Shown: in pieces, positions 1-64,000 of the stretch
Layout: each line of letters starts with the position of its first letter
Numbering within the stretch: the stretch's first letter is position 1
Assembly: GCA_963842685.1 (NCBI GenBank)
Contig: CAWJHT010000046.1
Location: 1,440-65,439, forward strand
Origin: an uncultured delta proteobacterium
GTDB lineage: Bacteria; Desulfobacterota; Syntrophia; Syntrophales; UBA5619
Length of the DNA: 64,000 bases
Direction of reading: 5' to 3'
The notes under the pieces: generated by a model
Told to the model about the DNA's origin: nothing
Databases searched by the model: none
What the model saw: only the letters and a program-made list of their open reading frames with translations
Made by a program: the position numbers and the translations under genes

Positions 1-686
1 CACCACTCGACAACGTCACAGGCAAAATGAACCGCCCGGTCCATCGGAAAAATGTAGGTCCCCCGGGCAATATACTCCTTGATCGGATCGTTCTGCAGAT
101 CCACCACGTATTCCTCAGGCTTCAAACCCTGCTTTTCACCCAGGGCGATGAACAGCGCCAACGCAATCGGCCCAATCGAGTTCCCCAGAATGCCGACCCG
201 TTTGAAGCTATTGAGGGGAATCCCACCGAAAAGAATCTCCATGTCCTGAAGCGAATTGATCGCCACGCCGACCCGGCCAATCTCCCCCTTGGACATGATG
301 TGATCCGAATCATAACCGATCTGGGTCGGCAAATCGGCCGCGATATGTACCTCGTCGGCCCCCCAGGCGAGAATCTTCTTGTACCGCTCGTTGCAATCCT
401 CCGCGTTGCCGAACCCGGAATAGACCCGAACGTTGAACGGCTCCCCTCGGTTCATGCTGGGGTTGATCCCCCGCGTGTACGGAAACTCCCCCGGGAAACC
501 CAGGTCCCTCTCGTAGTCAAAACCCGCCTCCGCCAAATCCAGAGGCGTGTAAACCGGCTTCACCTCAATCCCGACATCGGTCACATAATGCGACCGGCGC
601 TCCGGCTTCTTCTCAATGTATTTCCCCCGAATTTCCCGCTCCCAACACTGCCGGGAAACCGATAACTTCTTGTCAGACTCATTCAT
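1..686 (-). CDS. Acyl-CoA mutase (methylmalonyl-CoA mutase family) catalytic subunit, paralog B. Only the N-terminal ~228 codons are in the window.
   Basis: The minus-strand reading from the ATG (complement of 684-686) gives MNESDKKLSVSRQRWEREIRGKYIEKKPERRSHYVTDVGIEVKPVYTPLDLAEAGFDYERDLGFPGEFPYTRGINPSMNRGEPFNVR.YSGFGNAEDCNERYKKILAWGADEV... This is collinear with the gene starting at 2885. The frame is open to the window edge, which is probably why the ORF track does not list it. Confidence 0.8.
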   Translation of the reverse strand, partial: MNESDKKLSVSRQCWEREIRGKYIEKKPERRSHYVTDVGIEVKPVYTPLDLAEAGFDYERDLGFPGEFPYTRGINPSMNRGEPFNVRVYSGFGNAEDCNERYKKILAWGADEVHIAADLPTQIGYDSDHIMSKGEIGRVGVAINSLQDMEILFGGIPLNSFKRVGILGNSIGPIALALFIALGEKQGLKPEEYVVDLQNDPIKEYIARGTYIFPMDRAVHFACDVVEW

Positions 687-698
687 GCTCCTACCCCC
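1..698. repeat. Copy 1 of a direct duplication of at least 698 bp (partner at 2200..2897), cut by the window edge
   Basis: Base-by-base comparison at a constant offset of 2199. There are no indels and about 18 substitutions, and the first 225 bp are identical. Similarity ends just upstream of the shared ATG (ctacccccg, then divergence). Confidence 0.9.
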
Positions 699-737
699 GG
701 TCCCGAAAATATGAATCCAAGGTGCAAATCAATGTCA

Positions 738-1187
738 TTAATGCCTGTTTTCACTTCCGACCGTTAGTACAAATTCTACAATCTCTTTCAATGAACTGCC
801 GGCAGGGTACAGTTCCCGGACCCCCATCTCCTTCAGCGTCACGATATCCTCTACCGGAACCACCCCTCCACCGATCACAACAATCTTCTCCGCACCCCTC
901 TCCTTCAGCAGGCGAAGGATCTCCGGGAAAAAAGTCATGTGCGCACCGGACAAGATACTGATCCCGATCACATCCACATCCTCCTGGATCGCCGCTTCAA
1001 CCACCATCTCCGGTGTCTGACGAAGACCCGTATAGATCACTTCCATCCCCGCATCCGCAAGGGCACGGGCCACCACCTTGGCTCCCACTTCGTGGCCGTC
1101 CAGACCCACCTTGGCAACCAAAACCCGGACTCTCTTCCCTATCTCCCGTCCATCCATCTCCCCTACCCCCAACAGGCCTGCAGACAT
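738..1187 (-). CDS. Cobalamin (B12)-binding small subunit of a split acyl-CoA mutase
   Basis: Intact ORF carrying the DxHxxG cobalamin signature (GLDGHEVGAKVV) and the SILSGAH...GGG motifs of MCM C-terminal domains. A GAGG sits 9 nt upstream of the ATG at 1187. The gene begins 13 nt after the upstream mutase stop (1200-1202). Confidence 0.9.
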   Translation of the reverse strand: MSAGLLGVGEMDGREIGKRVRVLVAKVGLDGHEVGAKVVARALADAGMEVIYTGLRQTPEMVVEAAIQEDVDVIGISILSGAHMTFFPEILRLLKERGAEKIVVIGGGVVPVEDIVTLKEMGVRELYPAGSSLKEIVEFVLTVGSENRH

Positions 1188-1199
1188 TGAAAACAACCT

Positions 1200-2885
1200 C
1201 TAAAACTGAGCAACAACCCGGTGTTCACCGTAGACCTCGCGCAGAACCTGGCACATTTCACCCACCGTCGCGTACGCCCTTACCGCCTCCAGAGCAGGCT
1301 CCACCATATTCTCCCCTCGTAGGGCCGCCTCCCGAACACCGGACAAGGTCTCCCTGACCCTCGACCCGTCCCTCTCCGCCTTCAGCGCCTTCAGTCTCGC
1401 CAATTGCCGCTCTTCCACCCGGGGATCCACACGAAAGGCTCCCGGAGGAAGACGCCTCGTCGCTCTTGAACAGATTCACCCCGACGGAAACCCGCTCCCC
1501 AGACTCAAACTCCCGCTGCCGCTTGACCGCACCCCGCGTGATGACCCCCTGACAATACCCCTTCTCGATCGCCAAAAGCGACTCCCCCCAACTCCTCCAC
1601 TTTGGCCATCTCCGCGAGAATGCCCCGCTCGATCTCCTTGGTCAGGCTCTCCAGATAATACGAACCGCCCAGAGGATCCACCGTCCTGGAAAATCCCAAC
1701 TCATGAGCGATAATTTGAAGGGTGCGGATCGAAACCTTGCAGGCCTCGTCGTTGGGCGTCGCCATCGCCTCGTCGTAGGAGGCGTCCTGAAGGAACTGCA
1801 CCCCGCCCAATGCATAGGCCAGGGCGGCAAAGGCGATCCGGACGATGTTGTTCTTCGGCTCCTTGAGGGTCTCGCCCCCATGGGAATAGGAGTTCAGTCT
1901 TGATGGCCATCGCACGGGGATCTGTCGCGCCGAAGCGGTCCCGCATCAAACCGGCCCACACTTTCCGCGCCGCACGACAGTTGCCGATCGTCACAAAAAA
2001 ATCCTCCCGCTCATCCGCGTAACAGATCCAGCAGGGGTGCAGATCTGGTCGATCGAAAGATCCGCGCCGCATCAGATCGTCAATGTACACCAGCCCGTTC
2101 GACATCGCGAAGGCCGTCCCTTTCGTCGATCCCGCCCCGGCGGCGTTGATGTGGTTCACGCACAGCGTCATCGGATACCAGTGCGGCGCCTTCCGGGCAC
2201 ACCACTCGACAACGTCACAGGCAAAATGAACCGCCCGGTCCATCGGAAAAATGTAGGTCCCCCGGGCAATATACTCCTTGATCGGATCGTTCTGCAGATC
2301 CACCACGTATTCCTCAGGCTTCAAACCCTGCTTTTCACCCAGGGCGATGAACAGCGCCAACGCAATCGGCCCAATCGAGTTCCCCAGAATGCCGACCCGT
2401 TTGAAGCTATTGAGGGGAATCCCATCGAAAAGAATCTCCATGTCCTGAAGCGAATTGATCGCCACGCCGACCCGACCGATCTCCCCCTTGGACATGATGT
2501 GATCCGAATCATAACCGATCTGGCCGGGCAGATCAGAAGCGATCTGTACCTCGTCGGCCCCCCAGGCGAGAATCTTCTTGTACCGCTCGTTGCAGTCCTC
2601 CGCGTTGCCGAACCCGGAATAGATCCGGACGTTGAACGGCTCCCCCCGGTTCATGCTGGGGTTGATCCCCCGCGTGTACGGAAACTCCCCCGGGAAACCC
2701 AGGTCCCTCTCGTAGTCAAAACCCGCCTCCGCCAAATCCAGAGGCGTGTAAACCGGCTTCACCTCAATCCCGACATCGGTCACATAATGCGACCGGCGCT
2801 CCGGCTTCTTCTCGATGTATTTCCCCCGAATTTCCCGCTCCCAACGCTGCCGGGAAACCGATAACTTCTTGTCGGACTCATTCAT
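1200..2885 (-). CDS. Acyl-CoA mutase (methylmalonyl-CoA mutase family) catalytic subunit, paralog A. Interrupted by about 3 frameshifts in this assembly.
   Basis: The family sequence runs through four ORF-track pieces: 1701..2981, 1505..1915, 1258..1575 and 1200..1430, with frame switches near 1915, 1570 and 1435. Motifs seen: FPYTRGI, RIYSGFG, DLPGQIGYDSD, QNDPIKEYIARGTYIFP and VGGVQFL. The likely start is MNESDKK at 2885, the same as paralog B. Confidence 0.85.
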
Positions 2886-2897
2886 GCTCCTACCCCC
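2200..2897. repeat. Copy 2 of the direct duplication (partner at 1..698)
   Basis: See copy 1. It covers the 5' 686 nt of mutase paralog A plus about 12 nt of its leader. Confidence 0.9.
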
Positions 2898-2937
2898 GAT
2901 TCTATGAACGTAACCTTTCCCAGGAACAAAGCCTCGT

Positions 2938-4170
2938 CTAAATGGTTCCCTCATCGGTAAGTTCGGCCAGCGCCTTGTCATTCAGATCAAGCCATTCACC
3001 GTAAATTTCGGCATTGTTCTGTCCCAAGCTGGGCGCGGGTCTGTCAAAACCTGCTTTGGACACACTAAAGCGGATCGGTAGGCCAGCTGCCTTCACAGAG
3101 GGAACCTCTCCGTAGAGAGGATGGAGGACCGGAACAACCGCACCGGAATCCAGGAAATTTTTGTCTGCCAGGACTTCCGGGATATTACGGACCTTGGCAC
3201 AGGGAATGCCTTGGGATTCTAATCCCTTCAGAACATCCTCGACCGATCGGTTCTCAGACCATGCATTGATTATGGCATCCACTTCATCCGCAAGTTTGAG
3301 CCTCCCCAGCTGGTCCTTGTATCGCACATCCTCGTACAGGTCTTCCCTTCCCATTACCGTAAGAATCTTTCTCCAATGTTCATTGCCACCGCTGGCGATT
3401 ACATAGTAGCCATCCCTGGCTTTATAGGCGTTGAAGGGTGTCAGTCTGGTCAATCGACTTCCGCTACGCGGTGGTTGACCCTGTGTCCCCCAATAATCAT
3501 GAGCTTCATCCATCATCATTGACAGAACACTTTCGAGCATCGAAACCGTTAGTTCCTGACCTCTTCCCGTTTTACGCCGGTGTTCTAGTGCGGCCAAAAT
3601 ACCGATACAAGAAAAAAGCCCCCCGCCTAGATCACTGACGGCAATACCTGATTTCATTGGAGGTCCATCTGGATCGCCATTCATACTCATGGCACCCCCA
3701 ATCGCCTGGATGACAATATCGAAAGCCGGCAGATTGGCGTATGCACCTTCCGGCCCGAAACCGGTCAACGCACAATAGACGATCCCTGGGTTCGCCTCCG
3801 ATAACACGGGGTAGGACAATCCTAGTTTCTTCATGGTCCCAGGACGGAAATTTTCCATTACCACATCCGCTTTTGCTACCAAACGAAGAAAGAGTTCCTT
3901 TCCTTTAGGAGAATTCAGGTTCAATGTAATCGCCTTTTTGTTCCGGCAGCGTTTGAGAATGGTCAATGAAATATCTTCCTTCGTCTGCCGAGAAAAACTC
4001 AACCCTTTCTCTCCGGCATAGGGTGGAAAGAGACGGGCGGGGTCTCCACTATCGGGCCTTTCGATCTTGATTACCTCCGCCCCAAGCCCACTGAAGACCA
4101 TCGTACAATAAGAACCGGCAAGAAACTGTGTTAAATCTAGAATTCGAATACCTTCTAATGGTTTTGACAT
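2938..4170 (-). CDS. Family III CoA-transferase (CaiB/BaiF type)
   Basis: Intact 410-aa ORF. The N-terminus LEGIRILDLTQFLAGSYCTMVFSGLGAEVIKIERPDSGDPAR matches the family III signature. It lies on the same strand as the mutase genes, directly upstream of them. Confidence 0.9.
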   Translation of the reverse strand: MSKPLEGIRILDLTQFLAGSYCTMVFSGLGAEVIKIERPDSGDPARLFPPYAGEKGLSFSRQTKEDISLTILKRCRNKKAITLNLNSPKGKELFLRLVAKADVVMENFRPGTMKKLGLSYPVLSEANPGIVYCALTGFGPEGAYANLPAFDIVIQAIGGAMSMNGDPDGPPMKSGIAVSDLGGGLFSCIGILAALEHRRKTGRGQELTVSMLESVLSMMMDEAHDYWGTQGQPPRSGSRLTRLTPFNAYKARDGYYVIASGGNEHWRKILTVMGREDLYEDVRYKDQLGRLKLADEVDAIINAWSENRSVEDVLKGLESQGIPCAKVRNIPEVLADKNFLDSGAVVPVLHPLYGEVPSVKAAGLPIRFSVSKAGFDRPAPSLGQNNAEIYGEWLDLNDKALAELTDEGTI

Positions 4171-4248
4171 ACAGATTTTCTCCTTCCTATACTTTTGCAG
4201 GTTTATCGGATATCTTTAGACGGCTTTTTCTTTTGATCGCATTTCAAT

Positions 4249-5035
4249 TCATTTTACGTTGAGAAGGCGTGAGATTCGAGCGGCGCTTTCTAACATTTCC
4301 TCCAAGTTTCTTTTCATAGTTCTCTCATCGCAACGATTTTCGAGGCCAAGAATACTAAGCACAATCGGGGAAAGGATAATTTCTTATCGGGACTGAGATA
4401 CTCGCGCTTCCTTTCAGTCGTTCACTAAAACTGACGGCATAACCCTTTTTTCGAATCCCCCCTATTTCCTTCAGCATGTCCGATTTTTTTGTGATGGTGT
4501 TGATACAAACCGGATCGAAACTGATATGCTCTAAAAGGACCATCAGATCTTCATCGCTCATTTCTGCAAGGAGCATCTTCCCTGCCGATCCGAGATAAAT
4601 GGGATGAATAGATCCCATTCCGGAAATGTATTTGATTTCCTCTGGACTTACGAATTCCTCAATGCAAATCCGTTGCAATCCCATGCGAATCTGGATGTTT
4701 ACCGTTTCTCGGCTGAAATCTCGCAGGCGAATTAATTCCTGACGAGAACAATACAGTAGAAAATCGTGTGTAACGGAGAAAGACGAAGAAAGTCTGATAG
4801 CCAAGGGGCCTAAATAATATTGGTGATTAATCGAGTCCTGTTTGATCATCCCAGTTCCTTCAAGGGTTTTCAAAATTCGATGAATCGTTCCCTTTGCCAA
4901 TTGTAGTCTTTTTGAGATGGAACTGAGTTTATTGGTACCTTCGGAAATGACCCTGAGCACGTTGACTGCTCGAATAATGGAATTGACGTTTTTCTCTTCA
5001 CTCATTCGTTCCACCATGCGGATCATATGTTCCAT
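4249..5035 (-). CDS. IclR-family transcriptional regulator, with one frameshift near 4375
   Basis: The N-terminal wHTH reads SIIRAVNVLRVISEG...LSSISKRLQLAKGTIHRILKTLE, followed by an IclR effector domain. The listed ORF stops at ...NYPFPDCA. The C-terminus continues in the next frame (IVLSILGLENRCDERTMKRNLEEMLESAARISRLLNVK) to a stop at 4249-4251. Confidence 0.85.
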
Positions 5036-5056
5036 TTTTTATCATTTCCAAGCCTT

Positions 5057-5072
5057 TTTTGTCAAGACAAAA
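5057..5072. promoter_or_regulatory. Perfect palindrome TTTTGTC-AA-GACAAAA about 22 nt upstream of the iclR start; candidate operator
   Basis: Read directly: 7-nt arms with a 2-nt spacer. That loop is too tight for an RNA hairpin, which favours a dimeric protein site. It lies in the divergent region between iclR and the dehydrogenase genes. Confidence 0.3.
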
Positions 5073-5725
5073 GTAAAGGCAAAGGTAATTAAATTTAGAT
5101 GCTGAAGAGTTGCGCAGCCTTTGTCCTACTGATAGTACTTCCCCCCATAGTCGATGGACTGCGTACAAACTGTCAAAATCGAAGTCCGCAGTGGAATCAC
5201 ATTTGAGGTGTATCGACCTTAGTACTTGAACCTAATCCTGTGCCCCTTTTTCTTTGCCTATCGATTTATTACCGCTATTTTGCCACTTCTGAAATTTCGG
5301 CAGACCATTTTTCACTGTCAGGTGATTCTGATCACATCTACCGTACAGGTGTCGCTGAATACATTTCACACTACCGGGGCCTCAGGTCATTCTCCATACT
5401 GCATGCATGCCCACCAGAAGGTTGACCCCAGAAGGTCGCGCCGGGAGTGAAGCAGCAGAGCTCCAGACCATCGACTTTAGGACCGTGGAAATGAAAAAAA
5501 AGGAGATTCCCTAACCACGGCATCTGTGTCCTTGGTGCGGGGCCATCCGGCTCAAGCGATTGTCTGACTGGCAATAAGTTGTTTGCATATTAATCGTGAA
5601 GATGTAGAATGTCAGAATTGTGGTCTCCAATTCCGTTGCCACAGGGATGAGGATGCACTATTTTACGAAGAATGAAGCGAGATAGTGTAATGAATTGCTT
5701 ATAAGGTGGAATGACATGTCTCATA

Positions 5726-6748
5726 ATGAAAAGGCAAAAAAAAATCATCGAGCGGTGGAAGGTCGTCATTACTGACTGCGACCACGGCTTCGTGACACTC
5801 GAGAAGGAAGAGATGGATCGGATCGGAGCCAGGATGACTCTGGCTCAAGTGAAGAGCGAGGCAGACGTTATTCGGGTGTGTGGACAAGCCGATGGGCTTC
5901 TGAACCAATATGCACCGTTGACCAGGGCAGTCCTTTGAACGCCTGCCGAAATGCAAGGTCATAGCGAAATATGGGGTTGGAGTAGACTACTGTCGATCTC
6001 AAGGCTGCCACGGATTTCGGGATCATCGTTACGAATGTACCGGACTACTGTTTTGATGAGGTGTCCGACCATACGATCAGTTTGCTGCTGACGCTGGCAA
6101 GAAAGATCACCTTCTTCGATCAAAAGGTGAAGTCCAACCAGTGGGATTTTCGTCAGGGGAGTGCCGATCCACCGGATCAGAAACAAGACCTTGGGGCTCA
6201 TTGGCTGTGGACGAATCGGCCGCGAGGTAGCACGAAAGATGTCGGTTTTTGGGGTGCGGGTGATTGCCTATGATCCCTGGGTTGCGGATACCGGCGGTGC
6301 GATTGCATTTGTTGATCTGGACACCGTCCTGAAAGAGTCGGATTTCATCTCGATACACTGCTCTCTCAACGAATCGACCAGGCATTTGCTTGGAGGACGG
6401 GAATTCAAAAAAATGCAGAAGAAGCCATTTATTATCAATGTCGCCCGCGGACCGATCGTTGAAGAAAAGGAGTTGATTCAGGCATTGAACGAAGGGCAGA
6501 TATCCGGTGCGGGATTGGATGTACTGGAGAAGGAGCCGCCCGATCCCCATAATCCTCTGTTGAAGATGGACAACGTGATCCTCTCTCCTCATGTCGCGTT
6601 TTACTCCGAGGAGTCGATTCGTGAGCTGAAACGACGCGCGGCCGAGGGCGTCTCGGCTGTGCTTCTGGGGAAATGGCCAAGGGTGGTTGTGAACAGGGAA
6701 GTGATCGGGAGAACGCGGGCCTCGATTGCGGGAACTTTTCCAGGATAA
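5726..6748 (+). CDS. D-isomer-specific 2-hydroxyacid dehydrogenase (PGDH/CtBP-like), interrupted by about 3 frameshifts
   Basis: Pieces at 5711..5938, an unlisted frame (DTVDLKAATDFGIIVTNVPDYCFDEVSDHT), 6061..6273 and 6161..6748. The NAD motif is LGLIGCGRIGREVARK. The catalytic region reads INVARGPIVEE...LDVLEKEP...ILSPHVAF. Confidence 0.8.
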
Positions 6749-6780
6749 TGCAATAACCTCACAGGAAGGAGAACATTTAT

Positions 6781-7944
6781 ATGAATTTACAAAGAGTCTA
6801 TATGCAGAATAATCCCGGCAGGCTGGTCTTCGGGCCGAAATCTTTGAATGAGCTGGCCAATGAGATCCCTGCGAATGCGGTTCCCCTCGTCATCACGGAC
6901 AAAGGGGTTTCCAAATCGGGCATTCTCAAGAAGGTCACGGATGTTTTGGAAGGTGCGGGCATCCGCCACCATATTTTTGATGGAATCGAGCCCGATCCTC
7001 CCATGCAAGTCATCGAAAAGGCCGTATCGCTTTATCGGAAGAACAGATGTACGATGGTGATTGGGCTTGGCGGAGGAAGCTCGATTGACGGGGCGAAATC
7101 CGTTAGTTTGATGGTTTCCCATCCGGGAGACATCAGCGAATACGGCGGGGAAAGGTCGTGCCGGGCCCGGTGACACCCATCTATGCGATTCCGACGACAG
7201 CCGGCACCGGGTCTGAAGTGACGGGGCTGTCCGTCATTACGGACCGTGCGAACAAGGTGAAGATGGTGCTGCGGGGTGTGCCGTATCTCATCCCGAAGTG
7301 TGTTTTCCTTGACCCTGAACTTCTCGCCTTTATCCCGCCGCGGGTAGCGGCGGAGACGGGAGGCGATGCCCTGACCCATGCGGTCGAGATGCTACGTTTC
7401 GCAGAACAGCACTGTCATTACGGAAGGACTGGCCCTTTCGGCGATCACGCTGATCGGCAAATACCTTCGCAGGCTGGTGGGAAATCCGGCGGATATGGAA
7501 GCGGCGGAGAACATGCAGCTTGGAAGCTACCTGGCAGGATTCGCTTTTTCCAACGGGGGTCTCGGACTTGTCCATTCCCTTGCCCATCCGGTGGGGGCTC
7601 ACTTTCATTTGAGCCATGGTGTCTCCTGTTCACTTTACCTTCCGGTTGTGATGGAATTCAACCTCCTCACCTGCCCGGAGAAGTTTGCCTGCCATCGCAG
7701 CAGCGCTGGGGGAGGATATTCAGGGGCATGACAGCCCGTCGCGCCGCAAAGGAGGCTGTCAAGGCGGTCAGGGAGTTGTTCGCCGATGTTGGGATTCCGA
7801 TGACATTTTTCGGACCTCGGAGTCAATTTCAAGTTGAGTCCGAAGATGGTTGCGGAGGCCTTGGCCGCGGTTCCGACGCAGGTGAATCCGCGCAGACCGA
7901 ACGAGGCACAGATCACGAACTTATTTAATGCCCCGTTAGACTAG
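6781..7944 (+). CDS. Iron-containing alcohol dehydrogenase family protein, interrupted by about 4 frameshifts
   Basis: Motifs GLGGGSSIDGAKS, IPTTAGTGSEVT, DPELLAFIPPRVAAETGGDALTHAVE and GLGLVHSLAHPVGAHFHLSHG. Frame switches fall near 7150, 7390, 7700 and 7810. The C-terminus ...QITNLFNAPLD ends at a stop at 7942-7944. Confidence 0.8.
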
Positions 7945-7950
7945 CGGTGA

Positions 7951-8280
7951 TTAATAACGGAGAGGGTGGAAGAGCCATACGGGTTTATCGGCAAGCATTA
8001 AGGGTTGGCTTGAGCACCGGAACGATAACGCCTGAAGAACCAGATGAGATCGTCTACCGCATCTGTTTTGGAGGCGGGGGTGGCTTCCGAAATATTGCGA
8101 GCCCCGCCGATCTATCACCGTGACCTTACCGCTGAGGATCCTGAGAGACCTGTAATACATAAACCATGACCGCTCCCGGGCCATCGCGAAGTGTGTCGAA
8201 ACCATAATAGGCAAAGGGATCAGCAGGTTAAACCGGTCGAACTGATTGAGTTGAGGCTCGGGAAAGCGCTCAAATATCCC
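7951..8280 (-). pseudogene. Possible remnant of an alpha/beta-hydrolase N-terminus
   Basis: The minus-strand reading ...NLLIPLPIMVSTHFAMARERSWFMYYRSLRILSGKVTVIDRRG... loosely resembles the hydrolase N-terminal pattern (strand, HG, W, then V.DRRG). There is no start codon and no catalytic core, and it abuts the ADH 3' end. The recognition is weak. Confidence 0.25.
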
Positions 8281-8406
8281 TCAGTTTAATATCCTTGACA
8301 CTTATCTCTCCAGTCGTTACACTCACGCCGTACTGAAATGTGAACCAACAAACAGTTTTTTAAGGTGCTGTGGCCAGCAGAGACAAATTGAAAAAAGGAG
8401 GTTTCT

Positions 8407-8874
8407 ATGGCTGAAAAAAAGGTCATCACTGTCGGGCGTCGAGTGCAGGATTTTTCTCTACCGGACCATGAGGGACAGCAGGTCGGGCTGTCCACTCTTC
8501 GGGGTAAAAAGGTTCTCCTCTCCTGGCACCCGCTTGCCTGGACGTCCCTATGCGCCGAGCAGATGAAAACGCTGGAAAAGAACCGGCGTGCTTTCGCAAA
8601 ACTCAACACTGTGGCTCTGGGACTCAGTGTGGATACGGTCCCCTCAAAAAAGGCCTGGGCCGCCGCGCTGAAGATCAAAGAAACCCGATTGCTCTGCGAT
8701 TTCTGGCCCCATGGAAAGGCGGCTAAGTCTCTGGGACTCTTCCGGCCGATCCAGGGTTTTTCCGAAAGGGCCAACATCATCCTCGACGAAACCGGCAAGG
8801 TGGTCTTTGTCAAGGTCTATCCCATCAAGGAGCTGCCCGATATCACTGAAATCCTGACATTTCTGAAAGCGTAA
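8407..8874 (+). CDS. Peroxiredoxin (AhpC/TSA, Bcp/AhpE-like redoxin)
   Basis: Intact 155-aa ORF. DFSLPDHEGQQVGLSTLRGKKVLLSWHPLAWTSLCAEQ carries the peroxidatic Cys context. A GGAGG sits upstream. Confidence 0.85.
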   Translation: MAEKKVITVGRRVQDFSLPDHEGQQVGLSTLRGKKVLLSWHPLAWTSLCAEQMKTLEKNRRAFAKLNTVALGLSVDTVPSKKAWAAALKIKETRLLCDFWPHGKAAKSLGLFRPIQGFSERANIILDETGKVVFVKVYPIKELPDITEILTFLKA

Positions 8875-8947
8875 CCGCGGCATAGGCAAAGGCGGACGCA
8901 AAGAGAGGTTTGGCGCGCACCATTCGCGCAGGAGAAGAACAAATACC

Positions 8948-9478
8948 ATGGCTGTTTTAACTGGAAAGAAAATGACTGAAACCCAATTGACTACCGGTCA
9001 GATGCTTGACGAGATATCTGTTCAGGCAAAACAATCACCCAGGTTACGCAAGAATTATAATTTTCACCATTCGGATGAAGATATCTGCCACCGCCTTCTC
9101 AATGCGATGGAACCCGGCTCGTATATTCAGCCGCACCGGCATCTGGACAGGAATAAAGATGAAACCCTGGTCGTCATAAGGGGGAAAATGGGTCTGATCC
9201 TGTTTGACGATCACGGTAACATAGAAGAAAAGGCGCTTCTTGAACTGGCCGATCATGCCATGATCGTCAATATCCCTCATGGGAAATTTCACACATGGAT
9301 CTCTTTCGAAGAGCGGAGTGTATTTTTTGAATCCAAGGCGGGACCCTTTTTACCTTTGACCGAGGAGGAAAAGGCGTTTTGGGCTCCTAAAGAAGGGGAT
9401 GCATCATCAGCCGGGTATCTTGCGTCTTTGAAAAAGCGTTTTGAATCTGATAAAAGACAACATGCATCATCAACATAA
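8948..9478 (+). CDS. WbuC-family cupin-fold metalloprotein
   Basis: Intact ORF. SPRLRKNYNFHHSDEDICHRLLNAMEPGSYIQPHRH...ETLVVIRGKMGLILFDDHG...FHTW...FWAPKEG matches my recollection of the WbuC cupin pattern. Confidence 0.65.
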   Translation: MAVLTGKKMTETQLTTGQMLDEISVQAKQSPRLRKNYNFHHSDEDICHRLLNAMEPGSYIQPHRHLDRNKDETLVVIRGKMGLILFDDHGNIEEKALLELADHAMIVNIPHGKFHTWISFEERSVFFESKAGPFLPLTEEEKAFWAPKEGDASSAGYLASLKKRFESDKRQHASST

Positions 9479-9495
9479 ACGCAAAGGAGGGAGTT

Positions 9496-9777
9496 ATGGC
9501 ATTAACAAAGATTGATCTCGTTGGGTTAATTCAGGAGGAAATCGGTTTGTCCAAGAAAGAAGGGGTGGCCTCCGTTGACAGTCTCTTTGAAATCATGAAG
9601 GACGAACTGATCCAAGGAAACCCCGTCAAGATCTCTGGATTTGGAAAGTGGACGATAATGAGCAAACATGCCAGAAAAGGCAGGAATCCCAAGACCGGCA
9701 AGTCGATCACCATCGATGCCCGAAAAGTGGTGTCATTCAAGGTATCAAACGTGCTGAGAAAAACATTAGGCGAATGA
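9496..9777 (+). CDS. HU/IHF-family DNA-binding protein (IHF alpha-like)
   Basis: Intact 93-aa ORF. GFGKWTIMSKHARKGRNPKTGKSITIDARKVVSFKVS is the beta-arm signature. Confidence 0.85.
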   Translation: MALTKIDLVGLIQEEIGLSKKEGVASVDSLFEIMKDELIQGNPVKISGFGKWTIMSKHARKGRNPKTGKSITIDARKVVSFKVSNVLRKTLGE

Positions 9778-9864
9778 TTGACAGGCTCGTTATCGTTTCC
9801 ATTCGTTTCAGAAGGGCTGATCACCTTCCGTCATTCTCTATTAAAAAAACAGGAGGTTTATCCG

Positions 9865-10308
9865 ATGAAAACGGTTCCCCGGCTGACTCTGGATGATGCA
9901 CGCGTCATGATGGCCGCTGCAGAGAAGAAGGCATGCGAAATCGGTGTCGATATGGATATCGCCATCACCGACGACAGCGGCAGTCTCTTGATGTTTCATC
10001 GGATGGACAATGCACGCATCACCAGTATCGATATCGCGATCAGCAAGGCTTTTACGGCGGCGGCCGCACGCAAGTCCACACGCGCATACGGGGAGACAAG
10101 TATGCCGGGTGGTCCTTCCTACGGCATCCATGTCAGCAACCACGGACGTTTCATGATCGTACCCGGTGGTCTTCCCATTTTTGTCAACAACCAGATTGTC
10201 GGTGGAATCGGTTGCAGTTCAGGCCATTCCGACCAGGATGAGGTCGTCTCCCAGGCAGGCATTGATGCCCTACTTGCGTACTTGAAACAGTACACAAAGG
10301 AAGAAGGG
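9865..10308 (+). CDS. GlcG/HbpS-like (DUF336) heme-binding domain. It has no stop codon and runs in-frame into the EamA transporter.
   Basis: AGGAGG lies 8 nt upstream of the ATG at 9865. LTLDDARVMMAAAEKKACEIGVDMDIAITDDSGSLLMFHRMDNARITSIDIAISKAFTAAAAR...GGLPIFVNNQIVGGIGCSSG is typical DUF336. Confidence 0.75.
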
Positions 10309-11223
10309 GTGAATTTTTTCTTCCAGACAGACAAAGGAAAGAGGAGCAGCGCAACCGCTGCCGCCGTCGGTTCGATTCTCCTCTGGTGCACCAGCGGTGT
10401 CTGTTTTACCAGCGGATCGCGGCTCCTGGGACCGATGGCCTATCTGACGCTGATGACGGCAACCGGCGTGATCACGGTTGCCGTCCTGCAATTCTTCCGG
10501 CGACGCCCCTTGGGCGATCTGGTACGTCTTCCTTTCCGGGTCATCGTGGCCGGCTTCTGGGGAGTCGCTTTCTACACGGTCATCCTGGCATTCGCTTTCG
10601 GCACGGCCCCGGAACAGGCCATCGGACAAGTGAACCTCCTCAACTACCTCTGGCCGGTCTGGATCGTCCTTTTATCCGCACTCCTGATCCGGGAGAAGAT
10701 CCGCCCTCTCCCCATGGCGACCGGTGTCCTTTTAGGCTTTTCGGGAATCGTCACCGCCCGCGGCTGGTCGGATCTGCTCCGGATGCCGGAGGCGCCGCTT
10801 CCCCTGGCACTGGCGCTCCTGGGAGGCTTTCTCTGGGCCTGTTACAGTGTTCTACTCCGCCGCTGGCAGATCCCCGAGGAGCAGGGCGGAACGGCCTTTC
10901 ATTTCACCCTGTGCGCGATAATGGCCGCCGTTGTTGCAGGCTTCCGGGGGGAGTGGCAGAACCTGCCGCCGGTCGGCGCCGAAGCGTTATTCTGGGTGCT
11001 CTTCGGTGGAATCGGTCCGGTGGGACTCGCCTATCACTGGTGGGAGATCGGCGTGAAACGCGGCAACGTACCGCTGATCAGCACGCTTGCCTACTTCATC
11101 CCCATCGGATCGACCCTCCTGATATCCCTCCTCTTCCGGGAGTCCATGGGACCGGGACTGATACCCGGCTCCGTCCTGATTGCCGCAGGGGCATGGCTGG
11201 CCGGACGTTCCGCTTCCACCTGA
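10309..11223 (+). CDS. EamA/DMT-family transporter. The internal GTG start is assumed. As assembled it is fused to the GlcG domain.
   Basis: About 10 predicted TM helices, with paired EamA-like halves (ILLWCTSGVCF... and LWACYSVLLRR...). The GTG at 10309 is preceded by GGAAGAAGGGG. An out-of-frame TGA at 10310-10312 gives a GTGA overlap motif. Confidence 0.7.
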   Translation: MNFFFQTDKGKRSSATAAAVGSILLWCTSGVCFTSGSRLLGPMAYLTLMTATGVITVAVLQFFRRRPLGDLVRLPFRVIVAGFWGVAFYTVILAFAFGTAPEQAIGQVNLLNYLWPVWIVLLSALLIREKIRPLPMATGVLLGFSGIVTARGWSDLLRMPEAPLPLALALLGGFLWACYSVLLRRWQIPEEQGGTAFHFTLCAIMAAVVAGFRGEWQNLPPVGAEALFWVLFGGIGPVGLAYHWWEIGVKRGNVPLISTLAYFIPIGSTLLISLLFRESMGPGLIPGSVLIAAGAWLAGRSAST

Positions 11224-11433
11224 CAGTCATTTTCCTCGATCCATTTTAAAGCAACCCCTAAAAGGAATGCTTACGGAAATCGGTCCATCCAACAAATCAG
11301 CCTCTGCCGATTCGAACCGGCCTGTTCGGTATTACTTGACTTACCACTCCACTTTTCATACATTCACCGCACTAAGAGAGTTTATACCATCCCTGTTTTG
11401 TCTTTTGATTGACGCCCATTGGGAGGGCCGCGC

Positions 11434-12171
11434 ATGGGAAAAACCAAGAAACATTATGCCGTGGCCAGGGGGAGGAAGCCCGGCATCTACACCGACTGGT
11501 TCGGCCCGGAGGGCGCCGAGGAGCAGGTTCGCGGGTATGCCGGCGCCCTCTACAAGGGATTTGCCTCATTGACTGAGGCGCGGCGGTGGCTGGAAAATCC
11601 GGTATCCGCCGGGGGCACTTCCGATAAAGGGAACACCCTTAAAGTCCCTGCCGCCGGCCCGTCTCCCGGAGAGATCGCCATATATACCGACGGCGGCTGT
11701 CGCGGAAATCCGGGACCGGGGGGGTACGGCGTGATCATCGTCACGGGGGAAAAGCGGATTGAATTCGCCGAGGGCTTTCGGCTGACGACGAACAACCGCA
11801 TGGAGATGATGGCCTGCATCGCGGCGCTCAGGACGCTGAAAACACCGGCCGACGTCATCCTGTACAGTGATTCGCGGTACGTGGTCAACGGAATCGACAA
11901 GGGATGGGCCCGCAAATGGCGCGCCAACCGCTGGATGCGCACGAAAAGCGAAGCCGCCGAGAACAGCGATCTGTGGGCGCAGCTCCTGGATCTATGCGAT
12001 TCGCACCGGGTGCGGTTCGTCTGGGTGCACGGGCATGCCGGTCATCCCGAGAACGAGCGCTGCGACGAGCTCGCCACGGCAGCGGCTCAAGGCGCGGACC
12101 TGAAAGAGGATCGGGCTTATGTCCAGGGCCGCACCAGAATGTCGGGACTATCGCTGCACGGGGAGGATTGA
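11434..12171 (+). CDS. rnhA: Ribonuclease HI with an N-terminal hybrid-binding (RNase H1 N-terminal/viroplasmin-like) domain
   Basis: Intact. The N-terminus KKHYAVARGRKPGIYTDWFGPEGAEEQVRGYAGALYKGFASLTEARRWL is the hybrid-binding domain. After a linker comes the RNase H core: IYTDGGCRGNPGPGGYG, TNNRMEMMACIAAL, LYSDSRYV and WVHGHAGHPENERCDELA. Confidence 0.85.
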   Translation: MGKTKKHYAVARGRKPGIYTDWFGPEGAEEQVRGYAGALYKGFASLTEARRWLENPVSAGGTSDKGNTLKVPAAGPSPGEIAIYTDGGCRGNPGPGGYGVIIVTGEKRIEFAEGFRLTTNNRMEMMACIAALRTLKTPADVILYSDSRYVVNGIDKGWARKWRANRWMRTKSEAAENSDLWAQLLDLCDSHRVRFVWVHGHAGHPENERCDELATAAAQGADLKEDRAYVQGRTRMSGLSLHGED

Positions 12172-12188
12172 AGGAGGAAGTGGATATC

Positions 12189-13188
12189 ATGATCAAGAAA
12201 AGTAAATGGTCGGTTTTGGCCATCGCAGGCGGGTTGTTCATGACAAGCGCTGTTATGGACGCCGGTACGGCAGCAGCCGCTTACCCGGACAGGCCCATCA
12301 CCCTTCTGGTCGGTTTTGCTCCCGGCGGGAGCTTGGACCTGAGCGCCAGAGCCCTGGCCAATGCAGTGAAAAAAGTCACTGGAAATCCGGTCGTGATTGA
12401 AAACAAACCGGGCGGCACCGGAACGGTCGCTCTGTCCGCCATGCTCAGCCAGAATCCTGATGGTTACACCCTTTGCGCAACCCCCAGCTCGGTTTTGATC
12501 CGCGTCTCTCAGATGCAACAGGTTCCTTTCCGACCTTTAAAGAGCTTCAAGCCCATCATCGGCTATTGCACACCCCAACTGGGAATCGTAACGAAAAACG
12601 ATGCCCCCTGGAAGACCCTGAAAGATTTGGTGGACGACGCAGTGAAGCATCCCGGTAAGATAAAATATGCGACCACCGGCGTGGGAAGCACAACCCATGC
12701 CGCTGTGGAAGAAATCGCCGGCAAGGAAAAGGCGCAAATGATCCATGTGCCCTATAAAGGCAGCAACGAAGCGCTCATGGCCCTCTTGGGCGGGCATGTC
12801 GATTTCGGATCGCTGACCTCGGAATTCATTCCCTCGGTGAAGGCAGGTCAGAGCCGTTTACTGGCCACCATGAGCGACAAACGATCGCCGAAATTTCCCG
12901 GTGTTCCTACCTTGAAAGAAGCCGGTTATGATTTTGTCAACGATGCGGTTTATTCGATCGTCGGCCCGCACAATCTTCCCCGGGAAATTGTGGAAAAGCT
13001 GGAGAAGACCTTTGCCATGGCCATAGAAAATAAGGAATATCTCGAAACGCTCGACAGGATCGATCTGATTCCCGTATATCTACGACGGCAGGCAATTCGA
13101 AGATTTCCTGAAGAGCAACTGGGAAAAAATTAACAGACATTTGATCGCAAGCGGTCTGATTAAAAAAGCGGCGACACCATTGGAGTAA
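12189..13188 (+). CDS. tctC: Tripartite tricarboxylate transporter substrate-binding protein (TctC/Bug family), with one frameshift near 13080
   Basis: GGAGG upstream and a signal peptide (MIKKSKWSVLAIAGGLFMTSAVMDAGTAAA). Motifs YPDRPITLLVGFAPGGSLDLSARAL, NKPGGTGTV and VPYKGSNEALMALLGGHVD. The C-terminus resumes in another frame (YDGRQFEDFLKSNWEKINRHLIASGLIKKAATPLE) and ends at 13186-13188. Confidence 0.85.
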
Positions 13189-13219
13189 ATGTTGATTTAA
13201 GGTTGTTACAGACCGGCGA

Positions 13220-13690
13220 TTGGACGGGATGATGGATAAACGGGATCTTGTGGGCTGCGCTGTTTGGCTTATCCTCTCGGTTTTTGTCTTTACCGCTTCC
13301 CTTCGCCTGGGTGTCGGGGCGCTTCGCAGCCCCGGCCCCGGCTTCATTCCCTTCTGGGCAAGCATCGGTTTGGCTTTCTTTGCCTGCATCCTGCTGGCGG
13401 TTCAATCTGGCTGCAAAAAGCACAAGCCGTACGCCGGGAAAACGGTACGAAAGATTCAGACTGGGGAAATCATCTCATCGTGATTGCCGCGCTGACCCTC
13501 TACTGCCTGACCCTTCAGAAACTCGGTTATCTCCTCGCCACCTTCGGATTGATGATCGTGTTGTTTAGCCTGGGGAAAATGAAAGCCCTGGGCGATTATT
13601 CTCGGCTCCCTGATCACCTCTTTGTCCAGCTATGGCCTGTTTGCTTATTTTTTAGGAACACCGCTCCCCAGAGGGATTTTTGGCTTTTGA
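13220..13690 (+). CDS. tctB: Tripartite tricarboxylate transporter small membrane protein TctB, with about 2 frameshifts
   Basis: A 4-TM-like hydrophobic protein spread over 13220..13483, the 13264..13932 frame (HLIVIAALTLYCLTLQKLGYLLATFGLMIVLFSLG) and a third frame ending ...YFLGTPLPRGIFGF. It sits between tctC and tctA. Confidence 0.6.
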
Positions 13691-13717
13691 TCTTTTTTCA
13701 CAGGAGGGGAGTCTTCT

Positions 13718-15212
13718 TTGGATACTTTCAGCGGTTTGTTCCACGGTTTTTCGGTCGCTCTCCGCTTCGACAATCTCATCCTCGTATTTGCAGGCTGTTT
13801 TCTGGGGACATTGGTGGGCATCCTTCCGGGAATCGGCCCGGTCGGCGCCATTTCCATTCTGCTGCCCATCACCTTCCAGACTGGAACCGACAGGGGCGAT
13901 TATCATGCTGGCGGGAATTTATTACGGGGTGATGTATGGCGGTTCGACCACCTCTATCCTCGTCAATGTGCCGGGTGAAACCGCTTCGGTGGTCACCTGT
14001 CTGGACGGTTATCAGATGGCCCGTCAGGGCCGTGTCGGCCCGGCCTTGGGTATTGCCGCTTTCGGTTCCTTTATCGCCGGCACCGTAGGGTTGATCGGTC
14101 TGCAGCTCATTGCCGCTCCCCTGTCCAGAATGGCCTTGAAATTCGGTCCTCCCGAATACTTTGCCATCATCACGCTGGGATTCGTCTTCATTACGTACCT
14201 CTCCCACGGCTCCAGGCTCAAGGCCGTTATCATGGCGTTTGTCGGTCTGCTCCTGAGCAGTGTGGGTCTTGATCCCATCACTTCCGAACAGCGGATGACC
14301 ATGGGAATTCTAAATCTTTTTGAGGGTATCGGAGTGGCCCCGCTTGCCATGGGTCTGTTCGGAGTGGCGGAAGTGTTCAAGAACTTCGAAACCCTTGCTT
14401 CCGGAAACATCCTGAAAGTCAAAATCAAGAATCTATTCCCCACCAAATTGGACTGGCTGCAGGCCAGATGGGCCATCTTCCGGGGAACCTGCGTGGGATT
14501 TTTTCTGGGAATTCTGCCGGGAGGGGGGCCCGTGATTGCCACGTTCGTTGCCTACGGAGTGGAAAAGTGGGCGGCGAAAAATCCGGAGCGCTTGGGCACG
14601 GGGGCGATAGAAGGTGTTGCAGCTCCTGAATCGGCCAACAATGCCGCCGCCTCGACCTCCTTTATCCCCCTTCTCACGCTGGGCATCCCGCCCAACCCCG
14701 TGTTGGCGGTCCTTTTCGGGGCTTTCCTGATCCATGGGATATTGCCGGGTCCCCTCCTGATCAGGGATCATCCCGATATATTCTGGGGTGTGGTGGGCAG
14801 CATGTATATCGGCAATGTCGTCTTGCTGATCCTGAATTTGCCTTTGATCCCTCTGTGGGTCCAGGTGCTCAGGATTCCGGGTAAAATACTCTACCCTCTG
14901 GTCCTGCTTTTCTGCATTCTGGGGGCTTATGGCATCAACAATAACGTCTTCGATATCGTTGTGATGCTCGTCTTCGGAATTGTCGGTTATCTGTTAAAGA
15001 AAAAAGGGTATGAAGGCCCGCCCCTTATCCTGGCCTTTGTCCTCGGCCCCATGTTTGAAGTCAATCTCCGCCGATCCTTGCTGATTTCCCAGGGCAGCTT
15101 CTCCATCTTTCTTACGAGGCCCATAGCGCTGGGAGCGATCATCTGCTCCTTCCTTCTCGCGATAGTGCCCCTGTACCAATCATACCGGGGAAGCAAACGC
15201 TTTATTCAGTGA
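13718..15212 (+). CDS. tctA: Tripartite tricarboxylate transporter large permease TctA, with one frameshift near 13880
   Basis: The N-terminus lies in ORF 13718..13978 (MDTFSGLFHGFSVALRFDNLILVFAGCFLGTLVGILPGIGPVGAISILLPITF). The rest lies in ORF 13680..15212 (GIYYGVMYGGSTTSILVNVPGE..., AAPESANNAAA...). Confidence 0.85.
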
Positions 15213-15223
15213 CACCGCTTTAT

Positions 15224-15511
15224 TTATGATGCATTACCCTTGTTGACCCCTTCCTTCAATTCCTTCCCGACCTTGAAGTAAGGCAATTTCTTCGGGCCGA
15301 CCTGGACACGCTTCCCGGTTTTCGGATTTTTCCCCAGATAGGGAGGATAGTCGCGAACCGTAAAACTCCCGAATCCCCTGATTTCTATCCTCTCCCCCTT
15401 CCGAAGGGCATCCGTGAATCCCGAAAACACCAGATTTACGATTTCAAAGGCCTCAGGTTCCCGCAAGCCCTCCCTTTCGGACAGCGCCAGGATCAAGTCG
15501 GATTTCTTCAT
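15224..15511 (-). CDS. HU/IHF-family DNA-binding protein (IHF beta-like)
   Basis: Intact 95 aa starting at MKKSDL, with AAGGAG upstream. RIEIRGFGSFTVRDYPPYLGKNPKTGKRVQVGPKKLPYFKVGKEL is the family signature. Confidence 0.85.
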   Translation of the reverse strand: MKKSDLILALSEREGLREPEAFEIVNLVFSGFTDALRKGERIEIRGFGSFTVRDYPPYLGKNPKTGKRVQVGPKKLPYFKVGKELKEGVNKGNAS

Positions 15512-15524
15512 AGTCGTCTTCTCC

Positions 15525-15728
15525 TTAAGGTTGTTCTTTCGGCATGAATATCCACAACAGGATATAAAAGAGCAATCCCGTGCCAAAGCAAAAAAAGAGC
15601 AGGGAAAATATGACCCGCCATGTCCAGGAGGGGATCGGCGTGTGCTGGCCCAACCCCCCGCAGACGCCCCCTATCCAGCGGTCCTGCCTTGATCGGAAAA
15701 GCCTTCTCAACCAATTCTGCTCAGACAT
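15525..15728 (-). CDS. PspC-domain membrane protein
   Basis: RLFRSRQDRWIGGVCGGLGQHTPIPSWTWRVIFSLLFFCFGTGLLFYILLWIFMP is a canonical PspC domain with its TM helix. The start is either 15728 or 15743. Confidence 0.7.
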   Translation of the reverse strand: MSEQNWLRRLFRSRQDRWIGGVCGGLGQHTPIPSWTWRVIFSLLFFCFGTGLLFYILLWIFMPKEQP

Positions 15729-15991
15729 GTTCTCTCTTTTCATGTAAGGAAGATATCGAGTACTTTTACACACAAATGTCCTTCTTCGGCAAATACTATT
15801 CGCACAATATGTAGAAATATTTTCCACCGTCTCTTCATAATGAACACCGGCATAATCCCCCGACCTCACATCCGATCCGAATCCTTTTCCCTGCCGGCTC
15901 TCTAAAAAGTGTTGGAAATTTGCATTAAAAAAGTGATATCGTGATTCAGGCATTATAATGGCGCAAGATTCAAACTGTGGAGGAAACATAG

Positions 15992-17338
15992 ATGAACGCA
16001 TTTTTCAGCAAAAGGGCTCTTTTACTTTTCGCCTTTCTGACCGTCATGATCCTGCTCGGCCCGTACGGCGACAGCCGCGTCTCGGCCATCGACCGGAATA
16101 CTTACAGGAATCTCAAGACCTTCAGCGAGGTTCTGGACATGGTGGAGAAAAACTATGTGGAACCGGTGGAGAACGACAAGCTGATGCAGGGGGCGATCAA
16201 CGGGATGATCAAATCCCTCGATCCCCACAGCAGCTTCATGACCGCGGATATGTACAAGGAACTGGAGGTGGAGACCCGCGGCAGCTTCGGCGGGCTCGGG
16301 ATCGAGATCACCATTCTGAAAGATGTGCTCACCGTCGTCTCCCCGATCGAAGACACCCCCGCCTACATCGCCGGAATCAAGGCGGGCGACCAGATCATCA
16401 GGATCGACGGCAAATCGACCAAAGACATCACCATCACGGAAGCGGTCAAAAAGCTCCGGGGGCCCAAGGACACGAAGGTGACCATCACGATCATGCGCGA
16501 GGGGATGACCAAACCGAAGGATTTCGTGATCACCCGCAGCATCATCAAGATCAAGAGCGTCAAGTCAAAGCTCTACGACGATCAGATCGGCTACATCCGG
16601 ATTGCCTCATTTCAGGAACGGACGGTTGACGATGTGAAAAAAGCCCTCAAGGAGATCGAAGCAAAGGCCCGCCCCCTGAAGGGGATCGTTATCGACATGA
16701 GAAACAATCCCGGCGGTCTGCTCAACCAGTCCATAGAGGTGTCGGACCTCTTCCTGAAATCGGGGATCATCGTCTCCACACGCGGCCGGTCCAAGAACAT
16801 GGAAAGCAAAGCCATGGCGAAAGACGACGGGGACGAACCGACCTGCCCGATTGTCGTCCTCGTCAACGAGGGAACGGCCAGCGCCGCGGAGATCGTCTCC
16901 GGCGCCCTGCAGGACAACGGGCGGGCGGTGATCCTGGGGACACAGACCTTCGGCAAGGGCTCCGTGCAGACGGTCATCCCCCTGGAAGACGGCGCGGCCC
17001 TGAAGCTGACGACGGCCAAATACTATACCCCCAAGGGACGATCCATCCAGGCGGAGGGGATCACCCCCGACATCGTCGTGAAACTGATCCGGCCGGCTGA
17101 AGAGAAGAACGGCACCGAAGAACAGCTGATGCGGATCCGGGAGCGGGACCTGAAGGGCCATATCAAATCGGCCAAGGAACTTGAATCCAAACCGGAGGAT
17201 CCGAAAGAGGACCCGAAGAAGGATCCGAAGGGGGAAGCGAAGAAGGAAGTCGATAATCTGGACAAGGACAACCAGTTGAAGAATGCGATCGACATCCTGA
17301 AAAGCTGGGATATTCTCAAGAGAAACATGAAGGGATGA
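15992..17338 (+). CDS. Carboxy-terminal processing protease (S41 family, Ctp/Prc-like)
   Basis: Intact 448 aa with a signal/TM N-terminus and a PDZ domain (GGLGIEITILKDVLTVVSPIEDTPAYIAGIKAGDQIIRIDG). The S41 core reads DMRNNPGGLL, NEGTASAAEI and GTQTFGKGSVQ. The C-terminal tail is rich in K, E, D and P. Confidence 0.9.
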   Translation: MNAFFSKRALLLFAFLTVMILLGPYGDSRVSAIDRNTYRNLKTFSEVLDMVEKNYVEPVENDKLMQGAINGMIKSLDPHSSFMTADMYKELEVETRGSFGGLGIEITILKDVLTVVSPIEDTPAYIAGIKAGDQIIRIDGKSTKDITITEAVKKLRGPKDTKVTITIMREGMTKPKDFVITRSIIKIKSVKSKLYDDQIGYIRIASFQERTVDDVKKALKEIEAKARPLKGIVIDMRNNPGGLLNQSIEVSDLFLKSGIIVSTRGRSKNMESKAMAKDDGDEPTCPIVVLVNEGTASAAEIVSGALQDNGRAVILGTQTFGKGSVQTVIPLEDGAALKLTTAKYYTPKGRSIQAEGITPDIVVKLIRPAEEKNGTEEQLMRIRERDLKGHIKSAKELESKPEDPKEDPKKDPKGEAKKEVDNLDKDNQLKNAIDILKSWDILKRNMKG

Positions 17339-17360
17339 CCGGCGCCGGAATCCGGAATGC

Positions 17361-18284
17361 ATGCGTTTTTTGAAGCGTTTAAAGCGATTTCCTCTCTTCA
17401 CGGTCATGATCGTCGTTTCCCTGATCGTGACGGCGGCGGTCATCTTCCTGGAGCGGGACACACATCTGACCGATAAGAAGGCCATCCCCGACGGCAGGGA
17501 AGTGAGACCGCGGGAAAAGGCGTCCATACCGGAAACACCGGCGCGGGCCCCGGAAAGAGCTGAGACGCAGAGGGCCGGCAGATCGCCGTCATCATCGACG
17601 ATATCGGTTTCGACCTTCGCGTGGTGGAGGAACTGGCGCGGATCAGGGCGCCGATCGCCTTCGCCGTCCTCCCCTACGCCCCTCATGCGGCGGAGGCGGC
17701 CCGACTCCTCCATGGGGCGGGGAAGGAGATCCTCCTCCACCTGCCGATGGAACCCCGGTCCTACCCGGTGGAAGACCCCGGTGCGGGGGCGCTGTTCGCG
17801 AACATGGATGCCGGAGAGATCCGCAGGCAGATCGAAGACGAATCTGACTGCGGTACCTTATGCCTCCGGGGTAAACAACCACATGGGCTCGCTGTTCATG
17901 GAAAATGAGGCGGGGCTCTCCGTCGTCATGGAGGAACTCGCTAAGAGGAACCTCTTCTTTGTAGACAGCCGGACTACCCCCGATTCCCTGGGGAGGCAGG
18001 CGGCCGCCAGGGCCGGTGTCCGGTTCGCGGAACGGGCCGTCTTCATCGACCATCACCGTGGTTATTCAGCCGCTCTTGCGAACCTCACTCAGCCGCACCG
18101 GTCGGATTGGGAAAAGGGAAGGCCTCTGCTGCTGATCGGCCACCCCCATGATGAAACCATTCGGGCATTAGGAGAAGCCCAATCCCACTGGCACGAGGGG
18201 AAAATACAGGTGATCCCCATATCGGCTTTTATCAGTTTGCCCGGTGGAGCAGAAAAGAAAAATGCCCTTGTGAAATATCGGTAA
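17361..18284 (+). CDS. Divergent polysaccharide deacetylase family protein (YibQ-like), with about 2 frameshifts
   Basis: An N-terminal TM helix, then IAVIIDDIGFDLRVVEELARIRAPIAFAVLPYAPHAAEAARLLHGAGKEILLHLPMEP (frame of 17621..17908), then GVNNHMGSLFMENEAGLSVVMEELAKRNLFFVDSRTT. Frame switches fall near 17575 and 17850. Confidence 0.75.
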   Translation: MRFLKRLKRFPLFTVMIVVSLIVTAAVIFLERDTHLTDKKAIPDGREVRPREKASIPETPARAPERAETQRAGRSPSSSTISVSTFAWWRNWRGSGRRSPSPSSPTPLMRRRRPDSSMGRGRRSSSTCRWNPGPTRWKTPVRGRCSRTWMPERSAGRSKTNLTAVPYASGVNNHMGSLFMENEAGLSVVMEELAKRNLFFVDSRTTPDSLGRQAAARAGVRFAERAVFIDHHRGYSAALANLTQPHRSDWEKGRPLLLIGHPHDETIRALGEAQSHWHEGKIQVIPISAFISLPGGAEKKNALVKYR

Positions 18285-18315
18285 CTGTAAAATGCGACAG
18301 GAAGGACGTCTTAAA

Positions 18316-20035
18316 ATGATACAAATAGTTTTCCGTATAGACCGGCTCGGCTTCTTTTCACGATCCTGGTTCTGAGCGGATGCACTCTCTCCTCCGTCAG
18401 GCAGGACGCCTTCCCGCAAGCACCCGATCAGACGGCCCTGCGATCCTCCGCTTCCTTTCATTACGCACTTGGCGTCCTTCAGGCTCTCAATGACAATATG
18501 GAGGAGGCGATCCGGGAGATGGAAGAAGCCCGCCGACTCGATCCCTCATCCCCCTATCTCGCAAAGGAAGTCGCATCGCTCTATACGGAAAAGGGGGAGA
18601 CGGAAAAGGCCCTGGCGATCAGTAAAAAAACACTTGAGGCACATCCGGACGATATCGATACCCGCCTCCTTCTCGGGGGTATTTACCTGAATCAGAAGGA
18701 TTACCGGAGCGCCGCAGCGGAGTACCGGCGGGTGGTTGATCTGGACCCGAAGAATCTCACCGCCCGTTTCTATCTCGGGACGAGCCAGGCGGAATTGAAG
18801 CAGTTCGATGATGCCATCGCCTCGTTTAAAGAGCTGATCAACAGAGATCCGGACCATTTCATGGCGAATTATTATCTTGCCAGGATATTCGCCGATCTGA
18901 AGCGCTACGACGAGGCGGAGGCTCAATTCAAAAAGGCCCTGGCCCTCAGACCCCAGTTCGAAGCGGTCATGATCGATCTTGCCTCCCTTTACGAAAAACA
19001 GAAGAAGATCCCCGAGGCGATTCGAAGTATACAGGAATTACACATCCTTGTTCCCCGCCCGGCTCCAGGCCCGGATCAAGCTGGGAGAACTGTTCCTGCG
19101 GGAGCAGCGTTACACCGAGGCGGAAGAGGCGTTCCAGGAGATCCTTAAGCAAGATCCGGCAAACCGGGAGGCGCGTCTGACGCTGGGGCTCATCTACCTG
19201 GAAAGAGGTCAACAGGAAAAGGCCATCGAAAAGTTGGCTTCGCTGGTGCAGGAATCCCCGGGAGAATACCGTCTTGCTTATCTGCTCGGAACGACCTATG
19301 AAGAGACCGGCCTTTTTGAGAAGGCCCTTTTGATCCTGGAGGGGATCCCCGTTACGGCGGAGCAGTTCGCCAGCGCCCAGCTCCGCATCGCGATGATTTT
19401 AAAGAAACAGCAGCGGGTAAGCGAGGCCGTCGATTCCCTGCGCAAGGCCATCCGAAAGAAGCGGGACGCCCCGGGACTCTACGCCTATACTCGCTTCCCT
19501 TTATGAGGAGGATAAGAGATTCCCGGAAGCCGAAGAGATCCTCCGTGAGGGTCTCAGGACCATTCCCGACAGCGTCGATCTCCACTACAGCATGGGCGTT
19601 CTCTACGAAAAGACCGGCCGTTTTGAGGAGAGCATCTCCGCAATGCAGATGGTCCTGAAGCTCGATCCGGATCATGCGGAAGCCCTCAACTTCATCGGGT
19701 ACATGTACGCGGACCGGGGGATTCATCTCGACGAAGCGGAAAGGATGATCAAAAAGGCCCTCCAGCTGAAACCGGGAAACGGTTACATGACCGATTCGCT
19801 GGGATGGCTCTACTTCCGGAAAAACAGGCTGGATGAAGCCATCCGGTACCTTAAGGAGGCGTCAGAGGCCCTGCCCGAAGATGCGGCAATCCTCGATCAC
19901 CTCGGTGATGCCTATGTCCGCGCGGGAAAGATCCAGGAGGCCCTCGAAGTCTACAGACGCGCCATCCAGTTCAATCCCGAAAATGCACCCCTGAAGAAGA
20001 AGCTGGATGATCTGCTCGGAGGGAAGACCCCCTGA
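18316..20035 (+). CDS. TPR-repeat lipoprotein, with about 4 frameshifts
   Basis: Lipobox ILVLSGC near 18360. TPR units run continuously across ORFs 18498..19148, 18979..19506 and 19592..20035, with a further break near 19500-19590. Confidence 0.7.
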
Positions 20036-20146
20036 TCTTCCCTGATGGCCATCGCATTGAAAGTCGTCTTCCGACGATGCGGGCCTGTTATGAAATGCGA
20101 CTTTTCATGGCATACAAAAATACTTCCGCAACGAGGGTCATTCGGT

Positions 20147-20923
20147 ATGGAATCCTGCTGTTGCTTGCTGATCATGGGCCTCGGCTCCCTCCTGTCCGGC
20201 TGCGCCGGCAGGAGAGTCGCCGTGTCCGGAAGTGAATATCTCTCGCCGGAAGCCGCCCTCAGGGCGCTGGCATCGTCCGATCCCGGCGATCGGACACTCA
20301 CGGTGACGGCCCGGATCGAAATCAAAAGGCACAGCGAGCGACACCTCCTGAAGGCCGCATTGATGATGAAAAGACCGGCGCATCTCCGGCTGGAATCGAT
20401 TCCTCTCTTCGGTCCTCCCGATTTCTTCCTTTCGATCGAGGCAGGCGAAATCCGCGTCTTTTTCCCGGGAAAGGAGACTTTCTACGTAGATCGGGCCACA
20501 GAGGGGAATCTTTCCCGATTCTTCCCACTGGCCCTGCCGGCCGCAGAGACAGTCTCCCTCCTGATGGGCCGCTTGCCGGAGACAGAGGAGACGGTTTCTT
20601 CCTGGTTGCGGGGGAATGGGAGGATGGCATGTACCGGGTCGATCAGTACAGATCCGGAGGGAAAATCCTCTCTCTCTGGATCGATCCGGCAGGGGATCTC
20701 CTCCTCCGGATTCGGACATTTACAGAGGGAGGGAGATATCGCATATACCGCCGAATTTGCAGAGCATACCCGTGCGGGAGAGGGTTTCCTGCCGCAGCGG
20801 TTGACGATTACCAGAGGGGCCGTGTCGCTGACGGTCCGCTACACGGATGTCCGCCTGGACAATGACGGTGAGTCCTTCGCCCTGCCTGTCCCGGAGGGGA
20901 TCACCCCTCTCCCGCTCGAATAG
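20147..20923 (+). CDS. Outer-membrane lipoprotein of the LolB/DUF4292-like type, with two compensating frameshifts
   Basis: Signal peptide plus lipobox (MESCCCLLIMGLGSLLSGC). The segment 20629..20735 reads better in another frame (MYRVDQYRSGGKILSLWIDPAGDLLLRIRTF). The family call is from memory and is weak. Confidence 0.5.
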   Translation: MESCCCLLIMGLGSLLSGCAGRRVAVSGSEYLSPEAALRALASSDPGDRTLTVTARIEIKRHSERHLLKAALMMKRPAHLRLESIPLFGPPDFFLSIEAGEIRVFFPGKETFYVDRATEGNLSRFFPLALPAAETVSLLMGRLPETEETVSSWLRGNGRMACTGSISTDPEGKSSLSGSIRQGISSSGFGHLQREGDIAYTAEFAEHTRAGEGFLPQRLTITRGAVSLTVRYTDVRLDNDGESFALPVPEGITPLPLE

Positions 20924-20939
20924 AAACGGGTTTTCGATA

Positions 20940-21846
20940 TTATTTGATTTCGAGGAGTTTCGCCCGCGCGATCCGCGCCTGACTCGTATTGGGAAAATCC
21001 TTGATCACCTGCTGCAGGAGGAGTTTGGCGCTCGCCTTATCCCCTAATTTCAGGAAGGAGAGGCCCTGTTTCAGGAGGGCGTAGGGAACCTTGTTACCCT
21101 CCGGGAAGTTCTTGGTGACCTTTTCGTATTCGACGATCGCCTTTTCGTATTTTTTCTCGAAATAGTAACATTCGCCGATCCAGAACTGGGCGTTGTCGGA
21201 AAATTCCGTATCGGGGTACTGCTTGAGGAAATTTTCGAATGCCTCTCTCGACTTCTCATACTTCGCCTCTCGAAAAAGCTCATAGGCCGCTGCGTAAAGG
21301 GATTCCTTGTCCGTCTTGACCTTGCCGGCCGCATCCTTCGGTGGCGGGCGCCGGCGGTTTTCCGTTCTTCTCCCCTGCGGCGTCCACCGTCTCTTCCTTC
21401 TTGCCGATCCCGAGGAAATTCTCGATGAAGTTGATCTTGAACGTCAGGTTGTCCAGCTTTTCCCGGAGGGCCTTCTCCTCCTCCTCCCGCTTGCTCGTCC
21501 TGGCAGCGCTGGCGGACAGATCCTTTCTGAGACCATCGATGGTCCCTCTGATCTGCTGGATCTGGTCCCTGATCTCGGTCATATCGGCCCGGCCTTCCGC
21601 CTGTCCGCTGCGGAGCGGTTTGAACGCCTCGGCGGTTTTTTCGTTGGCTTTTTCAATCTCCTTGCGGAGACCGGCAATTTCACCCTTTACGCCGACCGAT
21701 CCCAGCTCGACGCCGGCGATCTTCTCGTTGGTCAGCTGAATCTGATGGTTCAGATCACCGCGAACCCGCCGAAGATCATCCGTCGTGGCGCATCCGGCCA
21801 CGGACAGGATTGCGATGAAAACCAGGATGGACAGATGTCTTTGCAA
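20940..21846 (-). CDS. cpoB: Tol-Pal system protein CpoB/YbgF, with one frameshift near 21345
   Basis: Lipoprotein-type signal (ILSVAGC) and a coiled-coil N-terminal half. The C-terminal TPR half lies in another frame (LYAAAYELFREAKYEKSREAFENFLKQYPDTEFSDNAQFWIGECYYFEKKYEKAIVEYEKV...). It is the last gene of the tol-pal row. Confidence 0.8.
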
Positions 21847-22073
21847 GACCGTTCCTTTTGCGGTTATAGACCGCCTGTATGCTTTGCGCTATCGAATAAG
21901 GATCCTGTGAGCCCGGCGCTTCGACAGGACTCACAGGATCCTACTTCCTTCAGACAGGTCAAGCCCCATGATCCACACTTCCACAACAGGCAGGATTCAC
22001 CTGCCTTACCTGCCACCGTGAGCCAGCGGTGGGCTTTCGGCTGAGCCGTCCCTATCCTCAAATCAGGAGAACA

Positions 22074-22731
22074 TTACTTCACCGGCGGGAAGATGACGAA
22101 GTGGGCCCTTCTGTTTTTTGCCCAGGCCGCTTCGTCATGCCCCTTATCCAGAGGCATTTCCTTGCCGTAGCTGATCGTCTTGATTCTTTCCTTCTCGATG
22201 CCCAGATCGGCGAGGTATTTGGCGGCTTCATCCGCACGCTTCTGGCCGAGCGCCAGGTTGTATTCCACGGTGCCCCGCTCGTCGCAGTGACCTTCCACCA
22301 CGAGTTTATACTCCCTGTATTTCAGATACGCCGGGGCGCCCGCTTTCAGGATCGCCTGGGCCGCCGGTTTAAGGTTGTACTTGTCGTAATCGAAGTTGAT
22401 ATCCGGAATCTGGAGTTCTTTCAGAATCGCCGCCGCCTTCGCCGCCGCTTCTTTCTTGGCCTTTTCGGCCGCTTCCTTCGCCGCCTTCGCCGCCGCTTCC
22501 TTCTCGGCCTGTTCCCTCAACTCCTGTTCACGCAGCGCCCTTTCCCTGGCGGCGGCAGCCTGATCCGCCGCCGAAGACGCCCTGCCGGCCCCTTTGTGAC
22601 CGCTGCTTCTGCTCCTGGGTAGTCGCCGTGTCTGATTTCAGCCCCGCTTTCTTGGCGCAACCGGTGAGGAATGTGACGGAGAGACATAAAACCAGGGCGA
22701 TCAGCCCTACCCAAAACAAGTTTCTTTTCAT
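22074..22731 (-). CDS. pal: Peptidoglycan-associated lipoprotein Pal, with one frameshift near 22600
   Basis: Lipobox FLTGC, then a long Ala/Lys/Glu-rich linker. The OmpA-like domain follows: INFDYDKYNLKPAAQAILK...VVEGHCDERGTVEYNLALGQKRADEAAKYL...ISYGKEMP. Confidence 0.85.
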
Positions 22732-22879
22732 TATCATTCTCCTTTCTTGGATCAATCGGTTTAGTGGCCCAAATAAGTGACTCACTAAATATAAACCACT
22801 ACTGTCGACAAAAATCAACCAAAAAATGGGAATTTTTTTAAATCTGTCTGTAACACATGAGAATCATCACCGATCTGTA

Positions 22880-24185
22880 TCAGCGCAGATGGGGAGACCA
22901 GAAGGGGCTCTGGCAGCCGTCATTCCCCTCATGCAGCACCCGGGGATTCTGGCCGTTCGCGTTCATGATCTCGATCCTGCTTCGGCCGTTTCCCCGTACA
23001 CTGTAAGCCAGATACCTGCCATCCGGCGACCAGGAGGGAGATTCATGATCGCCCCGTGCAAAGGTCAGCTGCTGGGGGACGCCACCCTCCTCATTGATGA
23101 CGAAGATCTGAAAGTGGCCATTGACGGACCCCTCGTAGGCAATCATCTTCCCTTTCGGCGACCAGGCGGGTGAGGTGTTGTAATTTCCCTCCACGGTCAA
23201 CCGCCGCACGTTGCCGCCGTCGGCATCCATGACATAGATCTGCGGAGATCCGTTGCGGTTCGAGACGAAGGCAATCCGCTTTTCGTCAGGGGAACGGACA
23301 GGGGACACATCGATGGAAAATTCACGAGTCAGGCGCTGAAGAAGCTTGTTTCCCACGGTCATGTCATAGATCTCCTGATTTCCATCCCGGCTCAGCGTCA
23401 CCAGGAGCCTCGCACCGTCGCGGGACCAGGAACCGGGAAGGTTGAGCCCCGGATAGGAGATGATTTTCTCCGTCTTTTCAGTTACAAGATCCCGGAGATA
23501 GATGTCCGGTTTGCCGTCTTTGTAGGAGGTGAAGGCCAGCAGCCGGCCGTCGGGAGACCAGCGCGGCGAGAGGGTCAGGGAGTTGTAGTTTGTGATCCGG
23601 CGGAGGTCGGAACCATCGAAATTGATCGTATAGAGATCCGCAGCGGAAGCCGTTTTCTTGACGAAGGCAATCCGGGTGTCGAACAGACCCGTTTCTCCCG
23701 TAAGGGCCTGTAGGACCTCGTTTGCGAACTGCATGACCATGCGGTTTTTGTCATCGGGCGTCCCGATATACCTCTTCCCGACGACAAGCTCCCCCTTCAC
23801 CACATCAAACAGGCGGAACTCCGTAAGTCAACTGTCGGCCGTCCGTCTGAAATCCGCCCTTGATGAGATATTCGGCGCCGATCGTCACCCAGTCTGCAAA
23901 ACGGGTCCCCTCCCCCGTGATTCCCGCCCGGCTCGGATCCTCCAGAAAGGCCCTCCGGTCGATGACATTGAAGTAGCCTGTGATCAGCAGATTCCGGGAG
24001 AGGGTATCGGCAAACCAGACGGGGAAATCACCCGTCTCGGCTCCGGGCCGCAGGGATTTGAACTCAGTGATCGCAATGGGGAATTTTTGAAAAGAGGGAG
24101 AATCGATGTCGATATAGACCTTTCCGTACACCGGGCTGCTGAGAAACAGCAAGAGCAGGAAGAGACTTGAAATCGCCAGACGCAT
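22880..24185 (-). CDS. tolB: Tol-Pal system beta-propeller protein TolB, with one frameshift near 23810
   Basis: The N-terminal domain is in ORF 23805..24185 (signal peptide, then YIDIDSPSFQKFPIAITEF). The beta-propeller is in ORF 22880..23803, with repeated SP.WSPDG motifs. Confidence 0.9.
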
Positions 24186-24226
24186 TCGGATTTTGCATGC
24201 AAACCTCCCTTTTCTAAATCAGCCCA

Positions 24227-25000
24227 TTAGGACTTCAATTCCGACGAATGAAAGCGGATCCCCACCCCGAGACTGTTTTCCCCGATCCACGCCGGCAGAG
24301 GCGGCAAGGGGCTCGCCTTCCGGATGGCTTTCATGGCGGATTCATCAAAATAGCGGTTTCCCGACCGTTTTTCAAAATTGACCTGCGTAACCGCCCCGCT
24401 GCGCAGGATGGTCACATCGATCACCGTTTCGAGCACCTCGCCCGGAAGGATCCCCTGGGGAAGCGCCCACTTCCCCTTGATCCGCGACCAGATCATCGCA
24501 TAGTAGGCACGCATCTGCGCATTCATCTCCGCGGTCCCGGGTTGAGAAGCAGAACCAGCGGTACTCTCCGTCTTCTCTACCTTCTCGGTCTTCTCCGGAG
24601 CAGCCTTCACCTGGGCTTGCTTGGATGCACCGGTCGCGGCCGCCTTTTTTCGGATTTCCTCCATCGCCTTATCGAGGGTCGGATCCTCTTTCTTCCGGGT
24701 CTCCAGGCTGCGGATGGGGATTTCCTGTGCCGGCTCCAGTTGCTTCTTCAGGACCATCTCGGGACGGTTGGCGGTCATGAGCTCCTTGGCCACCGCCGAA
24801 GCGCTCTTCTGTTCCAGGACATTTCCGGGAAGACTGACCAGGGAGACGGTATAGACCGGTCCGAAGGTCAGTTTCGGCGAAGGGAAGGAAGGGGAAAGAA
24901 AGAGGAGGGAGAGAACCACAACATGGAACAGCAGGGAGATGAAGATCATGCCGTTCAGACGGAATCCGTCTTGCCTGCCCATGTCGGACCTTTCAGACAT
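24227..25000 (-). CDS. tolA: TolA/TonB-family energy-transducer protein (tolA position)
   Basis: The start ATG (complement of 24998-25000) overlaps the tolR stop as ATGA. The protein has a TM anchor (MIFISLLFHVVVLSLLF), a charged linker and a TonB_C-like C-terminus (YYAMIWSRIKGKWALP...VIDVTILRSGAV...SAMKAIRKASPLPPLP). Confidence 0.75.
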   Translation of the reverse strand: MSERSDMGRQDGFRLNGMIFISLLFHVVVLSLLFLSPSFPSPKLTFGPVYTVSLVSLPGNVLEQKSASAVAKELMTANRPEMVLKKQLEPAQEIPIRSLETRKKEDPTLDKAMEEIRKKAAATGASKQAQVKAAPEKTEKVEKTESTAGSASQPGTAEMNAQMRAYYAMIWSRIKGKWALPQGILPGEVLETVIDVTILRSGAVTQVNFEKRSGNRYFDESAMKAIRKASPLPPLPAWIGENSLGVGIRFHSSELKS

Positions 25001-25425
25001 CACCTGGTTTCCTCGGGCGGCTCGGTGATCATCCCCAGCTTGTCCACACCGGCCTTTCTCACTTCGGCCATCACCTCGACCACGAATCCGTAAGGGACGT
25101 TCCTGTCCGCCCGCAAATAGACCTCGCGCTCGATCCGAGACGCAAAGATATGTTCCAGCTTCGTACCGAGATCCGTAAGCGACATCCTCGTTTTGTTGAG
25201 GAAGATCTCTTTCGCGCCGTTGATGGTCAGCACCAGTTTCTCCTCCGCGACGTCCACGCTTTTCGCCTTGACGCGGGGCAGATTGACATCGATTCCCATC
25301 TGCAGCATCGGCGCCGTCACCATGAAGATGATCAGCAGCACCAGCATCACGTCCACAAGGGGGGTGACATTGATCTCGGCCATCGGCCGGTTGTCGGTAT
25401 TGTTTCTGCGCTTTGCGTATCTCAT
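25000..25425 (-). CDS. tolR: TolR (ExbD/TolR family)
   Basis: Intact 141 aa. MAEINVTPLVDVMLVLLIIFMVTAP is the family signature. Confidence 0.85.
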   Translation of the reverse strand: MRYAKRRNNTDNRPMAEINVTPLVDVMLVLLIIFMVTAPMLQMGIDVNLPRVKAKSVDVAEEKLVLTINGAKEIFLNKTRMSLTDLGTKLEHIFASRIEREVYLRADRNVPYGFVVEVMAEVRKAGVDKLGMITEPPEETR

Positions 25426-25431
25426 GACCCC

Positions 25432-26158
25432 TCACTTCTTGACGTAATACCGTTCGACGATGTTGAGCAGCTCCGAGGCGAAATTGTCCATCTCGAGGGT
25501 CATGCTCTTGATCCGGTTCAGGTAGTAGTTGTAGAAGATGACGGCCGGGATGGCGGCCGCGAGGCCCGCCGCCGTCGCGATCAGCGCCTCCGAGATCCCC
25601 GGCGCCACGACGGCCAGGGTCGCCGATCCGCGGGCGCCGATCCCCTTGAAGGTATCCATGATCCCCCAGACGGTTCCGAACAGGCCGATGAAGGGGCTGG
25701 CGCTTCCCGTGGTCGCCAGAAACCCGAGGGCCGCTTCCAGTTTGGTTGTCTGCTCTCCGCAGGCCCGGTTCATCGCCCGCTCCACATTGTCGATGCCGGC
25801 GATTTCGATCCCCTGGCCGCCCGCTTCCGGGGCGTCCTTCCCCGGGGGATTCCCCCGCACCGTCTTGGTGAGTCTTCGCAAGTTCCGTATACCCGGCCCG
25901 GAATACCTCCGCCAGCGTCGAATTCCGGAACTTCTTCGCCTCGGGGAAGATCTCCGACAGTTTCGTGCTCTTCATGTAGGAACTCAGGAAGAATTCGTTC
26001 TCTTTCTTGATCTTCCGGATATTGAAGTATTTCATCAGGATGATGGCCCAGGAGACGACGGAAAAGATCAGCAGGAGCAGCAGAACCAGTTGGACGACGA
26101 ATCCCGCATGAACCACCATGTCGAAAAGACTGCCATTGAAATTTCCTCCCAGGTTCAT
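25432..26158 (-). CDS. tolQ: TolQ (MotA/TolQ/ExbB proton channel), with one frameshift near 25880
   Basis: The N-terminus is MNLGGNFNGSLFDMVVHAGFVVQLVLLLLLIFSVVSWAIILMKYFNIRK. The C-terminal half, in ORF 25432..25881, reads LATTGSASPFIGLFGTVWGIMDTF...VAPGISEALIATAAGLAAAIPAV. Confidence 0.85.
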
Positions 26159-26293
26159 CGCGGCCACTGTCGAAACTTCTTTCACGTTCAATCTCCTTAT
26201 GTGCAAAATAGAAAAGACGGCGACCACATCTAATGGAAAAGACGGGACTTGTCAAGGACCGATGACCCCAATCGGCCCTTTAGTGAAAGAAGA

Positions 26294-27245
26294 TCAAAGA
26301 GATTCCGGCGTAAAAGCCACCACGGCATCGATGGTCGTCTGATCGGCAAGGATCATCGCAAGGCGGTCCATGCCAAGGGCAATACCTGCGGAGGGAGGCA
26401 TCCGGGAAAGGGCGGCAAGAAAGCGTTCCGGCAGGGGATAGGGGAGGCCGTTTTTCAGACGTCGGTCACGGGAGGCCTCCTCGAATCGCCGTCGCTGCTC
26501 CACCGGATCGGTCAGCTCGGAAAAGGCATTGGCCAGTTCCAGACCGGCGATATAGAGTTCGAAACGTTCGGCGACCTCCCGGTCCTCTGCCTTCACCCGC
26601 GCCAGGGCGCCCAGTGCCGCGGGATATTCATACAGGAAAACGGGCTGTTCCCTGCCGAGATGGGGTTCGATCGCGCAGACCATGATCTCGTCGAAACGAT
26701 CCTGCTCAGAGCCTCTTCGACGCTGACCCCTGCATAACGGGCGAAGGCCTCCCGAACGGTGATCCTCTCCCAGGGAGGCGTCAAACAGATCCTCCGCTCC
26801 CTGCCAGGAAACAACGTCCGCCCAGGCCGAGCTCTCCGGCAATCCGGGAGATCAGGATCTCGCAGTCGTCCATCAGCGTCCGGTAATCGGTTTCCGCCCG
26901 ATACCATTCGAGCATGGTGAATTCCGGCAGGTGACGGGCGCCCCGCTCCCCGGCGCGAAAACATTTGCAGATCTGGAAGATTTTCGGATAACCCGCCGCC
27001 AGGAGTCTCTTCATGCAGAGCTCCGGGGAGGTCTGGAGGAACCATTCGCCCGAGGCGACGGCATCGATATGGGATTCCGGCGCCGGCGCCGGAATCCGCA
27101 GGGGCGTTTCGATTTCGAGAAAATCCTGATCCAGGAAGAACCGGCGGATCGCCCGGATCATCGCCGCCCGGAAGCTTCTCAGAGCATCCGCTTTACAGGC
27201 GGCTTCAGTCTCGCCACGTCCTCTCGATTGCGCATCGGCTTTCAC
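26294..27245 (-). CDS. epmA: EF-P--(R)-beta-lysine ligase EpmA (GenX/PoxA, truncated class II LysRS paralog), with about 3 frameshifts
   Basis: Motifs IRRFFLDQDFLEIETP, LQTSPELCMKRLLAAGYPKIFQICKCFRAGERGARHLPEFTMLEWY, ELANAFSELTDP and GIALGMDRL. The pieces are ORFs 26781..27245, 26593..27045 and 26294..26842. Confidence 0.8.
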
Positions 27246-27266
27246 TCCAAATCAATGACCAAGTCG

Positions 27267-27830
27267 TCATCCCTTGACCCGGGTCAGGTACTCTCCGCTG
27301 CGGGTATCGATCCGGATCTTTTCTCCCTCCTCGATGAAGGGGGGAACCTGGAGCTGATAACCCGTCTGGACGGTGACCGGTTTGGTGTTTCCCGAAACGG
27401 AATCCCCCTTGGCCCAGGGATCGGCCTTGGTCACCATCACATCGATGAAATTGGGCAGGCTGATCCCCAGCGGCCGGTCCTCGAAGAAGAGGATCTCCAC
27501 CTCGATGTTGTCCAGGAGAAAATTTTTCGCCTCGCCGACCTGATCCTCGGTGAGGAAGACCTGCTCGTAGCTCTGGTTGTCCATGAAGCAGTACTTCCCC
27601 TCTTCCTGATAGAGGTACTGCATCTTCTTCTCCTGCAGATCGGCCGCCTCAAAGATATCGACGGAACGGAACGTCCGCTCGAACTGGTTTCCATTGACCA
27701 TGTTCTTCAGCTTGCAGCGGTAGAGCGCCTGTCCTTTGCCCGGTTTGACAAAGTTGAATTCCGTCACGATATACGGATCGTTATCGATCTTGATCCGCAG
27801 TCCTTTTCTCAAATCGCTGGCTGTGTACAT
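27267..27830 (-). CDS. efp: Translation elongation factor P
   Basis: Intact 187 aa. The modification loop VKPGKGQA carries the conserved Lys. Confidence 0.95.
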   Translation of the reverse strand: MYTASDLRKGLRIKIDNDPYIVTEFNFVKPGKGQALYRCKLKNMVNGNQFERTFRSVDIFEAADLQEKKMQYLYQEEGKYCFMDNQSYEQVFLTEDQVGEAKNFLLDNIEVEILFFEDRPLGISLPNFIDVMVTKADPWAKGDSVSGNTKPVTVQTGYQLQVPPFIEEGEKIRIDTRSGEYLTRVKG

Positions 27831-27935
27831 ATTCTTCCCTTCTCCTTTTCGTCAAAAAACGCCTCCTAACAATCCCTTCCTGTCCCTGCGCCTCTCCGGG
27901 CGGAGGAATCTCCCTGCATATCCTCCGTACATTTT

Positions 27936-29006
27936 CTAATCCATCCGTTTTATCTTGTCAAAAGAATGTTGATCGCGACAGGCCTCTCTCTCGGGCAGAA
28001 GGGAAAAAGGCTGGAGGGGGATCTTACCCCTCCCGCCCGGGCAATCCAGCACGTAACGGGGGAGGCAGAGCCCGGAGATGTTGCGCCAGAGCCTCTCCAT
28101 GATCTCCATGCCGTCCGAAAGATCTCCGCCCGGAAATGATTCACACCGCGGACCGGATCGCACTGAAACAGGTAGTAGGGACTGACCGAGATCCGCTCCA
28201 GACCGTAGAGAAGATCCCGCATCGTCTCGTAGTCGTCGTTGACCCCCTTGAGCAGGACCGACTGATTGGAGACGGGGATCCCGGCCATCAGCAGCATCTC
28301 GCATGCCCGCGTGGATTCCGGTGTGATCTCTCTGGCATGATTGAACTGCGTGTTGAACCAGAGCGGCCGGTGCCGCTTCAGCATCGCGCAGAGCTCCGGC
28401 GTGATCCGCATCGGCAGGGTGACCGGCGCCCGGCTTCCGATGCGGAGGACCTCCACATGGGGAATCGCCCGGAGAGCCCCCAGAAACCAGTCGAGGAGGC
28501 TTTCGGAGAGGAGGAGAGGATCGCCTCCGGAGACGATCACCTCCCGCAGGGCCGGCGTCCGGGCCACATAATCCACCATCGTCTGCAGCCATTCCCGCGT
28601 CCCCGGGGATCTTTTTTTACCGCGCCACATCCGCTTGCGGTTGCAGTGCCGGCAGTAGACGGCGCAGACGCTCGTGACGATCGCCAGACAGCGATCGGGA
28701 TAGCGGTGGATCAGCCCCGGAACCGGCATCGCCCTCTCCTCATCGAGAGGATCGTCGGCGTCTCCCAAAGAGAGATCGAGCTCCCGGAGATCGGGAAAAC
28801 ACTGCCTGCGGAGGGGATCGCTTTCCTCCGCCGCATCCAGGAGCGACAGATAATAGGGGGTGATCGCCATGGGATAGGTTCTGACGACAGACCCGTACTG
28901 CCGGCGATGACAGGACAGGCTCGTTCATTATTGAGGCAAGCTGCCTGGGGGAGCGAACCCGATTCCGGAACTGCCATTTCCAGTCGCCCCACTGCGAAAC
29001 GGACAC
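27936..29006 (-). CDS. epmB: EF-P beta-lysylation protein EpmB (KamA-family lysine 2,3-aminomutase-like radical SAM), with about 2 frameshifts
   Basis: The N-terminus WKWQFRNRV is in ORF 28740..29006. The radical SAM cluster motif is CAVYCRHCNRKR. Then come GGDPLLL and SPYYLFQCDPVRG. The C-terminus is in the 27936..28592 frame (LPRYVLDCPGGRGKIP). Confidence 0.8.
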
Positions 29007-29485
29007 CCTCCTCCAGGGTTCCCTGCCGATCTTGTTGCCGCTTATGAAGCTCCCGCCACCGCGTCCGGTCTTTTCGGCAAGGAAGAACTCCGTTTTTTGT
29101 TGCGCCCCTTATCCAAGCATACCAGTGAGGGCTTGCGGGCTGCTCTCCCGTCTACATTTTTCAATCCGGATGGCCTCGTCAATGTCTTCAAAGCCCTAAG
29201 ATGAATTCTTCAAAGGGACGCTTTCTATCACAATCTCCGTCCCCTGCAAAGGAGAATGGACAAACCGCAAAGGAGGAAAATCCGTACCACTTATCTCAGA
29301 GCGTCCGCAAGAAATGATTTGCTTTGTCCTCGGGGATTTTATATCTTTAACTCCCTGGATGGGATAGTGGTCTTCCCGATTCACGCCTCATACCGGGGCC
29401 CGGTTCGGCCCATTCCGTCATTGTCCGGATAATCTTCCACGCACCCTTGCAAGGAGGGTTTAACCACAAGAAGGGAGATGGCCCA

Positions 29486-30633
29486 ATGAATGCATTATCG
29501 CAGGATGAATTAAAGACATTGATGGGAAAACATCAGGGCTTGTGCATTTCGATTTTCATGCCCACCTTCCGCACCGGCGCGGAAAGCCAGCAGAACCAGA
29601 TCCGGTTCAGGAATCTTCTGCGCAGCGCGGAGGAAAAACTGCTGGCCGCCGGTCTGCGTTCCCAGGAAATCAAAGAGCTTCTGGAACCGGCCCAGGCGCT
29701 GCCGGGCAATGTCCTATTCTGGCGGCGGCAGAGCGACGGTCTGGCGCTCTTTCTCTCCGCCGATCTGTTTCGCTATTTTTGTCTTCCCGAGGCATTTCAC
29801 GAGCTCATCGTCGTCGCCGACCATTTTCACATCAGACCCCTTCTGCCGGTCCTGAGCGGCGACAAACGGTTCTATATCCTGGCCCTCAGCCAGAAAGAGG
29901 TCCGGCTTCTGGAAGGGACGGGGCAGAACGTTCAGGAAATAGAACTGGAAGCGGTTCCCAAAAGCCTTGACGAGGCGTTGCAGTATGACGAGCTTGAAAA
30001 ACAGGTTCGTTTTCGCACCGGCTCCGTCAGCGGCGGAACCGGCATGGCGATGGTTTCCGGACACGGAGGGGTTGCCGACGACACGAAAGACAACCTCCTT
30101 AAGTATTTCCGTCTGATCGACCGGGGTCTCCACGACCTGCTCAAGGACGAACGCGCGCCCCTCGTCCTCGCCGGGGTGGAATATCTCTTTCCCATCTACC
30201 GTGAGGCCAACACCTTTCCCCACCTGATCGAGGAGGGAATTCCGGGAAATCCCAAGGGAACCAGCTCGGAATCTCTTTACCGCATGGCCTTGAAGATCGT
30301 CAGCCCCTTCTTTCAGAAGGCCGAAAACGACGCCATCGCCCAGTACCGGCAATCTTCGGGAACCGGCCTGACCTCCGCCGACATCCGGGAGATCGTCCCG
30401 GACGCCTCCACGGACGGGTCGGCATGCTTTTCATCGCCGCAGGGAGCCGGAATTGGGGAACATTCAACAGGGAAAGCGGCGCCGTCGAACTGCACCAGAA
30501 ACCGGAGGCCGACGACGAGGATCTGCTGGAGATCGCGGCGATCCAGACCTATCTCAACGGAGGATCGGTCTTCATCCTGCCCCCGGAAAAAATGCCGGAG
30601 CCAAAAGACCTGGTCGCCGTTTTCCGTTACTGA
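29486..30633 (+). CDS. Uncharacterised protein, probably a bacterial eRF1-fold (baeRF-like) family member, with one frameshift near 30400
   Basis: AAGGGAG lies upstream of the ATG at 29486. The sequence is LCISIFMPTFRTGAESQQNQIRFRNLLRSAEEKL...FWRRQSDGLALFLSADLFRYFCLPEAFHELIVVADHFHIRPLLP...FYILALSQKEVRLLEG, with the tail HGRVGMLFIAAGSRNWG...DLLEIAAIQTYLNGGSVFILPPEKMP in ORF 30424..30633. The pattern matches my recollection of baeRF families. It has not been checked by any search. Confidence 0.5.
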
Positions 30634-30643
30634 TCAAGGGTGT

Positions 30644-31673
30644 TCAGATTCCGTCTCCTCCAGCCGGGAACGGCTGATCCGGAGGCGTGACCGGTCTTTC
30701 CGTCTCTGCGTCACGGGGCATCCGCCCCTTGTAGATGTACCGGTCGAACAGCCGGTGATAGGGCGTCCAGTCCGACTCCTCGTCGCGGGCGTCGCGGATG
30801 TACTCCTGGAAGGCGTTCACCTTGGCGTCGAGGTCGTCCATGTAGTGGACGATCAGGGCCTCCAGGGTCTTGGGCCGCTTGGGCGAACCGTATTCGAGAA
30901 CACCGTGATGACTGAGGATCAGGTGGCGGAGTTCCATGGCCGTCTGTTCGGGAAAATCGGGAATCGTCGCGATCTTTGCATCGACCATCTCGACGCCCAT
31001 GACGATGTGACCGACCAGCCGTCCCGGATCGCTGTACTCCACGATCCGTTCATAGGAAAATTCGTAGATCTTCCCGATATCGTGGAGGATGCCGCCGGCG
31101 ATCAGGAGATCCCGGTTGATCCCTGCGTAATGGCCGGCCGCCTGATCGAGGAGTCGGACAACGGAAAGGGTGTGTTCCAGAAGACCGCCGATGTAGACAT
31201 GGTGAAATCCCTTGGCCGCCGGCGCCCTCCTGAAGAGTGCGGCAATCTTCTCATCCTTGAAAAATGCACTGCAGAAGTGCAGCCAGACAGGGGGTCTTGA
31301 CCTGCTCGACATAGCCGAGAATCCCGGCGAACATCTCCGCGTGATCCCCCCTCGCCACCGGAAAATAGTCGGCCAGTTCGACCTCCCCATCCTCCACCTT
31401 CTTCAGTTCGATGATCGAAAGCTGGATGGCGTTCTTGAAACTGAGCGCCCGCGCCTGGATGCGGATCAGATCGCCCTTTTTGAACGCCTTGTCCCAGGCC
31501 AGGGCGTTTTCCCAGATCTTCCCGTCCACCTCCCCCGTCCGATCCCTCAGGCGGAGATTCAGGTAGGGCGATCCCTTCTGGGAATAGGCGAGATTCTTCT
31601 CCGCCGCCAGAAAGACCTCGCTCACCTTGTCGCCGGTCTTGATATCCTTTACATAAATCGATTTTGATTTCAA
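30644..31673 (-). CDS. OB-fold plus HD-domain phosphohydrolase/3'-5' exoribonuclease (YhaM-like), with one frameshift near 31270
   Basis: The N-terminal OB fold is in ORF 31251..31673 (FLAAEKNLAYSQKGSPYLNLRLRDRTGEVDGKIW). The HD domain is in ORF 30644..31390 (HHVYIGGLLEHTLSV...GGILHDIGKIYE...LILSHHG). Confidence 0.7.
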
Positions 31674-31677
31674 TGCC

Positions 31678-33631
31678 CTACCCGCCCTTCGTCAAATAGA
31701 TGATCATTGATTCCTGCCGCTCCCGAAGGATCCGGTGCTCGCCCGCCCGCATGGTCAGCTTCGTCATGTCGAAATACTCCATGAGCGGGATGATGAATTT
31801 CCGTGTAAGCCCGGTCAATTCCCTGAAGCTCGCCGGCGTCGCCTTCCCCTCCCTGATCGAGAAACTTCCGGTATTCCTCACGGAGCCGCGCCAGGGCATC
31901 CCGGTGGAAGTTCAGATCCTCGCTGATCCGGATCAGTTCTCCCTCGCGGGTCATCACCTGGATCAGGCTCGCAATCTCTTTTTTCCGGTCGGGAAACCGC
32001 TCCAGAACCTCCTTCACCGTGGGCGGCGACAGACCGCCCTCCCGATAGACCCCGGCGATCGACTCCCGCAGATCCCCCATCTCCCCCTTCAATTGGACAT
32101 GATGCCCCGACAGGCGGACATGCTCCTTCTCGGCGATGAGCTCTCCCCTCTTTTCGAGCTCCCGGAGGGCCATGCTGAAGATCTTCTGTCCCGCCCCATC
32201 GCCCATTCCGAGCGTCGTCCGGAGTTCCTCCCGGGAGAGTCCCTCCTTCAGGGGAAACCGTTCGTGGTACCCCTTCAATTCCCCGATGATCCCCACCTGC
32301 AGGTCGGCATAGACCGGTCCGGACAGGACCCTCGTCTCTTCACGGTCGACAAGCATGGCACTCCGTGCAGAAAACATCCCCTCCAGGCGCCTGCGGAGTT
32401 CGGCCCGGCGGATACCCGTCCGAATCACAAGGCGGGGTTCCGTGATCCCGCCGATCCCGGCCCTCGCCATCACGACGGTCAACTTCTCGATCTCTCCTCC
32501 GCCGGAAAGAAGCCGGAATTCCTCCAGCACCTCCTCCGCAAATCGTTTGTGTTTCGCGGACAGAGGATCGAGGATCATCCCGCCCCCGATCGTCGTGACA
32601 GGGGAATAGCTCCGGACGACGAACCGGTCCCCGGCCACCACCGCCAGAGGGGCATCGAGCACCAGTTGGGCGTTGGCCTCTTCACCCGGTTCCAGTTCGT
32701 CCCGGTCGAGAAGGATCATCCGCGCCATGACTTCGCTTGTCCCCGTATGCAACCGGACAAGGGTCCGGTTCTTCAGCTTCCGCGCGGCGCCGGCAAGATG
32801 GCGGTAAAGGCAATCAAGGCGCTGCGACACAGCCAGGGCGCCTTTGCCGGCGAGAAGATACCCCCGCTCGATCACCGCCCGGTCAACCCCTTGGAGGTTG
32901 ACGGCCGTCCTCTGCCCCGCCTCGGCGGTATCGACAGGCTGGTTGTGGACCTGAATCCCCCTCACCCTGGCCCGGAGCCCGACCGGATAGATCTCCACCT
33001 CCTCACCGGTCGTCACACGTCCGGACGTCAGCGTTCCCGTGACGACGGTGCCGAATCCCTTCATCGTAAACACACGGTCGACGGGCAGACGGAAGAGCCC
33101 GACATCGGCCGCCTCTTCCACCTCGTCCGCCACCCGGGCGATGGTCTCGATGAGTTCGGGAAAACCCGCCCCCGTCAGGGAAGAAACCGGAACGACCGGC
33201 GCATCCTCCAGAAAGGTCCCCCGGAGAAACTCACGGACGTCCTCCCGGACGAGCGTCAGCCACTCCTCATCCACCATGTCGATCTTGGTGAGGGCAACGA
33301 AACCCTTTCGTATCCCGAGGAGGGTGCAGATCTGGAGGTGCTCCCGCGTCTGCGGCATCACCCCTTCATCGGCTGCGATCACCATCACAACAAGGTCGAT
33401 GCCGGCGGCGCCGGCCACCATGTTCCGGACAAACCGCTCGTGGCCCGGGACATCGACGACGCCCAGGACCCGACCGTCGGGGAGGGACAGAGAGGCGAAG
33501 CCGAGCTCGATGGTGATCCCCCGCTCTTTCTCTTCCTTGAGCCGGTCCGTGTCCACACCGGTAAGACGTTTGATCAGCGCCGTCTTGCCGTGATCCACGT
33601 GGCCGGCGGTACCCATCACGATGTGCTTCAT
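31678..33631 (-). CDS. selB: Selenocysteine-specific translation elongation factor SelB, with one frameshift near 31860
   Basis: GTPase motifs [16 protein letters not shown] and TKID. These are followed by domains II-III and winged-helix repeats. The C-terminus ...[20 protein letters not shown]... lies in ORF 31678..31899. Confidence 0.9.
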
Positions 33632-33690
33632 GGACGGGAAAGTAGCAGACTCATCCGCTTTTCACAACAGCAAATATAGATACCAAATGA

Positions 33691-34080
33691 CTACAAAATG
33701 ATGTTGCTTGCTCCAGCGGTCGAGCCGCCCGGAACGATCAGCCGGGACTGCTCCTGCCTCTGCATTTCTTTGGCCTGTTCGACCAGGTGAGCCACGAATT
33801 CCTCCATGGCCGCGGGAAATTTTTCCATAGCCAGTTGAAGATTTTTGGCATCGATTGGAAACTGAACGGGCATGGGGCCTTGCTGGGTGTATATTTGCGA
33901 TTGCCCAACAAAAAGAATCGGACGGGTTTTATCCGGTTCTCCGTTCGGTTTAACCGGCGTCAGCTGACGGATGGAACCTATCGTAAGATCGCTGAACACC
34001 TCTTCCCGGTGAAGGTTTTGTTGGTTGAATTTGACTTTTTTCTCTTTTCCTTCTGAGTCTGCCATGCTGTCCTCCTGCAA
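33691..34080 (-). CDS. Small conserved-looking hypothetical protein; first gene of the selB operon
   Basis: Intact 129-aa ORF (alternative start at 34065). It shares the strand with selB, and its stop is 59 nt upstream of the selB start. I recognise no family. Confidence 0.5.
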   Translation of the reverse strand: MQEDSMADSEGKEKKVKFNQQNLHREEVFSDLTIGSIRQLTPVKPNGEPDKTRPILFVGQSQIYTQQGPMPVQFPIDAKNLQLAMEKFPAAMEEFVAHLVEQAKEMQRQEQSRLIVPGGSTAGASNIIL

Positions 34081-34300
34081 TTGTGATGGGATATCATAAA
34101 CCGTTTATCCCTATTTTCCAACTGTTATTCATCCCTCTCGTCACGATGGTCTATTTCTCGCTTTTAGATTATCAATAAAAAATCGCTTTGGCCACCTCAC
34201 TATGGGTTGACAACAGGAGTCGTTCATGGGAAAAAATGATCGACTTTTCCCAGCGGAGGGTTTAAAAATATCGCCTTATTGGTAATTAAGGAGGGAGGGA

Positions 34301-34769
34301 GTGAGGATACTGGGGCTCGATTACGGCAGCCGGAGAATCGGGGTCGCCCTCTGCGATGAGCTCGGGATGACGGCCCAGGGGGTGGCGACCATCGTCCAGA
34401 AAGAACCGCGAGGCGGATCTCGATGCGATCGCCGAACTGGTCAGACGCCACGGCGTCGAACGGATCGTCGTCGGTTATCCCCTCCGGCTCGACGGCAGCG
34501 AAGGGATCCAGTGCGAGAAGATCAACCGGTTCATCCGGCGACTGGAGATGCGTTTCTCGCTTCCCGTCATTCGCTGGGATGAAACCCTCTCCACGAAGGA
34601 GGCGGAGGAGCTCCTCCGCGGAGCGGGCGTGCGCCGGGAGAAACGAAGGGAGGTCGTCGACCGTGTCGCCGCCTCCATCATCCTTCAAGGATACCTCGAC
34701 GCGATAGCGCGCGGGGGAAAAACGGACAACTCCCTGAAAACAGATGAAGATCGATTAAACGGATACTGA
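34301..34769 (+). CDS. ruvX: Putative pre-16S rRNA nuclease / Holliday junction resolvase-like RuvX (YqgF), with one frameshift near 34400
   Basis: The GTG start follows [39 protein letters not shown], then (shifted) [17 protein letters not shown]... and [14 protein letters not shown]...[14 protein letters not shown]. Confidence 0.85.
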
Positions 34770-35792
34770 AGACTGCAGTCGGCTCACCGGCGGAAAACGG
34801 CCCTCCTGCTCATCCTGGTCGCCATCACTGACCGGCGTCGCCTTTTCCCGCTATGCCGACGTCCCCCGTCAACCGCCTCACCGCCACGAAGATCGTCGAT
34901 ATCCCCAAGGGGGCCGGTTTTTTCCGGATTACGGAGATCCTGAACGACGCCGGTCTTGTTGCAAACCGTCCCTTCTTCTGGCTGCTCGCCCTCGGGAAAG
35001 GGGCGACGAAACAGATCCGGGCGGGCGAATATGAGTTCACCGGTTCGCATGTCGCCGTCGGAGATCCTCGACAAACTGGTCCGGGGGGAGATCAAGTCGT
35101 ACACGGTGATGCTGCCCGAGGACATCACGGTGAACGAGGTGGCCAAGCGGCTTCTCGCCGACAAGCTCATCAACGAGAAGGAATTCATGGCCCTCGCCGT
35201 CGACAGGGAGTTCCTGGCCTCGCTCGGCATCGAGGCGGACAGCATCGAGGGATACCTCTTCCCCGACACCTATCAGTTCGACCGGTCCATGACCACCAGA
35301 GAGGTCATCCGGATCATCGTCCGGCAATTCTGGAAAGAGATCACGCCGGAGATGAGGAAGCGGGCGGAAAAGATCGGCCTGACCCTCAACGAGTGGGTGA
35401 CCCTCGCCTCGATCATCGGCAAGGAATCGGGAAACAAGGAGGAAAAACCGCTCATCTCCGCCGTCTTCCACAACCGCCTGAAGCGCGGGATGAAACTGCA
35501 GAGCGATCCGACCGCCGTCTACCACCTCGAACAGGAAGGCACTCCCGTGAAAACCGTCCTGCGGAGACACCTGAAAACGGACACGCCCCACAACACCTAC
35601 CGGATCAACGGCCTGCCGCCGGGACCCATCGCCAATCCCGGCATCGATTCCCTCCGGGCCGCCCTCTACCCCGCCAACGTCAATTACCTCTACTTCGTGG
35701 CGAAGAACGACGGATCACACCAATTTTCCGCCAGCCTCGACGCGCACAACCAAGCCGTCTCAAAATATCAGATTAACAGACAAAAAAAGTAA
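34744..35792 (+). CDS. mltG: Endolytic murein transglycosylase MltG (YceG-like), with several frameshifts in the first 300 nt
   Basis: The core in ORF 34956..35792 reads EGYLFPDTYQF, LASIIGKESG, ISAVFHNRLKRGMKLQSDPT and YNTYRINGLPPGPIANPG. N-terminal TM fragments are spread over three frames, so the start is uncertain. Confidence 0.8.
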
Positions 35793-35802
35793 AAAATATT
35801 TC

Positions 35803-35831
35803 TTGACAAAGCGAAATTCCTCCTCTATCTT
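35803..35831 (+). promoter_or_regulatory. Candidate sigma70-type dcw/mra promoter: TTGACA, 17 nt, TATCTT
   Basis: Read directly: TTGACA at 35803-35808 and TATCTT at 35826-35831. It lies about 50 nt upstream of the mraZ ATG. Confidence 0.5.
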
Positions 35832-35840
35832 GGCCTCAAA

Positions 35841-35866
35841 GTGGAGTAAAGTGGATTATAGTGGAG
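35841..35866 (+). promoter_or_regulatory. Candidate MraZ operator: three direct GTGGA repeats with a 10-bp period
   Basis: GTGGAGtaaaGTGGATtataGTGGAG lies between the putative -10 box and the mraZ start. MraZ is known to bind phased direct repeats of this G-rich type in its own promoter. Confidence 0.55.
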
Positions 35867-35879
35867 GAAAAATCCCAAA

Positions 35880-36326
35880 ATGTCCGTCTTTCGGGGTCAA
35901 TATTACCACACCATCGATGACAAGGGGAGAGTCATTTTCCCGTCACGACTCCGCGAGGTGTTTGCCGAGAAATACGACAACCGTCTGGTCATCACGAACT
36001 GGGACGGTTATCTGATGGTCTTCCCCTACGATGAGTGGCGGGTGATCGAGGAAAAGGTCTCCCACCAGTCCCTCCTGCGGAAAGAAGTGCGCGCCTTTCA
36101 GCGGTTTTTCATGTCGGGCGCCGTCGATTGCACCCTGGACGGCCAGGGACGGATCCTCATCCCCCCCAATCTCAGGGAATTTGCAAAGCTGGAGAAGGAG
36201 ATCGTCCTGGCCGGCATGATCAAGGTCATCGAGATCTGGAGCAAGGAAAGGTTCGAGGCGGAGATGAAGAAGAGCGGCGACAACCTGGACGGCTTCAGCG
36301 ACTATATGGCGGATCTCGGAATATGA
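35880..36326 (+). CDS. mraZ: Transcriptional regulator MraZ
   Basis: Intact 148 aa. [23 protein letters not shown] and a second [14 protein letters not shown] form the tandem SpoVT/AbrB-like halves. Confidence 0.95.
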
Positions 36327-36338
36327 AAGGCCCGGGGA

Positions 36339-39589
<3,251 letters not shown>

Positions 39590-39598
39590 GAGGTTCCG

Positions 39599-41135
39599 AT
39601 GCAACTTTCGCTGCTGATGAGAGGAATCGAACCGCTGGGGATCACGGGGCATCCGGACGGCGAGGTGGCGTCGGTCTGCTACGATTCCCGGCAATGCCGA
39701 CAAGGGCAGCCTCTTCGTGGCGATCTCCGGCCTGAAGGCGGACGGCCATGAATTCATCGCCGACGCCCTGACCCGCGGCGCCGGCTTCATCATCCATGAA
39801 GGGGAGTTTCATCCCCCCGCCGGCGTCACCGCCATCCGCGTCCGGGACAGCCGGCGCTGCCTCGGCATCCTCGGAAAAAACTTCTTCGGCGATCCCTCCG
39901 CCGCACTCTGCCTCATCGCCGTCGTGGGAACCAACGGCAAGACCACGGTCACCTATCTCCTCGAATCGATCCTCCGGGCCGCGGGATATCCCGTCGGCGT
40001 CCTGGGAACGGTGAACTACCGTTACGGCGGAAAGACGTCTCCCCGCACCGAACACCACCCCGGAATCCTTCGAGATGCAGAGGATCCTCCGGGAGATGGC
40101 GGATCACGGGGTCACCCATGTCGTCGCCGAGGTCTCCTCTCACGCCCTTGACCTCAGGAGGGTCGACGACTGCGCATTCGATCTGGGAATCTTCACCAAC
40201 CTCACCCAGGACCACCTCGACTATCACCGGACGATGGAGAACTACTTCCAGGCAAAGAAGCGTTTCTTTTCCGAGGTGCTCCCCGCCGGAGGGAAAACCC
40301 ATCCGCAAAAGATGATCATCAACGCCGACGATCCCTGGGGACAGCGAATCCTCCGCGAGGTCGGAGGCGGACGCCTCACCTACGGTCTCGAAACCCCCTG
40401 CGACGTCACTGCGTCCTCTTTTCATCTTTCCCTCGACGGCATCGAGGCGACGCTCCTTCTCGGCGGGGATAGGCTTTCCATTTCCTCCCGTCTCATGGGG
40501 AGATTCAACCTCTACAACATCCTGGCCGCCGCCGCGGCGGCTTTGGCCCTCGGCATCCCCGACAGGGCCCATCCGGGACGGGATCGCGGCGTTGATCCAT
40601 GTCCCGGGACGTCTGGAGAAGGTCAGCGCGGCGGGGCAGCCCGCCGTTTTTGTCGATTACGCCCACACGGACGACGCCCTGCGACGGGTCCTCCAGAATC
40701 TCTCCCCGTTCCGGACGGGAAGAATCATCACCGTCTTCGGGTGCGGCGGAGACCGGGACCGGGGAAAACGGCCGCTCATGGGCGAGGCCGCAACGGCCTA
40801 TAGCGATCTGACCATCGTGACCTCGGACAATCCGCGGACGGAGGATCCTCTGGCGATCATCCGGGAGATCGAAACGGGCATCCGGACGCCGAAGTTCACG
40901 GATGCCGACGATTCGGCAAGACATCCGGCCGATCGGGGCTATCTCGTCATCCCCGACCGGAGAGCGGCCATTGCCGCGGCCATCGGCCTGGCCGATACCG
41001 AGGACATCGTCCTGATCGCCGGGAAGGGTCATGAGGATTACCAGATCATCGGCACACGAGAAGTTTCCCTTCGACGACCGGGTGATCGCCCGGGAGGAGC
41101 TGACACGCTGGCAAGACGGCGAGGGAGGGGTCATG
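39599..41135 (+). CDS. murE: UDP-N-acetylmuramoyl-tripeptide synthetase MurE, with about 5 frameshifts
   Basis: SLFVAISGLKADGHEFI, VGTNGKTT, HVVAEVSSHAL, FTNLTQDHLDYH, DYAHTDDAL, FGCGGDRDRGKRP and GKGHEDYQIIG. The end is assumed to be the out-of-frame TGA at 41133-41135, which forms an ATGA with the murF start. Confidence 0.85.
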
Positions 41136-42567
41136 ACGATGGAGGCGCCGGTCCTCTCCGCCGGAGAGATACTGAAGGCGACGGGAGGGACCCCGCTCCG
41201 GGGCGGCGCCGAATGGTCCTGCCGCGGCATCTCCACGGACACGCGGACCCTCCGTGCGGGAAACCTCTTCATCGCCCTTACGGGAGAAAATTTCGACGGC
41301 CATGACTGCCTTGCCGCAGCCGCAGAAAAGGGAGCCGCCGGCCTCCTCATCCGGACGGACCGCCTTGGAAAACTGGACGCGGTGCCAAAAGAGCTGCCGG
41401 TGATCGGCGTCCCGGACACCCTGCAGGGCGCTGGGTGACATTGCCTCCCTGTGGCGGCGGCGATTCTCCCTCCCGCTCGTCGCGATCACGGGGAGTTCGG
41501 GAAAGACGACGACCAAGGAGATGCTCGCTGCGATCGCCGTCTCGATCGCGAAAGATCCTCGTGACGGAGGGAAACCTGAATAACCTGATCGGCCTTCCCC
41601 AGACCTTGCTCAAGATACGGGAGGAACATGAGCTTGCCGTCGTCGAGATGGGAACAAACAGCCCGGGAGAGATCGCGAGGCTTGCCGCCATCGCCGCACC
41701 GGACATCGGTCTGATCACGAACATCGGTCCCGCCCATCTGGAAGGGCTCGGCTCGTTCGAAGGCGATCCGGGAGGAAAAGGGCGCCCTTTTCCAAGTCAT
41801 GAACGGACGAGGGACTGCGATCATCAATCACGATGACGACGCAGTCGGGATTCTGGCCGGGCGCTGGCGAGGCGATCGCATCACCTTCGGCCTCAAACCG
41901 GGCGCGGATATCACCGCCCGGCGGGTCGAAACGGCCGGACCGGAAGGGGTCCGCTTCACACTCGTCATCGACGGGATCGACGTCCCGGTCCGCCTGGCCG
42001 CCCCCGGAGGGCACAATGTCCTAAATGCCCTGGCCGCCGCCGCCGCCGCATGGGCGCTGGGTTTCGACCGGCAGGAGATCGCCGCGGGCCTTGCCGCCTT
42101 TCGCCCCGTTCCCGGACGGATGGAGATCCGCCGTCTGGGAAACGGCGCCTTCCTGATCATCGACACCTACAACGCCAATCCCGCCTCGGTGCGGGAGGCG
42201 CTCAAGACCCTGCAGGGGCTGCGGAAAGAAGGCAGGACCATAGCGATCCTGGGCGATATGCTGGAGCTTGGAACACAGACCCGGGAATTGCACGAGGAAA
42301 TCGGGTCGCTACTCGTAAAGACCGGCGTAGATCGGGTCTTTCTCAAGGGATCCCTTTCCCGGTCCATCGCAGCGGGGGCGATGAAAAAGGGATTTCCCGC
42401 GGAGCGGATCGCCTTTTTCGACGACTCCCGAAGAGGTTCTCGCCTCGCTCCGGCCTTTCCTGAAAAAGGATGACTGGATCCTGATCAAGGGATCCCGAAA
42501 GATGAAAATGGAAGTGGTGGCGGAAAGCATCATTTCGGCATTTGACCTGAAACCGCAAACGGTGTAA
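41132..42567 (+). CDS. murF: UDP-N-acetylmuramoyl-tripeptide--D-alanyl-D-alanine ligase MurF, with about 4 frameshifts
   Basis: ISTDTRTLRAGNLFIALTGENFDGHD, ITGSSGKTTTKEM, GNLNNLIGLP, EMGTNSPGEI, NANPASV and LIKGSRKMKME. Confidence 0.85.
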
Positions 42568-42612
42568 AGGTCCGTCACAAAAAAAACCGGAGGCACCGGT
42601 AAGGGAAGAAAA

Positions 42613-43692
42613 ATGCTTTTTCATCTTTTATATCCGCTACATGAGACATACTCATTCTTCAATGTCTTTCGTTACATCACCTTTCGGACGATCTATGCGG
42701 CGATCACCGCGCTCGTCATCTGCTTTGTCATCGGCCCCTGGCTGATCCGCAAGCTCCAGGCGCTCCAGATCGGCCAGACGATCCGGGAGGACGGACCGGA
42801 TTCCCATCTCGCCAAGAAAGGGACGCCGACGATGGGCGGCATCCTGATCATCTTCGCCGTGACGATCTCCACGTTGCTCTGGGCCAATCTGACCGTCGGC
42901 TACATCTGGCTCGTGGTCATGGTCATGCTCGGATTCGGCCTCATCGGTTTTCTCGACGACTACCGGAAGTTCACCCGGCAGGACAGCCGGGGCGTGCCGG
43001 GAAAGATCCGGCTGACCGCGGAGATCGCGATCGCACTGTTCGTCAGCATCATCCTCTATATCAAGCCGGGATTCAACCCCAGCGTGACGATCCCCTTCTT
43101 CAAGACCGTCCTGCCGAACCTGGGCTGGGGATATATCCTTCTGTCGACCTTCATCATCGTGGGCGCCGCGAACGCCGTCAATCTCACCGACGGCCTGGAC
43201 GGCCTCGCCATCGGCCCGGCGATCACCTGCTTCATGACCTATCTGCTGTTCGCCTACTTCGCCGGCAACATCAAGATCGCCTCCTACCTCCAGATCCCCT
43301 ATGTGGCGGGAACCGGGGAGCTGGCCATCTTCTGCGGCGCGGTCGTCGGCGCCGGGATCGGCTTCCTCTGGTACAACACCTATCCCGCCCAGGTCTTCAT
43401 GGGGGACGTCGGCTCCCTCTCTCTGGGCGGCTCCCTGGGCGCCCTCGCCATCCTGACGAAACAGGAGATCCTGCTGGCCATCGTCGGCGGGATCTTCGTC
43501 CTGGAGACCTTCTCGGTCATCTTCCAGGTCGGCTGGTTCAAGCTCTCCAACGGGAAGCGGATCTTCCGGATGGCCCCGATCCACCACCATTTCGAGCTCA
43601 AGGGGTGGCCGGAACCCAAGGTGATCGTCCGCTTCTGGATCATCTCCATCCTGCTTGCCCTGGTGGCCATCAGCACGTTGAAATTGAGGTAA
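42613..43692 (+). CDS. mraY: Phospho-N-acetylmuramoyl-pentapeptide transferase MraY
   Basis: Intact 359 aa. [34 protein letters not shown] and APIHHHFE. Confidence 0.95.
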
Positions 43693-43702
43693 GAAGGCGC
43701 TC

Positions 43703-45056
43703 ATGGATCTGAATGAGAAAAAAGTGGCGGTCATCGGCGTCGGGAAGACGGGACTCGCGACGGCCCGTTTTCTCGCGGGCCGGGGGGCCCGGATCGCCCT
43801 CACCGATGAAAAGCCGGTATCGGCCTGGGGAGAAGCCTTCTCCGCGCTGAAGAAATCTACAGGCGGATCTGACCATCACCCCCTACGGACCGGAGGTCCT
43901 GACAGGCGCCGATCTGGTCGTTCCCTCGCCGGGCGTCTATCCGTCGAACCCCATCCTCCTGGAGGCCCTCCGGCGGGAGATCCCGATCCTGAGCGAACTC
44001 GAACTGGCCTCGCGGTTCCTCTCAACCCCGCTTGTCGCCATCACCGGCACGAACGGCAAGACGACCGTGACGACGCTGATCGGGGAGATCCTCCGCGCGG
44101 CCGGGAAGAAGGTCTTTGTCGGCGGCAACATCGGCGCCCCCCTGATCGGCTACGTGGACGGCCCCCAGGAGGCGGACTGGGCGGTCGTCGAGGTGAGCAG
44201 CTTCCAGCTCCAGTGGGCGCAGACGTTCCATCCCCGGATCGCCCTTCTGCTGAACGTCACCAGCGATCATATCGACTATCACGGGAGCTTCGCCGCCTAC
44301 CGGCGGATCAAGGAAGGGATCTTCGCCCGGCAGACCGCCTGCGACCTCGCCATCCTCAATGCCGACGAAGACATCCACGGAGTCGCTGATCGGCCGCCTG
44401 ACCGCCCAGACGGAGCTCTTCAGCTCCTCCGGCGCCGTCGCCCGCGGGATGTTCCTTGCCGGAGGAGACACTGGTCCACGTCTCCCGCAGGACGGTGAAC
44501 GTGAGGAATACCCCCTCGGAATGATCCACCTCCCGGGACGTCACAACATCGAAAACGTGATGGCCGCCGATCCTCGCGGCCCGGGCGTGCGGCTGCACCC
44601 CCCGGACGATCATCCGGGCCGTGGAGGGCTTCCGCGGCATCGCCCACCGGATCGAATACGCCGGCGAGAAAAACGGCGTCCTCTTCTACGACGATTCCAA
44701 GGGAACCAACGTCGGCGCCGTGATGCGGGCGCTCGAGAGCTTCTCCCAACCGGTCGTCCTCCTCCTCGGCGGGCGGGACAAGGAGGGGGATTTCGAGACG
44801 CTCGCCCCCCTGATCCGGGAGCGGGTCCGGGAGATGATCCTCTTCGGCGAGGCAAGGGAGAAGATCAACGGCCTCATCGGCGGCGTGGTCGAAACGACGC
44901 CTCACCGCCACGATGAAGGAGGCGGTGGCGACGGCCGGGGATCTCGCGTCTCCCGGCGATGTCGTTCTCCTCTCGCCGGGGTGCGCGAGCTTCGACGAAT
45001 TCACGGATTACAAGGCGCGGGGGAGAGTGTTTCAGGAACTGGTCAGGACACTGTGA
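43703..45056 (+). CDS. murD: UDP-N-acetylmuramoylalanine--D-glutamate ligase MurD, with about 5 frameshifts
   Basis: [49 protein letters not shown] and [10 protein letters not shown]. The C-terminus reads ...[22 protein letters not shown]. Confidence 0.85.
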
Positions 45057-45058
45057 AG

Positions 45059-46158
45059 ATGAAAAGCGCGTCCAGAGAAAAGAAACCGGATCTGATCCTC
45101 CTGCTGGTCACGCTGCTCCTGGTGACCGTCGGGACGGTGATGATCTACAGCTCCAGCTCCATCCTCGCCATGGAGCGGTTCCGCGACGGTCAGTTCTTTC
45201 TCAAGAAGCAGCTCTTTTTCCTTGTCCTGGGCCTGCTGGTCATGGTCCTGATGACCCGGATCCCCTACTACAAGCTCCGGAAACTGGCCTGGCCGGGCAT
45301 CGCGGTTTCGGCTGTTCTCCTCGTGCGCGATCTGGATCCCCCATCTGGGGATCCGCGCCGGCGGCGCCGTCCGCTGGCTCAACCTCGGGGTCTTCTCCTT
45401 CCAGGTCTCCGAGATGGTCAAGGTCGCCCTGATCCTCTTTCTGGCCCATTTCCTGACCGCAGAAGGCCAACCACATCCGGGAGTTCAGCCAGGGACTGCT
45501 CATCCCCCTCGGCGTCACGGGGGTCATGGTCGGCCTGATCCTGCTGCAGCCGGATTTCGGCACGACCGTCATCATCGCCGTCATCACCTTCCTGATGATC
45601 TATCTGGCCGGCGGCCGGATCGTCCACCTGGCGGGGCTCGCCGCGCTGTTTCTCCCCGTCGCCGTCTGGCTTCTCCTCCACAAGAGCTACCGCCTGACCC
45701 GCCTGATGGCCTTTCTCGACCCCTGGAAGGACCCCCGCCATTCCGGTTTTCAGATCATCCAGTCGCTGATCTCCTTCGGTTCCGGCGGCGCCTTCGGCGT
45801 GGGGATCGGGGACGGGATGCAGAAGCTCTTCTATCTCCCGGAACCCCATACGGATTTCATCCTCTCGGTGATCGCCGAGGAGAGCGGCTTCATCGGCGTC
45901 GGGCTGATCCTCTTTCTCTACATCATCCTGATCGTCCGCGGCTTCCAGATCTCGCTGAAGGCGCCGGATCTCTTCGGAAACCTGCTGGCCGCGGGGCTGA
46001 CGATGATGCTCGCCCTGGAGGCGTTCATCAACATCGCGGGCGTCATGGGGCTGATCCCGCTGAAGGGGCTCGCCCTCCCCTTTCTGAGTTACGGGGGGAC
46101 ATCTCTGATCATGTCCCTGATGGCGGTGGGCATTTTGCTTGAATATTTCCGCCTATGA
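45059..46158 (+). CDS. ftsW: Cell division lipid II flippase/polymerase FtsW (SEDS family), with about 2 frameshifts
   Basis: A multi-TM protein. QPDFGT, RLMAFLDPWKDP, GFQIIQSL and LPEPHTDFI, ending PLKGLALPFLSYGGTSL. Confidence 0.85.
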
Positions 46159-46292
46159 AGGATGAAGGCGACGACAGCTTGTGAGAAAAGCATGGGACTG
46201 AACACCGACAACGCGATGCATCGCAGAGCCGCAGCCGGAGGACGGGGCGGGAGAAAACCGGCGGCCGCTCACCGGATGGCCGCGGCCTCGGG

Positions 46293-47396
46293 ATGATCAT
46301 CGCCGGCGGCGGGACGGGCGGCCATCTCTTTCCGGGGATCGCCATCGCCGAGGAGTTCCTCCGGCAGGGATCCGGCAAACCGCGTCCTCTTCATCGGCAC
46401 GGAACGGGGTCTGGAAAAGAAGATTCTGGGCGAACTGGGGTTCCCCCTCCGGACGCATCCGGGTGGAAGGCATCAAGGGACGGGGGCCGGTCCGGACCCC
46501 GGGCGCCCTCGCGAAGATCCCCGGCAGCCTGCTCGCCTCCTTCCGGATCCTCCGCGAATTTCAACCCGCCATCGTCGTCGGCGTGGGCGGTTACGCCTCG
46601 GGACCGGCGGTCCTCGCCGCCCGGCTCATGGGAATGAAGACGGCGATCGCCGAGCAGAACGCCTTTCCGGGTCTGACCAACCGGATCCTCGGCCGTTTCG
46701 CCGACCGGATCTTTCTCACCTTTTCGGCATCGCAGAGGTGGTTCCCCGACCGGCCGGACGCGGGTCACGGGAAATCCGATCCGCGCGGCCTTCCTCGCGG
46801 AAAGACCGGAGGACGGGAAGAACGCGATCCGCGCTTCACGCTCCTGATCTTCGGCGGGAGCCAGGGGGCCCACGCGATCAACCGGATCGTCAGCGAGGCC
46901 CTCGACGGCCTGCGGCACCTGAAGGACCGGCTCCGCTTCATCCATCAGACGGGGGAGAAGGATCGGGAGACGGTCGCGGACGGCCTACCGGAAACGGGGC
47001 TTTACGGCCGAGGTTTCCCCGTTCATCATGGACATGGCCGCGGCCTACCGGGCGGCCGATCTGCTGCTCTGCCGGGCCGGCGCGACCTCCATCGCGGAGA
47101 TCACCGCCGGCGGGAAGGCGTCCATCCTGATCCCCTTCCCCTTCGCCGTGAACGACCATCAGACGCAAAACGCCGAGGTCCTCGCCCGCGCCGGGGCGGC
47201 GGAGATGATCGCGGAAAAGGATCTGAGCGGGCCGGCTGCTGGCGGCGGCTGATCGAACGGCTCTACCGCGATCCGGAGGCCGTCCGGAAAATGGAAGCCG
47301 CCTCCGCCGCCCTGGGCAACCGACACGCGGCGGAGGACATCGTCGATGCCTGTCTGGCGCTGGTCGGAAGACCGGCGACCGGCAGGGCCCATTTGA
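46293..47396 (+). CDS. murG: Lipid II N-acetylglucosaminyltransferase MurG, with about 4 frameshifts; start uncertain
   Basis: [60 protein letters not shown] and DHQTQNA. The end is assumed to be the out-of-frame TGA at 47394-47396. Confidence 0.8.
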
Positions 47397-47431
47397 GGAA
47401 AGAGATGAAAGAGTCCCTTCAGAAGAGCAGC

Positions 47432-48812
<1,381 letters not shown>

Positions 48813-48826
<14 letters not shown>

Positions 48827-49755
48827 AGACACTTGCCGCGGGGAGCTCCGGAAGCGGATGACCGGGGAGATCCTCTTCGACGAACCGGCGGATCGCCATA
48901 CCTCGATCGGCGTCGGCGGGAGGATCGACGCCCTTGTCTTCCCGAAAGATGAAGGGGAACTCGCGGAGATCGGTCGCTTTTCTCCGGAGCGCGCCGGATC
49001 CCTTTTCTTCCGGTCGGCAACTGGACCAACCTGATCGTCCGGGACGGCGGCTACCGGGGCGTCCTCATCTCGCTTACGCGCCTGCGCTGGCCTTGAACCT
49101 CCGGGATGAGCGGAAACGGCGGCGTCCTTCTGGAGGCGGAGGCCGGCGTTGCCCGCTGTCCGAACTGGTGAACCTGTCGATGCGCGAAGCGCTCACGGGA
49201 ATGGAGTTCTGCGCCGGCATCCCCGGCAGCGTCGGCGGCGCCGTCCGGATGAACGCCGGGGCCTACGGGGGGGAGATCAAGGATATCGTTGACTCGGTGC
49301 GTCTCCTCGATGCGTCCGGGAGGGATCCGCACCGTCACGCGGGACGAGCTCTCATTTTTGCATACAGAAACCTTGACTTGCCGGCAGAAACGATTATCAT
49401 CGGCGCAGCGTTTCGTCTGCGGCGGGGAGAACGGAGAAAAAATCGCCGGACGGGTCCGGGAAATCATCGCGCTGAGAAGGGAAAAGCACCCCCTGGAATT
49501 CCGGAATGCCGGTTCCATCTTCAAGAACCCGCGGGATTATCCCCGCCGGCAGGCTCATCGAAGCGGCGGGGCTCAAGGGGATGCGGATCGGCGACGCCCA
49601 GGTCTCGGAAAAACATGGCAATTTCATCGTCAACCGGGGGCAGGCGACCGCGGAGGAGATCCTCGGCCTGATCGCCCTGATTCAGCAGCGGGTTTTCGAG
49701 GCGACGGGGCATACCCTCGAAACCGAGGTCAGGATCATCGGAGAGTACGACATGA
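48813..49755 (+). CDS. murB: UDP-N-acetylenolpyruvoylglucosamine reductase MurB, with about 4 frameshifts
   Basis: [16 protein letters not shown], GxGSNLIV region, [30 protein letters not shown] and [15 protein letters not shown]. The end is assumed to be the TGA at 49753-49755, which overlaps the ftsQ ATG. Confidence 0.8.
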
Positions 49756-50605
49756 AGAAGCCGTTTCGCCTGCAACTGGAAGCGAAAAAAACACCGGCTG
49801 AGACGCCGTGCGGGCGAGGTCCTGCGGGAAATCGGCCGGGTGATCCTCCTGACCGGCGCCATCGCCGTCGTCACCGCCGTGCTCCTGATCGGCTACGACC
49901 GGACGATCCGCTCCCCCTATCTCAGCATCCGGGAGACCGTCGTTCAGGGATGCAAGGAGCTGACCGAAAAGGAGATCCTGACCCTGGCCGCCGTCCGCCC
50001 TTCGGCGAACATCCTGACGATCAACCCGGATGCCATCGCCCGCCGGATCCGGACGAATCCCTGGATCCGGGAGGTCTTCATCGGGCGGGAGTTTCCCGGA
50101 CCGGCTGGTCATCTTGGTCCGGGAGAGAAAGGCGGTCGCCCTCCTCCAGGGGGAAGAAGGGCTCTACCTCCTCGACGGCGAGGGGACGCCTTTCAAGAAG
50201 CTGGAACCGGACGAGGAGTCAGACCTCCCGATTCTCACGGGCTGCGTCCGGGAGGGGAAAACCGATGAGGCGCTGGTGAAGAAATCCCTCGCCCTGCTGA
50301 ATTATCTTGCGGGATGCAAGGATATCCCCGCCATCGGCACGGTGTCGGAGATCCACGGAAACGAGACCTTCGGGCTCTCCCTGTTCACCGACACGGGCCT
50401 CTGCCTGCAGCTGGGCTTCGACGGCTATGAAAACAAACTCAAACGGCTGACCCCCGTCATGGCGGATCTGGACCGGAAGAATCTGAAAGCGGGTTTTCTG
50501 CTCATCGACCTGAGCGACCCGGCGAAGATCAATGTCCAGCAGCGCAACATCCTGACCCGCGGACCCGCAGGACCGGCCGGCGCCGGGAAGGGATACCGGA
50601 TGTGA
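49752..50605 (+). CDS. ftsQ: Cell division protein FtsQ (POTRA domain), with about 2-3 frameshifts
   Basis: TM segment ([19 protein letters not shown]), POTRA ([25 protein letters not shown]...[23 protein letters not shown]) and an FtsQ-type C-terminus. Confidence 0.75.
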
Positions 50606-50644
50606 GGCAAGACAGAGTCATGTCCATAAGGGGCTGGAGGATCC

Positions 50645-51874
50645 ATGGGGAAAAAAGAGAACGTCATTGTCGGTCTGGACATCGGGACGACGAAAACCTG
50701 TGCCATCGTCGGTGAGGTCAAGGAGACGGGAATCGACATCATCGGCATCGGCTCCCACCCTTCGGAAGGGTTGAGAAAAGGCGTCGTCGTCAACATCGAA
50801 AGCACCGTGGAATCGATCAAGCGGGCGGTGGAAGAGGCGGAGCGCATCTCCGGCTGCGAGATCCGTTCGGTCTATGTCGGAATCGCCGGCGGCCACATCC
50901 GGGGACAGAACAGCCTCGGCATCGTGGCCGTCAAGGGACGCGAGGTGGACGAGGATGACGTGGAGCGGGCGATCGACGCGGCCAAGGCGATCGCCATCCC
51001 CCTGGACCGGCAGATCCTCCATACCCTGCCCCAGTACTACGTGGTCGACGAACAGGACGGGATCCGCGATCCGGTGGGGATGTCGGGCGTCCGCCTGGAG
51101 GCGAAGGTCCATATCGTGACCGGCGCCGTCACCTCCATCCAGAACATCGTGAAATCGGTCAACCGCGTGGGTCTGGACATCAACGACATCGTCCTGGAAC
51201 AGATCGCCTCCAGCGAGGCGGTCCTGAGCAACGACGAAAAGGACCTCGGGCGTCGCCCTGATCGACATCGGCGGCGGCACGACCGATATCGCGATCTTCT
51301 CGGAGGGAAGCATCAAGCACACGGCGGTCCTGCCGGTCGGCGGCAATTACGTCACGAGCGACATCGCCACAGGCCTCAGAACGCCCATCGCCGAGGCGGA
51401 GAGGATCAAGATCCGTTACGGCTGCGCCTACATGCCGCTGATCCCCAAGGATGAGATCGATCGAGGTCCCCAGCGTCGGGGGGCGGGAACCGCGGGAGGT
51501 CTCCCGGCAGATCCTCGGCCGGATCATCGAGCCCCGCATGGACGAGATCCTCGACGATGGCCTACAAGGAGATCACCAAATCCGGCTGCGAGGACATCCT
51601 CGCCGCGGGGGTCGTCCTGACGGGCGGGGCGTCGATCCTCGAAGGGGTCCCCGAACTGGCGGAGCAGATCTTCAACATGCCGGTCCGGCGGGGCTGCCCG
51701 ATGGGCATCGGCGGGCTCACGGACGTGGTCAACAGCCCCCTGTATGCGACCGGCGTGGGACTGGTGCTCTACGGAAGCCGAAACATCGCCCGGGAAAAGC
51801 TGAGCCGGGCGGAGGGAAATTTCATCAGTCGGATGTTCAAGAGACTCAAACAGTGGGTTCTTGAATTCTTTTAG
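50645..51874 (+). CDS. ftsA: Cell division protein FtsA, with about 3 frameshifts
   Basis: [32 protein letters not shown] and [22 protein letters not shown], plus a C-terminal amphipathic helix ([13 protein letters not shown]). Confidence 0.9.
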
Positions 51875-51888
51875 GGAGGGAAGGCGTT

Positions 51889-53018
51889 ATGTTCGAATTG
51901 TCGGATACGGGTGTGGTGAGCGCGGCCAAGATCAAGGTGATCGGCATCGGCGGCGCGGGGGGAAATGCGGTGAATACGATGATTTCCTACAACCTTCGGG
52001 GGGTCGATTTCATCGCGGCCAACACCGATGCACAGGCGCTGGGAGCGTCCGCCTCGCCGGTCAAGATCCAGCTGGGCGCCGAGGTCACCAAGGGGCTGGG
52101 CGCCGGTTCGGACCCCGACATCGGCAGACAGGCCGCCCTCGAAACCCGGGAGACTGCTGCGCGAACAGCTCGAGGGAGCCGATATGGTTTTCATCACCGC
52201 GGGCCTCGGCGGCGGCACCGGCACGGGCGGCGCACCGATCGTGGCGGAGATCGCCAGGGAGCTGGGGGCGCTGACCGTGGCGGTCGTGACGAAACCCTTC
52301 CAGTTCGAGGGAAAGAGACGGAACGGCCAGGCCGAGGCGGGGATCGCCGAACTGCGAAAGATGGTGGACACCCTCATCATCGTCCCCAATCAGCGGCTCC
52401 TCAGCCTGGGCGGTCGGAATATCTCGCTCCTCGAGGCCTTCAAGAAGGCCGACGACATCCTCTACCACGCCGTCAAGGGGATCTCCGACCTGATCATGGT
52501 TCCGGGGCTGATCAACCTCGACTTCGCCGACGTGAAGACCATCATGTCGGAGATGGGCATGGCCCTGATGGGGACCGGCATCGGCCAGCGGCGAAAACCG
52601 GGCGGTGGAGGCGGCGCAGAGGGCGATCTCCTCGCCGCTCCTCGAGGACAATACCATCCAGGGCGCCCGCGGCGTCCTGTCTGAACATCACCGGCGGTCC
52701 GAACATGACCCTCTACGAAATCAACGAGGCCTCTTCGCTGATCCAGTCGGAGGCCCACGAGGATGCGAACATCATCTTCGGCACCGTCGTCGACGAGACG
52801 ATGGGCGATGAGATCCGGATCACCGTCATCGCGACCGGATTTGAAAATGCGGACATGCCGAGGAGCAACGTCACGCCGCTGGGCAGCCTCCGGCGGAGCA
52901 ATCTTGCCGTTCCTACCTTCATCCGGAACGAAAAGCCGGCGGACGCCTGCATGCCGGGACGGCCGAGAGGAGGAATCCCGATCTGGAGATCCACGTTCTT
53001 AGGCGTCAGGCGGACTAG
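51889..53018 (+). CDS. ftsZ: Cell division GTPase FtsZ, with about 4 frameshifts
   Basis: [22 protein letters not shown], the tubulin signature [22 protein letters not shown] and NLDFADV. The conserved C-terminal peptide [12 protein letters not shown] ends at a TAG at 53016-53018. Confidence 0.9.
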
Positions 53019-53123
53019 ACGGCTTCGGAAAATCCCGATGCTGGACGATCGCCTCATCGCTTCCTCAGGCGGCATGCGCGGACGCCTCAGCCGCAGGATC
53101 GCGCGCTTGCCGGGACGTAAGGC

Positions 53124-54842
53124 ATGATGGAGGGTCAGATGTCCTGGAAGCTGAAGAAAAAGATGCCTCGATCTCCTCGCCGGGGAAGAGGGCTACGTCC
53201 GGAAGGTCTGGGGGGAGGCCCTGACGGTCTGCCTCGCCTATCCGAACGTCTACCGGACGGGGATGTCCAACCTCGGCTTTCAGACCGTCTACGCCCTGAT
53301 CAACCGCCATCCCGCCTGCCTGTGCGAACGGGTCTTTCTCCCCGATCCGGCGACGAGGCGGCCCATGCCGCCTCTCCCGCCCCGCTCTTCAGCCTCGAAT
53401 CGCAGCGGCCCCTGGCCGATTTCGACATGGTCGCCTTTTCCCTCTCCTTTGAAAACGACTATCCCAACATCCTCAGGATCCTCGAGATGGCGGGAATCCC
53501 CCTCGAAGCGGCGGCGCGGGACGGAGAGGGATCCCCTCGTCATCGGCGGCGGCATCGCCGTCACCCTGAACCCCGAACCCCTCGCCGACTTCTTCGATCT
53601 CTTTCTGATCGGCGAAGGCGAGGCCCTTCTCCCCGATTTCCTCGACGCGGCGGTCTGCCCTCCGGCGGGAACTCACCCGGGAGGCGTTCCTCGCCCGGAT
53701 CCAGAAGGAGATTTCCGGGGCCTACGTCCCCCGCTTTTACCGGGTGACCACCGATCCGGAAGGGCGCATCGCCGCCCGGGAACCCCTCGACGCCGCCTTC
53801 CCCCGGCGGATCGTCCGGCGCTTCGGCCCCCGACATCGACGCCTTCCCGACCGAACAGGGGATCACCACCGAGGGCACCGAATTCGGCGGCATGTTCCTC
53901 ACGGAGGTCAGCCGGGGATGCCGGCGGGGCTGCCGTTTCTGCGCCGCCGGCTTCGTCTGCCGGCCGGCGCGTTTCCGGAGCGCCGCGACCCTGGAGGCCT
54001 CCTTCCGGCGGGGGCTCGAAAAGAGAAAGACGATCGGCCTGCTGGGAACGGCCGTCTCGGACCACCCCGATCTCATCCCCCTGTGCCGCTCCATTCTGGA
54101 ACAAGGGGGGATCTGTGGCCGTCGGCTCCCTCCGCCTGGACCGCCTGAGCGGACCGATGGCGGCGCTCCTGAAGGAGACCGGCGTGGAGACCCTCTCCCT
54201 CGCACCCGAGGCCGGCTCCCAGCGCCTCCGGGACGTGATCCGCAAGGGGATCACCGAAGAGGAGATCTTTTCCGCAGTGGACAATCTCCTGGAATATGAT
54301 ATGGTGCAGTCTCAGGCTCTACTTCATGGTCGGCCTCCCGACGGAGACGGACGAGGATGTGGATGCCATCATCCGTCTGGTCAAGGGGATGGAACACCGG
54401 GCCCGCCGCACTTCGGCAGGGAAGAAGGGGTTCCGGCGTCTGACGCTCAGCATCAACCAGTTCATCCCGAAGCCCGCCACCCCCTTCCAGTGGCACCCCC
54501 TGGAGGATACGGCCGTCGTCAAGCGAAGAATCCGGCGGATCACCGACGGCCTGCGCGGCGAGAAGGCGGTCTCGGTCACCCACGATCTTCCGAAGTGGAA
54601 TTACATCCAGGCCCTCCTCGCCCTGGGCGACCGGAGGGTGGGAAAGCTGCTTGCTGGCGGTCCACCGGCTCGGAGGCAACTGGGCGCAGGCCTTCCGGGA
54701 GGTGAACGTGAATCCCGACTTCTACGTCTACCGCCGGAAGGAGACCGAGGAGATCCTGCCGTGGGATTTCATCGACCACGGCGTCGAAAAAACAGTTCTC
54801 GTCAAGCGAATACCGGAAGGCATTGTCCGAAGAAATCCTTAA
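53124..54842 (+). CDS. Uncharacterised radical SAM protein with a B12-binding-like N-terminal region (I recall it as TIGR03960-like). About 8 frameshifts; start uncertain.
   Basis: [66 protein letters not shown] and [31 protein letters not shown]. The radical SAM cluster motif is [16 protein letters not shown]. Then [15 protein letters not shown] and [15 protein letters not shown]. The C-terminus ...[10 protein letters not shown]... ends at 54840-54842. Confidence 0.75.
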
Positions 54843-54854
54843 GGAGACAAGACC

Positions 54855-57604
54855 ATGACCATTATCCATCCACCAAGGCCCAGGCCAGACAGATGAAAGG
54901 GATGATCGTCTTCATCGCCGCGCTGGTCCTGTTTATGATCTTTCTGCGGATCATCGGCCTGATCACCGACTGGTTCTGGTTCCAGGAGGTGGGTTACGAG
55001 ACGATCTTCACCGTGACCCTCCTGGCAAAGATCAAGACCGGCGCCCTCTTCGGGGCGGGCTTCTTCATCATCCTCTACGGCAATCTCCTGATCGCGCTTC
55101 GCCTGTCGCGGGAACCCCTTTTCGGCGATCAGGCGGGGCGGAGGGTTCGGCATCCCCTTCCGGGAGATGGAGCCGGGCCTCCTCAAGGTCCTGATCCTCA
55201 TCGGCTCCCTCCTCTTCGGCCTTTTCGCCGCCGCCAACGGCTCCGCCCAGTGGGAAAACCTTCTCCTCTTCCTGAATCCGTCCCCCTTCGGCGTCTCCGA
55301 CCCGCTCTTCCAGAAGGATATCGGCTTCTATGTCTTCCAGCTCCCCTTCCTCCTCCACATCTACGGCTGGCTGAAGTTCGTCCTGATCGTGACGGCGGCG
55401 GCGACCGGGTTCATCTATCTGATCCGGCGATCGTTTCTGTTCATCCCGCCCCGGATCTGGAAGATCGCCCCGGCCGCGCGGATTCATCTCGCGCTTCTCG
55501 TCGCCCTCTTCTTTTTCTGGGGCGTCTTCGGCGCCTGGCTTGACCTCAACGATCTGCTCTTCACGAAACGGGGGGTGGTCTTCGGCCCGGGCTACACCGA
55601 CGTGACCACCCAGCTCTGGGTCCTGAAACTCATGATGGGGCTCTACGCCCTCGCCGGGCTCGCCGCGATCTTCTTCGCCTTCCGCCCGGACTGGCGTTTT
55701 CCGGCGGCGGCGATTCTCCTGCTCATCGCCGTGTCGGTCCTGGGCCGGGGGATCTACCCCTCCCTCATCCAGAAATTCCAGGTCATTCCCAACGAGATCG
55801 TCGCCGAGACCCCCTACCTGGAGAAGAACATCCGGTACACGCGCCTCGCCTACGGCCTGACCCAGATCGAGGAGAAGGAGTTCCCGACGGAGGAGAATCT
55901 GACGGCGAAGGACCTGGAGAAGAACAACCTCACCGTGAAGAACATCCGGCTGTGGAACCATGCGCCGCTCCTGCAGACCTACAGCCAGCTCCAGGAGATG
56001 CGGACCTACTACAAGTTCACCGGCGTCGACAACGACCGCTACACGATCAACGGCGAATACCGGCAGGTGATGCTCTCCCCGCGGGAGATCTCCTATCCGG
56101 CCCTGCCGTCCCGGACCTGGGTCAACGAACATCTCGCCTACACCCACGGCTACGGCGTCGTCCTGGGCCCCGTGAACCGCATCTCCCCCGAGGGGCTCCC
56201 GGAATTCTTCATCAAGGACATCCCCCCCGTCTCGACGACGCCGCTCAAGGTGACCCGCCCGGAGATCTACTTCGGGGAGAACTCCAACGAATATGTCTTC
56301 GTCCGGACCAAAATGCCGGAGTTCGACTACCCCGTGGGCGACAAGAACGTCTACTCCCGCTACGAGGGAAAGGGGGGCGTCCCCCTCTCCTTCCTGAAGA
56401 AACTGATCTTTGCGGTCCGTTTCGGCTCGATCACGATGCTCCTGTCCGACGACATCACCTCCGAGAGCCGCATCGTGTACCACCGGAACGTCCGCGAGCG
56501 GGTCTCGATGATCGCCCCCTTTGCCCACCTGGATGCGCGACCCCTATCTCGTCATCTCGCCCGAGGGACGCCTCCTGTGGTTCGTCGACGGCTACACGGT
56601 CGACGGACCGCTTCCCCTATTCGGAGCCGACCCCGGAGATGGGCAACTACATCCGCAACACCATCAAGGCGGTCGTCGACGCCTATGACGGCACGGTCCA
56701 GCTCTACGTCAGCGATCCGACCGATCCCATCATGCAGACCTACAGCCGGATCTTCCCCGGCGTCTTCAAGCCGATGGGCGAGATGCCGGAGGCGCTCCGG
56801 AGCCATGTCCGCTATCCGCCGGGACTGCTGGCGATCCAGGCGCGGATGTACCGGGCGTACCACATGCAGGACCCGCAGGTCTTCTACAACAAGGAAGACC
56901 TCTGGTCCATCCCCGGCAAACAGGTCGCCGGCGGCCAGCAGGCCATGGACCCCTACTACACGATCATGAAGCTCCCCGGGGCCGAGAAGGAGGAGTTCAT
57001 CCTCCTTGCCCCCTTCACGCCCAGCATGAAGGACAACATGTCGGCCTGGATGGCCGCCCGCTGCGACGCCCCCCATTACGGGAAGGTGATCGTCTACAAA
57101 TTCCCCAAGCAGAAGCTGGTCTACGGACCCCGCCAGATCGAGGCCCGGATCGACCAGGACACGATGATCTCCCAGCAATTGACGCTCTGGCAACAGCATG
57201 GATCGAACGTGATCCGGGGGAGCCTGCTGGCGATCCCGATCGAGAAATCGATCCTCTACGTCGAATCCCTCTACCTGGCCGCCGCCAACGGCCAGCTCCC
57301 CGAGCTCAAAAGGGTGATCGTGGCCTACGGGAACAACATCGCCATGGAGGAGACGCTCGATCTCTCCCTCCAGAAGATCTTCGGCGGGGGGCCGATGAAG
57401 GACCGGGAGCCGCAGGCGGAGGCGAAGAAGCCGGCGGCCGGCGCGGAGCTGAGCGACCGGCAGACGGCCCTCGAGGCCCTCGGCCATTTCCGGAAGGCGC
57501 AGGAATTCCTCCGGCAGGGGAACTGGGGGGCCTTCGGCGAGGAGCTGAAGAAAACGGGAGAGATCCTCCTGACCCTTGAAAAGAAGGGGGGAAAGGCAAA
57601 ATAG
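54855..57604 (+). CDS. UPF0182-family large membrane protein, with about 4 frameshifts
   Basis: AAGGAG lies 7 nt upstream of the ATG at 54855. The basic N-terminus MTIIHPPRPRPDR joins, after a frame break near 54890, to KGMIVFIAALVLFMIFLRIIGLITDWFWFQEVGYETIF, the hallmark UPF0182 start. Multiple TM helices follow, then a large soluble domain across ORFs 55167..56969 and 55952..57604. Confidence 0.8.
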
Positions 57605-57636
57605 CGAATCGAAACTCATCTTGCAAGGAGGTCGTG

Positions 57637-58366
57637 ATGCATGAATCAGGGATAACGAGGCGGCGACCGCGGCCGCATGCAGGAAAAGGGGAGGAAATCC
57701 CGGCCGGCGGCTCGTCCGGATAGCCGTCGTTTGCCTGTGTCTGCTGGTTTTGCTGAACGGCTGCGCACCCAAGATCTACAACGTCAACATGCGGTATGAA
57801 CCGACGAAGGTGATCCCGCCGGCGGTGACCGACGGCCGGAAATACAGCCTGACCGTGGCCTCCTTCATCGATCAGCAGAAAAATGGAGGACACGCTCCTG
57901 ATCGGCCGGGTGATCAAGTCGGACGGAACCTCCATCCCGATCCTGCCCAGATACGTCAAACCGACGGACGCCGTCGCCGCGGCGCTCCGCGAGCTTCTGT
58001 TCAAATCGGGATACGCCGTCTCCCCGGACAGACCGGCCTGGGATCTCAAGGAGACAACGATCCGGCCGGAGTGGGGAACGATCCTCGTCGGCGGAACCAT
58101 CGACGAGCTCGATGTGACCTGTCTCGAGACGTTCACGATGAAACGTTACAGCGCCAAGGCGCGGGTGACGCTGATCTTCGCCGACGTCCAGAAGAAAAGG
58201 ATCTTCTACCGGGTCACCTCGGAGAGCAGTTCCTCCCTCGACCATATCTTCTTCTCGGAGGAGAAGACTGGAGAGCCAGATCAACGGCGTCCTCTCCGAC
58301 GCCATGGAAAAGGCCATCGAGGGACCGGAGACGGTCCGCCAGATCCGGGAGGCGCTCAAACCATAA
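57637..58366 (+). CDS. Putative lipoprotein of unknown function, with about 3 frameshifts
   Basis: AAGGAGG lies upstream. The lipobox is VVCLCLLVLLNGC. The body is in ORF 57883..58404 (GRVIKSDGTSIPILPRYVKPTDAVAAALRELLFKSGYAV...). The tail LESQINGVLSDAMEKAIEGPETVRQIREALKP lies in another frame. Confidence 0.5.
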
Positions 58367-58434
58367 CCGCATCGGTGACGGCTCAGCAAAAACATGCTCC
58401 ATAGGCAAGGTAAGCGACACCTGTTGCAAAGCCG

Positions 58435-59322
58435 TCACCAGTGGGGCTGGTTGCCGATGCGATGCCCCATGACTTCGGTCGTGTCGGACACGACGACGAA
58501 AGCCTTCGGATCCTCGCTGCGGACGATCTGCTTGAGGGTCGCCACCTCCCGAAAGGTCACCACCGTGTAGAGGATCTGCTGCTCCCGCTGCGGAATAGGC
58601 CCCCTGACCGCGGAGGATGGTCACCCCGCGGTGGATCTCGTTGAGAATCCGGGAGGAGATTTTTTCCCACTGTGGCGAGATGATGAAGATCGCTTTCCGC
58701 TGGCTCAAACCCGTCACCACCAGATCGACGATCTTCGTGGAGACATAGAGGTAGATCAGGGTATAGAGGGCGTCCTCCAGGGAGAAGAGCAGCGCCGCGG
58801 CCGACAACACCAGGATGTTGAAGGCAAGTACGGTCGTCCCCAGGCGGATGGAGAAGCGCTGAAGGAGGATCACCGACAGGATATCGGTCCCGCCGGCCGA
58901 CCCCACCGATTTCAGGATGATCCCGGATCCCGCTCCCTGGATCAGGCCGGCCAGGATGGCAGCAAGAAGCTTGTCCTGGACCGGAACTCCGACATCCACC
59001 CAGGCGACGGCTCCCGCAAACAGAAGCATCCCGATCGATGCTGTAGATGAAGAACCGGCGGCTGATGAAAAACCAGCCGGCGATGAACAGCGGTACGTTC
59101 GCCAGGACATAGATCAGGGCGACGGAGAAAAACGGGAACAGATAATGGAGGACAAGCGCCAGCCCCGTGACGCCGCCGCTGACGAAGCGGTGGGGGATGA
59201 GAATCCCGTTGATGGCCAGCGGCGCACAGCAGGCTCCCCAGAATCAGCAGCCCCAGGTTCCAGCCGATGTTCTTCAGGATCGGCCAGCCGCTCCACTGGA
59301 AAAAGACCGGCATCGAGATCAC
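58435..59322 (-). CDS. YitT-family membrane protein (DUF2179 C-terminal domain), with about 3 frameshifts
   Basis: The N-terminus is NIGWNLGLLILGSLLCA. The core is GLIQGAGSGIILKSVGSAGGTDILSVIL. The C-terminal part reads IFIISPQWEKISSRILNEIHRGVTILRGQGAY and then ...VVTFREVATLKQIVRSEDPKAFVVVSDTTEVMGHRIG, in a shifted frame. Confidence 0.7.
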
Positions 59323-59507
59323 CTCCCGTTCACGGATGAACCCCGACGCGATTCGTCTTCGGGGAGTCGTATTACTTCAACCGCGGATCGTCGTTTCAAG
59401 CAAAGGCAGCGATCCCGCCAGTGAGGTTATGGTACATGATACAAGGATCACCGGACGTCCACTTATCCCCAAAAGTATACAGGACGACGGCCCCCCGGCG
59501 ATTCGAT

Positions 59508-59873
59508 TCAATCGGCTTTGATAAAATCAGCCCCTAACGGGGGGCAGGTAAAGAATTCCACATAACGGAAATCGCGGTCGGAGCGGTTGGCCGTTCCGTG
59601 TTTTTCACCGGACGGGATGAGGAGGATGTCGCCCGGCCTGACAACGGTCTCCTTCCCCTCGACAATCTCCACCGCTTCACCGCTGAGCGGAATCAAAATC
59701 GACTCCCGGTCCTTGTGATAATGATAGGGCACTTGGCTTCCGGGAACCAACAGGCCGAACATCCCGCCGATATGCGCGAAACGTTCCCCATCCAGTTTGA
59801 TCTCAGGCCGATAGGCTTGACCGGGTGACGGATTTTCTATGTTACAGAGGTCTTCACATTTGATGATTTTCAT
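59508..59873 (-). CDS. Cupin-domain protein
   Basis: Intact 121 aa. Cupin motifs PYHYHKDRESILIPLSGEAVE and PGDILLIPSGEKHGTAN. Confidence 0.75.
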   Translation of the reverse strand: MKIIKCEDLCNIENPSPGQAYRPEIKLDGERFAHIGGMFGLLVPGSQVPYHYHKDRESILIPLSGEAVEIVEGKETVVRPGDILLIPSGEKHGTANRSDRDFRYVEFFTCPPLGADFIKAD

Positions 59874-59903
59874 AACCGCTCCTCATAGTGTGGATTTCTA
59901 AAT

Positions 59904-61077
59904 TTACAGCGACTTCTCCAGAAAAGACGGCTTGCCGAGGGAGAGCTTCATCCATTCGGCCATCAACAGATTCTCCCGTTCTTCCCGGCTCATCCCGTCC
60001 AGATATTTCCCGCTCTCGATCATCTCCTTAAAATCACTGTACGAGAGTGCGGGATCCGTTCGACAGAGCTTTTGCAGCGCCCTGCCGATCGGCTGAAGTT
60101 TGGCGGATCAGGTCCTGATCCGAGAGACTTTTGATCCTGGCATACGTGTCAATCACCTGTTCGGCCTCGGGCAGCTGCGGAGATTCCAGGACTTTTTTAA
60201 AACCGGAGGCAAAGCGGTTGCAGCCTTCCATGATATTTTCCTGTTTGACCATATTGATCCCGCCCCAGCCGGCCTTGAGCCATTTAAAGGCCATGTAACG
60301 GGTCTGTGTTTTGGATGCGCCCGGCTCGAATAGGATGGAGACCGAAAAGGCGTCGTACATATACGAATTCACCCAGCCGAGGCCGGTTTTGGTCAGCCCC
60401 TTTTGGCCGGAATAGAAATAATTCCAGTCCGTGTCCAGGCCGATGATCGCCCCTTTCCGGCCGACGGTGGAGGGATTTTTCTGGCGGGTCACGGAAATGA
60501 AAAAATCCTTTCCCCGATAGTGAAGCAGGACCATCAGACGGTCCATCGTGTAGCGATAGTAGGCGCCAGTGGTCATGTCCGGCGTGATTTCCTCATACTC
60601 CACACCCCGCATCAGAAGCGGGACTTTCACATCCCCGACCTTTTCCCAAAAGCTGGCAACCGTCCCGGTCGGCTTGACCTGCCAACCGCCAAGGCGGACG
60701 ACCGAAGGAAGAGTGACGTAGGCCGGGATTTTGGGATTGTAGGCGTATTTGACGACCTTGGACAAAGGCGCCTTGACGTCGGTAAAAAAGTAGGCCCCGG
60801 TCGCATTTTCGCGTTCGCCCGGCTTCATTTTGGCTTCAGCGCCTTTTTCCGAAAGGGCAAAATCGAGCAGGCCGGACACTTTTTGTACGTCAAAGGAGGT
60901 CTCCTTGCTTGTGAGCATCGTCAGGAGGTAGGTGATCCCGTCATCCCAAATCGGACGTGCTTCACTTTTATCAGACCCGGCGGCCGCATACAGGGTGCCG
61001 TCGGGGATAAGAAAACCCGGCATCAAGCCGGGGAAAAGAACTAAAATCAGCAGCCATGTCGTACGGAACGCTTTCAT
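59904..61077 (-). CDS. Secreted protein of unknown function, with one frameshift near 60100
   Basis: Signal peptide MKAFRTTWLLILVLFPGLMPG...AAA. The body has normal, non-repetitive composition. The C-terminus continues in another frame (KLQPIGRALQKLCRTDPALSYSDFKEMIESGKYLDGMSREERENLLMAEWMKLSLGKPSFLEKSL) to a stop at 59904-59906. I recognise no family. Confidence 0.55.
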
Positions 61078-61317
61078 TACCACTCCTTCAAAGTTTATCA
61101 TTTTCAGGGTACTACATAATATGTCCCATCAGCGGGCGCAAGTAAAATTTCACTTTGTTTCATGATCTTATGGTGATGAGCGTGTACGAGGACAATGCGC
61201 ATCGCCGCTTTTTTTCTTGACAGGGCCGCCTATTTCACGAAAAGTGGCAGACTGACGAATGCCAGTTGCCCTCCACTTTCCCGGAGAGGCCGGCCATTAA
61301 ATGATTCAGGGGTATTC

Positions 61318-62211
61318 ATGGTCATCTATCTCAAGCTCTTCCTCACCGCTATTTTCTGGGGTGGTACCTTTGTGGCGGCCAGGATCGTTGCGCAGCATGT
61401 CGGTCCCTATTCCGCATCGTTTCTGAGGTTTTTGACGGCCTCCCTTTTTCTGATCGTCATGATCATCCTGAAAGAAGGGCGGATTCCCCGCCTTGAGCGG
61501 CACCAGGTCCTCCCCGCACTTCTCCTGGGGATGACGGGGGTTTTTGCTTACAACGTCTTCTTCTTTCTCGGAATGAAGACGATCCCCGCCGGCCGGGCCT
61601 CGCTCATCGTGGCCACCAATCCGGTCTTCATATCGCTCTTATCCGCTTTGATCTTCAGGGAACGGCTGAATTCAGCAAAGGTGAAGGGCATCTTACTGTG
61701 CCTGACCGGTGCGACGATCGTCATTTCCAGGGGAGATCCCCTTTCGATCTTCAGGGGGAGCGTGGGATGGGGGGAAATTTACACCCTGTGCAGTGTCGCA
61801 AGCTGGGTCGCCTATTCCCTCATCGGCAAAGTCATCATGAAGGATTTCTCGCCGCTCGCCGCAGTGACTTACTCCTGCCTCATCGGCGGCGCCGCTCTCC
61901 TTATCCCGGCCTGTATGCAGGATCTCCCCGGTCTGATCGGCAGCCTCTACCCGGAAGACTGGATCGGCATCCTCTATCTCGGTTTCTTCGGGACGGTCCT
62001 CGGATTTTTCTGGTATTATGAAGGTATTCGGGCGATCGGCCCTTCCCGGGCATCGGTTTTCACCAATTTCGTTCCGGTGAGTGGTGTCTTTTTCGGCTGG
62101 CTGATACTCGACGAGACCATCAACCTCTCCCTTTTGGTGGGGGCGGTCCTGGTCATGACCGGCGTTTATCTCACCAATCGTCCTGACGGATTCGCCAGGG
62201 ATCGCTCGTAA
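61318..62211 (+). CDS. EamA/DMT-family transporter
   Basis: Intact from MVIYLKLFLTAIFWGGTFVAARIV. It has ten TM segments and duplicated EamA halves. Confidence 0.8.
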   Translation: MVIYLKLFLTAIFWGGTFVAARIVAQHVGPYSASFLRFLTASLFLIVMIILKEGRIPRLERHQVLPALLLGMTGVFAYNVFFFLGMKTIPAGRASLIVATNPVFISLLSALIFRERLNSAKVKGILLCLTGATIVISRGDPLSIFRGSVGWGEIYTLCSVASWVAYSLIGKVIMKDFSPLAAVTYSCLIGGAALLIPACMQDLPGLIGSLYPEDWIGILYLGFFGTVLGFFWYYEGIRAIGPSRASVFTNFVPVSGVFFGWLILDETINLSLLVGAVLVMTGVYLTNRPDGFARDRS

Positions 62212-62290
62212 TTATGAGAGGATGCGACGAGAGAATCACCGGAAACTGATGTCGCGGCGACTGAAACGCCCTTTGCAGAAAAGAAATAGG

Positions 62291-62318
62291 TTTCAACCGG
62301 CATATCCGCCCGTTGAAA
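62291..62318. terminator. Candidate bidirectional hairpin terminator between the convergent eamA and kup genes
   Basis: TTTCAACcgg-catatccg-cccGTTGAAA forms a stem of 7 bp plus 2 bp with one mismatch. A/T-rich runs lie on both sides. Confidence 0.35.
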
Positions 62319-62323
62319 ATCGC

Positions 62324-64000
62324 TTATCTTTTCGCACCCGCACCGGATGAATTCAGATCCGCGGGATCGTCATCGAGGACGATGACCCGGGCGAATTTGC
62401 GCCCGATGACGACCGGAATGACCGTTTTGTTGCGCCCGGCAAACTCGCGCAGACCGAAGTAGCGGTCGGCCGAGTTGGTGAAGCGCATGATCGACAGGAA
62501 AAACCGGAGCATCAGGCGGCGGAAGAGCCATAGTGAAGGGTCGATCAAAATCTCTTCCTCGCCGATTTGGATGGTCCAGCGCCTCTCATTTAACCGGATG
62601 AGGCCTTTTTCCCTGAGCGTACGCAGCAACACAGGAACATTGGGTCTTTGCGTGTAGCCATAGCGGGCGTTGATCGCTACGGTATTCACGCCGAGGGGGA
62701 TCAGGTCAAAGCGCTCCGCTTCGGGAACGACCGGCCGGCTCAGCTGGGCGACGTTCAGCAGGATGATGTGCTTGGGTATCGCACCGTTGCGCCTGATATA
62801 GATCCGCAGGCCTATCGGACAAGGATCATCGGGCGACAGGACGGGTCTCGAGGTCATAAACACGATGGCCCGCTCCACCTGGGTCAGGCTTCGTATGCCG
62901 AACTGGGTGCGCAGATGCGGGCTGTCGACAATCTGCTGCTTCAACTCCAGGTAGCGCCGGATGGGGACCTTCAGAAAGTCGGAGAAGGCTAAGGCCAGCT
63001 GGGCTCGCCCCCACTGCCAGGTCTTCATGAGGTAAAAAAGGAACAGGGCGATCACGATCGGGACGAAGCCGCCGTCGACAAACTTCAGGGTGTTGGCGGA
63101 AAAGTAGGAAAGATCGAGGAGGAGAAACAAAAGGCATGCCGGGCCGATCAAGTACCACTTCCATCCCCAGCCGCGCGCCACGAAATAAAAGATGAACGAT
63201 GTGATGGCCATCGTTCCCGTCACGGCAATACCGTATGCCGCCGCCAGCGCACTCGACGTCTTGAAGCCGATCACCAGAAGCACGCAGCCGGTGAGGAGGA
63301 GCCAGTTCACCGCGGGGATATAAATCTGGCCTTCTATTTCGGCCGACGTGAAGACGATGTTGATGCGGGGGAAAAAACCCAGGGCAATCCCCTGCCTGGT
63401 CATGCTGAAGGCGCCCGAAATCAGGGCCTGCGAAGCGATCACCGTGGCCATCGTGGCCAACACCACGACCATATAGATGATCGGATCGTACTGCGGAAAG
63501 AGGGCATAGAAGAGGTGGTTGTTGGGGATGGGCGCACTGTCGAGCAGGCGCGCACCCTGTCCGAAATAGTTCAGCAGCAGACAGGGGAAGACGAACAAGT
63601 ACCACGAAAACTGGATCGCCCTGCGCCCGAAATGCCCCATATCGGCAAAGAGCGCCTCGACACCGGTGATGGCGAGCACCACCGCCCCGAGGACGAAGAC
63701 CACCCGGATGCCGTGGGTGTGAAGAAATTGCAAGGCGTAGAGGGGATTGACCGCCCAAAGCACGACGGGATGGGCGATGATCCAGACCAGACCCGCCGCA
63801 CCGATGGTGATGAACCAGACGACCATGATCGGGCCGAAGATCCTGCCCACGCGGGCCGTGCCCCGGCTCTGGAACAGGAAGAGCAGCAGGAGGGTGATCA
63901 CGGTCAGCCAGATGACGGCAGGTTTGAAGGCCGATGTGACCACCTCCAGCCCCTCATAGGCCGAGAGCACGGAGATCGCCGGGGTGATGACACCCTCGCC
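62324..64000 (-). CDS. kup: KUP/HAK/KT potassium uptake transporter (5' end beyond the window)
   Basis: The frame is open to the window edge. GVITPAISVLSAYEGLEV, FADMGHFG, QGQIYIPAVNW and a cytoplasmic C-terminal domain with no frame breaks. Confidence 0.9.
   Translation of the reverse strand, partial: GEGVITPAISVLSAYEGLEVVTSAFKPAVIWLTVITLLLLFLFQSRGTARVGRIFGPIMVVWFITIGAAGLVWIIAHPVVLWAVNPLYALQFLHTHGIRVVFVLGAVVLAITGVEALFADMGHFGRRAIQFSWYLFVFPCLLLNYFGQGARLLDSAPIPNNHLFYALFPQYDPIIYMVVVLATMATVIASQALISGAFSMTRQGIALGFFPRINIVFTSAEIEGQIYIPAVNWLLLTGCVLLVIGFKTSSALAAAYGIAVTGTMAITSFIFYFVARGWGWKWYLIGPACLLFLLLDLSYFSANTLKFVDGGFVPIVIALFLFYLMKTWQWGRAQLALAFSDFLKVPIRRYLELKQQIVDSPHLRTQFGIRSLTQVERAIVFMTSRPVLSPDDPCPIGLRIYIRRNGAIPKHIILLNVAQLSRPVVPEAERFDLIPLGVNTVAINARYGYTQRPNVPVLLRTLREKGLIRLNERRWTIQIGEEEILIDPSLWLFRRLMLRFFLSIMRFTNSADRYFGLREFAGRNKTVIPVVIGRKFARVIVLDDDPADLNSSGAGAKR

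Follow-up and report, generated by a model that had tools for sequence, protein, structure and literature searches.

Proteins of the Balon family hold ribosomes in an inactive state under stress, as was reported in 2024 (PMC10901736). Cryo-EM structures on ribosomes, together with genetic and biochemical data, are available for Balon of Psychrobacter urativorans (AOC03_06830; PDB 8RD8, 8RDV, and 8RDW) and for Msmeg1130 and Rv2629 (Helena-Bueno et al., Nature 2024; PMC10901736). These three proteins have neither the NIKS nor the GGQ motif, and they share an extended loop in the N domain that touches the decoding center and an insertion in the C domain that binds EF-Tu (PMC10901736). Msmeg1130 and Rv2629 are very divergent members of the family, yet they still bind to the A site, and Balon itself was reported in the context of a stress operon (PMC10901736). 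Burroughs and Aravind predicted in 2019 that the baeRF-1 proteins without the Gln are non-catalytic inhibitors of the A site (PMC6514570).

Here, we describe a gene from a 64,000-nucleotide stretch of DNA (the window; GCA_963842685.1 CAWJHT010000046.1:1440-65439) assigned to an uncultured delta proteobacterium. The gene is a new and divergent member of the Balon/baeRF-1 hibernation factors, from a Syntrophales-like bacterium. The original prediction for this DNA had proposed an eRF1-fold, baeRF-like protein, and this proposal is upheld by matches to the Pfam families baeRF_family7 and baeRF_family3 and by Foldseek matches of an orthologue model to Balon, aRF1/eRF1, and Pelota. The accompanying statement that no member of these families had been characterized experimentally is out of date, since Balon, Msmeg1130, and Rv2629 have been characterized (PMC10901736).

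Coding Sequence and Missing Base

The open reading frame at 29486-30633, previously estimated to encode about 380 residues, is real and encodes a protein of 382 amino acids (1149 nt) when one base is restored (Table 1). The Shine-Dalgarno sequence GAAGGGAG is found at 29470-29477, eight bases before the ATG. The first frame encodes the N domain (approximately residues 1-125) and the middle domain (approximately residues 126-292), and the second frame encodes the larger part of the Pelota-like C-terminal domain, with a β-hairpin at residues 324-336. At the break, the window reads CGCCTC-CACGGA, compared with CGCCTCGCACGGA in the orthologue on a 90%-identical contig (L002), and the intact homologues read ...REIVPDASHGRVGMLF... 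at the same site. A length of 382 amino acids is that of nearly all homologues among the 120 matches listed. The sequence motifs CISIFMPTFRTG, FWRRQSDGLALF, FYILALSQKEVRLLEG, and GRVGMLFI that had been quoted for the protein are present, but the segment given as F.VLALS reads FYILALS, with I rather than V.

Table 1. Coordinates of the Features Described in This Work (Positions in the Window)
Feature	Position	Strand	Basis or remark
Promoter/operator-like block, GCAAGAAATGATTTGCTTTGTCC-N9-ATTTTATATCTT	29307..29347	+	Conserved across related loci
Predicted leader structure	29418..29489	+	RNAalifold consensus, 14 orthologous leaders
Balon-like CDS, whole	29486..30633	+	ATG at 29486, TGA stop at 30631-30633
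Balon-like CDS, first frame	29486..30408	+	Codons 1-307 and two bases of codon 308
Middle-domain loop, residues 177-195, ...TGSVSGGTGMAMVSGHGGV...	30014..30070	+	Position of eRF1 GGQ loop/Balon loop
Missing-base site, third position of the Ser308 codon	30408..30409	+	Alignment to L002 and intact homologues
Balon-like CDS, second frame	30409..30633	+	His309 to Tyr382 and TGA stop
YhaM-like OB+HD gene, convergent, split over two frames	30644..31673	-	L002 orthologue matches
selB, frameshifted near the 3' end	31670..33631	-	L002 orthologue: TIGR00475, 373.7 bits (cut-off 242)
epmA-efp-KamA/EpmB-like operon, divergent, head to head with the Balon-like gene	26294..29164	-	Context

The alignment of the window with L002 extends over 21 kb and contains 91 gap openings, mostly single-base indels inside coding sequence. 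Two or more frames are needed in the window for 14 of the 20 orthologous genes around the locus, with five for ftsI, three each for rsmH and epmA, and two each for ftsL, tolB, tolQ, selB, and the YhaM-like gene. The genes for ruvX and pal are likewise split relative to the same contig. No cell could bear so many broken essential genes, and the frameshift at 30408/30409 is therefore an assembly error and not gene decay.

The broken frame in the sequence as given is what would be seen if the frameshift had turned the gene into a true pseudogene, but the splitting of ftsI, ftsL, rsmH, tolB, tolQ, selB, and other neighbors cannot be biological. The 74 codons past the shift are, moreover, well conserved; a tblastn segment that extends across the frameshift site (residues 305-382) shares 96% identity with the corrected protein. 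The dN/dS values of the corrected gene against six orthologues were determined to be 0.08-0.19, and the gene is under purifying selection. We thus regard a pseudogene as very improbable. A programmed frameshift at 30408/30409 was rejected together with a pseudogene on the ground that similar indels split 14 of the 20 neighbors.

Pervasive single-base indels are observed over positions 19500-40600 of the window, and the same state probably extends over its whole length. The assembly behind the window is error-prone, and inferences that are based on its frameshifts are therefore unsafe. Any calls of a "frameshift", a "pseudogene", or "recoding" from this window are to be distrusted.

Assignment to the Balon Family

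The protein matches the Pfam families baeRF_family7 (PF18849) and baeRF_family3 (PF18845) with E-values of 5.4e-46 and 1.5e-45, respectively, through models that span the middle domain only. The scores of 156-157 bits are far above the gathering thresholds of 27-31, and weaker matches were obtained to baeRF families 6, 8, and 11. Judged by these profiles, the assignment to the baeRF families is far beyond chance. The comparison with Pfam that had been proposed as a check on the original prediction was thus answered in its favor, and no family-level difference was found between the protein and baeRF_family3/baeRF_family7 (PMC6514570).

Among the NCBIfam models, NF052287, "AOC03_06830 family ribosome hibernation factor", gave the best match, with an E-value of 1.5e-44. 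Residues 9-382 of the protein align with positions 1-361 of the 361 positions in the model. The match scores 152.9 bits and does not reach the cut-off of 330 for equivalogs. The protein is a family-level relative of the Psychrobacter protein and not a close equivalog. A phmmer search of the PDB sequences gave an end-to-end match to Balon (8RD8_B, E 4.3e-12; residues 9-382 against 5-369), and alignment of the subfamily profile with Balon using hhalign gave a probability of 99.6% and an E-value of 5e-24 over 359 aligned columns. The sequence of Balon itself matches baeRF_family3 (E 4.7e-30), so this Pfam family is tied directly to a characterized protein. The identity to the characterized Balon is only 21-22%. 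The similarity in sequence to the mycobacterial homologues is marginal, both by phmmer against the PDB sequences (E 0.39 for Msmeg1130) and by the model NF052288 (E 0.073).

Chain B of 8RD8 (Balon) is listed in the PDB sequence file as "Methyl-accepting chemotaxis protein", an inherited misannotation by which searches based on names could miss the match to 8RD8_B.

At E ≤ 0.001, the subfamily comprises 8,516 representatives of clusters formed at 50% identity, and intact homologues of 382 amino acids are abundant. The closest relatives among the matches listed are 70-93% identical and come from metagenome-assembled genomes named Syntrophus, Syntrophaceae, and Syntrophales; some of them already bear the annotation "baeRF3/baeRF7 domain-containing protein".

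Predicted Structure and Sequence Motifs

The structure was predicted with AlphaFold (AF2) for P0003, an intact orthologue that is 92% identical to the protein from the window, using an alignment of 142 sequences. The model has a pLDDT of 91.9 and a pTM of 0.83, and the part with low confidence is the middle-domain loop region (block-mean pLDDT of 55-62 over residues 171-200). When this model was compared with the PDB using Foldseek, the first match was to Balon (8RD8_B, E 1.3e-23; 8RDW and 8RDV, ~1e-22). Msmeg1130 was found with an E-value of 2e-18 and TM-scores of 0.64-0.67, and Rv2629 with an E-value of 5.6e-12. The E-values were 3.6e-13 for aRF1 (4AF1) and 1e-12 to 1e-9 for many entries of eRF1, for which the TM-scores are only 0.24-0.43. 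Pelota/Dom34 was matched with E-values of 1e-7 to 1e-4. The eRF1/Pelota-like matches that the original prediction had expected from a search of this kind were thus found. The model confirms a three-domain fold like that of aeRF1, with an N domain, an RNase-H-like middle domain, and a Pelota-like C domain, and the nearest solved structures to the predicted fold are those of hibernation factors.

The NIKS motif for the recognition of stop codons and the GGQ motif of peptidyl hydrolases are both absent from the corrected 382-residue sequence. The loop at the position of GGQ reads SGHGGVADD and has no Gln; the consensus for the subfamily is FHGxGxxxDxxK, also with no conserved Gln. The length and sequence of this middle-domain loop vary across the subfamily, and in the alignments the loop exceeds that in Balon from P. 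urativorans by about 9 residues. The eRF1 fold and the Gly-rich HGG remnant kept in this loop could be taken to indicate a catalytically active, alternative release factor that hydrolyzes peptidyl-tRNA. We give this reading hardly any credence, given the missing GGQ, the lack of a conserved Gln, the variability of the loop, and the classification of such families as inactive by Burroughs and Aravind (PMC6514570).

In the C domain, the strands at residues 324-328 and 333-336 of the P0003 model form a β-hairpin that aligns with Balon without gaps. The hairpin at residues 324-336 in the model fits the two-strand insert of baeRF-1 (PMC6514570), and a contact with EF-Tu is predicted for it.

The N-domain loop that connects strand 1 with helix 1 is as long as that in Balon, and T-x-R is conserved. 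The sole His-Pro sequence of Balon, H27-P28, aligns in both the phmmer and hhalign alignments with Gly31-Ala/Val32 of the protein described here. We infer that H27-P28 is the "HP motif" of Balon at the decoding center; the location had to be deduced because no residue numbers for this motif are given in the Balon paper, its supplement, or the preprint. The HP motif is specific to Balon, and the other homologues are described as having "an extended loop" (supplement of PMC10901736). A subfamily with a conserved Gly in place of the His-Pro could help in comparing how divergent members of the family grip the decoding center.

These results establish the membership of the protein in the family, its fold, and its lack of catalytic and stop-codon motifs. 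With Balon it shares the three-domain aeRF1-like architecture, the end-to-end alignment, the match to baeRF_family3, the best structural match, the absence of NIKS and GGQ, and the gap-free region of the C-terminal two-strand hairpin. It differs from Balon in the low identity, the score below the equivalog cut-off, the Gly-Ala/Val in place of His27-Pro28, and the longer middle-domain loop. Balon comes from a psychrophilic gammaproteobacterium, and the protein described here comes from an anaerobic, Syntrophales-like lineage. The structural matches to Msmeg1130 and Rv2629 (PDB 8V9J, 8V9L, and 8V9K) are strong, in contrast to the marginal similarity in sequence, and the mycobacterial proteins have larger insertions in the C domain (PMC10901736). 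The protein resembles aRF1/eRF1 in fold and in the order of the domains but, unlike them, has neither NIKS nor GGQ.

Gene Neighborhood

The Balon-like gene is arranged tail to tail with the YhaM-like gene, whose stop codon is at 30644-30646. The 10-nt gap between the two genes and the position of selB beyond the YhaM-like gene are as originally described. The L002 orthologue of the YhaM-like protein matches NF010007 (YhaM) with an E-value of 1.2e-51, below the cut-off for that model, and the Pfam HD and OB families with E-values of 4.6e-17 and 2.6e-5, respectively.

A small ORF (33691-34080 (-) in the window, 14206-14580 in L002) directly precedes selB in the same orientation, with a length of 124 amino acids in the relatives. 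It has no match in Pfam or NCBIfam. Its conservation is higher than that of the adjoining genes, with 99% and 95% identity in L001 and L003, compared with 95% and 90% for SelB.

A functional link between the Balon-like gene and selB and the nuclease had been suggested, and recurrence of the linkage across lineages was set beforehand as the test. Ninety-two loci were collected and searched for the neighbors found in the window; exact look-up supplied two of the loci, genomes ten, and metagenomes, scanned with a 15-sequence alignment, 80. All loci with at least 60% identity in the Balon-like protein and enough flanking sequence have the order tolQ-epmA-efp-epmB, followed by the divergent Balon-like gene and the convergent yhaM-like-selB pair, and the gap between the Balon-like and yhaM-like genes ranges from 17 to 2,948 bp. 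Below 58% identity, the yhaM-like gene and selB were found at only 1 of 47 loci (L048), at distances of 3.2 and 4.9 kb. Neither SelB nor an HD nuclease family is among the 25 most frequent families in a Pfam census of these 47 distant loci. The adjacency is limited to relatives with at least 60% identity, has a variable spacer, and is nearly absent from the distant loci, and it is therefore an inherited gene order within one Syntrophales-like clade with no recurrent functional association. On the basis of the 92 loci, we rejected a functional link and regard the proximity to selB and the nuclease gene as local gene order shared within one clade. The original caution that the linkage might be coincidental proved to be well placed.

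Seventeen related loci carry an inserted gene for a CDF cation-efflux protein between the Balon-like and yhaM-like genes (e.g., 1575-2546 in L031). It begins approximately 49 bp past the end of the Balon-like gene and has the same orientation. This gene is absent from the window.

The same neighborhood bears on two other proposals for the function. The first is that the protein is a rescue factor like Pelota/Dom34 that acts on ribosomes that are stalled or aberrant, such as those at sites of UGA recoding, while the YhaM-like 3'-5' exoribonuclease clears the mRNA. The fold is that of the superfamily to which Pelota belongs, Pelota/Dom34 is also non-catalytic, and the catalytic Gln is missing here as it is in Dom34 (PMC6514570). 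The gene is, in addition, only 10 nt from an RNase-like gene co-oriented with selB, and the EF-P operon for the relief of stalling is on the other flank. The genes are convergent, however, the spacer varies between 17 and 2948 bp among relatives, an inserted CDF transporter gene is present in 17 of the loci, and 46 of the 47 loci below 58% identity have neither selB nor the HD gene. By structure, the protein resembles Balon (1e-23) far more than it does Pelota (1e-7), the Balon family does not have the mRNA-channel loop of Pelota, and the characterized relatives make no contact with the mRNA channel (PMC10901736). A rescue factor of this type is thus unlikely, and quality control of aberrant translation, as first suggested for this gene, is a less likely role than stress-induced ribosome hibernation, which is the role of the characterized members.

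The second proposal is that SelB, a paralogue of EF-Tu, is the GTPase partner instead of EF-Tu and that the protein competes at UGA or polices it, mirroring the eRF1-eRF3 and Pelota-Hbs1 pairs. All proteins of the aeRF1 type pair with a GTPase of the EF-Tu family (PMC10901736), and selB is about 1 kb away in the Syntrophales-like clade. The linkage is, however, loose and confined to this one clade, the subfamily is thousands strong and its sampled distant loci have no selB nearby, and there is no codon-reading motif resembling NIKS. We consider a SelB-dependent function to be exceedingly improbable.

Ribosome hibernation agrees with the context of the distant subfamily members, whose most frequent neighbors are Usp stress genes, as in the stress-operon context of Balon (PMC10901736). 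The Pfam census of 142 neighboring ORFs from the 47 distant loci gave counts of 6 for Usp, 5 for DciA, and 3 for trehalose phosphatase. At the locus in the window, the stress-gene neighborhood that is typical of the Balon family but does not define it (RaiA/HPF, Hsp20, and Usp) was not found; no genes for RaiA/HPF, Usp, or chaperones lie beside the Balon-like gene, and in the absence of an adjoining RaiA gene the locus differs from that of Balon. No HPF/RaiA gene or second baeRF copy was detected in the 64-kb window using approximate E. coli queries, which would reveal gross homology only.

A Usp-domain protein of 373 amino acids with a long coiled-coil tail is encoded directly beside the Balon-like gene in 9 distant loci (L075 and eight others, all below 58% identity). 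The two genes are on the same strand, with a median gap of 87 bp, and this arrangement suggests a recurrent stress module.

The head-to-head order of the Balon-like gene and epmA-efp-EpmB-like, the operon for EF-P and the enzymes of its β-lysylation (26294-29485; L001-L051), is kept down to approximately 54% identity, which is further than the adjacency to selB. Among the 47 loci below 58% identity, efp is nearby in four, with 53-55% identity in the Balon-like protein. The adjacency to epmA-efp could reflect shared regulation or simply stable synteny.

Upstream Region

The promoter/operator-like block is located approximately 140-180 nt upstream of the start codon and contains the inverted repeat GCAA-N8-TTGC. 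Its core, AA[AT][GA]ATTTGC[ACT]T, with the promoter-like flank was found in the window and in 16 of the 25 related loci searched, and the core occurs once in the window where 0 occurrences are expected. The block is kept in two loci (L016 and L026) from which the leader of ~120 nt is deleted. A scan of positions 28800-31000 with the sigma-70 consensus made no promoter call, the block at 29307..29347 included, and a terminator scan of the same region returned two terminator-like sites, no more than expected by chance. The block resembles a promoter with an overlapping GCAA-N8-TTGC operator and may act as one.

In the predicted structure of the leader, CGUCCGG..AUCUUCC pairs with the Shine-Dalgarno sequence GGGAGA and the AUG, and an inner hairpin is formed by CCCUU/AAGGG. 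Within the last 70 nt, the anti-Shine-Dalgarno sequence AUCUUCC would thus be paired with GGGAGA, and CGU with AUG. In the alignment of the leaders, 97.8% of the cells are paired, compared with 48-66% when the partners are slid. Compensatory changes were found in three pairs, with covariation in the inner hairpin, and this number was reached by 3 of 500 shuffles. The z-score for the single sequence is only -0.59. No Rfam family was matched at its gathering threshold anywhere in the window, nor in 29250-29520 when matches up to E ≤ 1 were admitted. Sequestration of the Shine-Dalgarno sequence and the AUG by the leader, as an element of translational control, is a lead of weak to moderate strength and not a finding.

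These features can be combined into a broader proposal, in which the Balon gene of the Syntrophales and allied lineages would be a translation-stress switch, placed head to head with efp-epmA-epmB and equipped with a near-invariant promoter/operator and a leader that hides the ribosome-binding site. We know of no description of such control for Balon, and we rate the proposal as improbable. If it is true, the synthesis of a ribosome-parking factor would be controlled post-transcriptionally, with temperature, a metabolite, or a protein as the gate, and the synthesis of Balon would be coordinated with that of EF-P, which relieves stalled ribosomes.

Proposed Function

The gene probably encodes a ribosome hibernation factor of the Balon family, a non-catalytic bacterial descendant of aeRF1. 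By homology with the characterized members, the protein would bind to the ribosome in partnership with EF-Tu and would have the corresponding physiological role. Under starvation or stress, it would enter the ribosomal A site without reading the mRNA, and the N domain would touch the decoding center. The middle domain would be placed beside the peptidyl-transferase center without hydrolysis of the peptidyl-tRNA, and the C domain would touch EF-Tu(GDP). The ribosomes would then stay idle and protected until conditions improve.

The question of the function of the baeRF proteins was largely answered in 2024, and the gene described here fits that answer. It adds to the Balon family a well-populated and well-conserved subfamily from the Syntrophales. 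The Syntrophales are slow-growing, energy-limited syntrophs, and ribosome hibernation is plausibly important for such organisms.

Follow-up and report, generated by a model that had tools for sequence, protein, structure and literature searches.

Gene organization of the locus

The window, i.e. the entire stretch of 64,000 nt analyzed here, harbors a dcw cluster whose last canonical gene, ftsZ, is followed by three genes on the same strand. The sequence-only reading had placed three such genes 3' of ftsZ, and they are present after frame correction. The features are the following:

51889..53018, plus strand: ftsZ, the last canonical dcw gene, delimited by frame-aware alignment to FtsZ of locus L028; four single-base indels
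53019..53138, plus strand: ftsZ-rSAM spacer of 120 nt with a decayed repeat copy, left arm only
53139..54858, plus strand: gene of a TIGR03960-like radical SAM protein (rSAM), 571 aa once nine indels are corrected
54855..57604, plus strand: gene of a UPF0182 membrane protein, 916 aa once four indels are corrected
57637..58366, plus strand: orphan, clade-restricted lipoprotein gene, ~241 aa once three indels are corrected
58374..58440, no strand assigned: hairpin in the interval between the lipoprotein gene and a convergent YitT/DUF2179 gene, with a 10-bp stem GGTGACGGCT...AGCCGTCACC

Each gene across 51.9-58.4 kb, ftsZ included, is broken into 2-9 frame fragments. A frameshift-tolerant protein-to-DNA alignment, with the intact orthologues at locus L028 as reference for all four genes, requires 20 single-base events (17 insertions and 3 deletions), which are not limited to homopolymers. 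The corrected ftsZ shows a canonical 3' end (...DLEI..LRRQAD*, stop at 53016-53018), and the Tubulin and FtsZ_C domains are found in its L001 orthologue. As 16 of the frame-breaking indels fall within the rSAM, UPF0182, and lipoprotein genes, the locus might be regarded as decaying, with genuine frameshifts and three pseudogenes behind ftsZ. This is highly improbable: the same type of indel occurs in the essential genes ftsZ and ftsA, the products are, indels aside, 77-95% identical to intact orthologues, the corrected frames contain no premature stops, and in a related ENA assembly (L001), ftsW and murG/murC show this artefact as well. The ~20 indels across four genes point to poor sequence quality and not to gene decay.

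Shine-Dalgarno sites lie ahead of all three post-ftsZ genes. The rSAM start codon is located at 53139 in the conserved ATGTCCTGGAAG (MSWK), just downstream of GGAGGG, so the gap to ftsZ amounts to 120 nt instead of the 105 nt given earlier. The 12-nt gap formerly assigned to rSAM and UPF0182 is replaced by an overlap of the UPF0182 start codon (54855) with the rSAM stop codon (ATGA), with AAGGAG 8 nt upstream, while the 32 nt between the UPF0182 stop and the start of the lipoprotein gene at 57637, whose ATG is preceded by AAGGAGG, stand as proposed. Transcription of the unit probably ends at the hairpin at 58374-58440 (MFE -37.5 kcal/mol, z = -4.2, 0/200 shuffles equally stable); beyond the hairpin, the YitT/DUF2179 gene is convergent, with its orthologue on the minus strand.

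Features of the encoded proteins

The corrected rSAM matches the predicted length of ~570 aa and consists of an N-terminal Rossmann/B12-like domain (PF19864, Radical_SAM_N2; 1.6e-50, model positions 1-151 of 151), a radical SAM core (PF04055; 2.8e-20, 73.6 bits, cutoff 29.5), and a helical C-terminal domain; hydropathy analysis reveals no transmembrane (TM) segment. The CRRGCRFC motif (CX3CX2C) noticed earlier is encoded at 53919-53942, and its three cluster Cys are invariant among 41 relatives. The label 'TIGR03960-like' is accurate, since the frame-corrected protein matches NCBIfam TIGR03960 over its full length with 446.4 bits, under the curated cutoff of 462.3. The intact orthologue P0244 reaches 431.2 bits, ftsZ-linked relatives 407-498, and a canonical fused member 761.5. 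TIGR03960 forms with TIGR03936 (DUF2344) an uncharacterised NCBIfam pair showing the same architecture of PF19864, CX3CX2C core, and C-terminal helices. In canonical TIGR03960 members, DUF2344 is fused or adjacent, whereas tblastn matched it neither in the window nor in the ftsZ-linked loci; its matches are limited to L120, L121, L125, L127, and L131. A Cys-rich C-terminal tail, found in about half of the TIGR03960 family, is absent from the rSAM of the window, and canonical members and this rSAM (761 vs 446 bits) fall into separate clades of a neighbor-joining (NJ) tree.

The structure model of rSAM (pLDDT 93) finds its best Foldseek matches in MgmA (9ccb), AprD4 (6fd2), OxsB, TokK, TsrM, CysS, and MiaB (E values 1.8e-16 to 1e-10, TM 0.42-0.51). 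These B12-domain and methylthiotransferase structures, RimO included, combine a Rossmann domain with a partial TIM barrel as does rSAM, but share only 12-16% sequence identity with it. The fold resembles the B12-binding TsrM, TokK, and OxsB and also AprD4, which is not known to use B12; the B12-binding family PF02310 matches weakly (22.8 bits, cutoff 32.1). A MiaB-type auxiliary cluster in the N-domain is unlikely, because this domain contains a single near-invariant Cys.

The UPF0182 protein covers nearly all of PF03699 (E 2.6e-293, 975 bits, cutoff 27, model positions 3-770 of 770); the hand-stitched sequence used as query scores under the NCBIfam equivalog cutoffs. Its 916 aa and N-terminal multi-TM region agree with the earlier description (~915 aa). 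Hydropathy places hydrophobic segments at residues 18-36, 56-84, 109-127, 163-191, 201-229, 256-274, and 279-297 and none beyond residue 300, i.e. ~7 predicted TM segments are followed by a soluble domain of ~600 aa. Actinobacterial UPF0182 proteins belong to the same Pfam family over their full length and likewise show ~7 TM segments and a large extracytoplasmic domain. The host of the window's protein is a Gram-negative member of the Syntrophales, and the putative partner of this protein is a clade-specific lipoprotein, in contrast to the small TM protein MSMEG_4237 in Actinobacteria.

The lipoprotein (~240 aa in the earlier estimate) carries the expected lipobox LLNGC, which ends at 57761; the sequence reads ...LVRIAVVCLCLLVLLNGC, then APK, and the signal peptide has a hydrophobic core (hydropathy of 3.09 over residues 25-39). 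The G and C of the lipobox are invariant in 34 homologues, the majority of which carry LSGC. No Pfam or NCBIfam family matched the protein, and a search of 5.8 billion clusters yielded a family of 247 homologues, every one annotated as 'hypothetical'. Its structure model is poor (pLDDT 44).

Linkage of the radical SAM gene to ftsZ

Few gene arrangements in bacteria are as conserved as the dcw cluster, and its accessory genes have repeatedly turned out to encode division factors. Genes appended to dcw clusters include lpxC in gamma-proteobacteria and ylmD/ylmE/sepF/divIVA in Gram-positives and cyanobacteria. Like these, the rSAM gene lies immediately downstream of ftsZ in the same orientation, at a position conserved across lineages; here, the appended gene encodes a radical SAM enzyme. 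In the searchable literature, no paper connecting such an enzyme with the dcw cluster was found. A precedent by analogy only is the E. coli radical SAM enzyme QueE, whose overproduction blocks septation at a step after Z-ring formation (PMC4974570); it is not homologous to rSAM and not encoded near ftsZ.

Where 1.3 kb or more of upstream sequence was available (49 metagenomic rSAM loci), ftsZ is found immediately 5' and on the same strand in 28, with a median gap of 125 nt. FtsZ_C accounts for 27 of 64 upstream neighbours, any other family for at most three. The linked taxa (Thermodesulfobacteriota, Syntrophobacterales, Olavius Delta 1, Desulfobulbaceae, and Vicinamibacteria/Vicinamibacterales) span several orders of Desulfobacterota as well as Acidobacteriota. 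The genes 3' of rSAM are heterogeneous between loci; homologues of YggS (3) or YfiH (2) come next in a few of them. In the NJ tree, the ftsZ-linked rSAMs form coherent clades apart from the DUF2344-linked one. As the remaining 21 of 49 informative loci lack an adjacent ftsZ, the link is a property of rSAM subfamilies and not of the whole family. Of the three genes behind ftsZ, only rSAM shows same-strand adjacency to ftsZ across distant taxa, and it alone survives as an evolutionarily conserved appendix of ftsZ.

It is conceivable, though rather unlikely, that rSAM has no division role and is a housekeeping modification enzyme (e.g. of RNA or protein, MiaB/RimO-like) inherited in synteny after ftsZ, with UPF0182 and the lipoprotein as unrelated passengers. 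The loci without ftsZ would fit this explanation, as would the tRNA and ribosomal-protein methylthiotransferases MiaB and RimO among the nearest folds, a median gap that permits independent promoters, and a spacer that can accommodate repeats, hairpins, or as much as an entire gene (see below). Against it stands an adjacency preserved across two phyla, at identities of 47-64% for FtsZ and 36-50% for rSAM, while all downstream neighbours changed; neutral synteny seldom lasts over such divergence, and the ftsZ-linked state is stable through whole rSAM subclades. This maintenance across Desulfobacterota orders and Acidobacteriota is the reason why rSAM most likely serves a process related to division or the envelope.

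Restriction of the complete row to one Syntrophales clade

The sequence-only reading interpreted the three genes as one septum- or envelope-modification system co-expressed with the divisome, in which radical chemistry in the cytoplasm would be combined with a machine in the membrane and a partner in the periplasm, and expected their linkage to each other and to the dcw cluster in other genomes. This linkage exists within a single Syntrophales clade, where the full row ftsA-ftsZ-rSAM-UPF0182-lipoprotein occurs in 26 GTDB species-level genomes (identities of 62-87% for rSAM, 72-91% for UPF0182, and 56-76% for the lipoprotein), and the trio was not found elsewhere. The row is also seen in L001, L052, and L132; in the clade member L015, a histidine kinase takes the place of the lipoprotein. 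In 10 of the 26 clade loci, rSAM and UPF0182 likewise overlap by ATGA, the other gaps being short.

Outside the clade, 17 UPF0182 loci from at least five phyla, scanned up to 10 kb as far as the contigs permitted, contain neither rSAM nor ftsZ nor the lipoprotein nearby, and UPF0182 is the gene 3' of rSAM in 0 of 69 cases. In the outgroups L049-L051 (rSAM 62-64% identical), the ftsZ-rSAM pair is kept, UPF0182 is absent, and other genes follow. The UPF0182 block is marked as a putative insertion between rSAM and its former neighbours by a gene pair, encoding an EEP phosphatase and a 174-aa protein, that lies directly 3' of rSAM in L049 and past the block in clade members; the polarity, insertion rather than deletion, is based on few outgroups.

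A single three-part system is quite improbable in light of these patterns. It would account for the persistence of the trio in 26 genomes, even in L018 with an antisense gene after ftsZ, for an ATGA overlap suggestive of translational coupling, and for the lack of a detected terminator in the window. However, the linkage is confined to one family-level clade when viewed from the UPF0182 and the rSAM side alike, rSAM lies equally close to unrelated genes (e.g. the EEP phosphatase gene 2 nt away in L049), the UPF0182 block appears inserted, and the lipoprotein family is small with its 247 members.

Spacer and co-expression

The spacer at 53019-53138 derives from a ~130-nt palindromic dispersed repeat. 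The earlier reading asked whether a strong terminator and an independent promoter follow ftsZ; neither a terminator-like site (fold z = 0.27) nor a sigma-70-like promoter site was detected in the spacer of the window. It is supposed that rSAM, UPF0182, and the lipoprotein gene are probably co-transcribed in the window, on a transcript that possibly includes ftsZ as well. Clade-wide, spacer lengths vary between 6 and 218 nt, and palindromic repeats occupy the interval. A 20-bp GC hairpin with a T-run, strongly terminator-like, follows ftsZ in L019, and an antisense helicase gene sits between ftsZ and rSAM in L018, i.e. the coupling to ftsZ varies even within the clade. Since the spacer is variable and some relatives possess terminator-like hairpins, co-expression with ftsZ may be weak; gaps of ~125 nt would leave room for separate promoters.

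Functional interpretation

The explanation we favour, with moderate confidence, is that the row is a composite and not a single system. The older unit would consist of ftsZ and the cytoplasmic TIGR03960-like rSAM, kept in Desulfobacterota orders and Acidobacteriota. By analogy with its nearest folds, rSAM may catalyze a SAM-dependent radical modification of a protein, an RNA, or a lipid-linked substrate. In a later step, the ancestor of one Syntrophales clade would have gained, directly behind rSAM, a block that starts with UPF0182 and a new lipoprotein. Co-expression of the trio would be a recent arrangement and is no evidence of a shared pathway. A further-reaching proposal, unlikely as it stands, is that the ftsZ-linked, DUF2344-less TIGR03960 branch assists the divisome of Desulfobacterota and Acidobacteriota as an accessory enzyme. 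It would modify a component of division or the cell wall by radical SAM chemistry, e.g. FtsZ, FtsA, or a lipid-linked precursor, and would be coupled physically or functionally to a UPF0182-lipoprotein envelope complex in the Syntrophales clade.

In at least two phyla, ftsZ is directly followed by an uncharacterised rSAM whose subfamily is separable from canonical TIGR03960. This makes it a concrete candidate, open to testing, for a new enzyme-catalyzed step by which poorly studied anaerobes and soil bacteria divide or build their envelope. UPF0182 is not to be read through rSAM, as its placement is recent and lineage-specific. The previous statement that UPF0182 is without proposed function is outdated by a 2026 preprint, which ties the family to FtsH/YccA-dependent quality control of membrane proteins; the UPF0182 phenotypes correlate with those of FtsH/YccA in three actinobacteria (proteins MSMEG_1959, cgp_0896, and the sole UPF0182 homologue of B. 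breve), and adhesion of C. diphtheriae and iron-homeostasis phenotypes of M. tuberculosis are also cited (bioRxiv 10.1101/2025.11.14.688347). The Pfam families found most often in the ORFs of the window include neither FtsH nor YccA nor HflKC, and no ftsH or yccA gene was seen near the UPF0182 locus. Extended from the actinobacterial data, the best functional lead for this protein of ~7 predicted TM segments with its large, presumably periplasmic domain is this FtsH/YccA connection, i.e. a possible role in the quality control of membrane proteins. As suggested by their adjacency, its lineage-specific partner in the periplasm is probably the lipoprotein.

Gene layout and sequence quality

Long open reading frames are absent at 51.9-58.4 kb of the window, where each gene is broken into pieces that overlap and lie in different frames. 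The layout was recovered by a frameshift-aware dynamic programme that aligned the window with the intact proteins of a comparison locus, L028 (Syntrophus sp. SW.007). Relative to L028, 17 single-base insertions and 3 single-base deletions, 20 events in all, are needed over window 51889-58366, distributed among ftsZ (4), the gene for a TIGR03960-like radical SAM protein (rSAM; 9), the UPF0182 gene (4), and the lipoprotein gene (3), and the indels occur outside homopolymers too. Such broken frames might be taken for true pseudogenisation, which is highly improbable here, since the essential genes ftsZ and ftsA (the latter likewise split) show the same kind of damage and, once corrected, the products match intact orthologues at 77-95% identity. 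The indels thus point to a sequence-quality problem, and the region looks like an error-prone assembly. The same artefact is seen in ftsW and murG/murC of a related ENA assembly (L001).

Corrected features of the locus (window coordinates)
51889-53018, + strand: ftsZ, ending ...LRRQAD*
53019-53138: ftsZ-rSAM spacer, 120 nt
53139-54858, + strand: rSAM, starting at the conserved ATGTCCTGGAAG, preceded by GGAGGG
54855-57604, + strand: UPF0182, its ATG overlapping the rSAM TGA (ATGA), preceded by AAGGAG
57637-58366, + strand: lipoprotein gene, ATG 32 nt past the UPF0182 stop, preceded by AAGGAGG
58374-58440: hairpin, flanked by the lipoprotein stop and the convergent YitT/DUF2179 gene

The frame-corrected anatomy and the domain matches bear out the three genes that the sequence-only reading had placed behind ftsZ. 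UPF0182 and the lipoprotein gene are probably co-transcribed with rSAM in the window. The stable hairpin behind them (stem of 10 bp, long loop, no T-run; MFE -37.5 kcal/mol, z = -4.2) may terminate transcription in both directions or be one more repeat. Scanning the window for Rfam families and for tRNAs gave no hits.

The radical SAM enzyme

rSAM carries the Pfam domains PF19864 and PF04055, reaches 446 bits against the TIGR03960 cutoff of 462, and scores below threshold for the B12-binding domain PF02310. An AlphaFold2 model, computed on a close intact orthologue, is confident (pLDDT 93) and best resembles MgmA, AprD4, OxsB, TokK, TsrM, CysS, and MiaB/RimO (TM 0.42-0.51, identity 12-16%), with which it shares a Rossmann/B12-like domain joined to a radical SAM barrel. 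Neither a close solved relative nor a TM segment was found. About half of the family possesses a C-terminal Cys tail, which is missing from the window protein. Given the distribution in Acidobacteria and Desulfobacterota, a lipid tail-coupling enzyme of the Mss/Tes type was considered. This assignment is not supported, since GDGT-MAS matches the model at the core level only (rank 35, TMq 0.26), no lipid-synthase NCBIfam model exceeds 33 bits, and Acidobacteria are reported to be without Mss homologues (PMC13159169).

Association of rSAM with ftsZ

The rSAM family is large: at E values under 1e-30 it counts 2,643 representatives. An alignment of 41 diverse members, used to scan metagenomes, picked up 80 loci (34-79% identity). 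Where at least 1.3 kb of upstream sequence is available (49 loci, including the close outgroups L049-L051), ftsZ lies directly upstream on the same strand in 28; the median true ftsZ-rSAM gap is 125 nt. FtsZ_C was detected in 27 of 64 upstream neighbours, other families in at most three each. The ftsZ-linked loci, named by exact look-ups of the adjoining FtsZ and FtsA proteins, belong to Thermodesulfobacteriota, Syntrophobacterales, the Olavius symbiont Delta 1, and Desulfobulbaceae, and also to Acidobacteriota (Vicinamibacteria/Vicinamibacterales). In an NJ tree their rSAM proteins group into three or four coherent clades, and canonical TIGR03960 proteins (DUF2344-linked, high-scoring) form a separate deep clade. 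'Fused' rSAM ORFs of 900-1050 aa in three loci (L077, L090, L128) were discarded as spurious antisense ORFs in GC-rich DNA.

The genes downstream of rSAM are mixed and encode alpha/beta hydrolases, DUF2344, YggS, YfiH, an RNase H-like protein, a GGDEF regulator, BamD-like proteins, and an AmiC-type amidase; UPF0182 is found in none of the 69 downstream neighbours. In some ftsZ-rSAM loci the gene behind rSAM is itself envelope- or division-related, namely an AmiC-type N-acetylmuramoyl-L-alanine amidase in L124 (11556-12776) and a BamD/YfiO-like lipoprotein in L108 (8003-8635).

A reading in which the neighbours have no functional relation at all is regarded as unlikely. The value of the finding is that of a lead, resting mainly on the conserved ftsZ-rSAM association, in which the enzyme would probably act in division or envelope biology. 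No literature linking a radical SAM enzyme to the division and cell wall (dcw) cluster or ftsZ was found in a search of incomplete coverage, so that novelty is not proven.

Linkage of UPF0182 and the lipoprotein gene

Starting from UPF0182, a scan restricted to a single genome for each GTDB species gave 46 loci. rSAM is located directly upstream in 26 of them. These 26 all belong to a single Syntrophales clade, with UPF0182 identity of at least 72%, and in them, sequence permitting, ftsA-ftsZ precede rSAM and the lipoprotein gene follows UPF0182. The gaps are mostly 6-218 nt (ftsZ-rSAM), -4 nt in ten loci and otherwise mostly 3-55 nt (rSAM-UPF0182), and 10-159 nt (UPF0182-lipoprotein). One clade member, L015, is exceptional in showing a histidine kinase in place of the lipoprotein. 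Outside the clade, rSAM, ftsZ, and the lipoprotein are all absent within up to 10 kb, contig permitting, from 17 UPF0182 loci of other Syntrophales (60-68% identity), Acidimicrobiia, Elusimicrobiota, Gemmatimonadaceae, Methylomirabilota, an archaeon, and an unclassified bacterium, and the genes downstream of UPF0182 vary. Two genes upstream of UPF0182, one Elusimicrobia locus has a different radical SAM gene, encoding 474 aa (L036:6232-7656; identity 23%, 47 bits); its presence is probably incidental, since the related locus L033 is without it.

The three outgroups L049-L051 encode rSAM proteins (62-64% identity) 46-115 nt after ftsZ. Behind rSAM comes either an EEP phosphatase gene or a convergent gene for an acyl-CoA ligase, and UPF0182 does not follow. 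The EEP gene and its 174-aa neighbour are found again in clade members, 3-9 kb downstream of the lipoprotein, and the UPF0182-led block therefore looks like an insertion behind rSAM.

The sequence-only reading had taken the trio for one module attached to the dcw cluster, an interpretation that finds support in part. Its conservation as a unit holds in the 26 clade loci but fails in the 17 UPF0182 loci outside and among the rSAM neighbours; linkage to the dcw cluster stands for rSAM but not for UPF0182 and the lipoprotein beyond the clade. An integrated three-gene system, to which the uniform order within the clade would be congenial, is accordingly quite improbable. Favoured with moderate confidence is a composite locus, formed by an old ftsZ-rSAM pair and a lineage-specific UPF0182-lipoprotein pair inserted behind it, the latter standing outside any conserved three-component system.

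UPF0182 and its lipoprotein

The 916-aa UPF0182 protein matches PF03699 at E 2.6e-293. Its residues 18-297 contain about seven hydrophobic segments, and the remainder is soluble; its homologues of up to 94% identity are all from Syntrophales or 'Deltaproteobacteria' MAGs. According to a 2026 preprint, the knock-down phenotype of the only UPF0182 protein in M. smegmatis correlates with ftsH, yccA, and a small TM protein, C. glutamicum and B. breve show comparable correlations, and AlphaFold3 suggests a tetrameric periplasmic dome binding YccA (10.1101/2025.11.14.688347). The ftsH/yccA findings are the best functional lead for UPF0182, and they do not involve a radical SAM enzyme.

The lipoprotein has a conserved signal peptide and lipobox. 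It matches no family in Pfam (E up to 10) or NCBIfam, and a profile search against PDB sequences gave no match at E up to 10; only 247 homologues, all labelled hypothetical, were found among 5.8 billion clusters. Structure prediction, which the sequence-only reading had proposed for the encoded proteins, succeeded for the rSAM orthologue but failed for the lipoprotein (AlphaFold2 from 34 homologues, pLDDT 44). Another Syntrophales lineage shows a different 167-169-aa lipoprotein about 30 nt after UPF0182 (L002:12765-13274, L024:8565-9068). A conserved pair of UPF0182 with a homologous lipoprotein was rejected, because hhalign matched this protein to the window lipoprotein in the signal peptide alone (probability 1.5%). 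Judged from these sequences, 'UPF0182 + small lipoprotein' is a recurring theme without homology.

The spacer after ftsZ

Co-expression with ftsZ had been proposed, and in the window spacer (53019-53138) a terminator-like or sigma-70-like site was sought and none was found; the fold is no stabler than shuffled sequence. Across the clade, sequence comparison indicates that this spacer is a hot spot of palindromic insertions. A palindromic element of about 130 nt with 19-28-nt terminal inverted repeats (GGACGGCTTCGGAAAAGGCC...) is located just past the ftsZ stop in L003, L009, and L010, and the window spacer holds a decayed copy, of which the left arm/half alone remains.

The element or related matches
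window 53019-53138
L003:2230-2358
L009:8061-8189
L010:8079-8203
L007:4561-4686

The terminal-repeat motif matches other positions in related loci too. The element has no Rfam match; possibly these Syntrophales carry it as a repeat of the REP/MITE kind. Elsewhere, L019 shows a perfect 20-bp GC-rich hairpin followed by TTTT in the spacer (8116-8160), which looks like a terminator on both strands; in L004, L006, L027, and L028 the ftsZ-rSAM distance is only 6-9 nt; and in L018 a 1129-aa PHP/UvrD-like helicase gene (4639-8028, minus strand) lies antisense between ftsZ and rSAM, so that the rSAM-UPF0182-lipoprotein row must be served by a promoter of its own there. In view of these differences, the coupling of rSAM to ftsZ transcription is probably variable among close relatives.

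At the window edge, a 699-bp direct repeat (1-699 and 2200-2898, 97.4% identity) spans the 5' portions of two minus-strand methylmalonyl-CoA mutase genes; it stems either from a recent tandem duplication or from faulty assembly.
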